Shown here: positions 1 to 11,026 of the stretch, in pieces | Numbering within the stretch: the stretch's first letter is position 1 | Layout of the letters: each line of letters opens with the position of its first letter | Source of the DNA: a virus | Lineage: Duplodnaviria > Heunggongvirae > Uroviricota > Caudoviricetes | Virus record (IMG/VR): IMGVR_UViG_2690316285_000015 | DNA: 11,026 nucleotides | Direction: 5' to 3' (one strand) | Position numbers and translations under genes: made by a program | Notes under the pieces: generated by a model | Told to the model about the DNA's origin: nothing | The model's database searches: none | Seen by the model: the letters and a program-made list of their open reading frames with translations, nothing else

Positions 1-207
1 TAAGTGATACTGGTTGTCTGGAGATTCAGGGGGCCAGTCTAGAGCATGAACGTTACAACGGTGAGGTAGTACCAAACGTTTACCCGAATCGATAACCTCA
101 CCTTTGAACGGGCTAATGAGAAGTTATCGCGGAATGGTATAGCTAATCGTATCCGTAAGGACATTACCATTGCTCAGGATGATTACATTACTAACCTCTT
201 CCCGAAG

Positions 208-1038
208 ATGCTGAAATGCGGTCACTGTGGGGGCAATATTGCAATTCACTATAATCATGTACGAACTAAGTATGTTATTTGTCGTAACAGGGAAGAAAAG
301 AAGATCTGCGATGCTAAATCTATCCAGTACATGAGAATTGAAAAGAACATTCTACAGCTTGTCAAAAATGTAGACTTCAATAAATTGATGATGGAAGGTA
401 AGTCGGATTCAGATTCATTGCTTGCATCATTGCGAGAAGAGTTAAGTACTTTACAGAAAGAGGCAGAAACCTATCAGGTTAAAATTAATGAACGTAAGGC
501 AGCAGGTAAGAAAGCCTCGTTACCATTAATGACGGGTTTAACTGAGGTACAGGATAGAATTGAAGAAATAGAATCTGAGATATTAAATTCAAAGAACATC
601 AAAGAAATCCCTGTATTTGATTTCGATATTAATAAAGTACTTGATCCATTGAATGTCGAGTTACGTGCAAAGTTACGGAAAGAAGTAAGATTAGTACTGA
701 AATCTGTTAAGTACTGGGTTTTTGAAAAGCGTATATTTGTACAGTTGGAATACTTCAATGATGTCCTATCCCATACGCTTGTGATTGATAACAAGCGGGG
801 CGGGGGTGAAGTACTACATGAGATCGTAATCTCTGAAACAAGCGGCGAGCGTGTCTACACTGTCAATGAAGAGGGCAAAACCGTTTTCATTGCCTCCGTT
901 ACATCTGGTACTGATATGTGGTCGCTTGCCATTAGCCGTACCAAAATACTTGATGATGTTGGATTGTATCTTAATCTTCTCAAGCGTGAAAAATTTGAGA
1001 TCATTGTTAATGAAGATATGATTGATTGGATGGATTAA
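208..1038 (+). CDS. Large serine recombinase, C-terminal region (zinc beta-ribbon plus coiled-coil); N-terminal catalytic part not intact in this window
   Basis: Translation begins ...LKCGHCGGNIAIHYNHVRTKYVICRNREEKKICDAKSIQYMRIEKNILQLV, matching the C-x2-C ... Y-x-C ... C pattern of the recombinase zinc beta-ribbon domain, followed by a charged coiled-coil-like stretch (LREELSTLQKEAETYQVKINERK...). The same frame is open back to 70 and encodes IDNLTFERANEKL, resembling the end of the recombinase domain, but TAG at 67-69 closes it and the only open frame upstream (frame 3, 3-92) ends at TAA 93-95. Confidence 0.65.
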   Translation: MLKCGHCGGNIAIHYNHVRTKYVICRNREEKKICDAKSIQYMRIEKNILQLVKNVDFNKLMMEGKSDSDSLLASLREELSTLQKEAETYQVKINERKAAGKKASLPLMTGLTEVQDRIEEIESEILNSKNIKEIPVFDFDINKVLDPLNVELRAKLRKEVRLVLKSVKYWVFEKRIFVQLEYFNDVLSHTLVIDNKRGGGEVLHEIVISETSGERVYTVNEEGKTVFIASVTSGTDMWSLAISRTKILDDVGLYLNLLKREKFEIIVNEDMIDWMD

Positions 1039-1333
1039 AAGCTAATGAGAATTTATGGTCTTGTAGAATGAATTATGCGAGTTAATATTTGAACAATATA
1101 TCTACGATGTCGAAATCTAACGGCATTGTAGATAGAGCAATAAAAGAGGGATTATGAATTTTGGATATAACTACGCACCCGATGGGTTTAAGATTTTCGT
1201 GCAAAATACAGCAAATCATTTATATCAGCGTGTGTTAGAATAGTCAAGGGTAAAATTAACTTTTTTGACTTTTCAACGTTAAACCAGTACCATAGCGTCA
1301 TTCATTAACGAATAGGAGCGATGAAACCATGAG

Positions 1334-1735
1334 ATGAATTCTAAAGAGAGGATTGCCAAAATGCGTAAGAAAGAAAATAAAGCAAAAAAAGAAAAATTCC
1401 GTCAATTTTTCCCTGAGAATTATGATATTGGGATCTCATTGAATGAAGAGAATCAATTAAGGCTTTTTTCAAAGCGGAATGATTCTCAAGATGAGAGCTT
1501 ATGCAAGTACGAATTTTCCAACAAAATTAAAGTTCAGTACATTTTTTTGCCGTATTCTTCTGAAATTCAAGTTATAACAGATGAGTTTCCGCTAACGGAG
1601 GCAGGCTGTCAGGAGTGTACTCAAGCTTTCAAACATCCAATATCAATGGAACTAATTGAAGAGATAAAAGAAGCAAAATGTTCAGTTACTGGACTTGTCA
1701 TTTATTCGAAACCTATACTAAAACTTATTAGCTAA
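1334..1735 (+). CDS. Hypothetical protein (133 aa; start could instead be ATG 1364)
   Basis: Open frame with lysine-rich N-terminus; GAGAGGA lies about 10 nt upstream of the alternative ATG at 1364; no recognisable domain. Confidence 0.4.
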   Translation: MNSKERIAKMRKKENKAKKEKFRQFFPENYDIGISLNEENQLRLFSKRNDSQDESLCKYEFSNKIKVQYIFLPYSSEIQVITDEFPLTEAGCQECTQAFKHPISMELIEEIKEAKCSVTGLVIYSKPILKLIS

Positions 1736-1811
1736 CACATCCAAATTGTTACGTTTTAAGTACTCCCTCACTAAATACTATAAAGTTGAATGTGAATGGG
1801 GGTACTTCAAA

Positions 1812-1985
1812 ATGGAATGGTTTACTAAATTACTTTACGAGATAGTAGGCTTTGTACTTTACATCTTTCTGATAATCCCAATATATATAGTGCTCATGTT
1901 TTTATCTATGATTTTAGTACTATTGCTTTCCCCATTAAAAATCAAATCGATAAATAAATACGTAGTAAGAAAAATGAAACGCTAA
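1812..1985 (+). CDS. Small hydrophobic membrane protein (57 aa from internal ATG; the ORF-track start at 1746 is TTG)
   Basis: GGGGG 9 nt upstream of ATG 1812; single long hydrophobic segment LYEIVGFVLYIFLIIPIYIVLMFLSMILVLLL followed by a basic tail; rho-independent terminator downstream. Confidence 0.4.
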   Translation: MEWFTKLLYEIVGFVLYIFLIIPIYIVLMFLSMILVLLLSPLKIKSINKYVVRKMKR

Positions 1986-2096
1986 AAGTTTTGGTGCTAT
2001 ACTAATAGTATCAGAACGATAATGCGTTTTGCCTTCCGCTCCAGCTTTGAACATAAATAATATAGCGACAATAAATTTCCTTTTTAATTAAGATTG

Positions 2097-2124
2097 CCTC
2101 TCTTGCGAGAGAGGTATCTTTTTA
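2097..2124 (+). terminator. Rho-independent terminator candidate
   Basis: Perfect 7-bp stem CCTCTCT / AGAGAGG (2097-2103 and 2108-2114) with 4-nt loop TGCG, followed by TATCTTTTTA. Confidence 0.55.
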
Positions 2125-2173
2125 ATTTGGATTTATAAATACAGTATACAAATACACCTATAAGGATATAGAA

Positions 2174-2359
2174 ATGAAAAAAGTAACTTTAAAGGAACGC
2201 AAACATCATGTAGTAACCGCACGTCTTAATGACGATCAAGTACTTGTACTTAACCAGCTAATTAGTAGTGGGAAGGTACAGAAAGATTCATTATCAGCCT
2301 GTGTTCAGTACTTAATTAATCAGTACATGATTTTACAGGGCGGTGGTAATGAAGAATGA
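2174..2359 (+). CDS. Small ribbon-helix-helix-like DNA-binding protein (CopG/MobC-like pattern)
   Basis: AAGGA 8 nt upstream of ATG; HHVVTARLNDDQVLVLNQLISSGKVQKDSLSACVQYLI fits beta-strand / helix / SLS-helix layout of RHH proteins; ends at TGA. Confidence 0.5.
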   Translation: MKKVTLKERKHHVVTARLNDDQVLVLNQLISSGKVQKDSLSACVQYLINQYMILQGGGNEE

Positions 2360-2651
2360 CTTTGATTTAGTACAATATTTTGATGATTACACAATAGTAG
2401 GGGATATGGATTATCACTATTTCTATTGTGTGAAGTATCAGGAAGGTTCATTAGAAGCACATTATGAACGAATTGGTGATCCAGAAGTATTAGGTACTAT
2501 TACATGGAATGGAAATTACCTAATCGACGGATTACCAATGGTAATGTTTGTACTGGCTGCTGAAGATGAACATAAGGAATGTTTAAACCGTTTGCTAATC
2601 GTATGTGAGAAGGCGAGGGATGAATATAGGCTAAATGCTACTGGCCTCTAA
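2349..2651 (+). CDS. Hypothetical protein (about 100 aa) overlapping the 3' end of the upstream RHH-like gene
   Basis: In-frame ATG at 2349 (ORF track starts at GTG 2343); overlaps the preceding gene by about 10 nt, suggesting translational coupling; no recognisable domain. Confidence 0.45.
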   Translation: MKNDFDLVQYFDDYTIVGDMDYHYFYCVKYQEGSLEAHYERIGDPEVLGTITWNGNYLIDGLPMVMFVLAAEDEHKECLNRLLIVCEKARDEYRLNATGL

Positions 2652-2705
2652 GTAGTAGCAGACGCGATCACATGGAGTGACGCGATAACAACAAGGACGT
2701 TTGAT

Positions 2706-3260
2706 ATGAACCCTAAAATCACTTGGAGATTAATTCCAAATTCAAAACATTACTACGTATCTGAAAATGGCGATGTTTACAATGATAAAACAAAACAGTA
2801 TATAGCTACGAAAAACCCATCTAATGGATACAAAAAAGTTTCTATTAATGGCAAATCACTATATGTACATGTTTTGGTTTGTACTTTATTCAATGGTGCT
2901 AAACCCATTGGAGGAAGATACACTGTAGATCATATCGACCGCGATAAAATGAATAACAAAGCAAAAAATTTACGTTGGGTAACTCAGAAGGTTAATAATT
3001 CCAATAGAAAGCATAAAGGTACTCGTACTCAAAAGCTTACTCTAAAGCAATGGTTAATGATTGTTGGAGAGTACCTTAAAGGACAATTATCTCAATATGC
3101 AATCACTAAATGGTTTTTAAATCAAACTGGTATTAATATTTGCCCTCAGAATATAGGTAAGTTATTCAAAGGTACTACCTATTCAAAATGGTACACAACA
3201 TATCTTACGAATAAGCAAAGACAAAGAATACAAAGCCTAACCATTCAACGTAAACCATAA
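2706..3260 (+). CDS. HNH homing endonuclease (HNH-AP2 type, phage freestanding endonuclease family)
   Basis: SLYVHVLVCTLFNGAKPIGGRYTVDHIDRDKMNNKAKNLRWVTQKVNN matches the conserved core of phage HNH homing endonucleases (H..L.. then HID..K.NN...NLR.VT...N); AAGGACG upstream of ATG. Confidence 0.8.
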   Translation: MNPKITWRLIPNSKHYYVSENGDVYNDKTKQYIATKNPSNGYKKVSINGKSLYVHVLVCTLFNGAKPIGGRYTVDHIDRDKMNNKAKNLRWVTQKVNNSNRKHKGTRTQKLTLKQWLMIVGEYLKGQLSQYAITKWFLNQTGINICPQNIGKLFKGTTYSKWYTTYLTNKQRQRIQSLTIQRKP

Positions 3261-3265
3261 AAAAT

Positions 3266-3285
3266 GCCAGTATTCCAGTACTGGC
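3266..3285 (+). terminator. Hairpin downstream of the homing endonuclease gene (weak terminator candidate)
   Basis: GCCAGTA (3266-3272) / TACTGGC (3279-3285) 7-bp stem, 6-nt loop; the downstream tract ATCTATTC is only weakly U-rich. The stem contains the AGTACT motif. Confidence 0.3.
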
Positions 3286-3381
3286 ATCTATTCAAAACTC
3301 AATGGCAATGAAGCCAAACTTATTAAATGGCCTGTAATCACTACGGGTCACGATTAATTAATTTATACAGGATTATTTATC

Positions 3382-3843
3382 ATGGCAAAAACCTATTCAA
3401 CTTTTGATAACAGAAACATAAAAGCACTAATTAGCCAGTACAAGCTATATAAAGATATCCCATGCGAAGACATCAAGAACATCATGAAGGACTCAGTAGC
3501 TAAACTTAAAGTGAGAGATAAGATTAGTGTATATGATGTGTTTGCAGTATTGAGTAATGAAGATGAATTACGGAATGATTTACTATTCAATACTATCAAT
3601 GCTATTAAAGTACAACAGAATAAGAAACAAGTAAAAGAACGTATGATCAGGTACTATGGGGCAGCGATCACGGATGCAGCAAAACGAATAGAGCAGTATA
3701 TGTTGGCACACCCAAACGCACTGCCAGCACCAGTATATGGACAAAGAACACTAACATATAAAGAGTTTGGTAAACTATTGGAACTACAAAAACAAGGTGA
3801 CTTTATTGATGACATGATCGAGTACTTAAAGGGCTTGCGTTAA
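3382..3843 (+). CDS. Hypothetical protein (153 aa)
   Basis: Long open frame with consistent coding composition; no recognisable motif. Confidence 0.5.
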   Translation: MAKTYSTFDNRNIKALISQYKLYKDIPCEDIKNIMKDSVAKLKVRDKISVYDVFAVLSNEDELRNDLLFNTINAIKVQQNKKQVKERMIRYYGAAITDAAKRIEQYMLAHPNALPAPVYGQRTLTYKEFGKLLELQKQGDFIDDMIEYLKGLR

Positions 3844-3852
3844 TTGTAACTT

Positions 3853-3889
3853 ATTACGGCATATTACGGCATGGATGTATGCCGTAATA
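3853..3889. repeat. ATTACGGCAT repeat cluster: two tandem direct copies plus one inverted copy forming an 11-bp stem hairpin
   Basis: ATTACGGCAT at 3853-3862 and 3863-3872, reverse complement ATGCCGTAAT at 3879-3888; further TACGGCA copies at 3887-3893 and 3922-3928; followed by an A7 run, not a T run. Confidence 0.6.
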
Positions 3890-4306
3890 CGGCAAAAAAA
3901 GCCCCTGAAACCCGCTATTTACCATCAATACGGCAACTAAGTATAGAGATACGAAATCCATTCCATTTCATTCCATGTATTTCTTTCTCTATCAGTATTC
4001 CAAGAAACTGTGACTTGCGTCACGAATACTACTCGTCGTGAACTCCTCGTAGTATTGGTTAGTAACGTTGCGTTTTTCTCGCCAGTACTCGAAAACCCGC
4101 AAGGCGTTACTACTCGCTTTGCTCGATAGATGTTAGTACAGCAAATGAAGTACCTAAAGTGAATTGGTAAGTACGACATGCCCCGCCAGTTCCACAACTC
4201 TCGCTCTGGTCATTTCCACTACTATGATGCTATTGGATAGCTACATAAAGTACTGGATCAAGTAGGCATTTTTTGTGTACAAAGAGGGAATTAAGAGAGG
4301 GATACC

Positions 4307-5050
4307 ATGAACAGAAAACAATTCATCCAGTCGCATGGTGCTACTTGTAGTAACTGGACTTGGAGTTGGTCATTTGTGAACCACGACAAGAAAATGGTTA
4401 TCTTTGGTGCATGGGATGTACAAAAAGAGCAAGAAAGATCAGTCATTCTGAGGGAGCGGTGGAAAACCAAAGTTGTGGAGGGAAAGGAAAGAAAAAATCT
4501 TGGATATATTCAAGCTATTGAACACATTCAATTGATAGCTGAAGGTTATGAGCTTTACACGTTTGATATGGAGCAGGGACGAAACGATGAGAATAGAGAT
4601 GTAGCTGTTATCAAACGGTTCACTCCAAAACTTGAAAAACGTTACCTTCGGAAAGAAGGAACAGTTTGGTATGCAGACTTTTTACCTAATCCATTTCCAG
4701 ATGAAATTACCTCACCTGAAAACTACGCTGAGGGTGCAAAAAAGCAAGTTACAGTAAACTCCTACGAGCGTGATCCAAAAGCACGACAGGCTTGTATTGA
4801 CCATCATGGTACTTCCTGCGGGTGTTGTGAGTTTAACTTTGAGAAAGTCTATGGTGAACACGCCAAGGGCTTTATACACGTTCATCATATCAAACCGCTA
4901 CACACAGTAGGCGAGGATTACGAGGTAAATCCAATTACTGATATGGTTCCACTTTGTCCAAACTGTCACGCAATGGTACATCGCGGTAACGAAGTATTAA
5001 GTGTCGAAAGTTTAAAAGCACTGTTGTTTAAAGACAGCAATAAAATTTGA
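4307..5050 (+). CDS. HNH nuclease with McrA-like C-terminal HNH domain and an N-terminal domain of unknown type (possible modification-dependent restriction-like enzyme)
   Basis: C-terminus CGCCEFNFEKVYGEHAKGFIHVHHIKPLHTVGEDYEVNPITDMVPLCPNCHAMVHRG has the C-x2-C ... HH ... N ... C-P-N-C-H arrangement of McrA-type HNH domains; AGAGAGGGA SD-like element just upstream of ATG; ends at TGA. Confidence 0.7.
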   Translation: MNRKQFIQSHGATCSNWTWSWSFVNHDKKMVIFGAWDVQKEQERSVILRERWKTKVVEGKERKNLGYIQAIEHIQLIAEGYELYTFDMEQGRNDENRDVAVIKRFTPKLEKRYLRKEGTVWYADFLPNPFPDEITSPENYAEGAKKQVTVNSYERDPKARQACIDHHGTSCGCCEFNFEKVYGEHAKGFIHVHHIKPLHTVGEDYEVNPITDMVPLCPNCHAMVHRGNEVLSVESLKALLFKDSNKI

Positions 5051-5132
5051 ATTTATTTTAGACTTGATACGACATACTTGAAAAGTTATGAATACAATAT
5101 GCTTTAAATTAGACATGTAAGTTGAGAGAAAA

Positions 5133-5606
5133 ATGAGCATAACAACAATAGCAGCTACATATAAAGATGTGTTAACTATTGCTTTTTCGGCGTTGTCATT
5201 TATTATTGCATGTACTTCCTTATACTTCTCCGGTAGGGCAGCATGGCATGATAGATCAAGGCTAAAAATAACAGCTGACCTCGTCTACGAGTCTTTTGAT
5301 GAGGAACCTTATAAAATCGAGGTGATAGTGATCAATGTTGGTAGGCGTGATGCAGTTTTGGAAGGGATGCTTTGCCATTATGAAAAAGGCATTAGGAGCC
5401 ATTCATCTCCAAAAGAGAGCATTGTTATTAAAGAAAAGCAAAGAAAAAAATTTGAATTGGTAAGCTCAGACTTAGTCACGATAGATAATGAATGTGATAT
5501 TTGTCATTTAGAAGATATAACTATTTTAGATGTGGAGGGGAATGAACATAAAATCCCTAACTCTCACAGACTCATTGCATTACTTAAGCAAGATAAAAAG
5601 ACTTAA
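5133..5606 (+). CDS. Membrane-anchored hypothetical protein (one N-terminal TM helix, about 120-aa soluble domain)
   Basis: Hydrophobic segment LTIAFSALSFIIACTSLYF near the N-terminus; lies 82 bp downstream of the HNH nuclease gene on the same strand. Confidence 0.5.
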   Translation: MSITTIAATYKDVLTIAFSALSFIIACTSLYFSGRAAWHDRSRLKITADLVYESFDEEPYKIEVIVINVGRRDAVLEGMLCHYEKGIRSHSSPKESIVIKEKQRKKFELVSSDLVTIDNECDICHLEDITILDVEGNEHKIPNSHRLIALLKQDKKT

Positions 5607-5644
5607 GAATAATATTTTTTGGAATGTAAGGTAAATGTTAGATG

Positions 5645-5686
5645 CCACTATAGATTGAGGGTTAGAACTACTAACCCACTATAGGG
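5645..5686 (+). promoter_or_regulatory. Two direct CCACTATAG repeats flanking a 7-bp stem hairpin; the cores resemble single-subunit phage RNA polymerase promoters
   Basis: CCACTATAGA at 5645-5654 and AACCCACTATAGGG at 5673-5686; hairpin GGGTTAG (5659-5665) / CTAACCC (5671-5677). T7 consensus core is CACTATAGGG and SP6 core is ACACTATAGA. Confidence 0.3.
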
Positions 5687-5862
5687 TTTACGAGATGATA
5701 AGAATGGAATTTAACACCTACGATGGTGATATATATTACTTCCTCTATTTATATAGGAGGTACGAAAGGGGGAGTACTTTAATGAAGACCTTATAAATCT
5801 TAATGTTGAGATGTTAGTTATAGCGGTGAGGATACCCCACCGTCTATTGGGAGTTGTGGACT

Positions 5863-6531
5863 CTAATTAGAGAAAACGAATAAGTTATTCATGTCCTTTT
5901 TCAAGGTTGCATGTGCTTCTATTAAACTATCAAATGTATCTACTAATAACTTTCCATAGCTGACATTGTAATGATATCTATCATGAATGTCATTTATATC
6001 AAAACTTATCGCTTCCCTCAATGTTCCTAAAGCAATTTGATTACTGAAGAAATAATTATTGAATATAGCTTCATCTTTTGGCGATACTTTCCAAAAGGTA
6101 AGTGATTGCAATTCGCTTTTTAATGAGGCTAACTTAATGTTTAATAGATCGATAACTTCTCGTTCAGTTTTAACTAAATGTGCGAAATTTTTTGGTTCTA
6201 TATCTGGTTCAGTATTGTTAAGGTTGCATATATTTTCATATGTTTTCAACATCTCCAACGAAAAAAGATCGCAATTAGTCCAGAACTTAGTAACTTGATT
6301 TAAAGCATTTTCCTTTATTTTAGTTTGAAACCAATTTTTAGCGTTCCATGCTGCATATAGGGCTGCTCCAGCCATAATGAGATTGGCAATAGAACTAACC
6401 CAGTCACTAACCGATCCCCACTCGAAACCTTCAGAACCAACAAAGAGTGATTTTATTAGTACTAAAATTACAACAACCAGTAATACTGCTACGGTCGATA
6501 AAAGAACGATATTTAATTTTCTACAATCCAT
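5863..6531 (-). CDS. Membrane protein (222 aa; two N-terminal TM helices and a cytoplasmic C-terminal domain)
   Basis: Hydrophobic segments IVLLSTVAVLLVVVILVLI and VSSIANLIMAGAALYAAW; AGGAA about 11 nt upstream of the minus-strand ATG; stop TAG. Confidence 0.55.
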   Translation of the reverse strand: MDCRKLNIVLLSTVAVLLVVVILVLIKSLFVGSEGFEWGSVSDWVSSIANLIMAGAALYAAWNAKNWFQTKIKENALNQVTKFWTNCDLFSLEMLKTYENICNLNNTEPDIEPKNFAHLVKTEREVIDLLNIKLASLKSELQSLTFWKVSPKDEAIFNNYFFSNQIALGTLREAISFDINDIHDRYHYNVSYGKLLVDTFDSLIEAHATLKKDMNNLFVFSN

Positions 6532-6604
6532 CGAAAGTAGTTCCTGAACGCATTAAAGGGGCAAATACTTTACCATCCGAAACACAATCAAGTACACTAC
6601 CCGT

Positions 6605-6660
6605 TCACGTACTGCTCACATGTTGGGTTTGTTATTTTGTTGGGGTGAGCAGTACGTGTA
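6605..6660. repeat. 15-bp perfect inverted repeat with 26-nt spacer between two minus-strand genes
   Basis: TCACGTACTGCTCAC (6605-6619) and GTGAGCAGTACGTGA (6646-6660); spacer has GTTGGG repeats; begins 4 nt after the stop of the upstream minus-strand gene; no U-tract on either strand. Confidence 0.6.
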
Positions 6661-6663
6661 TCC

Positions 6664-6975
6664 TCAGAAGGGTAGTTCCCCCTGATCACAGAACCAATCA
6701 CCTTCTTCACTGCTTTGATTCATCCGGTACTCAGCAGATAGATATGCTAACCCATCAATAACACTTATTAGTGGTGTTTCACAGGTAAGTACAAAACAAT
6801 CTCTCTCTATAGTACCTAACCAGTATTCCCTGTACTGATTCTGGAAGAATACCCTATCCCCATAATGAAATTCTGTTAGTGCAGATCCCCAATAACACAC
6901 GGTTGCCCAGCGACCGTTATGTGAGAACTTCTGAACCCCTCGCGTAATGGATGGATCATAGCCGTCTTTGCTCAT
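6664..6975 (-). CDS. Hypothetical soluble protein (103 aa)
   Basis: Strong SD: reverse complement of 6976-6995 reads AGAGGAGGGTAACAA immediately before the ATG; ends at TGA; no recognisable domain. Confidence 0.5.
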   Translation of the reverse strand: MSKDGYDPSITRGVQKFSHNGRWATVCYWGSALTEFHYGDRVFFQNQYREYWLGTIERDCFVLTCETPLISVIDGLAYLSAEYRMNQSSEEGDWFCDQGELPF

Positions 6976-7082
6976 TTGTTACCCTCCTCTATGTATTACT
7001 GTATATATGTACAGTATTGCAGTCAGTTTCCCAAAAATCCAGCACCCCTTTGTTTACCACTTTGAATGATTAATTCTATTGT

Positions 7083-7135
7083 AATGATCAATAAAATTGA
7101 TCGATTTAATTGCCAATGTTTTAAAAATGATCAAT
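7083..7135. promoter_or_regulatory. Operator-like repeats AATGATCAAT with three GATC sites, in the divergent intergenic region
   Basis: AATGATCAAT at 7083-7092 and 7126-7135; palindrome GATCAAT-AAA-ATTGATC at 7086-7102; GATC at 7086, 7099 and 7129. Confidence 0.4.
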
Positions 7136-7167
7136 TATCAATAACTTAAAGCGTAACGAGCAAAGTT

Positions 7168-7719
7168 ATGAACATTGATAATTGGGCAATACCGATAACA
7201 AGTTTGGGTGGTCAGTTGCTGGGGGTTGAGTTGGTCAGCCATGTAGAACGCGAGGGAATCAGGCAGATCGGCCTATGGGAAGAAGAAGTACTTCATGGGC
7301 AACTAATGCTTATTGAAAGCAAGGCGGCATGGTTCAGGGATAACGGTTTGTATTGTGTGATTACTACTGGCCGTGGTGAACCATACGAGTACTTACCATT
7401 CCTTCGGCAGATGACAAGGGATATGAAAGTACATAACCAGCAGTGGCTTGATGATCTCGGTGTACATGGTGGTTCTGCTATTCCTCTGGTTACAGGTGAT
7501 TTCGAGGTTGCCCGATTAAATAGAAGGTACACAGAAGAGAACATTGACCGTCTGATCTTTCCAGTACTCATAAAAAGCATTCGCCAGTACTGCGAGAAGG
7601 TGATCGTACCCGTCAGAGATAAAACGTATTACCCAATTCTCAGAGAGGCCGGTGTATGGGCGGTACAGGGAGAGTTCAGGCCAATGCGTTTTGAGCAATG
7701 TGAAAAATTAATAGGATAA
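7168..7719 (+). CDS. Degenerate EAL-like domain protein (YdiV/RflP-like; catalytic motifs not conserved)
   Basis: AIPITSLGGQLLGVELVSHV parallels the start of EAL domains (QPIV...G.EAL.R) with ELV in place of EAL; WLDDLGVHGGSA parallels the DDFGTG(Y)S motif in degenerate form; C-terminal AVQGEF parallels the (V/L)QG(Y/F) motif. At 183 aa it is shorter than catalytic EAL domains. Confidence 0.55.
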   Translation: MNIDNWAIPITSLGGQLLGVELVSHVEREGIRQIGLWEEEVLHGQLMLIESKAAWFRDNGLYCVITTGRGEPYEYLPFLRQMTRDMKVHNQQWLDDLGVHGGSAIPLVTGDFEVARLNRRYTEENIDRLIFPVLIKSIRQYCEKVIVPVRDKTYYPILREAGVWAVQGEFRPMRFEQCEKLIG

Positions 7720-7724
7720 CAATA

Positions 7725-8087
7725 ATGAAAAAATTACTAATTGGGTTACTGATTGCCCTTAGTACTGGATGTACTACTACGCACAGCTTCATGGATAAAG
7801 CTTACGTTGGCTATGTAGATGACAAGGCCGTAGTACTGTTTGATGCAGGAACACGTAATGGGGTGAAGTACTACCGTCCTCAGTTCCAGAGTGATTGCGG
7901 TCGCATCTATAACAAGATCTATCATGATGACAATACAAGTACTGGATGCCTCATACGAGATTCCCGCATTGCTGAACTACATCCCTATAGAGAGCATGTA
8001 AGTAAGGTAGTACCACATCAGACCGATAGTGTTCACGATTGGTTAGAAGGGGTCAATTCACCATCCCATATCCTCGACAATCTATAG
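7725..8087 (+). CDS. Putative lipoprotein (120 aa)
   Basis: Signal peptide MKKLLIGLLIALSTGC with Cys16 followed by TTTHS (lipobox-like, not canonical); starts 5 nt after the EAL-like gene stop with AGGAT upstream; stop TAG. Confidence 0.6.
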   Translation: MKKLLIGLLIALSTGCTTTHSFMDKAYVGYVDDKAVVLFDAGTRNGVKYYRPQFQSDCGRIYNKIYHDDNTSTGCLIRDSRIAELHPYREHVSKVVPHQTDSVHDWLEGVNSPSHILDNL

Positions 8088-8094
8088 GGTACGT

Positions 8095-8364
8095 ATGGGA
8101 AAGGTAATGGTGATTTTGTTAGTACTGGCTGGGGTACTCTTCAACATTGCAGGTGAGGATGCACCCCAGCCACAGTACACGGACAATGAGAACCAGAACG
8201 CTATGGATTTCGCACAGTCACTAATCAAGGGTAAGTACCCATGCGATATGGTGACTATGGATAGTACTGAGAATGGTACAGGACGTATTGATGTACGGTG
8301 TGATGGTAAGTACCAGTATGAGATCATCCGGCATGATGGACAATGGCAGGTAGTATCGAAGTAA
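8095..8364 (+). CDS. Small secreted or periplasmic protein (89 aa) with N-terminal signal peptide
   Basis: MGKVMVILLVLAGVLFNIAG followed by a polar mature region with two Cys; starts 7 nt after the upstream stop. Confidence 0.55.
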   Translation: MGKVMVILLVLAGVLFNIAGEDAPQPQYTDNENQNAMDFAQSLIKGKYPCDMVTMDSTENGTGRIDVRCDGKYQYEIIRHDGQWQVVSK

Positions 8365-8469
8365 TCCGAAAAGTTTAGTGCTTAGGCTGTATGGTGAGAA
8401 TCTACAGGGCTTTTTCTTTATGCGGTGATAAGATCGGAGTGAACTTTTTATGAAGGAATAGTTAGTAGA

Positions 8470-8910
8470 ATGAAAATTACAGTCGATAATATCTCTGAAA
8501 TGTTTGCAGGAACTAAAGAACTACTAATCGGTGGCTTAATAACAGGTATCGTCGGAGTACTTATTTTAACTCGTGTTAGTGGTTATGAATACGTTAAAGT
8601 ACCTTTAATGTTAGTAATGATATTCTTACTAACTGTAGTTCCTGGTTTTATTGCTATGCTTTTTTCACCACTAACGAAAGTATTTGCAAAGATATTTGAT
8701 ATTAAAAGCAGTAATATACTTTGCCGCATTTTCTCATTTCTATATTTCATCTTGTATATGGCTATTACTTTCTTGGTGACTAATTTTATATTCACTACCG
8801 CAATGTCATTACACGGCGGGGATGGTGGGTTGAGAGCATGTTTTGCAATTGGCTGTTTTGTCGTTGCAGTTGAGCAGACAAGAAAATTCTATAGTTTGCT
8901 TATCAAGTAA
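8470..8910 (+). CDS. Integral membrane protein (146 aa, about 4 TM helices)
   Basis: Four hydrophobic segments (e.g. LLIGGLITGIVGVLILTRV, LMLVMIFLLTVVPGFIAMLF, IFSFLYFILYMAITFLVTNFIF, LRACFAIGCFVVAV); AAGGAA upstream. Confidence 0.55.
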   Translation: MKITVDNISEMFAGTKELLIGGLITGIVGVLILTRVSGYEYVKVPLMLVMIFLLTVVPGFIAMLFSPLTKVFAKIFDIKSSNILCRIFSFLYFILYMAITFLVTNFIFTTAMSLHGGDGGLRACFAIGCFVVAVEQTRKFYSLLIK

Positions 8911-8932
8911 AGGGCAAGTACTAAAGAAATGT

Positions 8933-8967
8933 GTATTTGATGAAGGGTAAGTACTTTCATCAAATAC
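8933..8967 (+). terminator. 12-bp stem hairpin 22 nt after the membrane protein gene stop (possible terminator or processing site; no U-tract)
   Basis: GTATTTGATGAA (8933-8944) / TTCATCAAATAC (8956-8967) with 11-nt loop GGGTAAGTACT that contains AGTACT and GGTAAGTAC. Confidence 0.3.
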
Positions 8968-9249
8968 GCAACAAATTACAAGGTGAGCATTTCATCACAA
9001 TTGTTTTAATTAACGATATTTTAAATTATTTTACGTAATTGAAACAAAATCAGCCATATCGCTTGTTAATTGGTATTGAGACTTTGTAGGTGTTATCATG
9101 CAATTAAATCATTTGCATTGGTATCTCTTATGGAAAAATTGATATTGCTATTATTATTACCTTTAACAACAAGTGCAGCTATTCCAGACTTTAAATGCTG
9201 GGATATTCATAACGATTCATTTAGTACTGACATGAGTTTCTACGTTACA

Positions 9250-9475
9250 AGATATCTCGAACCGTAATTATATCCATCATCAAATGCTTCATTGGTTATT
9301 ACCAGTTCCCTGTAAAATTTCTNNNNNNNNNNNNNNNNNNNAGATATCTCGGTAAAATGCCGCCGCCTTATGGTGCATTTCATTATGAAACAGCACCTGA
9401 TGAGAAATTTTACAGGGAACTGGTAATAACCAATGAAGCATTTGATGATGGATATAATTACGGTTCGAGATATCT
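9250..9475. repeat. 73-bp perfect inverted repeat flanking an assembly gap
   Basis: Left arm 9250-9322 is the exact reverse complement of right arm 9403-9475; between them lie the N run and 61 bp of unique sequence (9342-9402). The palindromic octamer AGATATCT occurs at 9250, 9342 and 9468. Confidence 0.7.
9323..9341. other. Assembly gap (19 N)
   Basis: Run of n characters; true length and content unknown. Confidence 0.95.
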
Positions 9476-9669
9476 AAACAAAGAAGGAACTTTGTACGAT
9501 GATATTAAATGTAAGCGGCTTTGATACTCATGATTCATTGTATATAGCTTACAAAGTATATTAACCATTGCATTCAATGGGTCCCTCCATACTGGCGGTA
9601 CTATCGAGGGTTTTCGGCAGCGGGTTTAATCAATTGTGTGTGAACAAAATGATCATACCCGCACCGCAT

Positions 9670-10998
<1,329 letters not shown>

Positions 10999-11026
10999 AG
11001 TGGTCAACAAAAACTGGCCACCGAGT

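What the first reader, a model, noticed from the sequence alone, without database searches (positions are those of the whole stretch)
1..345. Serine recombinase gene appears frame-disrupted upstream of its zinc-ribbon domain
The zinc-ribbon/coiled-coil ORF (208-1038) has only about 46 in-frame codons upstream (70-207, ...RIDNLTFERANEKL...) before TAG at 67-69. A different frame (3-92) is open from the window edge and ends at TAA 93-95. A functional large serine recombinase needs a catalytic domain of about 150 aa and a recombinase domain upstream of the zinc ribbon. This therefore looks like a +1 frameshift near 67-95: a pseudogene in a decaying prophage, a sequencing indel in a draft assembly, or less likely programmed frameshifting. 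The large terminase gene at the other end shows the same kind of +1 interruption.
Basis: partly seen in the sequence, partly recalled or inferred. Interest (0 to 1): 0.45.

Follow-up and report, generated by a model that had tools for sequence, protein, structure and literature searches.

The report
IS2-cut, deletion-scarred prophage integrase pseudogene
The "frameshift" is real, but it is a 236-base deletion inside a prophage integrase gene that an IS2 insertion sequence has also cut off 47 bases upstream; this is ordinary gene decay in Shigella sonnei.

Summary
The window is a whole draft contig of Shigella sonnei (GCA_001250495.1, CXDI01000130.1). Its ends are the tips of two insertion sequences: IS2 at 1-41 and IS911 at 10996-11026.

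The frame change is not a one-base slip. Compared with uninterrupted S. sonnei copies and with the intact 644-aa orthologue of Enterobacter roggenkampii, the window lacks 236 bp at junction 88|89. That is codons 250-328 less one base, which moves the reading frame from frame 3 to frame 1.

The "frame open from the window edge" is IS2 sequence for its first 39 bases. Recombinase DNA starts only at base 42 (codon 235). The catalytic domain and most of the recombinase domain are therefore separated from this piece by IS2.

ORF 208-1038 is a leftover starting at internal Met369. It encodes the zinc ribbon, the coiled coil and the C-terminal part.

None of the S. sonnei copies listed is full length. 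They are broken at about ten different places, several of them at IS600 or IS1 ends.

The "interrupted terminase" is really a Nu1-like small-subunit gene overlapping the start of a gpA-type large-subunit gene, which IS911 then cuts.

The deletion is seen only in this one assembly, which has a scaffolding artefact elsewhere, so confirmation from reads is still needed. Interest is low.

The parts
1..41 (-). Last 41 nt of IS2: the left inverted repeat, with its outer end at base 41. The IS2 body and its transposase genes lie upstream of the window on the minus strand.
   Evidence: 41/41 identical to IS2 copies in Stx phages and 40/41 identical to others. In two unrelated contexts (L001, L006) a shared 1332-nt element, aligned with 7 mismatches, ends at the same ...GGCCAGTCTA. 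In both it has 5-bp target duplications (GTCAC, CAGGC) and unrelated flanks. ORF1 and ORF2 are on the minus strand in window orientation.
42..46 (.). GAGCA, the predicted 5-bp IS2 target-site duplication. This is inferred; the other copy is outside the window.
   Evidence: Native recombinase sequence resumes exactly at base 42. IS2 copies in L001 and L006 show 5-bp duplications.
42..88 (+). Recombinase codons 235-249 (EHERYNGEVVPNVYP) plus two bases of codon 250, in window frame 3.
   Evidence: 47/47 identical to L002 23-69 and to L004 5942-5988. It is 91% identical to the Enterobacter gene at L008 10703-10749.
88..89 (.). Deletion junction. 236 bp present in all relatives are missing here (L002 70-305, with one shared A), which is codons 250-328 less one base.
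   Evidence: blastn: window 42-88 = L002 23-69 and window 88-9259 = L002 305-9476. The same gap appears against L004 and against E. roggenkampii L008 10750-10984. The protein alignment shows all relatives down to 50% identity carrying the segment.
67..69 (+). TAG in frame 1. It lies in the upstream piece (GGT GAG GTA GTA = G-E-V-V in frame 3), read out of frame.
93..95 (+). TAA in frame 3. It lies in the downstream piece (GAT AAC = D330-N331 in frame 1), read out of frame.
88..1041 (+). Recombinase codons 329-644 plus the stop codon, in window frame 1. This covers the tail of the second recombinase-domain repeat, the zinc ribbon, the coiled coil and the C-terminal domain.
   Evidence: 9170/9172 identity to L002 over 88-9259. 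The translation aligns to residues 329-644 of the 644-aa protein at 100%.
208..1041 (+). Residual ORF as gene callers report it: 276 aa, starting at internal Met369. It is deposited as CSQ84731.1 / WP_289844620.1, 'zinc ribbon domain-containing protein'.
199..363 (+). Zinc beta-ribbon domain with four conserved Cys (C372, C375, C393, C402 of the full protein).
   Evidence: Pfam PF13408, E 5.7e-10, 39.9 bits against a cut-off of 25.3. The Cys columns are 90% or more conserved.
10269..10817 (+). Nu1-like small terminase subunit gene (181 aa).
   Evidence: phrog_57, E 1.3e-22. Pfam Phage_Nu1 gives E 7.6e-5, below its cut-off.
10729..10995 (+). N-terminal 89 codons of a gpA-type large terminase gene. 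It overlaps the end of the small-subunit gene in another frame.
   Evidence: 100% identical to L002 10854-11120, where the ORF runs on uninterrupted and hits Pfam GpA_ATPase (E 3.5e-10). phrog_15, E 1.4e-5.
10996..11026 (+). First 31 nt of IS911 (TGAAGTGGTCAAC...), which cuts the large terminase gene.
   Evidence: Identical to the annotated IS911 end in phage Sf6. Homology to L002 stops at 10995.

Best explanation
Bases 1-1041 hold the 3' remnant of a 644-aa large serine recombinase gene. This gene is the integrase of a prophage-like element that sits next to prkA/yeaG in Shigella sonnei. The copy is dead for two separate reasons.

1. An IS2 element abuts codon 235 (window 41|42). The catalytic resolvase domain and most of the recombinase domain are therefore not contiguous with this piece.

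2. Forty-seven bases further on (88|89), 236 bp are missing. The gap runs from the 'KIID' motif of the recombinase domain (codon 250) to the 'KIID' motif of a second, shorter copy of that domain (codon 327). Because 236 is not a multiple of 3, reading moves from window frame 3 to frame 1.

ORF 208-1038 is only what a gene caller finds downstream: an internal Met369 followed by the zinc ribbon, coiled coil and C-terminal domain. It has no catalytic serine and cannot recombine DNA, so the element can no longer excise through this enzyme.

Shown directly: the IS2 end, the missing 236 bp, the frames, and the domain content. Inferred: that the IS2 contact is a simple insertion with a GAGCA duplication; that the deletion exists in the cell rather than only in the assembly; and that it arose by illegitimate recombination between the two imperfect 13-nt repeats GAAAATCATCGAC and GAAGATTATCGAT, which lie 231 bp apart (the junction keeps GAA and TCGAT and loses the 5 nt between them).
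For: IS2 end: searches give 100% matches to IS2 copies. In one search, IS2 in two unrelated contexts ends at the base equivalent to window 41, with 5-bp duplications.

Identity of the contig and host: L005 is identical to the window. Homologues are named S. sonnei.

Deletion: (window 42-88 = L002 23-69; 88-9259 = L002 305-9476; same against L004). One search shows the same 236-nt gap against the E. roggenkampii orthologue. In one search, eight relatives of 50-87% identity all carry residues 250-328.

One continuous gene in relatives: P0046 is 644 aa with Resolvase 5-158, Recombinase 188-266 (two stretches) and Zn ribbon 367-420. The S. sonnei protein reconstructed from P0009 and P0001 is also 644 aa and 87% identical to P0046.

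Internal repeat 189-266 vs 280-343. Pfam Recombinase hits the deleted segment (E 1.1e-6).

Decay context: the 33 S. sonnei copies aligned are all fragments. Their ends include IS600 at codon 227, IS600 and IS1 at codons 340-342, and IS1 at codon 426. Hawkey et al. 2020 (PMC7373316; read) report expansion of IS1, IS2, IS4, IS600 and IS911 in all Shigella, with the highest recent activity in S. sonnei.
Against: The 236-bp deletion was found in no other assembly. The two Logan contigs that encode the identical 276-aa ORF (L017, L018) owe it to different lesions, an IS600 end at window 120|121 and an IS1 end at 123|124, so they do not confirm the deletion.

The same contig carries an obvious scaffolding artefact: 19 Ns next to an inverted duplicate at 9260-9341, absent from L002 and L015. 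The assembly is therefore not error-free.

The other side of IS2 is not in the window. A simple insertion cannot be told apart from an IS2-mediated rearrangement. Whether this strain also carries the IS600 that sits 22 nt upstream in other strains is unknown.
Confidence: 0.8

Rival explanations
1. The 236-bp gap is an assembly or scaffolding error of this draft genome. The isolate really has the undeleted sequence downstream of IS2, so the gene would be truncated by IS2 only.
For: The deletion is seen only in this assembly. The contig has a clear scaffolding artefact at 9260-9341, with Ns and an inverted duplicate. The junction lies only 47 nt from a contig end.
Against: There are no Ns at the junction. 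The two sides share one base only, so neither k-mer collapse nor overlap-merging of contig ends would join them. Both flanks are otherwise clean copies of the native sequence: 47/47 on the left, and 2 mismatches in 9172 nt on the right. A junction like this normally requires reads that span it.
Confidence: 0.15
2. A single-base frameshift (mutation or sequencing indel) near 67-95 in an otherwise complete recombinase gene that continues upstream of the window.
For: Two adjacent frames each carry recombinase-like sequence and change over within 67-95.
Against: Alignment to five independent intact sequences shows 236 bp missing, not 1 or 2. Bases 1-41 are IS2, so the gene does not continue upstream.
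Confidence: 0.01
3. Programmed +1 ribosomal frameshifting joins the two frames into a functional protein.
For: None beyond the frame arrangement.
Against: Relatives in Shigella, Enterobacter and Klebsiella encode the region as one frame. Only 15 recombinase codons precede the junction and there is no start codon or catalytic domain, because IS2 is there. The product would also lack 79 conserved residues.
Confidence: 0.005
4. ORF 208-1038 is an independent, functional zinc-ribbon/coiled-coil gene, for example a regulator or recombination directionality partner, rather than a remnant.
For: It is an intact 276-aa ORF annotated as a protein in RefSeq. The same 276-aa product is left by three different upstream lesions in three isolates.
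Against: Its Met is internal Met369 of a 644-aa protein in every intact relative. The three lesions simply leave the same first ATG. No promoter-like site lies upstream of 208, and the six sites found across 1-1400 are no more than the shuffles give (6 found, 5.4 expected). No relative has it as a free-standing gene next to a complete recombinase.
Confidence: 0.03

Closest known systems
Large serine recombinases (phage integrases of the phiC31 / Bxb1 / TP901-1 / Listeria A118 type)
   Same: The intact orthologue has the defining order of domains: an N-terminal resolvase catalytic domain, a recombinase domain, a zinc beta-ribbon and a long helical coiled-coil region (Pfam). A profile of the family weakly matches the TP901-1 integrase catalytic domain, PDB 3bvp, at E 0.014. 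It is the first gene of a prophage at a fixed chromosomal site next to prkA/yeaG.
   Different: The window copy lacks the catalytic domain, most of the recombinase domain and 79 further residues, and it is out of frame. The family is distant from studied enzymes: no PDB hit by single sequence, and at best 28% identity over the N-terminal 40% to any deposited phage. It also carries a second partial copy of the recombinase domain (residues 280-343).
IS-driven pseudogene formation in Shigella (IS1, IS2, IS4, IS600, IS911 expansion; Hawkey et al. 2020, PMC7373316)
   Same: The contig is bounded by IS2 and IS911 ends that cut two phage genes. Other isolates carry IS600 and IS1 in the same recombinase gene. 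The paper reports these same five IS expanding in all Shigella, with the greatest recent activity in S. sonnei and at least 199 pseudogenes per genome.
   Different: Nothing essential differs. This copy additionally has a non-IS lesion, the 236-bp deletion.
Phage lambda Nu1/A terminase gene pair
   Same: A 181-aa Nu1-like small-subunit gene whose end overlaps, in another frame, the start of a gpA-type large-subunit gene. I recall from memory that lambda Nu1 is also 181 aa and overlaps A.
   Different: The overlap here is up to 86 nt if the first ATG of the large-subunit ORF is used. The large-subunit gene is cut by IS911 after 89 codons.

Membership tests
Large serine recombinase (functional gene) | N-terminal resolvase-type catalytic domain with the nucleophilic serine | tested here: not met
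   It is absent from the window: recombinase DNA starts at codon 235, directly after the IS2 end, and there is no Pfam Resolvase hit in window translations. It is present in intact relatives (PF00239, E 1.5e-11, residues 5-158, motif YERVSS).
Large serine recombinase (functional gene) | Recombinase domain (PF07508) between the catalytic domain and the zinc ribbon | tested here: not met
   Only 15 codons (235-249) and the tail from codon 329 remain. There is no PF07508 hit in the window or in a stitched translation. Intact P0046 scores E 1.4e-14.
Large serine recombinase (functional gene) | Zinc beta-ribbon domain with four Cys | tested here: met
   PF13408, E 5.7e-10, above its cut-off. C372, C375, C393 and C402 are conserved in 90% or more of relatives.
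Large serine recombinase (functional gene) | Coiled-coil motif within or after the zinc ribbon domain | tested here: inconclusive
   The AF2 model of P0001 has two long helices (206-239 and 246-271), most of which falls in 10-residue blocks with mean pLDDT of about 80-90. The model as a whole is poor, with mean pLDDT 58.9, and no fold search was made.
Large serine recombinase (functional gene) | One uninterrupted reading frame across all domains | tested here: not met
   The frame changes at 88|89, with stops at 67-69 and 93-95 and IS2 at 41|42.
Large serine recombinase (homology, i.e. derived from such a gene) | Collinear, near-identical to full-length members over the retained parts | tested here: met
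   100% identical to residues 235-249 and 329-644 of the reconstructed S. sonnei protein. That full-length protein is 87% identical to the 644-aa E. roggenkampii protein; over residues 329-644 the window copy is about 81% identical to it by tblastx.
IS2 (IS3 family) | Terminal inverted repeat sequence ending ...GGCCAGTCTA at the junction with target DNA | tested here: met
   41/41 identity to IS2 copies. The end of homology coincides with the IS2 terminus in two unrelated contexts.
IS2 (IS3 family) | 5-bp target-site duplication and the two transposase ORFs | not testable with these tools
   The rest of IS2 and its other flank lie outside the contig.
IS911 (IS3 family) | Terminal sequence TGAAGTGGTCAACAAAAACTGGCCACCGAGT at the junction | tested here: met
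   Identical to the annotated IS911 end in phage Sf6. Homology to the uninterrupted terminase gene (L002) stops at 10995.
Programmed ribosomal frameshift | The two-frame arrangement is conserved in homologues, with a complete upstream ORF | tested here: not met
   Homologues are single-frame. The upstream 'ORF' is IS2 sequence plus 15 codons.

The most novel reading that the evidence does not exclude
The recombinase gene is broken at about ten different places among the 33 S. sonnei copies aligned, by IS600, IS2, IS1 and at least one deletion, and none of those copies is full length. The most novel reading is that this is not neutral decay. It could reflect selection to lock the element into the chromosome, or an IS target hot spot in this gene. 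A further point is that the family carries a duplicated recombinase sub-domain, and the window's deletion nearly collapses the two copies back into one.
Probability: 0.08. Interest if true: 0.35.

Novelty: already known. Interest (0 to 1): 0.08.

Why it matters
It matters little beyond annotation. It shows that a frame break read from raw sequence as a "+1 frameshift" can be a large deletion lying next to an insertion-sequence scar. It also shows that contigs of Shigella drafts typically begin and end in IS tips, which mimic open reading frames running off the edge. In practice, the 276-aa RefSeq protein WP_289844620.1 ("zinc ribbon domain-containing protein") is a fragment of a pseudogene. 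The element can no longer use this integrase to excise. The uncharacterised 644-aa recombinase family itself is intact in Enterobacter and integrates next to prkA/yeaG. It might interest people collecting new large serine integrases, but that is not what the finding is about.

Tried and rejected
- megablast of window 42-1300 against 5,426 complete E. coli genomes, and blastn against deposited phages, found nothing. Related DNA had to come from protein look-ups.
- I first took the occurrence of the exact 276-aa protein in two Logan assemblies as independent confirmation of the deletion. Fetching their DNA showed different lesions, IS600 and IS1 ends at window 120-124, so I withdrew that argument.
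- MAFFT misplaced the deletion by spreading the IS2 end over the gap. I used pairwise blastn instead.
- phmmer of the full protein against PDB found nothing. A 10-sequence profile gave only a weak TP901-1 catalytic-domain hit.
- The AlphaFold2 model of the 417-aa fragment, from a 13-sequence alignment, was poor (pLDDT 58.9), so I made no fold search.
- Rfam, tRNA and promoter/terminator scans of the window or of its first 1400 bases showed nothing relevant.
- L015, an S. sonnei contig starting at window 127, was checked as a possible second deletion allele. It is simply L002 344-11253.

Full report
**Observation**

- Frame 1 has TAG at 67-69, then 46 open codons (70-207) before ATG 208. The ORF 208-1038 encodes 276 aa.
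- Frame 3 is open from base 3 to TAA at 93-95.
- Pfam finds the recombinase zinc beta-ribbon (PF13408, E 5.7e-10) at about nt 199-363. It finds no resolvase or recombinase domain in any translation of 1-345, including a stitched one.

**What the window is**

- Bases 1-41 match the end of insertion sequence IS2 at 97.6-100%.
- IS2 copies in two unrelated places, a Stx2c phage (L001) and phage SfX (L006), share a 1332-nt element. In both it ends at the base equivalent to window 41 (...GGCCAGTCTA). It is followed by unrelated DNA and framed by 5-bp target duplications.
- The IS2 ORFs are on the minus strand in window orientation.
- At the other end, 10996-11026 is the first 31 nt of IS911, as annotated in phage Sf6.
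- The window is identical to contig CXDI01000130.1 of Shigella sonnei assembly GCA_001250495.1.

It is therefore a complete short-read contig that stops in repeated IS copies at both ends. This is the usual picture in Shigella.

**The gene and the frame break**

The nearest proteins are S. sonnei "resolvase/recombinase, partial" entries. I fetched their DNA: L002 and L003 (11.25-kb contigs covering codons 228-644 and the same downstream genes) and L004 (codons 1-486, next to prkA/yeaG).

Pairwise blastn gives:
- window 42-88 = L002 23-69 (47/47)
- window 88-9259 = L002 305-9476 (2 mismatches)
- the same two blocks against L004

The window therefore lacks L002 70-305, which is 236 bp, with one shared A at the junction. 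The orthologue from Enterobacter roggenkampii shows the same gap: window 42-88 = L008 10703-10749 and window 88-1037 = L008 10985-11934.

In protein terms the window keeps residues 235-249 (EHERYNGEVVPNVYP, frame 3) and 329-644 (IDNLTFERANEKL..., frame 1). It lacks residues 250-328, which every relative down to 50% identity possesses. Since 236 = 79 codons minus one base, the downstream part is shifted from frame 3 to frame 1.

**The intact protein**

Joining P0009 (N-terminal part) and P0001 (C-terminal part) gives a 644-aa S. sonnei protein. It is 87% identical to the intact 644-aa P0046 of E. roggenkampii. Pfam on P0046 gives:
- Resolvase, residues 5-158 (E 1.5e-11)
- Recombinase, residues 188-266, plus a second stretch (E 1.4e-14)
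- Zn_ribbon_recom, residues 367-420 (E 7.8e-9)

This is the architecture of a large serine recombinase. A family profile weakly matches the TP901-1 integrase catalytic domain (3bvp, E 0.014).

The protein contains an internal repeat: residues 189-266 align with 280-343, and the deleted segment alone hits the Recombinase model (E 1.1e-6). The deletion runs from the KIID motif ending repeat 1 (codon 250) to the KIID motif ending repeat 2 (codon 327). At DNA level these are GAAAATCATCGAC and GAAGATTATCGAT, 231 bp apart. The junction reads GAA|TCGAT, that is an in-register loss plus 5 more bases (and direct reading). I infer illegitimate recombination between these short imperfect repeats, but I cannot show it.

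The "frame open from the window edge" is IS2 sequence for bases 3-41. Only 15 recombinase codons lie between IS2 and the deletion. No catalytic domain lies upstream in any frame.

The gene has two independent inactivating lesions in this contig, and ORF 208-1038 is just what follows internal Met369. Without the catalytic serine domain the product cannot cut or join DNA. This follows from established knowledge of serine recombinases.

**Is the deletion real?**

This is the weakest link.
- I first thought it was confirmed because the exact 276-aa protein also occurs in two Logan assemblies.
- Their DNA shows otherwise. L017 starts with an IS600 end joined to window 121 onwards, and L018 starts with an IS1 end joined to window 124 onwards. 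I recognised the IS1 end from memory. The IS600 end was checked against pCP301, where it lies upstream of "IS600 ORF2".
- Three different lesions therefore leave the same first ATG, and the deletion is known only from the window's assembly.
- That assembly is imperfect. 9323-9341 are Ns, and 9260-9322 is an inverted copy of 9403-9465, absent from L002, L003 and L015.
- Against an artefact: the junction has no Ns, the two sides share only one base, and both flanks match native sequence (47/47 on the left; 2 mismatches in 9172 nt on the right). A de Bruijn assembler or an overlap-based gap closer has no reason to join them without spanning reads.

I put the deletion at about 0.8-0.85 real. The IS2 truncation does not depend on it.

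**Population context**

The 33 S. sonnei copies aligned are all fragments. Their ends fall at about residues 184, 199-205, 225-228, 316-326, 340-342, 423-426, 446-447, 478-512 and 522. Several of these carry IS-encoded tails or heads:
- IS600 after codon 227 (L012-L014; L002 starts at the very next base)
- IS1 at codon 426 (the tail GNDSNLLIVFYVQIMP is the translation of the IS1 end, recognised from memory)
- IS600 and IS1 at codons 340-342

Hawkey et al. 2020 (PMC7373316) describe this situation. IS1, IS2, IS4, IS600 and IS911 have expanded in all Shigella, recent activity is highest in S. sonnei, and each genome has at least 199 pseudogenes. The finding is therefore an ordinary instance of a known process.

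**The terminase remark**

- 10269-10814 is a 181-aa small terminase subunit (phrog_57, E 1.3e-22; weak Pfam Phage_Nu1).
- 10729-10995 is the start of a gpA-type large subunit. It is 100% identical to L002 10854-11120, where the ORF continues without interruption and hits GpA_ATPase (E 3.5e-10).
- The two genes overlap in different frames, as I recall lambda Nu1 and A do.
- There is no frameshift. The gene is cut by IS911 at 10995|10996.

**Other checks**

- Only the recombinase gene is shared with the Enterobacter element. Nothing downstream is shared.
- No deposited phage has a close relative of the recombinase (best 28% identity over the N-terminal 40%).
- No complete E. coli genome has this DNA at megablast level.
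- Rfam, tRNA and promoter/terminator scans were empty or at chance level.
- The AlphaFold2 model was too poor to use.

**Verdict**

- Observation: confirmed.
- Interpretation: partly supported. "Pseudogene in a decaying prophage" is right. "+1 frameshift", "gene continues upstream" and "terminase likewise" are wrong.
- Kind: already known.
- Interest: low.

Noticed in passing
window 9250-9475: 19 Ns (9323-9341) are preceded by a 63-nt inverted copy (9260-9322) of 9403-9465. Together with the shared 10-nt AGATATCTCG this makes a perfect 73-nt inverted repeat. It is absent from three other S. sonnei contigs of the same locus (L002, L003, L015). The native sequence has 10-nt inverted repeats flanking the 114-nt segment. 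This looks like a scaffolding or fold-back artefact, but a minority inversion cannot be excluded without reads.
   Followed up: partly
window 10269-11026: The supposed frameshifted terminase is a Nu1-like small-subunit gene (10269-10814) overlapping the start of a gpA-type large-subunit gene (10729 onwards). IS911 cuts the large-subunit gene at 10995|10996, and its TGA supplies the stop codon of the 89-aa fragment.
   Followed up: yes
L012-L014 (about 3680-3711), L017 1-27, L018 1-27, and proteins P0014, P0019, P0020, P0032: Other S. sonnei isolates carry different lesions in the same recombinase gene: IS600 after codon 227, IS600 and IS1 at codons 340-342, IS1 at codon 426, and further breaks at about 447 and about 503. 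None of the 33 S. sonnei copies aligned is full length.
   Followed up: partly
L008-L011, 10001-21935: The intact 644-aa orthologue in Enterobacter roggenkampii sits at the same chromosomal place, 90 nt from prkA/yeaG. It heads a completely different prophage that encodes a T7-type single-subunit RNA polymerase (875 aa, Pfam RNA_pol and RPOL_N) and a phage endonuclease I. This is a T7-like temperate element using a large serine integrase.
   Followed up: no
residues 189-266 and 280-343 of the 644-aa protein (the second copy is deleted from the window; = L002 about 150-350): The recombinase family has a second, shorter copy of the first part of the Pfam Recombinase domain. It is conserved in Shigella, Enterobacter and Klebsiella relatives down to 50% identity. 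Its structural role is unknown, and the AF2 model was too poor to judge.
   Followed up: partly
window 1334-10290: Most ORFs between the recombinase and the terminase genes have no PHROG or Pfam match. These are 1334-1735, 3382-3843, 5133-5606, 5863-6531(-), 7725-8087, 8470-8910 and 9670-10290(-). The exceptions are two HNH endonuclease genes (2706-3260 and 4307-5050), 6664-6975(-), which hits phrog_2100 of unknown function (E 4.8e-9), and 7168-7719, which weakly hits phrog_32988 of unknown function (E 4e-4).
   Followed up: partly
window 1-11: The contig starts in the middle of an IS2-internal palindrome (TATCACTTA tt TAAGTGATA in L001). Its length of 41 nt inside IS2 probably reflects the assembler breaking at that palindrome rather than a k-mer overlap.
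   Followed up: no

Follow-up and report, generated by a model that had tools for sequence, protein, structure and literature searches.

Parts of the locus described here, which occupies positions 3844–4306 of an 11,026-nucleotide stretch of Caudoviricetes DNA (IMG/VR record IMGVR_UViG_2690316285_000015; the whole stretch is called the window below), resemble several described phage systems. In P2, direct-repeat operators of C flank the −10 of Pe. Like the P2 C operators and lambda OR/OL, the module presents several short sites for what would be one phage protein, one of them inside a putative promoter and the others 40–130 bp away, and, as with heteroimmune repressor/operator pairs, protein and presumed sites change together between related phages. 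In contrast to the lambda and P2 operators, the sites of the module follow the gene of the presumed binder at its 3′ end instead of lying at that gene's own promoter, and this protein, p153, for which binding is a prediction, has no DNA-binding fold (helix-turn-helix or ribbon-helix-helix) that could be recognized in its AF2 model or by structure comparison. The put RNAs of HK022 and the nut sites of lambda lie immediately behind early promoters, act in cis as RNA elements and make RNA polymerase termination-resistant. The stem-loops of the module likewise follow directly on a regulated phage promoter (putative here) and precede variable accessory genes, and its single-stranded, YGCUC-containing motif CUCGCUUUGCUCG faintly recalls boxA (CGCUCUUA); however, no sequence or structural similarity to put or nut could be established, the module is larger, no N-like protein is evident, and the literature on put-like elements yielded nothing relevant.

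Further likenesses concern RNA-based immunity, replication and the placement of accessory genes. The immunity CI RNA of P4 (seqA, seqB and seqC) and the C4 antisense RNAs of P1 and P7 share with the RNA proposed here an untranslated phage-operon leader, a hairpin and alternative pairings, but Rfam C4 gives no match, distances and sizes differ, and the alternative pairing is imperfect in many members. At ori-lambda with its O protein, and at the SaPI/PICI origins beside rep, repeats specific to the adjacent gene product are followed by an AT-rich stretch and palindromes, an order that the module shares (the AT-rich stretch in most types). Finally, the defence hotspots of P2-like phages and P4-like satellites are, like the slot described here, fixed backbone positions holding interchangeable anti-phage systems; the present slot differs from them in belonging to another phage family and in that its edge is a conserved non-coding structured element, not core protein genes only.

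The window is the left arm of a prophage, in which a large serine recombinase is represented by its C-terminal part at the near end (208–1038; Pfam Zn_ribbon_recom) and Nu1-like and GpA-like terminase genes stand at the far end. The exact HNH protein encoded next to the module is found in many assemblies, where the recombinase gene adjoins yeaH and the prkA/yeaG gene, and the names of related proteins point to Shigella sonnei. The host phages are a mosaic family of temperate prophages integrated beside yeaG, with relatives in IMG/VR contigs of ~28–37 kb and in genomes of Kluyvera, Mangrovibacter, Enterobacter, Serratia, Buttiauxella and Dryocola; nothing similar was found in 50,697 deposited phage records (nucleotide and protein searches) or in 5,426 complete E. 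coli genomes (nucleotide search), and Pfam, NCBIfam and PHROG assign almost none of the phage's non-structural proteins to a family. A divergent repressor-like region, separate from the module, lies at 6664–7168. The perfect 73-nt inverted repeat at 9250–9475, which adjoins a run of 19 N, was set aside as an assembly artefact. GTAC motifs are enriched throughout the phage and AGTACT is part of this genome-wide DNA signal, so that we rejected GTAC motifs as a speciality of 3844–4306; the HNH gene, like other cargo genes, has a low GTAC density (4 per kb), and our literature search on AGTACT or GTAC enrichment returned nothing relevant.

The gap comprises 463 bases and is conserved: of the ten recovered S. 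sonnei loci, seven match it at 100% identity and three at 98.9–99.8%, and IMG/VR relatives are ~91% identical. Among loci found via the HNH protein, the full 463 nt may be kept at ~91% identity, the right half only (from ~4053, in L019), or the main hairpin only, 1.4–2.3 kb from the HNH gene. A hairpin-apex pattern search of viral, genome and metagenome collections added ~60 further true loci; among the contigs used, several are short. In these relatives the module always lies 3′ of a gene for a ~155-aa protein, and the genes downstream vary. The earlier note, made from the window's sequence, had seen no credible ORF in this stretch, and comparison bears this out: of the ORFs present, at 3871–4041 (+, 56 aa), at 3937–4197 (−, 86 aa, TTG start) and shorter ones, the first two are both interrupted by a 5-nt insertion in strain L008 (98.9% identical), and relatives at ~91% identity carry several frame-breaking 1-nt indels. 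Considering these indels and the lack of a family match (none in Pfam for the minus-strand ORF), we rejected a coding reading.

The gap is, then, a conserved non-coding module that is independent of the cargo and is not a leader of the HNH gene. Homology between phages that differ in their cargo stops at ~4167, and many relatives carry an extra 100–350 nt of conserved, hairpin-rich sequence that is missing from the window. The segment immediately upstream of the HNH gene (Table 1) is conserved only where a homologue of this 247-aa protein (HNH247) follows, including the distant contexts L020/L021, L050 copy 2 and L060. Promoter control specific to the HNH gene, one of the functions the earlier note had offered, does not fit these observations, since many relatives carry the same module before other cargo in either orientation; a partition site, also offered, is unlikely given that the element integrates and that no ParA-like gene was seen.

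Table 1. Features of the module and its flanking genes in the window
Feature	Position	Strand	Details
p153 gene	3382–3843	+	~155-aa all-alpha protein family, unannotated; candidate repeat binder
Distal repeat cluster	3853–3895	.	ATTACGGCAT twice, direct and in tandem (3853–3862, 3863–3872); inverted copy ATGCCGTAAT (3879–3888); AATACGGCAA (3886–3895)
Putative sigma70-type promoter	3919–3947	+	−35 TTACCA 3919–3924; 17-nt spacer; −10 TATAGA 3942–3947
G-poor 5′ segment	3954–4003	+	2 G in 50 nt; tandem CATTCCAT 3959–3966, 3969–3976
Small type-A-specific hairpin	4010–4023	+	GTGAC-TTGC-GTCAC
Hairpin H0	4025–4056	+	AATACTAC / GTAGTATT; 16-nt loop
Hairpin H1	4060–4112	+	TAGTAACGTTGCG...CGCAAGGCGTTACTA; apical loop CCAGTACT
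Core 3′ part	4114–4167	+	TCGCTTTGCTCG 4114–4125; AGTAC motifs 4135, 4149; AAAGTGAATTGG 4156–4167
Conserved core	ends ~4167		~215 nt; carries H0 and H1
HNH-travelling segment	4176–4306	+	~130 nt; GGCATTTTTTG 4265–4275; TGTACAAAGAG 4276–4286; ribosome-binding site AAGAGAGGG 4293–4301
HNH nuclease gene	4307–5050	+	247 aa; window's cargo gene; Pfam HNH residues 171–226

The repeats begin 10 nt after the p153 stop codon. WWTACGGCAW is present six times in exact form in the window, where 0.16 ± 0.38 would be expected (200 dinucleotide shuffles, none of which reached six), and five of the six lie within 84 nt, with start-to-start spacings of 10, 16, 7 and 41 nt, four direct and one inverted, partly overlapping. 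The two tandem copies, the inverted copy and the further TACGGCA copies that had first drawn attention to the region are all present within 3853–3936. The outer copies of the distal cluster form a perfect 12-bp inverted repeat (3852–3863 with 3878–3889; 12/12 complementary). This first hairpin (3852–3889) had been described as followed by an A-run and as no canonical terminator, and we agree: it is followed by AAAAAAAG, with no T-run, and a terminator scan of both strands left it unflagged, so an intrinsic terminator was rejected at this site. The only terminator-like site that the scan returned in the region is the small minus-strand hairpin 4023–4010. The repeats are conserved in related elements, in that relatives of the window's own type (type A) keep the distal cluster and types B–F keep the layout, with analogous clusters of their own motifs. 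We also considered an ordinary intergenic gap, in which a terminator of the upstream operon and a promoter and 5′ UTR for the HNH gene would be accompanied by chance repeats. The position of the first hairpin right after the stop codon would suit it, as would the T-run that follows the equivalent hairpin in type-B relatives; but with repeats far beyond chance, the A-run and the negative scan in the window, a module that is found without the HNH gene, and a structure conserved with covariation (below), we regard this explanation as very improbable.

Homologues of p153 always lie directly upstream of the module and are of at least seven sequence types; these distant homologues are 13–22% identical to p153 and align with it end to end. 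In the natural variants L001 and L006, p153 has been lost through IS1. No match to p153 was found in Pfam, NCBIfam or PHROG, and its AF2 model (pLDDT 84) has no significant PDB match. Six of the types go each with a motif of their own: TACGGCA in type A, ATAACCGTAAC in type B, AATTAGTAC in type C, ATTAGCCC in type D, TCGCAAG in type E and TTAGGGT in type F (a seventh type of upstream protein is that of L023). The correspondence of six protein types with six motifs holds in 43 of 43 unique loci, with no exception, and could partly reflect physical linkage. Moreover, the layout recurs in every relative: a cluster of a ~10-nt motif at the stop codon (as a rule, two copies in direct orientation with an inverted third), 40–130 nt of spacer, and then one copy abutting a TATAAT-like hexamer. 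This proximal copy tracks the protein type even when it is joined to a leader of another lineage (L048 versus L021).

In the window, the fifth repeat (a second AATACGGCAA, at 3927–3936) fills the 17-nt spacer of the putative promoter, whose predicted start is ~3954. The window's hexamers score 4/6 and 4/6 (8/12), below the scan threshold of 9/12, and were not flagged; the homologous site in L050 reads TTTACA-18-TATAAT on the element strand, 11/12 against the sigma70 consensus, with the type-B motif in its spacer, a promoter-like site in L043 scores 9/12, and type C has no recognizable −35 and was not flagged by the promoter scan. In every type the proximal motif is immediately followed by TATAAT or TATATT, and most non-A types have an AT-rich TTATATTAATATTAA. 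The repeats thus occur in copy numbers beyond chance, one copy overlaps a promoter-like element, and the motif co-varies with the upstream protein. These observations favour the operator-array reading put forward in the earlier note, in which the TACGGCA repeats would act as protein-binding sites, and we infer that p153 binds the WWTACGGCAW repeats.

The remainder of the core is dominated by hairpins. H1 is the most conserved element of the module and is found in every member, with ~91–93% of cells paired; between the window and its ~91% identical relatives it shows two clean compensatory changes (T-A to A-T and G-C to C-G), and distant types have other outer stems (GAAC/GTTC, AAACC/GGTTT, ATCC/GGAT) around the same apex, the sequence of which is fixed by construction in homologues collected with the apex pattern. 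The equivalents of H0 in other types (AGAGACT/AGTCTCT, AGAGGCT/AGCCTCT, AGAGCCT/AGGCTCT) occupy the same position with stem sequences unrelated between types, and in non-A types H0 is enclosed by a helix, P0. In most types the 5′ arm of H0 is able to pair with either of two direct partner copies, the alternative 5′ pairing being the imperfect one mentioned above; in the window AGTATTC at 3994–4000 is a direct repeat of the H0 3′ arm. The G-poor segment takes up the 5-nt TCCAT expansion of L008, and the small hairpin that follows has an invariant stem and a loop that varies among relatives (TTGC, TTGT, TGGC, TGC). Downstream of H1 the conserved order is the CTCGCTTTGCTCG motif, the AGTAC motifs and AAAGTGAWTTGG. 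Two pairs of short repeats reported in the earlier note are real, with some positions displaced by one nucleotide: AATACTAC and GTAGTATT lie at 4025–4032 and 4049–4056, not at 4024–4031 and 4048–4055, and the first TACTACTCG copy lies at 4027–4035, not at 4026–4034, the second having been placed correctly at 4108–4116. Both TACTACTCG copies are part of the conserved CTCGCTTTGCTCG-type motif and do not form a repeat pair of their own.

Covariation was assessed over H0, H1 and P0. Among 25 relatives aligned with MAFFT, 88.5% of cells are paired, against 36–45% when the partners are slid, and double changes occur at 11 of 31 pairs, against at most four when slid. In 39 sequences including the window, 88.4% of cells are paired against 38–52%, with double changes at 19 of 31 pairs against 5–12, this alignment having been fitted to the model and hence leaning towards it. 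In both alignments, the observed value was attained by 0/500 shuffles for four measures out of five and by 1/500 for the fifth. Pairs with double changes number 8/10 in H0, 6/8 in P0 and 5/13 in H1 in alignment A12 (4/10 for H0 in alignment A4), most of the covariation coming from a few lineages. Exchange of H1 arms had a modest effect only (cognate −14.1 versus non-cognate −11.5 ± 3.2 kcal/mol), since many arms are interchangeable. When a covariance model was made from the types other than the window's, it matched the window at 4019–4113 (40.5 bits, E 5e-5). The stems change sequence yet keep pairing, which argues for a folded single strand; the hairpins are kept by compensatory changes and constitute a candidate new structured-RNA family. 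The proposal of a structured RNA in the earlier note is supported, in that the AATACTAC/GTAGTATT pair and the main hairpin (4060–4112) are parts of one conserved, compensated structure. The covariance-model search that had been proposed as a check matched no known RNA family: at the gathering threshold, no Rfam 15 family matched the window, whether C4, HEARO, retron and RT-associated RNAs, ROOL, GOLLD, riboswitches or any other, a permissive search of 3750–4400 gave two chance-level matches only (E ≥ 0.5), nothing was found within the element in nine long-form relatives, and ARAGORN found nothing.

Which strand would carry this RNA can be approached through wobble pairs. The plus strand has 46 cells that can pair only as G·U, the minus strand 14 (H1 32:0, P0 12:3, H0 2:11); moreover, the 3′ domain of the long forms folds better on the plus strand (23 versus 16 pairs), and the putative promoter and all genes flanking the window's gap point rightward. 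Folding energy of the window picks no strand (−92.3 kcal/mol plus, −92.2 minus). We favour an RNA from the plus strand by a moderate margin, a functional minus-strand RNA (a small RNA, antisense or stand-alone, that would be read leftward across H1 and H0 in the direction of the p153 end) being a rather unlikely alternative. In favour of the latter are a GC skew of −0.19 in the gap, which leaves the plus strand C-rich, unusual for a structured RNA, and the minus strand G-rich; the H0 region of relatives, which folds better on the minus strand (e.g. −36.8 versus −22.9) and contains 11 A·C cells that become G·U there, against two of the plus type; a minus-strand consensus with more pairs and a stronger covariation term (−22.0 versus −10.9 kcal/mol); and the type-A hairpin GTGAC-GCAA-GTCAC followed by AGTTTCTTGG, which is terminator-like on that strand. 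On the other hand, the scans found no conserved minus-strand promoter, the counts just given for H1 and the 3′ domain point to the plus strand, and the extra minus-strand helix is a U-run with AGAGA, which is possible by composition alone and is missing in type A.

Downstream of the module, relatives carry HNH247, a p157-like membrane protein, reversed genes and unknowns, and several recognizable defence genes. One encodes a Drt2 (DRT2) reverse transcriptase (E 1e-206), next to which lies an Rfam RT-12 RNA; the others encode a nuclease of the OLD family (E 7e-72), a methyl-directed restriction enzyme of type II (mREase_II, E 8e-63) and PDC-S29 (E 1e-86). Since the cargo varies and includes known defence systems, the module forms the conserved left border of a slot for defence genes. 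Many cargo genes run on the other strand, so that a plain 5′ UTR of the cargo does not describe the RNA. PADLOC matches the HNH protein itself weakly to methyl-directed restriction enzymes of type IV (E 5e-7); this protein is a small McrA/type IV-like enzyme and not IscB-like; a guide or HEARO-like RNA tied to the HNH gene was rejected because the module occurs with other cargo.

One phage (L050/L092) is particularly instructive, as its structured unit is present twice, both times facing the same way, in the order copy 1 (after a repeat array and promoter-like element), a reversed PDC-S29 gene, and copy 2 directly upstream of the HNH247 gene. Copy 2 of L050 starts exactly at the P0 5′ end and has no repeat array, so the structured unit is separable from the repeats; it has diverged in sequence and has kept the hairpins and the AGTAC in the H1 loop. 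This arrangement fits an RNA element that would work wherever it is transcribed, and it argues against an origin, which would need iterons. It is conceivable that the module acts as DNA only, its palindromes and repeats being protein sites or boundary sequences that favour recombination of cargo, with no role for an RNA: the module is the left edge of a highly variable slot, two copies flank one cassette in L050, and the loop motif AGTACT belongs to the genome-wide DNA signal. However, stems that change while pairing stays are not needed by double-stranded protein sites, the wobble-type pairs are biased to one strand, and exchange driven by homology requires identity of sequence, not of structure; we therefore hold an exclusively DNA-level role to be doubtful, at a low probability.

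The main rival to a promoter with a structured RNA is an iteron-type replication origin, in which the repeats would be iterons for p153 as a small type-specific initiator, the TATAAT-like stretch an unwinding element, and H0 and H1 hairpins for priming or helicase loading on single-stranded DNA. The order of repeats, AT-rich stretch and palindromes beside the binder's gene recalls lambda-type and iteron origins, by resemblance only; the strand asymmetry of the hairpins is weak; and initiator and origin must sit among the phage's unannotated non-structural genes, no replication protein having been recognizable in ~10 kb of them. In contrast to iteron origins, however, the window has no AT-rich unwinding element (3896–3960 is ~58% A+T), the repeats are irregularly spaced and partly overlapping, no DnaA boxes (TTWTNCACA) occur in the region, and p153 is small and has no similarity to known initiators. 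Further, a second hairpin unit occurs in L050 with no repeats at all, the G·U-type pairs are biased to one strand, and the promoter-like hexamers keep sigma70 spacing. On balance we consider an origin unlikely.

We suggest instead, and give the proposal an even chance, that the module comprises a promoter, controlled by a repressor or an activator, from which a structured plus-strand RNA is made that acts in cis at the entrance of the defence slot. So read, the module would resemble a phage operator–promoter region with a put/nut-like or P4-like leader RNA behind it. The firing of the promoter, the strand transcribed and the function of the RNA are inferred. The five WWTACGGCAW copies would be binding sites for p153, four clustered at the end of its gene and the fifth in the promoter spacer, and bound p153 would repress the 3919–3947 promoter or, conceivably, activate it. 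Transcription would proceed rightward from ~3954, and the first ~215 nt would fold into the G-poor 5′ segment, H0, H1 and a single-stranded tail (CUCGCUUUGCUCG...AGUAC...AAAGUGAWUUGG). The RNA would most likely act in cis, by affecting the elongation or antitermination, the processing or the stability of the transcript of which it is part, such that the downstream cargo may be read or insulated under control whatever its identity; where the core has a terminator behind it (e.g. L045, L056), a discrete RNA of ~250 nt is equally possible, and reading into reversed cargo could equally silence that cargo. A bolder form of this proposal, to which we assign only a small likelihood, is that the ~215-nt core represents a new class of phage RNA, switched by type-specific DNA-binding proteins of a new fold, which either works wherever it is transcribed, as a protein-independent processive antiterminator or insulator through which any defence cassette in the slot could be expressed or silenced, or serves a ColE1- or T4-like origin as its primer or R-loop RNA.

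Finally, the prophage family concerned is widespread in Enterobacterales, yet it is missing from phage collections and was previously unstudied. If the element proves to be an ordinary origin, the finding matters less. If the reading as a controlled promoter and structured RNA is true, the module would provide a conserved structured RNA outside Rfam, together with a new family of small proteins in at least seven specificities, each of which has a DNA motif to itself; the orthogonal protein–operator pairs so defined would be potentially useful parts. Moreover, these prophages would possess a defence-gene slot whose conserved left border is a structured RNA, so that defence cargo could be found by searching for the RNA and reading what follows, and they would offer a tractable case for the control by a prophage of accessory genes in either orientation.

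Both in S. sonnei and in one or more IMG/VR relatives, the prophage adjoins yeaH and prkA/yeaG, with a serine recombinase of 644–647 aa encoded at the prophage–host junction, and the approximately 10 kb from recombinase to terminase holds no recognizable replication, repressor or antiterminator gene. Within this arm, the slot (the variable cargo position downstream of the module, that is, of the repeat array and its structured hairpin core) is occupied in relatives by known defence systems (see table), many of which are encoded on the other strand from that of the module. The locus L050, like L092, carries the structured unit (the hairpin part of the module) twice, as diverged copies in the same orientation; in L050 the PDC-S29 gene lies between them, and the second copy, which has no repeat array, is followed directly by an HNH gene.

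The gene at 3382–3843 in the window, directly upstream of the 463-nt non-coding region, encodes p153, a candidate binder of the repeats, and its loss has occurred naturally. In some S. sonnei assemblies (L001 and L006) an IS1 element interrupts the p153 gene 27 nt ahead of its stop codon and stands in place of everything leftward, from the recombinase through p153; despite this, the region and the HNH gene are still 100% identical. These assemblies are a natural p153-less variant. A search of 5.8 billion proteins gave 93 p153-family clusters at E ≤ 1e-3, all annotated ‘hypothetical’ and none with a Pfam domain; the named members come from Enterobacterales only. The family has at least seven sequence types. 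The AF2 model of p153 is confident and all-alpha, and no PDB match to it was found.

Coordinates of features in the window and in related loci
Feature	Locus	Position	Remark
Prophage adjoining yeaH and prkA/yeaG	window; L047	1–11026; 1–8621	
HNH_3/NUMOD4 gene	window	2706–3260	two genes upstream of the region
IS1 insertion	L001, L006	about 9456–9512	equivalent to window ~3817
Tandem CATTCCATTT/CATTCCATGT	window	3959–3978	inside G-poor 5' segment
Inverted repeat	window	9250–9475	perfect, 73 nt; 80-nt spacer
19-N run	window	9323–9341	
Structured-unit copies	L050	8844–8977; 9956–10085	also two in L092
Slot defence sites	L056; L044; L075; L050	10009–10138 and adjacent ORF (L056); 9042–9719 (L050)	
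Drt2 reverse transcriptase with Rfam RT-12 RNA			slot of relatives
OLD-family nuclease			slot of relatives
Type II methyl-directed restriction enzyme			slot of relatives
PDC-S29			slot of relatives; reversed gene in L050

Among the smaller features, the free-standing HNH_3/NUMOD4 gene, which is homing-endonuclease-like, is carried by only some relatives. One S. sonnei read assembly (L008) has an additional TCCAT unit in the short tandem within the region, so that this repeat is one that slips. The perfect inverted repeat of the window was rejected as an assembly artefact. It flanks the run of Ns; other S. sonnei assemblies have simple contiguous sequence at its place.

Finally, the AGTACT palindrome is about ninefold in excess across the whole window (33 sites against 3.7 expected), and AGTAC is also in excess (118 against 20 ± 4.8), with sites in non-coding DNA and in all three reading frames and an extended consensus of approximately CCAGTACTGG. 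All family relatives checked (loci L011–L067) have the same AGTACT excess, 6–11-fold; AGTACT is absent from the host flank and occurs at most once in unrelated phages that carry an HNH homologue. A cause of the AGTACT/GTAC excess was sought, and no explanation was found. The cargo genes (p157, p222 and HNH247, which is the nuclease gene of the window) hold only 1.5–4 GTAC per kb, against 4.5–30 in the other window genes, and GTAC density is therefore a marker of the phage backbone.

Follow-up and report, generated by a model that had tools for sequence, protein, structure and literature searches.

The 247-aa protein encoded on the + strand at positions 4307..5050 of a Shigella sonnei prophage is, on balance, probably a stand-alone, prophage-borne Type IV restriction endonuclease that depends on DNA modification or a similar feature. 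The window, which is the whole stretch of 11,026 nucleotides analyzed, corresponds to an IS-riddled S. sonnei prophage with a serine integrase at one end and a lambda-type terminase at the other. In the proposed mechanism, the N-terminal domain of the nuclease would bind to a feature present in foreign DNA, most likely a modified base that is absent from the Dam+/Dcm+ host, and this binding would position or license the C-terminal McrA-type HNH domain to cut nearby. The HNH domain probably works as a dimer, like TagI and McrA. Both reading frames named in the original prediction, 4307-5050 (+, 247 aa) for the nuclease and 5133-5606 (+, 157 aa) for a protein encoded downstream on the same strand, are present in the ORF list.

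Domain organization and distribution of the nuclease

The nuclease consists of an N-terminal domain, a linker, and a McrA-type HNH domain. The β-rich N-terminal domain, a member of an undescribed family and a proposed sensor of DNA or its modification, spans aa 1-125 (4307..4681, +). It is followed by a low-confidence linker at aa ~126-151 (4682..4759, +) and by an HNH (ββα-Me) nuclease domain with a Cys4 zinc site (4760..5050, +). In the AF2 model of the full nuclease (mean pLDDT 83.6), both domains are predicted with confidence and the linker is disordered, with pLDDT <50 at residues 138-151.

The McrA-type HNH motif recognized earlier at the C-terminus is borne out by profile matches, alignments, and invariant residues. 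Pfam HNH (PF01844) matches aa 171-226 (nt 4817-4984, +) with an E-value of 3.3e-6, above the curated cut-off. EcoKMcrA is the best match of the nuclease domain both by sequence and by structure; its alignment (PDB 6ghc, E 3.4e-5) is limited to nuclease residues 141-229, and that of ScoMcrA (5zmm) covers residues 144-234. In 57 aligned homologs, C171, C174, H191, H193, H194, C217, N219, C220, H221, and H225 are invariant, and at the level of sequence the catalytic site is shown to be intact. The family is currently annotated only as 'HNH endonuclease', and the Type IV models of PADLOC (mREase_IV) see only the nuclease half, matching the C-terminal ~90 residues.

A protein search recovered >900 homologs, nearly all of them full length at ~240-260 aa, from Enterobacterales, Pseudomonas, Verrucomicrobia, Planctomycetes, Bacteroidota, Chloroflexi, and other taxa. 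With homologs found down to E 1e-159, chance is ruled out. No characterization of this nuclease family was found in the literature, nor biochemical or phage data for any member. Proposed relatives of other kinds were rejected: EcoBLMcrX, the B-strain enzyme considered as an E. coli relative, belongs to the BisI family, ECD_02033, the ORF upstream of EcoBLMcrX, is an 81-codon regulator, and the END nucleases described in a preprint have a different architecture.

The surroundings of the homologs bear on whether the nuclease acts alone. Across 44 full-length homolog loci from species-representative genomes, no flanking family is shared beyond close relatives. Recurrent Pfam/PADLOC neighbors, counted among 150 neighbors of 38 loci, include GajA/AriA/Old-type ATPases, GajB/UvrD, BrxC, DRT-type helicases, WYL, and integrases, with one C5 methylase among the families listed; the window and the S. 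sonnei loci hold no methylase. The lack of shared neighbors and the defense-type flanks fit a solitary defense gene without a partner or cognate methylase, and the enzyme is shown to require no conserved partner or methyltransferase. The protein is identical in hundreds of S. sonnei assemblies (e.g., HE616528.1), and the gene is intact, thus it is tolerated by the host. S. sonnei carries the Dam and Dcm methylases. Given its intact state in such a Dam+/Dcm+ host, the gene is unlikely to target 6mA in GATC or 5mC in CCWGG, provided that it is expressed.

The N-terminal domain and its possible target

The W-rich N-terminal domain that the original prediction could not assign is indeed a distinct unit, ~125 aa in length. 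Residues 1-~140 have no match in Pfam, NCBIfam, PHROGs, PADLOC, or PDB sequences, and in 57 aligned sequences the Trp-rich invariant set consists of G11, C14, N16, W17, W19, S20, W21, S22, F23, F33, G34, W36, W52, H73, and W121. The remote-homology and structure comparisons suggested earlier for this domain gave a confident β-rich model of aa 1-125 alone (AlphaFold, pLDDT 89.9, pTM 0.83) and no assignment to a known reader. At E-values up to 10, its profile matched none of the recognized reader families (SRA, EVE, NEco, SBD, wH, and DUF3427), and Foldseek returned no significant match, the best being MspJI (E 0.19). With hhalign, comparison to a SAD/SRA profile, compiled from sequences related to the SRA domain of one homolog, P0242, gave a probability of 0.2%. 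This null comparison indicates that the domain is not an SRA family member, and together with the absence of a Pfam SAD_SRA match it rules out membership of SAD/SRA (PF02182). P0242 itself carries the N-terminal domain beside a true SRA domain (E 3.8e-45), thus the two are distinct modules. As modeled, a PUA/SRA-like fold is reasonable but unproven.

The company that the domain keeps in other proteins is stronger evidence on its role than fold comparison. A profile search recovered 319 cluster representatives (clusters at 50% identity) from many phyla. Among the longer members, the N-terminal domain is followed by HNH in 19/32, by NOV_C, a PD-(D/E)XK-type nuclease domain, in three (P0148, P0158, and P0171), and is combined with the GIY-YIG-like nuclease MUG113 in one (P0178). 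It also occurs in tandem with true readers, as N-domain, SAD_SRA, and HNH_2 in P0242, as N-domain, EVE, and HNH in P0185, and as EVE, N-domain, and HNH in P0139, P0162, and P0175. An additional DUF3427-like stretch, below the Pfam cut-off, is present in P0158, and a fusion to vWA (P0191) is the one architecture without a nuclease. Taken as domain assignments from sequence, these fusions and reader tandems are the typical architecture of Type IV enzymes, and the same modular design logic has been documented for modification-dependent endonucleases (PMC6765204).

A role as a DNA or modification sensor is therefore favored, because the domain is found with SRA, EVE, and DUF3427 and with nuclease domains of three types and because its nearest structural neighbors, none of them a significant Foldseek match, are SRA-like readers of modification-dependent nucleases. 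The earlier suggestion of a novel sensor domain, made with reference to the modified-base readers of known enzymes, is supported to this extent: the sensor role is favored, and the domain matches no known reader family. A further reading, tentative but with some weight, is that residues 1-125 represent a putative new sensor class for DNA features that is widespread and has no sequence relation to SRA, EVE, NEco, or SBD, and, separately, that in enterobacterial prophages the nuclease may be part of a cargo cassette headed by the conserved structured non-coding element described below. In that case, the specificity of the domain may be unlike that of known readers, e.g., for a hypermodified base or a backbone modification. 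To our knowledge, every new reader domain so far has brought a new specificity.

Whether the domain reads a base at all has also to be weighed, since its pairing with true SRA and EVE readers may mean that it reads a non-base feature. It could sense phosphorothioation of the backbone, the structure or sequence of DNA, or a phage protein, which would make the protein a defense nuclease that is not modification-dependent in the classical sense. The domain occurs repeatedly beside a true SRA or EVE domain in one polypeptide, mirroring the SBD-SRA-HNH order of ScoMcrA, whose additional sulfur-binding domain (SBD) reads sulfur, it has no sequence relation to SRA, and it is fused to vWA without a nuclease; the sole NCBIfam match of the 247-aa protein is a PT-DNA restriction model, far below cut-off and over the nuclease part only. 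However, its closest structural neighbors are base-flipping SRA-like readers (none significant by Foldseek), and dnd/ssp genes are not recurrent in the flanks of homologs. In most members, moreover, it is the only non-catalytic domain, so target discrimination must come from it. A non-base target is accordingly considered unlikely, and recognition of a modified base remains the preferred reading.

The membrane protein, the upstream block, and the prophage cargo region

The gene downstream of the nuclease (5133..5606, +) encodes a 157-aa single-pass membrane protein that is a variable neighbor and not an obligate partner. The single TM helix attributed to it earlier corresponds to its one hydrophobic segment (residues 13-31, mean KD 1.97). 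The protein matched no family in any library searched, including Pfam, NCBIfam, PHROGs, and PADLOC, and its profile had no match in PDB. Its family comprises 32 protein clusters, found only in Enterobacterales and always in relatives of the S. sonnei prophage or their remnants; retention in 32 clusters indicates a real gene.

The original prediction joined the two genes into a candidate defense or exclusion module of a kind seen in abortive infection; in such a module, the membrane protein could, for example, detect infection or control the nuclease. Counting loci of prophage relatives together with IMG/VR loci, there are 9 distinct loci (the window, L087, L092, L094, L098, L103, L110, L116, and L122) in which the membrane gene lies directly after the nuclease gene on the same strand. 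A gap of ~80 bp separates the two genes in four (the window, L087, L092, and L094) and is replaced by an ORF overlap of 4 bp in L098, L110, L116, and L122, which speaks for such a module. So do the lack of a terminator between the genes in the window, the unusually conserved TM helix, and the near confinement of the 32 clusters to the vicinity of this nuclease family. However, the membrane gene is missing from all 44 distant full-length nuclease loci. Within the lineage, the same combined count gives 8 loci with nuclease orthologs of 72-92% identity and no membrane gene (L007, L008/L105, L108, L115, L119, L121, L125, and L089/L102) and 3 with the membrane gene and no adjacent nuclease (L096/L097 from Serratia, L118, and L089). 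The orthologs of 79-92% identity in L121, L125, L119, and L115 are followed by a soluble protein of 273 aa, by a 3-TM protein, or by nothing. In the E. coli type (L089:7759-9279 and L102:7350-8939, nuclease ortholog and following gene), the gene abutting the nuclease (stop abuts start) encodes a 263-aa protein in L089 and a 286-aa protein in L102. The 263-aa protein matches PADLOC mREase_II (E 5e-62), placing two putative modification-dependent nucleases in tandem in L089.

The co-occurrences of nuclease and membrane gene also all come from one prophage lineage and one position and thus are not independent observations. In addition, the identities of the two proteins to their counterparts are discordant, at 93% for the nuclease and 66% for the membrane protein in C. 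koseri and 81 and 83%, respectively, in E. ludwigii, which indicates recombination between the two genes. Given the mixed configurations and the variable slot, the pair is a common arrangement in one variable cargo region. A conserved two-gene system is not supported, and the module is considered unlikely. A lineage-specific functional link between the two proteins is possible, while the membrane protein is likely to be an independent membrane-anchored exclusion or defense factor.

The 267 nt immediately upstream of the nuclease start (4040..4306, +) form a conserved non-coding block. This block is more conserved than the flanking genes, with 88-91% identity across loci in which the nuclease proteins share 73-93%, and single-base indels show that it is not coding. 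Its ~110-nt core (~4062-4180) recurs across 31 E. coli genomes, as well as in 21 IMG/VR contigs. The three E. coli genomes inspected have it in three different islands (the thiM island, the ffs island, and the yeaG prophage), and in related islands it lies upstream of variable cargo genes. Both in the window and in the three E. coli islands inspected, a fast-evolving gene for a 153-174-aa protein (window 3382-3843, +; L100:4289-4765, L101:4283-4750, and L102:4238-4762) precedes the core by ~220-250 nt. These proteins are barely alignable with one another (E 1e-12 to 0.004), in contrast to ~80-90% identity in the DNA downstream. A hairpin in the block is 89% paired, against 41-64% in slid controls, and has four pairs changed on both sides, though it was derived from the same sequences on which it was scored and the paired changes may represent few events. 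The block has no Rfam match; its MFE z-score is ~-1 on both strands, giving no thermodynamic signal, and RNAalifold found only a trivial helix. The block may serve as a promoter, a leader, an sRNA, or an anchor for recombination.

The location on a mobile element, also part of the original prediction, is confirmed by the integrase-to-terminase organization of the prophage. In the S. sonnei loci, the nuclease gene lies between the gene for a 644-aa serine integrase, which adjoins yeaG, and the terS/GpA terminase/portal genes, with IS elements interrupting this region, and the edges of the window (1-44 and 10993-11026) are IS2 and IS911 termini. The IS insertions and these ends identify the element as a decaying prophage. 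Nuclease and membrane gene fall inside the ~9-kb stretch from integrase to terS. When phages, plasmids, and complete E. coli genomes were searched for near-identical DNA, the only matches were the IS ends and one partial match. Comparison of loci shows that this enterobacterial prophage family has a slot for cargo, located between the integrase end and the terminase, that the nuclease gene occupies here and in and out of which varied defense-type genes are exchanged. Its contents in prophage relatives include a PADLOC mREase_II protein, a DpnII-MboI-fold nuclease, Tlde1-domain proteins, and mSLOG/DUF488/DuOB genes.

Several other features of the region were observed. A trio of mSLOG/DUF4326, DUF488, and DuOB genes is present in the cargo region of related prophages (L087:7536-9243 and L092:9965-11651). 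A second, unrelated HNH gene at window 2706-3260 (+) is of the homing-endonuclease type (HNH_3 and NUMOD4; PADLOC HEase, PHROG 59). Convergent to the 157-aa gene, a gene at 5863-6531 (-) encodes a 222-aa single-pass membrane protein, diverged homologs of which recur in the cargo region of related prophages, with three tandem copies in E. ludwigii (L092:7111-9073). A small ORF at ~5695-5790 (+; 'MIRMEFNTY...') is a truncated remnant of one that is intact, at 85-106 aa, in the same position in L092, L115, L116, L119, L121, and L122. The 183-aa protein encoded at 7168-7719 (+) weakly matches the C-terminal part of a c-di-GMP phosphodiesterase (NCBIfam PRK11596, far below cut-off); its E. ludwigii homolog has Pfam EAL, and some S. 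sonnei genomes have the gene split by an IS21-family element. A run of 19 N occupies 9323-9341.

Terminase-associated HNH proteins of the HK97 gp74 type are small, single-domain, encoded beside terS/terL, and confined to phages. A role of the 247-aa protein in the phage life cycle, either as such a cos-cleavage factor, which the original prediction had named as the finding that would overturn it, or as a homing endonuclease, is very improbable: the prophage has a Nu1/GpA-type terminase and generic PHROG HNH families match the C-terminus, but the gene lies 5.2 kb and at least 9 ORFs (both strands) upstream of terS, terminase HNH factors with a single domain are half the size of this two-domain protein, a related Serratia prophage has terS/GpA and no nuclease homolog in the region, the full-length family is in none of 50,697 deposited phage genomes, most members are in non-phage chromosomal contexts, and the window already has its separate homing-type HNH_3/NUMOD4 gene.

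Relation to described enzymes and significance

As a probable stand-alone Type IV enzyme, the nuclease is closest to the SRA-HNH enzymes (TagI), the EVE-HNH enzymes (VcaM4I), EcoKMcrA, and ScoMcrA among those described. EcoKMcrA is prophage-borne in E. coli K-12 (e14), as the 247-aa nuclease is in S. sonnei. The NEco specificity domain of EcoKMcrA (PDB 6ghc; NEco-HNH; PMC7145662) is unrelated by sequence to nuclease residues 1-125. The SRA-HNH enzymes (TagI, ScoA3IV/Sco5333, and TbiR51I) are similar in size, with 285 aa in TagI compared to 247 aa, and share the order of an N-terminal β-rich domain in the reader position, a short linker, and an HNH domain at the C-terminus (PMC6212794; PMC6765204). 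Both they and the nuclease lack a cognate methyltransferase. Unlike theirs, the N-terminal domain of the nuclease has no Pfam SAD_SRA match and an hhalign probability of 0.2% against the SAD/SRA profile described above. ScoMcrA (SBD-SRA-HNH; PDB 5zmm/5zmn) resembles the relatives P0242 and P0185 in placing several sensor domains before HNH. However, it is 561 aa long and outside HNH has no sequence match to the 247-aa nuclease, for which, unlike ScoMcrA, this analysis gave no evidence of phosphorothioate reading. The EVE-HNH enzymes (VcaM4I and TspA15I; PMC7897488) follow the same logic of reader plus HNH, and EVE is fused to the N-terminal domain in several relatives of the nuclease.

The nuclease family is large and compact (~245 aa) and is found in common Enterobacteriaceae, including a globally spread S. 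sonnei lineage, and the finding places a defense-cargo slot in a serine-integrase prophage family. Modification-dependent nucleases serve both as phage defenses and as tools for mapping DNA modification. If the target of the Trp-rich domain were defined, one more sensor class would be added to the Type IV repertoire, and this target could account for the resistance of hosts to particular modified phages.

Follow-up and report, generated by a model that had tools for sequence, protein, structure and literature searches.

A candidate SOS-responsive accessory module of a temperate phage, with a LexA box, a co-varying hairpin and exchangeable membrane cargo

The window analyzed here, a stretch of 11,026 nucleotides of viral DNA, holds two minus-strand genes which we explain, with an even chance of being right, as parts of an SOS-responsive accessory module: a LexA-controlled gene for a 103-aa protein, a hairpin at its end and a separately promoted membrane cargo. 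The module would belong to an uncharacterized temperate phage whose head module is of the lambda type and which has a serine integrase; a remnant of it is flanked by IS2 and IS911 in a genome of the Shigella sonnei type. Comparison of related loci establishes a recurring order of predicted elements, in which a LexA box and the 103-aa gene are followed by a co-varying hairpin, a promoter-like module and one of several alternative membrane cargo genes. If the explanation is true, it adds a widely conserved LexA-controlled prophage function to a small set, and implies that in Shigella sonnei a decayed prophage remnant still supplies a gene to the SOS regulon.

A 1.5-kb region has no match in cultured phages and a match in one of 5,426 E. 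coli genomes, and TerS also has no match among cultured phages. The hexamer AGTACT is about 9-fold over-represented throughout the phage group. A first-pass annotation of the window had read the same two genes as a toxin or abortive-infection operon coupled by an attenuator; what it observed is partly confirmed and how it interpreted this is partly supported. Its two reading frames, of 103 and 222 aa, are as described, and the main feature that it overlooked is the LexA box. The features are as follows.

6998-7026, minus strand: probable promoter of the 103-aa gene, read from the sequence, with a -35 element CTGACT (7026-7021), a 17-nt spacer and a -10 element TACAGT (7003-6998)
6997-7016, no strand assigned: LexA (SOS) box, TACTGTACATATATACAGTA as read on the minus strand, matching 19 of 20 positions of the palindromic E. 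coli consensus TACTGTATATATATACAGTA
6664-6975, minus strand: gene for the 103-aa soluble protein (from the list of open reading frames), with an ATG start and a GGAGG ribosome-binding site 8 nt upstream
6606-6658, minus strand: hairpin with a perfect 14-bp stem (6645-6658 with 6606-6619) and a 25-nt loop, CCCAACAAAATAACAAACCCAACAT on the minus strand
6567-6598, minus strand: conserved module consisting of AGTGTAC (6598-6592), 16 nt and TGGTAAAGT (6575-6567)
5863-6531, minus strand: gene for the 222-aa membrane protein (from the list of open reading frames)

The LexA box and the 103-aa family

The LexA box lies about 40 nt upstream of the 103-aa start and is the single occurrence of CTGT-N8-ACAG in the window. 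It covers the spacer and the -10 element of the probable promoter, which a simple promoter scan did not call, and it has the form that defines the LexA regulon, a 20-bp TACTG-N10-CAGTA box overlapping or adjoining a promoter. Its position is kept in 71 of the 73 related loci with an intact N-terminus, and in 69 of the 71 box-bearing loci a CTG-N10-CAG box is found 34-45 nt upstream of the ATG. The box itself varies, with 37 distinct sequences that match 13-19 of the 20 consensus positions (at least 15 in 36 of the 37). What is established is that practically all relatives have a near-consensus LexA box covering the probable promoter of this gene, and to judge from these loci it is this upstream box, rather than the hairpin, that is the regulatory signal of the unit. 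In a lysogen LexA would hold the 103-aa gene off, and DNA damage would lead to its de-repression.

The 103-aa protein is encoded by a real open reading frame without family assignment, and its modeled fold is an orphan. The AlphaFold2 (AF2) model has five beta strands, a helix at residues 72-91 and an acidic tail of low confidence (pLDDT about 61). The protein matches phrog_2100, a family of unknown function, at 4.8e-9, and has no match in Pfam, NCBIfam or PADLOC.

The most conserved part of the family is the C-terminus, which in the window reads WFCDQGELPF-COOH. Residues Q98, L101, P102 and F103 do not vary within the close family; most remote homologues end in [D/x]-Q-x-E-L-P-F, and ELPF-COOH is present in nearly all full-length remote profile matches. 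The tail carries D97 and E100 and no DDD triad of the SSB type, and its last 14 residues include no basic residue. Beta-clamp-binding motifs sit in disordered segments, usually at a terminus, and follow QL[SD]LF or QxxLx[LF], as in Hda (QLSLPL) and Pol IV (QLVLGL); these patterns are what we take as the reference for the 103-aa tail. QGELPF (98-103) fits the form Q-x-x-L-x-[LF] within a disordered terminal segment. The nearly invariant Q-x-E-L-P-F-COOH tail, a short pattern, resembles both a beta-clamp-binding hexapeptide and the C-terminal tip of SSB. With the clamp motif it shares a disordered acidic setting and a Q-x-x-L-P-F at the very C-terminus, comparable to that of Hda, but position 2 of the hexapeptide is G and not a hydrophobic residue. 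With SSB it shares the ending [I/L]-P-F-COOH, but the acidic triad is only partly present. The SSB C-terminal hexapeptide (SSB-Ct) DDDIPF is a known hub motif (PMC5872125); of the literature on SSB-tail mimics, 8xMP proteins, the SOS operon of 186 and enrichment of AGTACT, only the definition of SSB-Ct proved usable.

The tail would dock on a host replication or repair hub, for which the beta-clamp cleft and the SSB-tip-binding pockets are the candidates, and in this way the protein would divert or block the DNA metabolism of the host when the prophage is induced. Such short-motif mimicry of replisome hubs would be directly testable with a peptide. A broader proposal, which we regard as speculative and rather unlikely as a whole, is that the 103-aa family is an unrecognized class of SOS-induced phage proteins whose C-terminal peptide is a decoy or adaptor for the beta clamp or for the SSB-tip pockets of repair and restart proteins, giving temperate phages a means, triggered by damage, to act on replication and repair in the host, and that the hairpin represents a new class of structured RNA whose C/A-rich loop is read by some partner.

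A small prophage protein beneath a strong LexA box could instead be an antirepressor which inactivates the prophage repressor and so causes induction. Tum of phage 186 and GfoA/GfhA of the Gifsy phages are precedents, and a CI-like repressor with a cleavage domain was not seen in the window. Against this, the 103-aa protein has no similarity to Tum, and the family spans two unrelated phage backbones, one of the lambda-head/serine-integrase type and one P2-like. In the phage Cartapus the family member adjoins a DinI/Tum-like gene instead of replacing it. The best conserved part of the protein is a docking-type terminal peptide that is identical across divergent phages, whereas antirepressors, we infer, usually track their own repressors. 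We consider an antirepressor function unlikely.

The hairpin and the promoter-like module

The hairpin begins 5 nt past the 103-aa stop codon, one nucleotide farther than the 4 nt first reported. The element had been described as a perfect 15-bp stem (6605-6619 with 6646-6660) around a 26-nt G-rich spacer; the stem-loop is real, but the stem is 14 bp and the loop 25 nt, G/T-rich on the plus strand and therefore C/A-rich and free of G on the strand of the genes. The loop carries the family motif AACAAACC-N-ACCCA. The remark that no U-tract follows was correct: the sequence after the stem is AACGGGTAG, and a terminator scan made no call at the hairpin. Rho-independent terminators combine a GC-rich stem with a short loop (3-8 nt) and a 3′ U-tract; given its 25-nt loop and the lack of a U-tract, the hairpin is not, as read here, a canonical terminator.

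The hairpin is far beyond chance. The 161-nt region around it folds with z = -3.5, and a scan independent of the loop motif found 38 hairpins, vs. none in shuffled sequence. There are 29 distinct copies with 18 distinct stems, occurring once or twice per phage. Arms of the same copy paired at 95%, while arms of different copies paired at 44%. An alignment of whole hairpins with MAFFT put the stems out of register, and pairs were counted on a spliced alignment of the inner 9 nt of each arm and a 12-nt loop core. In homologous loci the stems differ and yet remain complementary, with 94% of cells paired as opposed to 51% in shuffles and none of 500 shuffles as good; the arms had been picked by complementarity, which biases the paired percentage upward, and the cross-sequence shuffle is the meaningful control. 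Double changes were seen at all 9 stem pairs, and the covariation score was 1.08, against 0.23 in shuffles. Rfam 15 gave no gathering-level match in the window, and permissive matches in 5700-7250 were at chance level (E of at least 0.6). By this comparison the hairpin belongs to a co-varying element that is absent from Rfam, and it defines a structured element outside that collection with unusually clean covariation. Exact 14-mer matches to the loop motif in viral contigs are mostly chance, with a hairpin at 5 of 120.

The hairpin may mark the end of the SOS unit, as a non-canonical partial terminator or as an RNA-end structure that insulates the next gene, although a partial terminator or insulator gives no reason for the conservation of the loop, and the absence of a strand preference among the non-Watson-Crick pairs also speaks against this account. 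Alternatively, the hairpin could work at the level of DNA, where a cruciform or a single-strand structure would mark the junction of a cassette, or a recombination site for cargo exchange. The cargo beside it is highly variable, the unit occurs inverted and in a different neighborhood as well as in one or two copies per phage, and the non-Watson-Crick pairs of the stem (11 G.T and 11 A.C) have no strand preference. However, there is no consistently linked recombinase or nuclease, the stem cannot be a protein-recognition sequence because stems differ between phages, and the orientation data are explained equally well by positional conservation through common descent. We consider a DNA-level role very improbable.

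On the 3′ side of the hairpin lies the conserved module, with the family form AGTRTAC-N16-TGGTAAAGT and a spacing of 16 nt that does not vary among 15 loci. Its minus-strand reading resembles an extended -10 promoter (TGnTAAAGT), located 35 nt before the start of the 222-aa gene; its plus-strand reading is TTACCA-N17-TACACT, directed into the hairpin. The module is found 29-38 nt upstream of the ATG in two unrelated classes of cargo, and TGGTAAAGT is present only where a cargo gene follows on the same strand. A consensus promoter scan made no call for the cargo promoter, and no -35 element is recognizable. Readings of TGGTAAAGT as a sigma-54 or sigma-28 element were rejected by eye, the second element being unconserved in other loci. 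The membrane gene has a conserved promoter-like module of its own, which appears to serve as its promoter.

The plus-strand reading permits a different account, in which the hairpin is the 5′ structure of an opposite-strand transcript with its promoter TTACCA-N17-TACACT at about 6569-6597 on the plus strand and its start at about 6604-6606. In the window this RNA would run antisense, in cis, to the 3′ end of the SOS gene, and elsewhere it would form the 5′ UTR of the next gene. On that strand, 28 of 29 flank types carry a -10-like hexamer (A2, T6, at least 4 of 6 positions) at 3-12 nt from the base of the hairpin, as against 35% expected, and 13 of 29 carry one with at least 5 of 6 positions, as against 11% expected; these flank types are not independent, and AT-rich spacers often hold such hexamers. 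In two loci (L053 and L007) the whole unit is inverted and points into a TM-protein gene, and in another (L113) it points into an HNH gene. C.A mismatches of the stem would be G.U on that strand, but the counts of G.T and A.C mismatches are equal. The scan found no terminator on that strand, and the loss of TGGTAAAGT where no same-strand cargo follows fits a sense promoter better. Both the opposite-strand transcript and the roles given to it are possible, though we lean well against them.

The membrane protein and its linkage to the 103-aa gene

The two-TM membrane protein predicted at first pass was borne out by the AF2 model, which has two N-terminal hydrophobic helices (a helix at 3-29 and the start of a helix at 38-105). 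These form an N-terminal TM hairpin, with TM1 at about 7-29 and TM2 corresponding to the conserved FEWGSVSDW...MAGAALYAAWNAK; the rest is a variable domain, a four-helix bundle, for which the positive-inside rule predicts a cytoplasmic location. The N-terminal module is common to divergent cargo proteins. PADLOC, Pfam and NCBIfam gave no match for the 222-aa protein, and its reading frame is real but without family assignment. The cargo that follows the hairpin and its module is either a 2-TM "FEWGSVSDW" protein, such as the 222-aa protein, or a Pfam 8xMP protein.

We propose that the 222-aa protein is a moron with a promoter of its own, expressed from the prophage. Its most probable role would be that of a membrane-anchored factor for superinfection exclusion or defense, in parallel to Orf97 of phage 186, and its variable helical domain would be under diversifying pressure. 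The hairpin-plus-promoter "socket" for exchanged prophage membrane proteins is a place to seek further exclusion and defense genes.

The reading proposed at first pass, that the genes are one toxin/antitoxin-like or abortive-infection pair coupled by an attenuator RNA, has some basis in their arrangement. They lie on one strand, and the 2-TM gene is always downstream of the 103-aa gene, never upstream or opposite. Cartapus, an unrelated P2-like phage, also has a 103-aa-family gene followed by one for an N-terminal-TM protein, and phage 186 has the order tum, terminator, membrane Orf97. However, the two genes adjoin in 9 of the 53 loci with enough flank and are therefore not, by this survey, an obligate operon. 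The 2-TM gene is wholly missing from a large cluster (L011-type); in the nearest E. coli relative, AREA_C483 (L001), the genes are 5.4 kb apart; and one locus (L113) has the hairpin, the module and cargo without a 103-aa gene. The promoter-like module before the cargo, the 8xMP cargo in the same slot and the LexA box upstream also speak against the pair. Neither an alternative pairing nor a leader peptide of the kind typical of attenuators was seen, PADLOC and Pfam gave no toxin match, and nothing indicates a toxin. The coupled pair is quite improbable.

Comparison with known systems

Phage morons are cassettes of promoter, gene and terminator that are expressed from the prophage. The 222-aa gene is like them in having its own promoter-like element and in occupying a variable slot, where it is swapped for Pfam 8xMP in sister phages. 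It differs in that the 5′ boundary of the slot is a hairpin-plus-promoter module common to different cargo, which to our knowledge is not a described feature of morons.

SOS-induced genes under the control of cis-antisense RNAs (symE/symR, tisB/istR-1 and dinQ/agrB) resemble the unit in their LexA box, in a possible constitutive antisense promoter nearby and in a stable hairpin in the putative antisense RNA. In the window, however, the overlap would be with the 3′ end and not the 5′ UTR, the antisense transcript itself is conjectural, and the 103-aa protein, which has no Pfam match, does not resemble SymE and is not a small hydrophobic peptide.

In the P2/186-like phage Cartapus (NC_070909) a LexA box is followed by gp44, the DinI-like gp45, gp46 and gp47. 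A true distant homologue of the 103-aa core is gp46, with 39% identity over 71 residues (pairwise E = 7e-12). Its gene, like that of the 103-aa protein, is preceded by a perfect CTGT-N8-ACAG box, and the next gene encodes an N-terminal-TM protein, in Cartapus of 203 aa. Unlike the 103-aa protein, gp46 lacks the ELPF terminus and ends in ...DANYSLFD, and there is no CA-loop hairpin. The 222-aa protein has no similarity to gp47 by pairwise comparison. An impression by eye that gp44 resembles the N-terminus of Tum was dropped after a pairwise comparison without similarity.

The closest known analogue, by architecture only, is the SOS operon of coliphage 186, annotated (NC_001317) as p95 with a LexA site, tum, the partial terminator t95a, orf97 and t95b. 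Homology does not extend to the genes: hhalign of the 103-aa family profile against Tum gave a probability of 0.1%, and the 222-aa protein has no similarity to Orf97 (BLASTP E = 22). Tum is an antirepressor whose C-terminal half is DinI-like. Orf97 carries two hydrophobic segments at its N-terminus, and its expression from a plasmid prevents infection by 186. As a canonical intrinsic terminator, t95a has a U-run; the hairpin of the window has none, and its 25-nt loop is conserved. The membrane gene here is exchangeable, with its own conserved promoter-like module. In 186, t95a lets only part of transcription through to a gene whose product, of about 240 aa, has two hydrophobic helices at its N-terminus. 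Both modules would run from a LexA-repressed promoter through a small soluble protein and a hairpin to a membrane protein with two N-terminal helices, and in both cases the immunity region is far from the accessory region that holds the module.

A decayed prophage remnant

Insertion-sequence ends form both borders of the window, and remains of a phage genome lie between them:
1-44, IS2 end, one border
208-1038, serine recombinase, C-terminal part (N-terminus missing)
4307-5050 (+), HNH nuclease, 247 aa
10269-10814, Nu1-like small terminase (TerS)
from 10729, lambda-type large terminase, start only, cut by IS911
10993-11026, IS911 end, other border

The truncated recombinase and the interrupted large terminase mark the window as a decayed prophage remnant. 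In related contigs, 31-36 kb long, terS and terL are accompanied by genes for a gpW-like connector, a portal and a protease/major-head fusion, and the window is therefore what is left of a real temperate phage. Cultured phages gave no match to the window by DNA and none via TerS. Both genes called in the first-pass annotation stand: the 103-aa gene at 6664-6975(-), with an ATG start and GGAGG 8 nt upstream, and the 222-aa gene at 5863-6531(-), to whose product a partial protein of Shigella sonnei is 100% identical.

The palindrome AGTACT occurs 33 times in the 11 kb against 3.7 expected (z = 15), and AGTAC and GTACT each reach 59 copies, with about 11-12 expected. This enrichment affects both strands, and coding as well as non-coding DNA, without strong frame preference, and the same density (~10-12 per kb) is seen across all related prophage loci (L010, L011, L027, L062 and others). 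In flanking host DNA the density falls to 0-3 per kb, so the enrichment marks prophage boundaries; it could serve as a signal for binding, modification or packaging. Adjoining terS on the opposite strand, in the window (9670-10290(-)) and in all relatives examined (L011 6787-7347; L046 7657-8217), is a gene for a protein of ~190-206 aa with C-terminal Cys motifs (CDCxxxxxCxC) and no family match. At 9323-9341, within non-coding 8910-9670, 19 consecutive bases are N (masked or unresolved). The sole E. coli genome with a related island is AREA_C483 (L001), where the island is next to yeaG.

The 103-aa gene and its LexA box

The window holds a single CTGT-N8-ACAG, located directly upstream of the 103-aa gene:
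6997-7016, LexA box TACTGTACATATATACAGTA

This box agrees with the palindromic E. coli consensus at 19/20 positions. Eighty related loci were fetched from genomes, viral contigs and metagenomes, and boxes were counted in the 73 loci with an intact N-terminus. A CTG-N10-CAG box is present in 71 of these, 34-45 nt upstream of the start codon in 69/71, and the 37 distinct box sequences agree with the consensus at 13-19 of 20 positions (at least 15 in 36 of them). Only L023 and L027 have no box; in L027, an IS transposase gene sits between terS and the 103-aa gene. Judged from sequence, LexA control of the 103-aa gene is a well-supported prediction, and its promoter is plausibly CTGACT-17 nt-TACAGT, in which the box would cover the spacer and the -10.

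Opposite this SOS gene, a divergent 183-aa gene (7168-7719(+)) looks like a shortened, degenerate EAL domain; the 220-aa homologue in L046 matches PF00563 at 3e-5 and the window protein matches NF008617 at 2.7e-5, both far below the cut-offs. The region between the two genes (7075-7135) contains three GATC in TGATCA/ATTGATCAAT-type palindromes, against 0.6 expected, and could serve as a Dam-sensitive operator.

The 103-aa protein has no Pfam, NCBIfam or PADLOC family and no PDB relative by sequence; its sole family match is phrog_2100, of unknown function. A profile search over 1.8 billion representatives returned only 37 proteins, mostly of ~100 aa, with some shorter fragments and one 966-aa outlier. 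Residues W94, F95, Q98, L101, P102 and F103 are invariant in the alignment, and the ending Q-x-E-L-P-F-COOH is kept in nearly all full-length matches, including those of low identity. This ending agrees with the beta-clamp hexapeptide pattern Q-x-x-L-x-[L/F], examples of which are QLSLPL of Hda and QLVLGL of Pol IV. Like the SSB tip, DDDIPF, it also lies in an acidic context and closes with [I/L]-P-F. The SSB tip is a documented interaction hub (PMC5872125). The tail of the 103-aa protein is a candidate clamp- or SSB-tip-like peptide.

The hairpin and the promoter-like module

The inverted repeat between the two genes had been described as a 15-bp stem with a 26-nt loop, 4 nt past the stop codon. 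The perfect repeat is instead 14 bp (6606-6619 / 6645-6658) with a 25-nt loop, and begins 5 nt past the stop codon of the 103-aa gene. The spacer is G-rich, as described, on the plus strand, but on the gene strand the loop (CCCAACAAAATAACAAACCCAACAT) is C/A-rich without G. As originally observed, no U-run follows the hairpin, and a terminator scan was negative on both strands. None of 200 shuffles folds as well as the 161-nt stretch between the genes (z = -3.5).

Twenty-nine distinct copies of the hairpin have stems of 9-23 bp with unrelated sequences; the inner 9 nt of distinct arms share a mean identity of 39%, and stems pair with their own partner at 95% versus 44% in cross-pairing. The loops (19-34 nt; 46% A, 40% C, 2% G) hold the conserved motif AACAAACC-N-ACCCA. 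In ~16 distinct loci the hairpin begins 0-10 nt from the 103-aa stop codon, while in others it lies behind another same-strand gene or up to 4 kb downstream. In a spliced alignment of 21 distinct copies, paired cells reach 94.2% versus 50.6% in shuffles (0/500 as high), both-sided changes occur in 9/9 pairs, and shifting the partner by 1-3 columns lowers pairing to 31-46%. A motif-independent scan (perfect stem of at least 9 bp, loop at least 80% A+C) found 38 hairpins across the 1.18 Mb of loci, whereas shuffled sequence gave none; Rfam contains no family matching the hairpin. A real, co-varying hairpin is well supported by these data. What it does, and on which strand, we can only infer. C strongly prefers the 5′ arm (C-G pairs are ~10x commoner than G-C), and the equal counts of G.T and A.C mismatches in the stems (11 each) do not settle the strand of action.

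Downstream of the hairpin, 15 loci have AGT(G/A/T)TAC, then a spacer of exactly 16 nt and TGGTAAAGT, with a start codon 29-38 nt beyond the latter. By sequence, TGnTAAAGT would read as an extended -10. TGGTAAAGT is confined to loci with a same-strand cargo gene behind it; AGTRTAC also occurs where TGGTAAAGT is absent. A serious rival reading of the hairpin's role places a promoter on the opposite strand, where the module becomes TTACCA-N17-TA(C/T)ACT and would start transcription at the hairpin base; in the window this RNA would be antisense to the 3′ end of the SOS gene. On that strand, 28/29 flank types have a -10-like hexamer at a distance of 3-12 nt from the hairpin base, versus 35% expected, and in 13/29 it matches at 5 or more of 6 positions, versus 11% expected; these flank types are not independent of one another. 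The whole unit is also inverted in L053 and L007, pointing into a class-1 gene (defined below) 40 nt off, and in L113 it points into an HNH gene. However, the terminator scan found no terminator on the opposite strand after the hairpin.

Exchangeable membrane cargo and the comparison with coliphage 186

When the module is read on the gene strand, two unrelated classes of gene lie behind it. Class 1, which includes the 222-aa protein, comprises proteins of ~210-260 aa in which the N-terminal TM hairpin (FEWGSVSDW...MAGAALYAAWNAK) is conserved and the C-terminal helical domains diverge strongly. Class 2 is Pfam PF24838, the "octameric membrane protein family" 8xMP (E 4e-21 to 1e-27), whose members fill the same promoter-linked slot as the 222-aa family in these loci:
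L044 10429-11181, PF24838 (8xMP) gene in the cargo slot
L060 8084-8836, PF24838 (8xMP) gene in the cargo slot
L062 12557-13315, PF24838 (8xMP) gene in the cargo slot
L056 10351-11040, PF24838 (8xMP) gene in the cargo slot
L113 11518-12216, PF24838 (8xMP) gene, in tandem after a class-1 gene

L113 has no 103-aa gene in the vicinity; its hairpin and module lie beside a divergent HNH gene, and a class-1 and then a class-2 gene come next. The status of the 222-aa gene as cargo is well supported.

An HMM of the class-1 N-terminus detected this gene in 32/81 loci, each time on the strand of the 103-aa gene and downstream of it, with tandem paralogues (2-3 copies) in some. Downstream sequence reaches 5 kb or more in 53 loci; of these, only 9 have the gene adjacent (<200 nt) and 25 have it within 5 kb. 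It is missing from a large cluster of near-identical phages. E. coli AREA_C483 has 5.4 kb between the two genes, a stretch that holds an HNH gene, another ORF and an IS3 copy interrupted by a group II intron; at L001 10541-14021 this IS3 copy cuts the 103-aa gene off from the remainder of the accessory region. The proposed two-gene pair is therefore not obligate; what stands is that the genes are frequent neighbours in one accessory region.

The AF2 model of the 222-aa protein (pLDDT 82) has a helix at 3-29, a long helix at 38-105 with a hydrophobic start, and then a helical bundle, which would be cytoplasmic by the positive-inside rule. What the membrane protein does we infer from sequence: the anchor is conserved and the domain attached to it hypervariable, the gene is duplicated in tandem, and another membrane family can take its place, a pattern suggesting that the 222-aa family may act in exclusion or defence.

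Several further features of the cargo region were observed. Tandem class-1 paralogues with different C-terminal domains, in L003 (608-2442 nt past the 103-aa gene), L054, L078 and L051, suggest duplication and diversification. In L065 (4481-4512) the loop is wholly lost and the hairpin has become a perfect 32-bp palindrome, TTCACGCTACACCTAC/GTAGGTGTAGCGTGAA; despite this loss, the locus keeps the promoter-like module and a 222-aa homologue of full length. The HNH protein of the window resembles type IV methyl-directed restriction enzymes (PADLOC mREase_IV, 4.7e-7), and its homologue at L113 9833-10558 directly adjoins the hairpin and module, divergent from the cargo genes. A protein of 157 aa (5133-5606(+)), which has a TM segment at its N-terminus, gave no family match; it is kept beside the cargo region in distant relatives and has the motif VGRRDAVLEG in common with its L005 counterpart (10626-11084).

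The P2/186-like phage Cartapus encodes a distant homologue of the 103-aa core, gp46, with 39% identity across 71 residues. Its gene belongs to an operon headed by a perfect LexA box and lies between a DinI-like gene and one for an N-terminal-TM protein. The order at Cartapus 31754-33240 is LexA box, gp44, DinI-like gp45, gp46 and gp47 (the 203-aa N-terminal-TM protein), with TATAAT inside the 48-nt gap ahead of gp47.

The observation behind the earlier proposal of an attenuator-controlled toxin or abortive-infection pair is partly confirmed, and its interpretation partly supported. In GenBank, coliphage 186 has the order p95 with a LexA site, tum (antirepressor), t95a (a "partial" terminator), orf97 and t95b. 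Orf97 has two N-terminal hydrophobic segments by eye, and the GenBank text for its gene states that "expression from plasmid blocks 186 infection". The window has the same architecture, but its two proteins are not homologous to those of 186, and the intergenic elements differ. The window module is therefore a variant of the prophage SOS operon with membrane cargo, built of two uncharacterised protein families and one new structured element.

Follow-up and report, generated by a model that had tools for sequence, protein, structure and literature searches.

We examined an 11,026-nucleotide stretch of viral DNA (IMG/VR record IMGVR_UViG_2690316285_000015, Caudoviricetes), here referred to as the window, in which two divergent genes are separated by a 192-nt intergenic region. 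The carrier prophage encodes a serine integrase and a lambda-type (Nu1/GpA) terminase. The features identified at the locus, by position, are the following:

6664–6975, minus strand: gene for a 103-aa protein (phrog_2100 match, E 4.8e-9)
6997–7016, no strand: LexA (SOS) box TACTGTATATATGTACAGTA by consensus match, with 21 nt between it and the minus-strand start codon
7056–7070, no strand: distal 15-bp dyad ACCACTTTGAATGAT (AYCA-N7-TGRT; here ACCA-N7-TGAT), by family comparison with a pattern set post hoc
7065–7074, plus strand: degenerate repeat copy AATGATTAAT (GATC changed to GATT), from the repeat scan
7083–7092, plus strand: repeat copy 1, AATGATCAAT, an exact match that carries the first GATC
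7086–7102, no strand: 17-bp palindrome GATCAAT-AAA-ATTGATC, with GATC capping both ends 13 bp apart
7087–7101, no strand: proximal dyad ATCA-N7-TGAT, ATCAATAAAATTGAT, with ATC-N9-GAT LysR-type geometry, from palindrome and family comparison
7095–7106, no strand: element AATTGATCGATT centred on GATC (at −70, with the family consensus AAT-Y-GATC-R-ATT), from the family alignment
7110–7115, plus strand: predicted −35 hexamer TTGCCA (promoter scan), its TTG conserved in the family
7123–7148, plus strand: block AAAAATGATCAATTATCAATAACTTA, nearly invariant and, by consensus fit and alignment, probably an IHF site of high affinity
7126–7135, plus strand: repeat copy 2, AATGATCAAT, an exact match within the IHF-like block and immediately 5′ of the −10
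7133–7138, plus strand: predicted −10 hexamer AATTAT, 17 nt after TTGCCA (promoter scan)
7168–7719, plus strand: first operon gene, encoding a 183-aa EAL-like member of the STM1697 family (profile and fold searches)
7174–7184, minus strand: inverted copy ATTGATAATTG, in codons 3–6 of the EAL-like ORF and complementary to 7132–7142 (inverted-repeat scan and alignment)
7725–8087, plus strand: gene for a 120-aa predicted lipoprotein, its signal ending in LSTGC
8095–8364, plus strand: probable third operon gene, for a predicted secreted protein of 89 aa (ORF analysis)

Scanning the 11-kb window located GATC sites at 7086–7089, 7099–7102 and 7129–7132, thus three sites within a span of 47 bp, exactly as the original prediction had it; all three sit within TGATCA or TGATCG hexamers (7085–7090, 7098–7103 and 7128–7133). 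The repeated elements that it described were likewise recovered, with AATGATCAAT occurring exactly at both 7083–7092 and 7126–7135, and so were the palindrome, a perfect 7-3-7 with arms at 7086–7092 and 7096–7102, and the position between the divergent ORFs at 6664–6975 (minus) and 7168–7719 (plus). It had missed further copies with one mismatch at 7065–7074 (AATGATTAAT), 7133–7142 (AATTATCAAT) and 7174–7183 on the minus strand, and of the six repeat matches that the 11-kb window has at one mismatch or fewer, five fall inside 120 bp. Other clades carry ATTGATCATTG in the alignment where the window has the inverted copy at 7174–7184, which may reflect coding constraint only.

In surrogates matched in composition to the 192-nt intergenic region, three GATC sites in 47 bp had P ~0.0005, palindromes with 7-nt arms P ~0.04 and a 10-nt direct repeat P ~0.07. 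Since 16% of window-wide surrogates show some cluster of three GATC sites in 47 bp, and GATC across the whole window is neither enriched nor depleted (35 observed, 33.7 expected), the window sequence by itself is of modest significance and only suggestive.

On comparison with related loci, the GATC cluster can be regarded as solid rather than suggestive. We identified the same architecture in 23 related prophage loci of Enterobacteriaceae (hosts Shigella sonnei, E. coli, Enterobacter, Lelliottia and Scandinavium), with the identity of the downstream protein going down to 46%. Enterobacteriaceae are Dam-positive. Across 20 distinct homologous regulatory regions (−110 to −16), GATC occurs 47 times and is the commonest among the 24 permutations of its letters, any other permutation reaching at most 22; main-clade sequences have 2–4 GATC each vs about 0.2 expected, and the enrichment in the control region is ~15-fold. 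The 14-mer GATCAATTATCAAT occurs once per locus, always in the position that it has here. The operator-like character proposed for the motif was therefore upheld, as it lies in a divergent regulatory region that is conserved across related prophages and specifically enriched in GATC.

The profile of the 183-aa protein retrieved STM1697 from PDB (E 1.4e-28, ~30% identity), and its fold matched 5hxg_A, the STM1697-FlhD complex (E 3e-11), and YdiV, with a weak NCBIfam match to PdeH; it is presumed to antagonise FlhD4C2. The lipoprotein gene starts 6 nt past the EAL-like gene and is syntenic in relatives. In L030 and L031, a deletion joins the gene of the 89-aa secreted protein to the first codons of the EAL-like gene. 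In the literature searched, no report linked STM1697 to GATC or methylation.

The divergent 103-aa gene is syntenic with the EAL-like gene in related loci. Its LexA box has zero mismatches to TACTGTATAT-N4-ACAGTA, and CTGT-N8-ACAG is retained in nearly all related loci, which suggests that the gene is probably SOS-induced. Thus, of the proposal that both flanking genes are controlled from the motif, the part on the plus-strand gene likely stands, while a LexA box of its own (6997–7016) precedes the minus-strand gene. Pfam and PADLOC gave no match for either gene flanking the motif. The 103-aa protein was also considered as a regulator of the locus and was rejected, as its confident model (pLDDT 85) shows no DNA-binding fold and no fold match in PDB.

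The predicted sigma-70 promoter, TTGCCA-17-AATTAT, scores 9/12 in the promoter scan, with a spacer inside the 16–18 nt range of such promoters, and would start transcription at ~7144–7147. Counted on the alignment, the TTGnnn-17-AATTAT spacing recurs in the main clade; some clades have TTGATC as the −35, adding a GATC at −56, and in a distant clade (L014, L016 and L034) the best −35-like hexamer lies 3 nt further from the nearly invariant block. This block, which overlaps the predicted −10, consists of an A-tract (AAAAA, 7123–7127), 8 nt that include the third GATC (7129–7132), TATCAA (7136–7141), a free N4 and TTA (7146–7148).

The IHF consensus and the role of its flanking A/T elements have been described (PMC10380432). 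To the pattern A5-N8-WATCAR-N4-TTR the window matches at 14/14 positions, a score that 0/1000 shuffles reached, and TATCAATAACTTA at 7136–7148 is the sole match in the window to the IHF core WATCAANNNNTTR. WATCAR-N4-TTR is present at −32 to −42 from the ATG in 23/23 family sequences, and the N4, with 10 variants, lies between invariant TATCA(A/G) and TTA, so that conservation follows the IHF consensus. As in high-affinity sites such as lambda H′, an A/T tract stands roughly one helical turn 5′ of the core. The register is that of lambda attP H′ (lambda AAAAAAGCATTGCT-TATCAA-TTTG-TTG vs window TAAAAATGATCAAT-TATCAA-TAAC-TTA), although the lambda site is an architectural site in a recombination complex, whereas the one identified here overlaps the −10 and the predicted start and has an invariant spacer with a Dam site. 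The promoter-proximal repeat is best explained, on these fits, as part of a predicted IHF site overlapping the −10. On the other hand, it is unusual for an IHF site to lie across the −10 and +1, as predicted here, which counts against the IHF reading, and constraints on the promoter, discriminator or start site might account for part of the invariance of TATCAA...TTA.

Upstream of an STM1697-like gene in Salmonella we found the same layout as in the window, with TTGATT-17-CATTAT followed by TATCAG-GGAG-TTA at −34, together with the elements TCGATCATTTT and ATTGATCG. The protein downstream of the window's promoter is a sequence homologue of the one at the Salmonella STM1697 locus; unlike there, the gene here is prophage-borne and stands beside an SOS-boxed gene.

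The proximal dyad is kept in 6/6 window-clade sequences while its interior varies. The distal dyad, which corresponds to the ACCACTAAAAGTGGT palindrome in other clades, has C-N11-A and not the LysR-type T-N11-A, and C-N11-G in other clades (ACCA...TGGT). The two are 31 bp apart in the window and 22 bp apart in the relative L017, both being spacings of LysR/OxyR sites. As 15-bp interrupted dyads beside the −35, set 2–3 helical turns apart, the pair appears to have the geometry of a LysR-type box. With at most one mismatch, AYCAnTnnnAnTGRT matched the upstream regions 24 times vs 0.6 expected, with variable interiors, a statistic which is inflated because the pattern was derived from the very sequences scored. 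Some clades have ATCA-N8-TGAT rather than N7, and no dyad within one mismatch was found in the upstream regions of L003 and L012.

In a search for candidate regulators, the OxyR full-site consensus (half-sites ATAGnTnnnAnCTAT) matched best at 7065–7101 with 13/20 (agn43 has 14/20), which 13–21% of shuffles reach; each dyad matches only 6/10 of the OxyR half-site, with the G4 and C12 positions replaced. Scans for Fur (11/19), FNR (8/10), CRP (6/10), Fis (5/6) and Lrp (11/15) gave scores that 19–98% of shuffles reach, and consensus matches to the DnaA box, the P1 C1 operator and a second LexA box were not above chance.

Taking these data together, we favour, with a probability of about 0.55, the reading that places the feature at the core of a conserved promoter-operator region, which would drive a prophage accessory operon and would combine a promoter, an IHF site, LysR-type dyads and embedded Dam sites. 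Its first layer would be the sigma-70 promoter (TTGCCA at 7110–7115, a 17-nt spacer and AATTAT at 7133–7138). The second would be a lambda H′-type IHF site at 7123–7148, over the spacer, the −10 and the predicted start, including the third GATC and repeat copy 2. Two LysR-geometry dyads directly 5′ of the −35, at 7056–7070 and 7087–7101, would form the third, and the first two GATC sites result from a one-base extension of the proximal dyad on either side. IHF would bend the promoter, competing or cooperating with RNA polymerase, the dyads would be bound by a regulator in dimeric or tetrameric form (perhaps a LysR-type factor of the host), and H-NS would provide background silencing of the AT-rich control DNA. 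The anatomy, its conservation and the consensus fits can be read directly from the sequences; from them we infer where transcription would start, the binding of IHF and of any regulator, and any methylation effect. Since the targets of the host Dam lie inside the protein sites, methylation and protein binding would likely affect each other, and methylation sensitivity of the promoter is plausible.

The GATC sites differ in their conservation. The promoter-proximal one (−39) is retained in 22/23 sequences, and in the distant clade the only GATC is the one inside the IHF-like block. Upstream GATCs are dropped singly in close relatives (L009, L010, L018 and L030 in the family alignment), which weakens the case for a strict methylation requirement there. 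In L009 and L010, loss of the flanking G or C has abolished the GATC but left the dyad in place. Because upstream GATCs are lost one by one with the dyad kept, the protein-binding dyad, rather than the GATC, looks like the primary constraint.

This persistence of the dyad would also be expected if the GATCs were a by-product, with no regulatory role for Dam, of an AT-rich, H-NS-silenced and horizontally acquired promoter that uses IHF and a specific factor preferring (G)ATCA/TGAT(C). The GC content is low (30% in the intergenic region and 22% in the 95-nt stretch from −110 to −16), and on the minus strand the −70 element, TCGATCAATT at 7095–7104, matches the H-NS high-affinity motif TCGATAAATT (PMC2094087) at 9/10 positions (P ~0.045). 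In addition, the STM1697-like Salmonella promoter, with its IHF-like core, has no GATC in the equivalent spacer, unlike the window. However, neither the IHF consensus nor the −10 hexamer demands the −39 GATC that is so widely retained, and new GATCs have arisen at non-homologous positions (−91, −82 and −56) in different clades; moreover, N6-methyladenine within a protein site is seldom neutral for binding in a Dam-positive host. We consider a by-product possible but rather doubtful.

A true Dam-dependent phase-variable switch of the agn43, gtr, opvAB, mom or std type, in which a LysR-type regulator (OxyR, HdfR, YeiE or other) binds unmethylated GATC-capped dyads, blocks Dam and sets heritable ON and OFF lineages, appears unlikely. 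GATC is indeed enriched, at positions that shift from clade to clade with the number constant at 2–4. As in agn43 (CP4-44), gtrABC (P22) and mom (Mu), 3–4 GATCs cluster at the promoter of a prophage accessory gene, in ATYGATCRAT-type contexts with AT-rich flanks, and known switches likewise reside on prophages or horizontally acquired DNA. One pair here (7086/7099) caps a 15-bp dyad 13 bp apart, a register shared with the paired GATCs within a single OxyR dimer site of agn43, Mu mom and P22 gtr, and in some clades a GATC lies within the −35, as in gtr. The dyad spacings of 22 and 31 bp resemble OxyR half-site spacing, the half-sites of P22 gtr starting 32 bp apart when counted on the sequence; in opvAB, the spacing of adjacent half-sites is canonical for reduced OxyR (PMC4856963). 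The AT-rich GATC flanks may also be compared with those of opvAB, where the flanks of 3/4 GATC sites are described as predicted poor Dam substrates (PMC4856963), and some gtr operons can do without one GATC (PMC3688519). In std, compared by description only, the UAS has three GATCs within 25 bp (spacings 13 and 9) and is bound by the LysR-type HdfR, with methylation hindering binding (PMC6735912); the GATC spacings in L017 are 9 and 13 bp, although the std sites lie >200 bp upstream of their promoter, unlike those of the window.

Against such a switch, the arms of the dyad are ATCA/TGAT and not ATAG/CTAT or ATCG/CGAT as in agn43, gtr and mom, only a single dyad is GATC-capped, and the third GATC lies in an IHF-like site over the −10, without counterpart in those systems. 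The OxyR score is at chance level, several clades have N8 dyads or no dyad, the distant clade has only the GATC of the IHF-like block, and the upstream GATCs are conserved no better than the dyads beneath them. Clustered GATCs had been taken as the hallmark of a methylation-sensitive switch, a claim that was not supported; a cluster alone is insufficient, and no methylation-blocking regulator was identified (OxyR 13/20, at shuffle level). The supported part of the proposed epigenetic or repressor control is a conserved operator-like region with GATC enrichment, its promoter-proximal repeat being better read as an IHF-like site. An annotated methyltransferase in the E. coli copy had no Pfam match and is uninformative on a phage-encoded Dam.

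A more specific form, a Dam-dependent bistable switch in which GATCs in the LysR-type dyad and in the IHF site over the −10 would set heritable ON and OFF states of the anti-FlhD4C2 factor, with IHF/Dam replacing OxyR/Dam at the promoter core, would be previously undescribed, and we judge it improbable. If true, the prophage would divide its host population into lineages with and without flagella, which would bear on resistance to flagellotropic phages or on evasion of immunity.

Translational control by an mRNA leader hairpin, in which 7130–7147 would pair with 7164–7179 and hide the start codon, is very improbable. RNA folding of 7120–7200 gave −16 kcal/mol (z = −3.8), and there is an 11-nt perfect inverted repeat (7132–7142 vs 7174–7184), but transcription is predicted to begin within the left arm or past it, the leader structures predicted for different clades do not agree, the L002 clade lacks the complementary ORF segment, and no Rfam match was found in the window.

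It is hardly credible that the site is a packaging site like P1 pac, read by the phage terminase, for although TGATCA/G hexamers with Dam sites adjoin an IHF site in P1 (bioRxiv 10.1101/2022.09.02.506314) and an IHF-like one here, this phage has a terminase of the lambda Nu1/GpA type rather than PacA/PacB, three hexamers stand against the 4+3 arrangement that flanks the cleavage region inside pacA, and the site lies between genes, at a position fixed relative to the EAL-like start codon, as a promoter would be, with 3.1 kb and a variable set of genes before the small terminase gene.

Three other candidates were rejected. A DNA cruciform was dismissed on folding 7060–7150 as single-stranded DNA (z = −1.3, unremarkable), and an inversion switch on finding that the flanking inverted repeats (6966–6976 and 7155–7165) are short and clade-specific with no invertase nearby. 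A general phage regulatory word was discarded after the 17-mer AATGATCAATTATCAAT gave, outside the family in IMG/VR, just chance matches, mostly in apparent coding contexts.

Under the favoured promoter-operator reading, the region is, as it stands, an ordinary and well-conserved one of familiar design with no new element type. The sigma-70 promoter, IHF site, LysR-type dyad and Dam sites are all familiar parts, and what is uncharacterised is a Dam site within a predicted IHF site that overlaps the −10. In a small space, it would allow the interplay of methylation, a nucleoid protein and a specific regulator to be studied at a single promoter. The LysR-type factor YeiE has been reported to repress STM1697 by an unexplained mechanism (PMC8262846), and the architecture common to the STM1697-like promoter may help explain STM1697 induction and its YeiE dependence. 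If the regulatory reading is true, a rare temperate phage family of Enterobacteriaceae would carry a tightly controlled STM1697 homologue, with which the phage could modulate host motility and flagellin exposure. A megablast of 6600–7800 against phages, E. coli genomes and plasmids returned zero matches, and an L007-type query matched 1/5426 complete E. coli genomes.

The GATC-rich repeats at 7083-7135 are predicted to form the core of the operator and promoter that serve a prophage operon led by an STM1697-like gene, and the predicted components are familiar ones, namely a sigma-70 promoter, an H′-type IHF site, LysR-type dyads and embedded Dam sites. The features concerned are the following.

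Features of the window (coordinates, strand where assigned, identity)
208-1038, C-terminal part of a large serine recombinase (zinc ribbon and coiled coil), continuing past the left end of the window
6664-6975, minus, conserved divergent gene of 103 aa (phrog_2100)
6997-7016, perfect LexA box TACTGTATATATGTACAGTA, 21 nt ahead of the 103-aa gene's start codon
7110-7115, plus, predicted -35 TTGCCA (consensus scan)
7133-7138, plus, predicted -10 AATTAT (consensus scan), after a 17-nt spacer
7168-7719, plus, EAL-like protein of 183 aa, STM1697 homologue
7725-8087, plus, predicted lipoprotein gene, 6 nt after the EAL-like gene
8095-8364, plus, predicted small secreted-protein gene (89-aa ORF), 8 nt after the lipoprotein gene
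10269-10814, plus, lambda-type small terminase

The three GATC sites of the original prediction were found at 7086, 7099 and 7129, together with exact copies of the repeat AATGATCAAT (7083-7092 and 7126-7135) and a perfect GATCAAT-AAA-ATTGATC palindrome (7086-7102), all lying, as proposed, between the divergent ORFs 6664-6975 (-) and 7168-7719 (+). We detected further repeat copies, AATGATTAAT at 7065 and AATTATCAAT at 7133, and an inverted copy of the latter within the EAL-like ORF (7174-7183). Taken alone, the window's sequence gave mixed statistical support. With surrogates composed like the 192-nt intergenic region (30% GC), P was ~0.0005 for three GATCs in 47 bp, ~0.04 for the palindromes and ~0.07 for the 10-nt repeat; a comparable GATC cluster occurred somewhere in 16% of whole-window surrogates, and GATC was not enriched over the whole window (35 observed vs 33.7 expected).

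The window is a piece of a temperate phage or prophage. Besides the recombinase, whose full-length homologue (644 aa) is present in the related loci L017 and L030, it carries HNH endonucleases, several unannotated genes and the small terminase, with GpA-type large terminase and portal genes further along in related loci. The gene at 4307-5050, possibly a defence gene of the accessory region, encodes a 247-aa HNH endonuclease with PADLOC matches to Type IV methyl-directed restriction enzymes (mREase_IV, E 4.7e-7). A 206-aa ORF (9670-10290, minus) overlaps the small terminase start by 22 nt, so that cos has no intergenic room immediately before it; in relatives this start is preceded by a gap of ~45-80 nt. 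A partial protein identical to the 183-aa protein was found in Shigella sonnei and homologues in Lelliottia, Enterobacter and E. coli, while related loci were also identified in Enterobacter chinensis and Scandinavium. The prophage family is rare, as among 5426 complete E. coli genomes a single query from the L007-type relative found one match. The sole complete E. coli genome found with this family is AREA_C483 (L029, NZ_CP123310.1, 8200-20600), where IS3, IS5 and ISSen4 elements, along with a group II intron, disrupt the region; its large terminase gene is interrupted, and thus this prophage is decaying.

The family profile of the 183-aa protein matched Salmonella STM1697 in the PDB (E 1.4e-28), and its AlphaFold model (pLDDT 69, with residues 68-112 modelled at low confidence) matched best the STM1697-FlhD complex (E 3e-11, 29% identity), followed by YdiV and then EAL domains. 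STM1697, whose PDB chain has 235 residues, is the longer protein of the two; it stops RNA polymerase recruitment by FlhD4C2 (PMC5622320). Given the distances of 6 and 8 nt between them, the EAL-like, lipoprotein and secreted-protein genes probably form one operon. In two loci, L030 (9500-10010) and L031 (2300-2812, reverse strand), an internal deletion joins approximately the first 30 EAL-like codons to the C-terminal part of the 89-aa ORF and spares the entire regulatory region.

Genomes, metagenomes and viral contigs yielded 23 related regulatory regions, with downstream-protein identities from 89% down to 46%; the first 21 distinct regions were aligned, and L029, L030 and L034 joined for the block comparison. 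The conserved order runs from a LexA box, past a variable stretch, to a 15-bp dyad (about -100 from the ATG), a GATC-centred AAT-Y-GATC-R-ATT element (-70), TTGnnn and finally the nearly invariant block AAAAATGATCAATTATCAATnAnTTA, which is more conserved than the coding sequence and ends ~20 nt ahead of the start codon. The 14-mer GATCAATTATCAAT occurs once per locus, always at the same position, and outside the family the 17-mer gave nothing but chance matches in IMG/VR. Near -100, eight loci (L001, L002, L004-L008 and L022) have the palindrome ACCACTAAAA(G/A)TGGT in place of the window's ACCACTTTGAATGAT, and the distant clade (L014, L016, L034) has TGACAC-N3-CCTGTCA instead, which suggests a different upstream operator there. 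The window's layout was also identified upstream of the STM1697-like gene of a Salmonella-derived record (L036, OR851295.1, 1000-1120), as TCGATCATTTT, ATTGATCG, TTGATT-17-CATTAT and TATCAGGGAGTTA; thus, the architecture may predate this prophage family.

IHF recognises the consensus WATCAAnnnnTTR, with higher affinity where A/T elements flank it (PMC10380432). The only such match in the window is TATCAATAACTTA at 7136-7148, and WATCAR-N4-TTR is present in 23/23 family sequences (-32 to -42), with ten variants of N4 between invariant flanks. An A-tract lies 8 nt upstream of the core in nearly all of them, in the same register as at attP H′ in the lambda genome; the window matches A5-N8-WATCAR-N4-TTR at 14/14 positions, a score reached by 0/1000 shuffles, and the Salmonella-derived record has the core TATCAG-GGAG-TTA at -34. 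Consensus scores for Fur, FNR, CRP, Fis, Lrp and DnaA were no better than shuffles. Since a protein site predicts variation confined to the unspecified N4, we infer that the proximal block is an H′-type IHF site. In the main clade the TTG and 17-nt spacing recur (TTGATC, TTGATA, TTGACT, TTGAGT or TTGCGA), and by coordinates the IHF-like site would lie across the -10, its spacer and the start predicted near 7144-7147. The third GATC (7129), at -16 to -13 from this start, is retained in 22/23 sequences although it is not needed for a match to the IHF consensus or to the -10 hexamer, which is the strongest single argument that GATC itself matters. This places a conserved Dam site within a predicted IHF site that overlaps the -10.

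The palindrome core is a dyad, ATCA-N7-TGAT (7087-7101), an ATC-N9-GAT box like those used by LysR-type regulators. A second perfect AYCAnTnnnAnTGRT match lies 31 bp upstream (7056-7070), L017 has two such dyads 22 bp apart, and ACCACTAAAAGTGGT or a one-mismatch variant is found near -100 in most other clades, L003, L012 and the distant clade lacking one even with one mismatch allowed. The upstream regions hold 8 exact copies of ATCA-N7-TGAT vs 0.07 expected, an optimistic enrichment as the dyad patterns were set post hoc, and 5 copies of ATCA-N8-TGAT. A G and a C adjoining the dyad at its two ends create the GATCs at 7086 and 7099, and single substitutions remove one of these GATCs while keeping the dyad in the close relatives L009 (left), L010 and L018 (right) and L030 (inside the left arm); thus, the dyad rather than GATC looks like the primary constraint at both sites. 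The -70 element, read on the minus strand, also matches the H-NS high-affinity motif TCGATAAATT at 9/10 (P ~0.045).

The Dam-methylation-sensitive or repressor control originally proposed for the divergent genes is partly supported, by the conserved operator-like layout and the GATC enrichment: 20 distinct 95-nt regions hold 47 GATCs, no other permutation of these letters exceeds 22, and main-clade sequences carry 2-4 each vs ~0.2 expected. A true bistable Dam switch would also agree with the gain of GATCs at places that are non-homologous between clades (-91, -82 and, within the -35, -56), with the Dam-positive status of the enterobacterial hosts, and with GATC contexts and 13-bp pair spacing like those of agn43, P22 gtr and Mu mom. 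Such switches tolerate loss of a single GATC (PMC3688519), and the flanks of 3/4 GATC sites in opvAB were described as predicted poor Dam substrates (PMC4856963). In favour, too, OxyR is not the only LysR-type factor that can be sensitive to methylation, HdfR at std being another (PMC6735912), and YeiE, also of LysR type, reportedly represses STM1697 (PMC8262846). Against a switch, the OxyR consensus match (13/20) is not above chance, the dyad arms are unlike those of OxyR at the G4 and C12 positions, and only one GATC is present in the distant clade. We consider a true switch unlikely, and give roughly even odds to a promoter measurably sensitive to methylation to some degree; the possibility of note is epigenetic control of host flagellation by a phage. 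Two other readings were rejected: the lambda-type terminase, the hexamer number and the position all contradict a P1-pac-like site (TGATCA/G hexamers with an IHF site), and a leader hairpin, strong in the window (z = -3.8), is not conserved and lies mostly upstream of the predicted start; no Rfam families were found in the window.

The 103-aa divergent protein is probably an SOS-induced prophage protein. Its confident model (pLDDT 85) gave no match in a PDB fold search and has no DNA-binding fold, and we rejected it as the regulator. In Enterobacter ludwigii (L032), the 103-aa gene also has a LexA box and adjoins a small resolvase/invertase gene.

Follow-up and report, generated by a model that had tools for sequence, protein, structure and literature searches.

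Why does a tailed-phage genome encode a degenerate EAL-like protein just upstream of three small envelope proteins, and do the four genes act together? We asked this of an 11,026-nucleotide stretch of DNA, the window (IMG/VR record IMGVR_UViG_2690316285_000015, Caudoviricetes), in which the first-pass annotation had read positions 7168-8910 as a candidate lysogenic-conversion or superinfection-exclusion cassette headed by a YdiV-type protein. Comparison of sequences suggests a smaller unit and another relative: an STM1697-like protein paired with a lipoprotein, with which this phage lineage may turn off the flagella of its host.

Genomic setting

The surmise that the locus lies on a mobile element is borne out. 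Besides the remnant of a serine-recombinase gene and HNH genes, the window holds TerS (10269-10814) and the first part of TerL. It is a degraded or defective prophage of temperate type, from an uncultured lineage that has a serine recombinase and hosts among the Enterobacteriaceae. Searches of phage, plasmid and E. coli collections with the window DNA returned no close relative; the thousands of DNA matches to the window all come from its IS3-family end (bases 1-65).

Our comparison set comprised about 20 related prophage loci, and the seeming ubiquity of the EAL-like gene among them is biased because the loci were recruited through that gene or its lipoprotein partner. The module that these two genes define occurs in 1 of 5,426 complete E. 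coli genomes, and RefSeq labels its genes hypothetical. Scans with Pfam, PHROG, NCBIfam and PADLOC found no match for the 120-aa, 89-aa and 146-aa proteins, and PADLOC at E≤1 gave zero matches for any of the four proteins.

Organization of the conserved module

An open reading frame check confirmed four genes on the plus strand, separated by gaps of 5, 7 and 105 bp. Contrary to the earlier proposal, they do not behave as one cassette: only the EAL-like gene (7168-7719) and the lipoprotein gene (7725-8087) travel together, accompanied by a divergent gene with a LexA box that had gone unnoticed. The two are neighbours in prophages of Escherichia, Lelliottia, Klebsiella and Pantoea, and across the roughly 20 loci the conserved module consists of the divergent 103-aa gene with its LexA box, the EAL-like gene and the lipoprotein gene. 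Wherever dS is unsaturated, dN/dS for the first two genes against homologues of other genera is 0.11-0.27 (0.11-0.23 for the EAL-like gene), so that both are true genes under purifying selection rather than chance reading frames.

The 103-aa gene (6664-6975, minus strand) recurs in almost all related loci, with same-position copies 52-91% identical, a dN/dS of 0.09-0.25 and a strong Shine-Dalgarno sequence (GGAGG). Its homologues are all annotated as hypothetical; comparison with PDB sequences gives nothing better than E=0.36, and the PHROG family that it matches (phrog_2100, E=4.8e-9) has no assigned function. About 20 bp 5' of its start codon, overlapping the likely -10 region, lies a near-consensus LexA (SOS) box, TACTGTATATATGTACAGTA (6997-7016). 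The underlying pattern, CTGT-N8-ACAG, occurs once in the window against a chance expectation of 0.15. Under the strict pattern, 7 of the first 10 related loci have the box in this place; a relaxed pattern also recovers it in the E. coli loci L012-14 and in the Klebsiella, Pantoea and Citrobacter loci, and L006-L008 carry a one-base variant, CTGG.

On the other side of this intergenic region, a promoter-like element (7083-7138, plus strand) precedes the EAL-like gene. Its TTGCCA and AATTAT hexamers, 17 bp apart at 7110-7138, match the consensus at 9 of 12 positions, and 8 loci from 5 genera share the block AAAAATGATCAATTATCAAT.A.TTA almost unchanged. From these features 7168-8087 is predicted to be transcribed as a two-gene operon from a conserved sigma-70-like promoter of its own. 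Three GATC-centred repeats lie in the same region, AATGATCAATAA (7083-7094), AATTGATCGATT (7095-7106) and AATGATCAATTA (7126-7137). Their clustering was dropped as a statistical signal since, in the window alone, 180 of 500 shuffles reach it; we retain the motif because it is conserved between loci, not because it is enriched.

A minimised, non-catalytic EAL-like protein

The 183-aa product of the first gene contains the motifs that had drawn attention to it, GVELVSH (with ELV for EAL) and WLDDLGVHG (for DDFGTG), and its description as a member of the anti-FlhD4C2 group of EAL-like proteins, shortened and degenerate at the catalytic site, is supported by profile, fold match and residue alignment. 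Its closest relative, however, is not YdiV/RflP but Salmonella STM1697, which represses flagellum formation through its binding to FlhD. A profile of the family strongly matched one solved structure in the PDB, STM1697 (5hxg, E=1.4e-28, in two stretches), and misses YdiV at E≤10, to which identity is about 20%. Among 1.84 billion representative sequences, a scan recovers STM1697-like proteins of 219-235 aa (E = 1e-20 to 1e-24).

Structure prediction, proposed earlier as a check, returned an EAL fold. The AlphaFold model (pLDDT 69.6, with residues 69-112 below 50) has 5hxg as its top match (E=2.6e-10, TM 0.64), and all 50 of the 50 Foldseek PDB matches listed are EAL or EAL-like domains, although the fold is trimmed. 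Among those matches the STM1697-FlhD complex comes first, then YdiV (E=2.5e-6), then catalytic EAL domains. Family databases give little more: Pfam at E≤1 matches no family to the protein, the EAL model (PF00563) included; NCBIfam returns a weak PdeH match (residues 83-181, E=2.7e-5) whose 23.6 bits fall far below the cutoff of 190; and PHROG assigns phrog_32988, which is given no function.

Alignment with PdeH shows that 4 of the 10 canonical catalytic positions are kept (E21, D95, D96 and Q167). The other six are replaced (N to T, E to M, E to D, K to R, E to P and E to R). Some full-length relatives (P0024, P0031) have all ten. Based on sequence and model, we take the protein to be a catalytically dead, minimised homologue of STM1697. 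A 100%-identical copy is on record from Shigella sonnei; among sequenced phages, tblastn found a sole match, at 31% identity, in a 2.2-kb unannotated fragment labelled 'Salmonella phage'.

A putative FlhD interface

Eleven FlhD-contact residues have been described for STM1697 (PMC5622320), and nine of them align with the phage protein. Five are identical (L97, V108, L134, K136 and Y141) and three are conservative, Y121 standing for F160, R128 for K167 and V133 for L172; at the ninth, H176 is replaced by S137. The remaining two contacts, V115 and L116, fall in a helix that is deleted from the phage family. Across 14 family members the nine aligned positions are invariant or nearly so, and the equivalent of L173 is invariant. 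The best-conserved segment of the family coincides with the FlhD-binding helix of STM1697, is modelled confidently (residues 128-141, pLDDT 81-84) and keeps company with the equivalents of F160 and L173, residues of STM1697 whose mutation does away with FlhD binding (PMC5622320). This homology suggests that the phage EAL-like protein may also bind FlhD.

The lipoprotein and the accessory genes

The second gene lies 5 bp 3' of the first, and its 120-aa product is a lipoprotein, as had been annotated, by virtue of the lipobox LSTG|C16. C16 is invariant in 23 homologues and is followed by Thr at +2; three cysteines in all are invariant, including Cys58 and Cys75. The protein is probably located in the outer membrane. 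It has no recognisable fold, no resemblance to characterised proteins, exclusion lipoproteins included, was detected in either sequence or fold, and a role in receptor masking or exclusion would be a guess by analogy. The module sits between early and terminase genes, and we considered it as a phage lysis cassette; this candidate was rejected, the first protein being plainly of EAL type and the lipoprotein showing neither a C-terminal TM segment nor spanin-like features.

The two genes downstream are separate accessory cargo of sporadic occurrence. The 89-aa protein (8095-8364, plus strand) does carry a signal peptide-like or anchor segment, a single N-terminal hydrophobic stretch at residues 1-19. 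The 146-aa protein (8470-8910, plus strand) is a multi-pass membrane protein, but of the four TM segments ascribed to it three exceed the hydropathy threshold and the fourth is only plausible. A candidate terminator 3' of the 89-aa gene was discarded, as shuffled sequence folds just as well as the hairpin at 8386-8426 (z=0.51), which the scanner did not call.

Alternative explanations

Could all four genes nonetheless form a single envelope-remodelling or superinfection-exclusion cassette? They share a strand, three of them encode envelope proteins, and the lipoprotein, 89-aa-like and 146-aa-like genes co-occur at a Citrobacter locus, L019. That same locus, with all three envelope genes, is without the EAL-like gene. 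The 89-aa gene is absent from most related loci, its only relatives outside the window being at L001 (68%) and L019 (56%), and the 146-aa gene is found in only about a third (63% at L009/L010, 74% at L019 and a distant 27% at L012-14). Other related loci carry substitute cargo, namely DUF3800, an mSLOG/DUF488/DuOB trio or a 238-aa minus-strand gene. The 146-aa gene also deviates in G+C (0.34 against 0.43-0.46) and stands behind the 105-bp gap, and nothing in PADLOC, Pfam or PHROG backs a four-gene unit, which we consider highly improbable. Very unlikely too, in our estimate, is the idea that the first protein is a working phosphodiesterase or receptor for c-di-GMP or another cyclic nucleotide, altering a host second messenger or degrading defence signals. 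The weak PdeH match, the four surviving canonical residues and the intact sites of P0024 and P0031 speak for it. Against it stand the failure of the Pfam EAL model to match, the substitution of metal-binding Asn and Glu residues and of the catalytic Lys, and the loss of two helices that adjoin the strand with one of the replaced metal-binding positions. In STM1697 and YdiV, the nearest relatives, both binding and hydrolysis of c-di-GMP are absent (PMC5622320).

The alternative that bears most directly on the flagellar reading is that the trimmed EAL scaffold may have been retargeted to a different partner, either a host regulator or a phage factor of the SOS switch, and that the gene serves a core phage function rather than acting as a flagellar moron. 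The EAL-like gene occupies a fixed place beside the LexA-box gene in all related elements examined except Citrobacter L019, and its near-universal position next to an SOS-controlled gene would also suit a part in the life cycle of the phage itself. Klebsiella pneumoniae has no flagella and Shigella sonnei is non-motile; intact copies of the gene in prophages of both species urge caution over a role at FlhD. Moreover, three polar or aromatic contacts are gone from the Klebsiella copy (R128S, K136Q and Y141C), the Pantoea gene, which occupies the same locus, is differently truncated and only 29% identical over its C-terminal half, and one of the two helices lost from the fold is that bearing V115 and L116 in STM1697. 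On the other side, conservation is strongest precisely in the FlhD-binding helix, with both mutationally critical positions retained, and no partner other than FlhD is hinted at by the data. Most host genera, namely Escherichia, Enterobacter, Lelliottia, Kosakonia and Pantoea, are flagellated, which also counts against a non-FlhD partner. For YdiV, another family member, action on a second target, Fur via SlyD, is reported (PMC7515728), which speaks for this alternative. On balance we regard a non-FlhD partner as unlikely.

Proposed function and significance

We therefore return to FlhD binding as the preferred reading and propose the following model. The two genes would be transcribed as an operon from the predicted promoter. 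The conserved helix R128-L-I-F-P-V-L-I-K-S-I-R-Q-Y141, the putative counterpart of the FlhD-binding helix of STM1697, would bind the FlhD subunit of FlhD4C2, and the second gene would supply a lipoprotein with disulfide-bonded cysteines and a probable outer-membrane location. The gain for phage or lysogen is speculative and could lie in protection from flagellum-dependent phages, in lower flagellin-triggered immunity or in resources saved. We hold the core of this model, a two-gene operon for a minimised STM1697-like FlhD-binding protein and a disulfide-containing lipoprotein, to be an evenly balanced proposition. Its fuller form, in which a near-universal module of these two proteins, back-to-back with an SOS gene, silences the whole flagellar regulon through FlhD4C2, is tentative and falls somewhat short of that.

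The anti-FlhD4C2 EAL-like proteins YdiV and STM1697 are chromosomal regulators of motility and virulence, and a search of the literature for a prophage- or phage-borne EAL-like anti-FlhDC factor found none. If the model is true, this would be the first phage protein to antagonise FlhD4C2, and temperate phages would have captured a regulator of this kind, spreading flagellar shut-off horizontally. This would have consequences for motility, for recognition through TLR5 and the inflammasome, and for how susceptible cells are to flagellum-dependent phages; paired with an envelope factor, the protein could help the cell to withstand other phages or make it harder for the immune system to detect. 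At 183 aa, the protein would also be a smaller EAL-like scaffold that still has the FlhD-binding helix, which would help in studies of the interface. Both the lipoprotein and the product of the LexA-controlled gene belong to uncharacterised families in clear, testable contexts. These implications are tempered by the rarity of the module and by a function that we infer from homology alone.

Comparison with known systems

STM1697 of Salmonella Typhimurium is the closest known protein by both sequence profile and predicted fold; in both the EAL site is degenerate, and the helix by which STM1697 binds FlhD has a conserved counterpart in the phage protein, along with most of the contact positions, those of F160 and L173 among them. 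They differ in size and setting. STM1697 has 235 aa and is encoded on the chromosome between steC and the sap operon, without a lipoprotein partner, whereas the phage protein (about 35% identical) is phage-borne, shares a predicted operon with the lipoprotein gene and lacks 52 residues of STM1697 through deletions of about 10, 12 and 17 residues, including the V115/L116 helix, and the absence of the 11-residue C-terminal tail.

YdiV/RflP (STM1344; 3tlq, 4es4) is likewise EAL-like, non-catalytic and FlhD-binding, and is the second-best structural match among those listed; the E. coli protein is the one about 20% identical to ours. Its interface differs from that of STM1697, in which F155, F168, F181 and A184 of YdiV are absent or substituted, and YdiV is able to strip FlhD4C2 from DNA, which STM1697 is not (PMC5622320). 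The catalytic EAL phosphodiesterases, such as E. coli PdeH (PF00563), represent the ancestral fold and have the Glu of the EAL motif, the DD pair and the Gln of QG in common with the phage protein, which departs from them in its missing Pfam match, its six replaced catalytic positions and its two deleted helices.

Among phage proteins, Llp of T5 and Cor of phi80 and N15 are small exclusion lipoproteins, probably of the outer membrane. The phage lipoprotein resembles them in its small size and lipobox signal peptide, with no detectable similarity in sequence or fold. A further parallel comes from TldR prophages of Enterobacter, which remodel host flagella and affect motility, immune evasion and gut colonisation (PMC13418256). 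These too are temperate phages of Enterobacteriaceae that act on the flagella of their hosts, but by an unrelated mechanism: an RNA-guided, TnpB-derived repressor of fliC is combined with a phage flagellin, so that flagellin is swapped, whereas the module described here would shut down the regulon.

The EAL-like protein and its relatives

The 183-aa product of the gene at 7168-7719 (+) is a truncated, non-catalytic EAL-like protein of the STM1697 type, belonging to the anti-FlhD4C2 kind and carried on a prophage. Pfam recognised no family in it, even at E≤1, and NCBIfam returned a below-threshold PdeH match over residues 83-181. A family profile built from an alignment of 14 homologues (50-89% identical, all from Enterobacteriaceae) gave one strong match among 177,635 PDB sequences, STM1697 (5hxg, E=1.4e-28), and among 1.84 billion representative proteins it retrieved STM1697-like proteins of 219-235 aa (E ~1e-20 to 1e-24). 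The best PDB matches of an AlphaFold2 model (mean pLDDT 69.6; confident save for residues 69-112) were, in order, the STM1697-FlhD complex (E=2.6e-10, TMq 0.64), YdiV and catalytic EAL domains. Structure prediction, one of the checks suggested in the first-pass annotation, returned an EAL-like fold, and the family profile an STM1697 match. That annotation had called the protein YdiV-type; its EAL-like character holds, and STM1697 replaces YdiV as the relative. YdiV, to which the protein is ~20% identical, lay out of reach of the profile by sequence in the PDB search.

The STM1697 match is split into two stretches, which implies internal deletions. Compared with STM1697, the protein is missing three internal stretches (~10, 12 and 17 residues) as well as the C-terminal tail, and the two larger internal deletions take out two barrel helices. 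The gene's dN/dS is 0.11-0.23.

Other genomes carry further variants of this scaffold. At the equivalent position in the Pantoea agglomerans locus (L015 5435-5989), a 184-aa EAL-like protein retains both helices that the window's protein has lost and lacks part of the N-terminal region and part of the C-terminal alpha/beta unit. Because it is truncated otherwise than the window's protein, repeated and independent trimming of the scaffold is suggested. A 193-aa short-form relative (43% identical; locus L032, 7001-7582) is flanked by rimO and bssR on a 4.78-Mb genome, with no phage genes nearby, so the short form is not exclusive to phages; this chromosomal gene could have given rise to the phage gene or have come from it.

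Catalytic site

Catalytic positions were read from an alignment with active PdeH of E. coli MG1655. Four are kept: E21 of the EAL motif, D95 and D96 of the DD pair, and Q167, the Gln of QG. The metal-binding Asn is replaced by T, the ExxE Glu residues by M and D, the catalytic Lys by R, and both EGVE Glu residues by P and R. ELV in place of EAL and DDLGVHG in place of DDFGTG, quoted in the first-pass annotation, are indeed present. Because these active-site residues are replaced, two helices are lost, and neither binding nor hydrolysis of c-di-GMP is reported for STM1697 and YdiV to occur (PMC5622320), the protein is very unlikely to have enzymatic activity. Some full-length STM1697-like relatives from the representative-protein library (P0024 and P0031, 225-234 aa) retain the complete set of ten canonical EAL catalytic residues, so the STM1697 clade may include active phosphodiesterases besides degenerate binders.

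Putative FlhD interface

Eleven STM1697 residues contact FlhD, and the mutants F160A/L173A and L172A/L173A/H176A lose both binding and function (PMC5622320). Transferring these contacts through the alignment, we find L136, V147, L173, K175 and Y180 identical in the 183-aa protein (L97, V108, L134, K136 and Y141), and F160, K167 and L172 conservatively replaced (Y121, R128 and V133). H176 is changed to S137, and V115 and L116 have no counterpart, their helix being deleted. Within the phage family, all nine positions that align are invariant or almost so, and the most conserved part of the protein, RLNRRYTEENIDRLIFPVLIKSIRQYC, is modelled at pLDDT 81-84. This is good circumstantial evidence that an STM1697-type protein-protein interface is retained, with FlhD as its putative partner.

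We propose, with confidence no better than even, that the gene is best explained as encoding a phage-borne protein that would act as an anti-FlhD4C2 factor. The main rival, an EAL-like scaffold retargeted to another partner, we consider tentative and distinctly less probable. Several observations are caveats to the proposed flagellar mechanism. Prophages of Klebsiella pneumoniae and Shigella sonnei, hosts that are non-flagellated or non-motile, carry intact copies; the copy in the Shigella sonnei record is 100% identical, and the Klebsiella copy carries R128S, K136Q and Y141C, changes that fit either relaxed constraint or a different partner. In addition, the Pantoea protein encoded at this locus has a different truncation, as described above. 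Further caveats lie in the chromosomal settings of STM1697 and of the rimO-bssR short form, and in how the related loci were retrieved.

A conserved module among variable cargo

The EAL-like gene is followed on the same strand by genes for a 120-aa lipoprotein (7725-8087; lipobox LSTG|C16), an 89-aa protein with a single N-terminal hydrophobic segment (8095-8364) and a 146-aa hydrophobic protein (8470-8910), with gaps of 5, 7 and 105 bp. The first-pass annotation had these positions and gaps exactly, and its lipoprotein and signal-peptide assignments agree with ours; its four-TM protein is hydrophobic, with 3-4 segments counted. Its proposal that the four genes form one cassette fails on comparison of ~20 related loci from Lelliottia, Enterobacter, E. 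coli, Klebsiella pneumoniae, Pantoea agglomerans, Citrobacter koseri, metagenomes and IMG/VR contigs. The 89-aa gene recurs only in loci L001 and L019 (Citrobacter), and the 146-aa gene only in L009/L010 and L019, with a distant version in E. coli loci L012-14; because these genes are sporadic, the cassette is not a unit. Other loci fill the positions with DUF3800, a trio of mSLOG/DUF4326, DUF488 and DuOB, or a 238-aa minus-strand gene. G+C also differs, at 0.34 in the 146-aa gene and 0.43-0.46 in the 89-aa, lipoprotein, EAL-like and 103-aa genes (window mean 0.37). The conserved unit has three parts, the EAL-like gene, the lipoprotein gene and a 103-aa minus-strand gene (phrog_2100); the true conserved partners of the EAL-like gene are thus the lipoprotein and this divergent gene, which is probably under LexA control, rather than the genes for the secreted and membrane proteins. 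Because retrieval of the loci started from the EAL-like gene or its lipoprotein partner, the module's apparent ubiquity in the lineage is biased.

All ~20 loci belong to one prophage lineage, ordered as serine recombinase, early genes, module, variable stretch, TerS, GpA-type TerL, lambda-type portal and protease-capsid fusion. The lineage has no cultured relative; in a set of 50,697 phage records, the closest TerL shares 35% identity. Most loci with recorded host flank adjoin prkA/yeaG, and one Lelliottia copy adjoins msyB. In E. coli AREA_C483 (L035; NZ_CP123310.1, 2151860-2176662) the attachment site lies between yeaG (prkA) and mipA, and the prophage is heavily interrupted, by IS3 elements, IS5 elements and a group II intron. 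The stretches flanking the conserved trio are variable hotspots (L006 10914-12068; L015 6373-8080; L017 2851-4873; L009 7452-9363). Their contents, which differ by prophage (DUF3800; mSLOG/DUF4326 with DUF488 and DuOB; Hcp with DUF1493; 8xMP; a MMR_HSR1/DUF697 GTPase), look like defence-island-type cargo.

The window itself is a prophage: it holds a C-terminal serine recombinase remnant (Zn_ribbon_recom), two HNH genes, TerS (phrog_57, E=1.3e-22) and the start of a GpA-type TerL. Its first 50-65 bases (1-65) are an IS3-family terminus, shared with thousands of records from E. coli and Shigella, which leaves only the C-terminal 276 aa of the recombinase (208-1038), against a length of 644 aa in L001; this copy of the prophage is probably incapable of excision. 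A 247-aa HNH protein (4307-5050, +), 73% identical to its counterpart in E. coli relatives L006/L007, matches PADLOC type IV methyl-directed restriction enzyme models (E=4.7e-7) and may be a prophage-carried defence gene. A 19-base N run (9323-9341), enclosed by an exact 79-bp inverted repeat with arms at 9244-9322 and 9403-9481, looks like an assembly artefact, and breaks an apparent single small secreted-protein gene into 9130-9267 and 9357-9524. Divergent from TerS, a gene at 9670-10290 (-; 186-206 aa across homologues) is kept in most lineage loci at 28-66% identity and was not detected in L012-14 and L017-19; neither it nor its homologues gave a family or structure match.

Regulatory region and lipoprotein

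Between the EAL-like gene and the 103-aa gene (6664-6975, -), directly upstream of the latter, lies a near-consensus LexA box, TACTGTATATATGTACAGTA (6997-7016), the sole CTGT-N8-ACAG in the window. Its position is kept across genera of the lineage, and its overlap with the likely -10 of the 103-aa gene makes SOS induction of that gene probable. By analogy with Tum of phage 186 and the Gifsy Ant proteins, the gene could encode an SOS-induced antirepressor. Some 30 bp ahead of the start codon of the EAL-like gene, a promoter-like block (TTGnnn, 17 bp, AATTAT, with embedded GATC motifs) is near-invariant between loci, so the operon appears to have its own promoter. No convincing terminator was found 3' of the third (89-aa) gene.

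Homologues of the lipoprotein fall into 62 clusters, none of them annotated and every one from Enterobacterales. The lipobox cysteine C16, C58, C75 and a YYRPQF motif are invariant. Under the standard +2 rule, Thr at +2 suggests sorting to the outer membrane. Its model has a small beta-sheet core (pLDDT ~80-88 over residues 21-60) and a disordered tail, and structure and sequence searches gave no significant match to characterised proteins. A receptor-masking role, as for Llp or Cor, is only an analogy.

Rarity and relation to known systems

The module occurs in 1 of 5,426 complete E. coli genomes, in which RefSeq labels all three conserved genes 'hypothetical protein', and conserved peptide patterns matched 2 of ~185,000 species-representative genomes and six IMG/VR contigs. 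Full-text literature searches returned no description of an EAL-like or anti-FlhDC protein encoded by a prophage. Some of the STM1697 'orthologs' mentioned for E. coli and Klebsiella (PMC5622320) may be these phage copies. The module is rare, and its EAL-like protein is a phage-borne, truncated form of the STM1697 type for which FlhD binding is putative. The closest precedent in concept is the TldR system, with which Enterobacter prophages remodel flagellin (PMC13418256); its mechanism is unrelated to the proposed anti-FlhD4C2 action. The STM1697 gene itself is chromosomal, with steC on one side and the sap operon on the other, and lacks a lipoprotein partner, whereas the window's EAL-like gene is phage-borne and paired with a lipoprotein.
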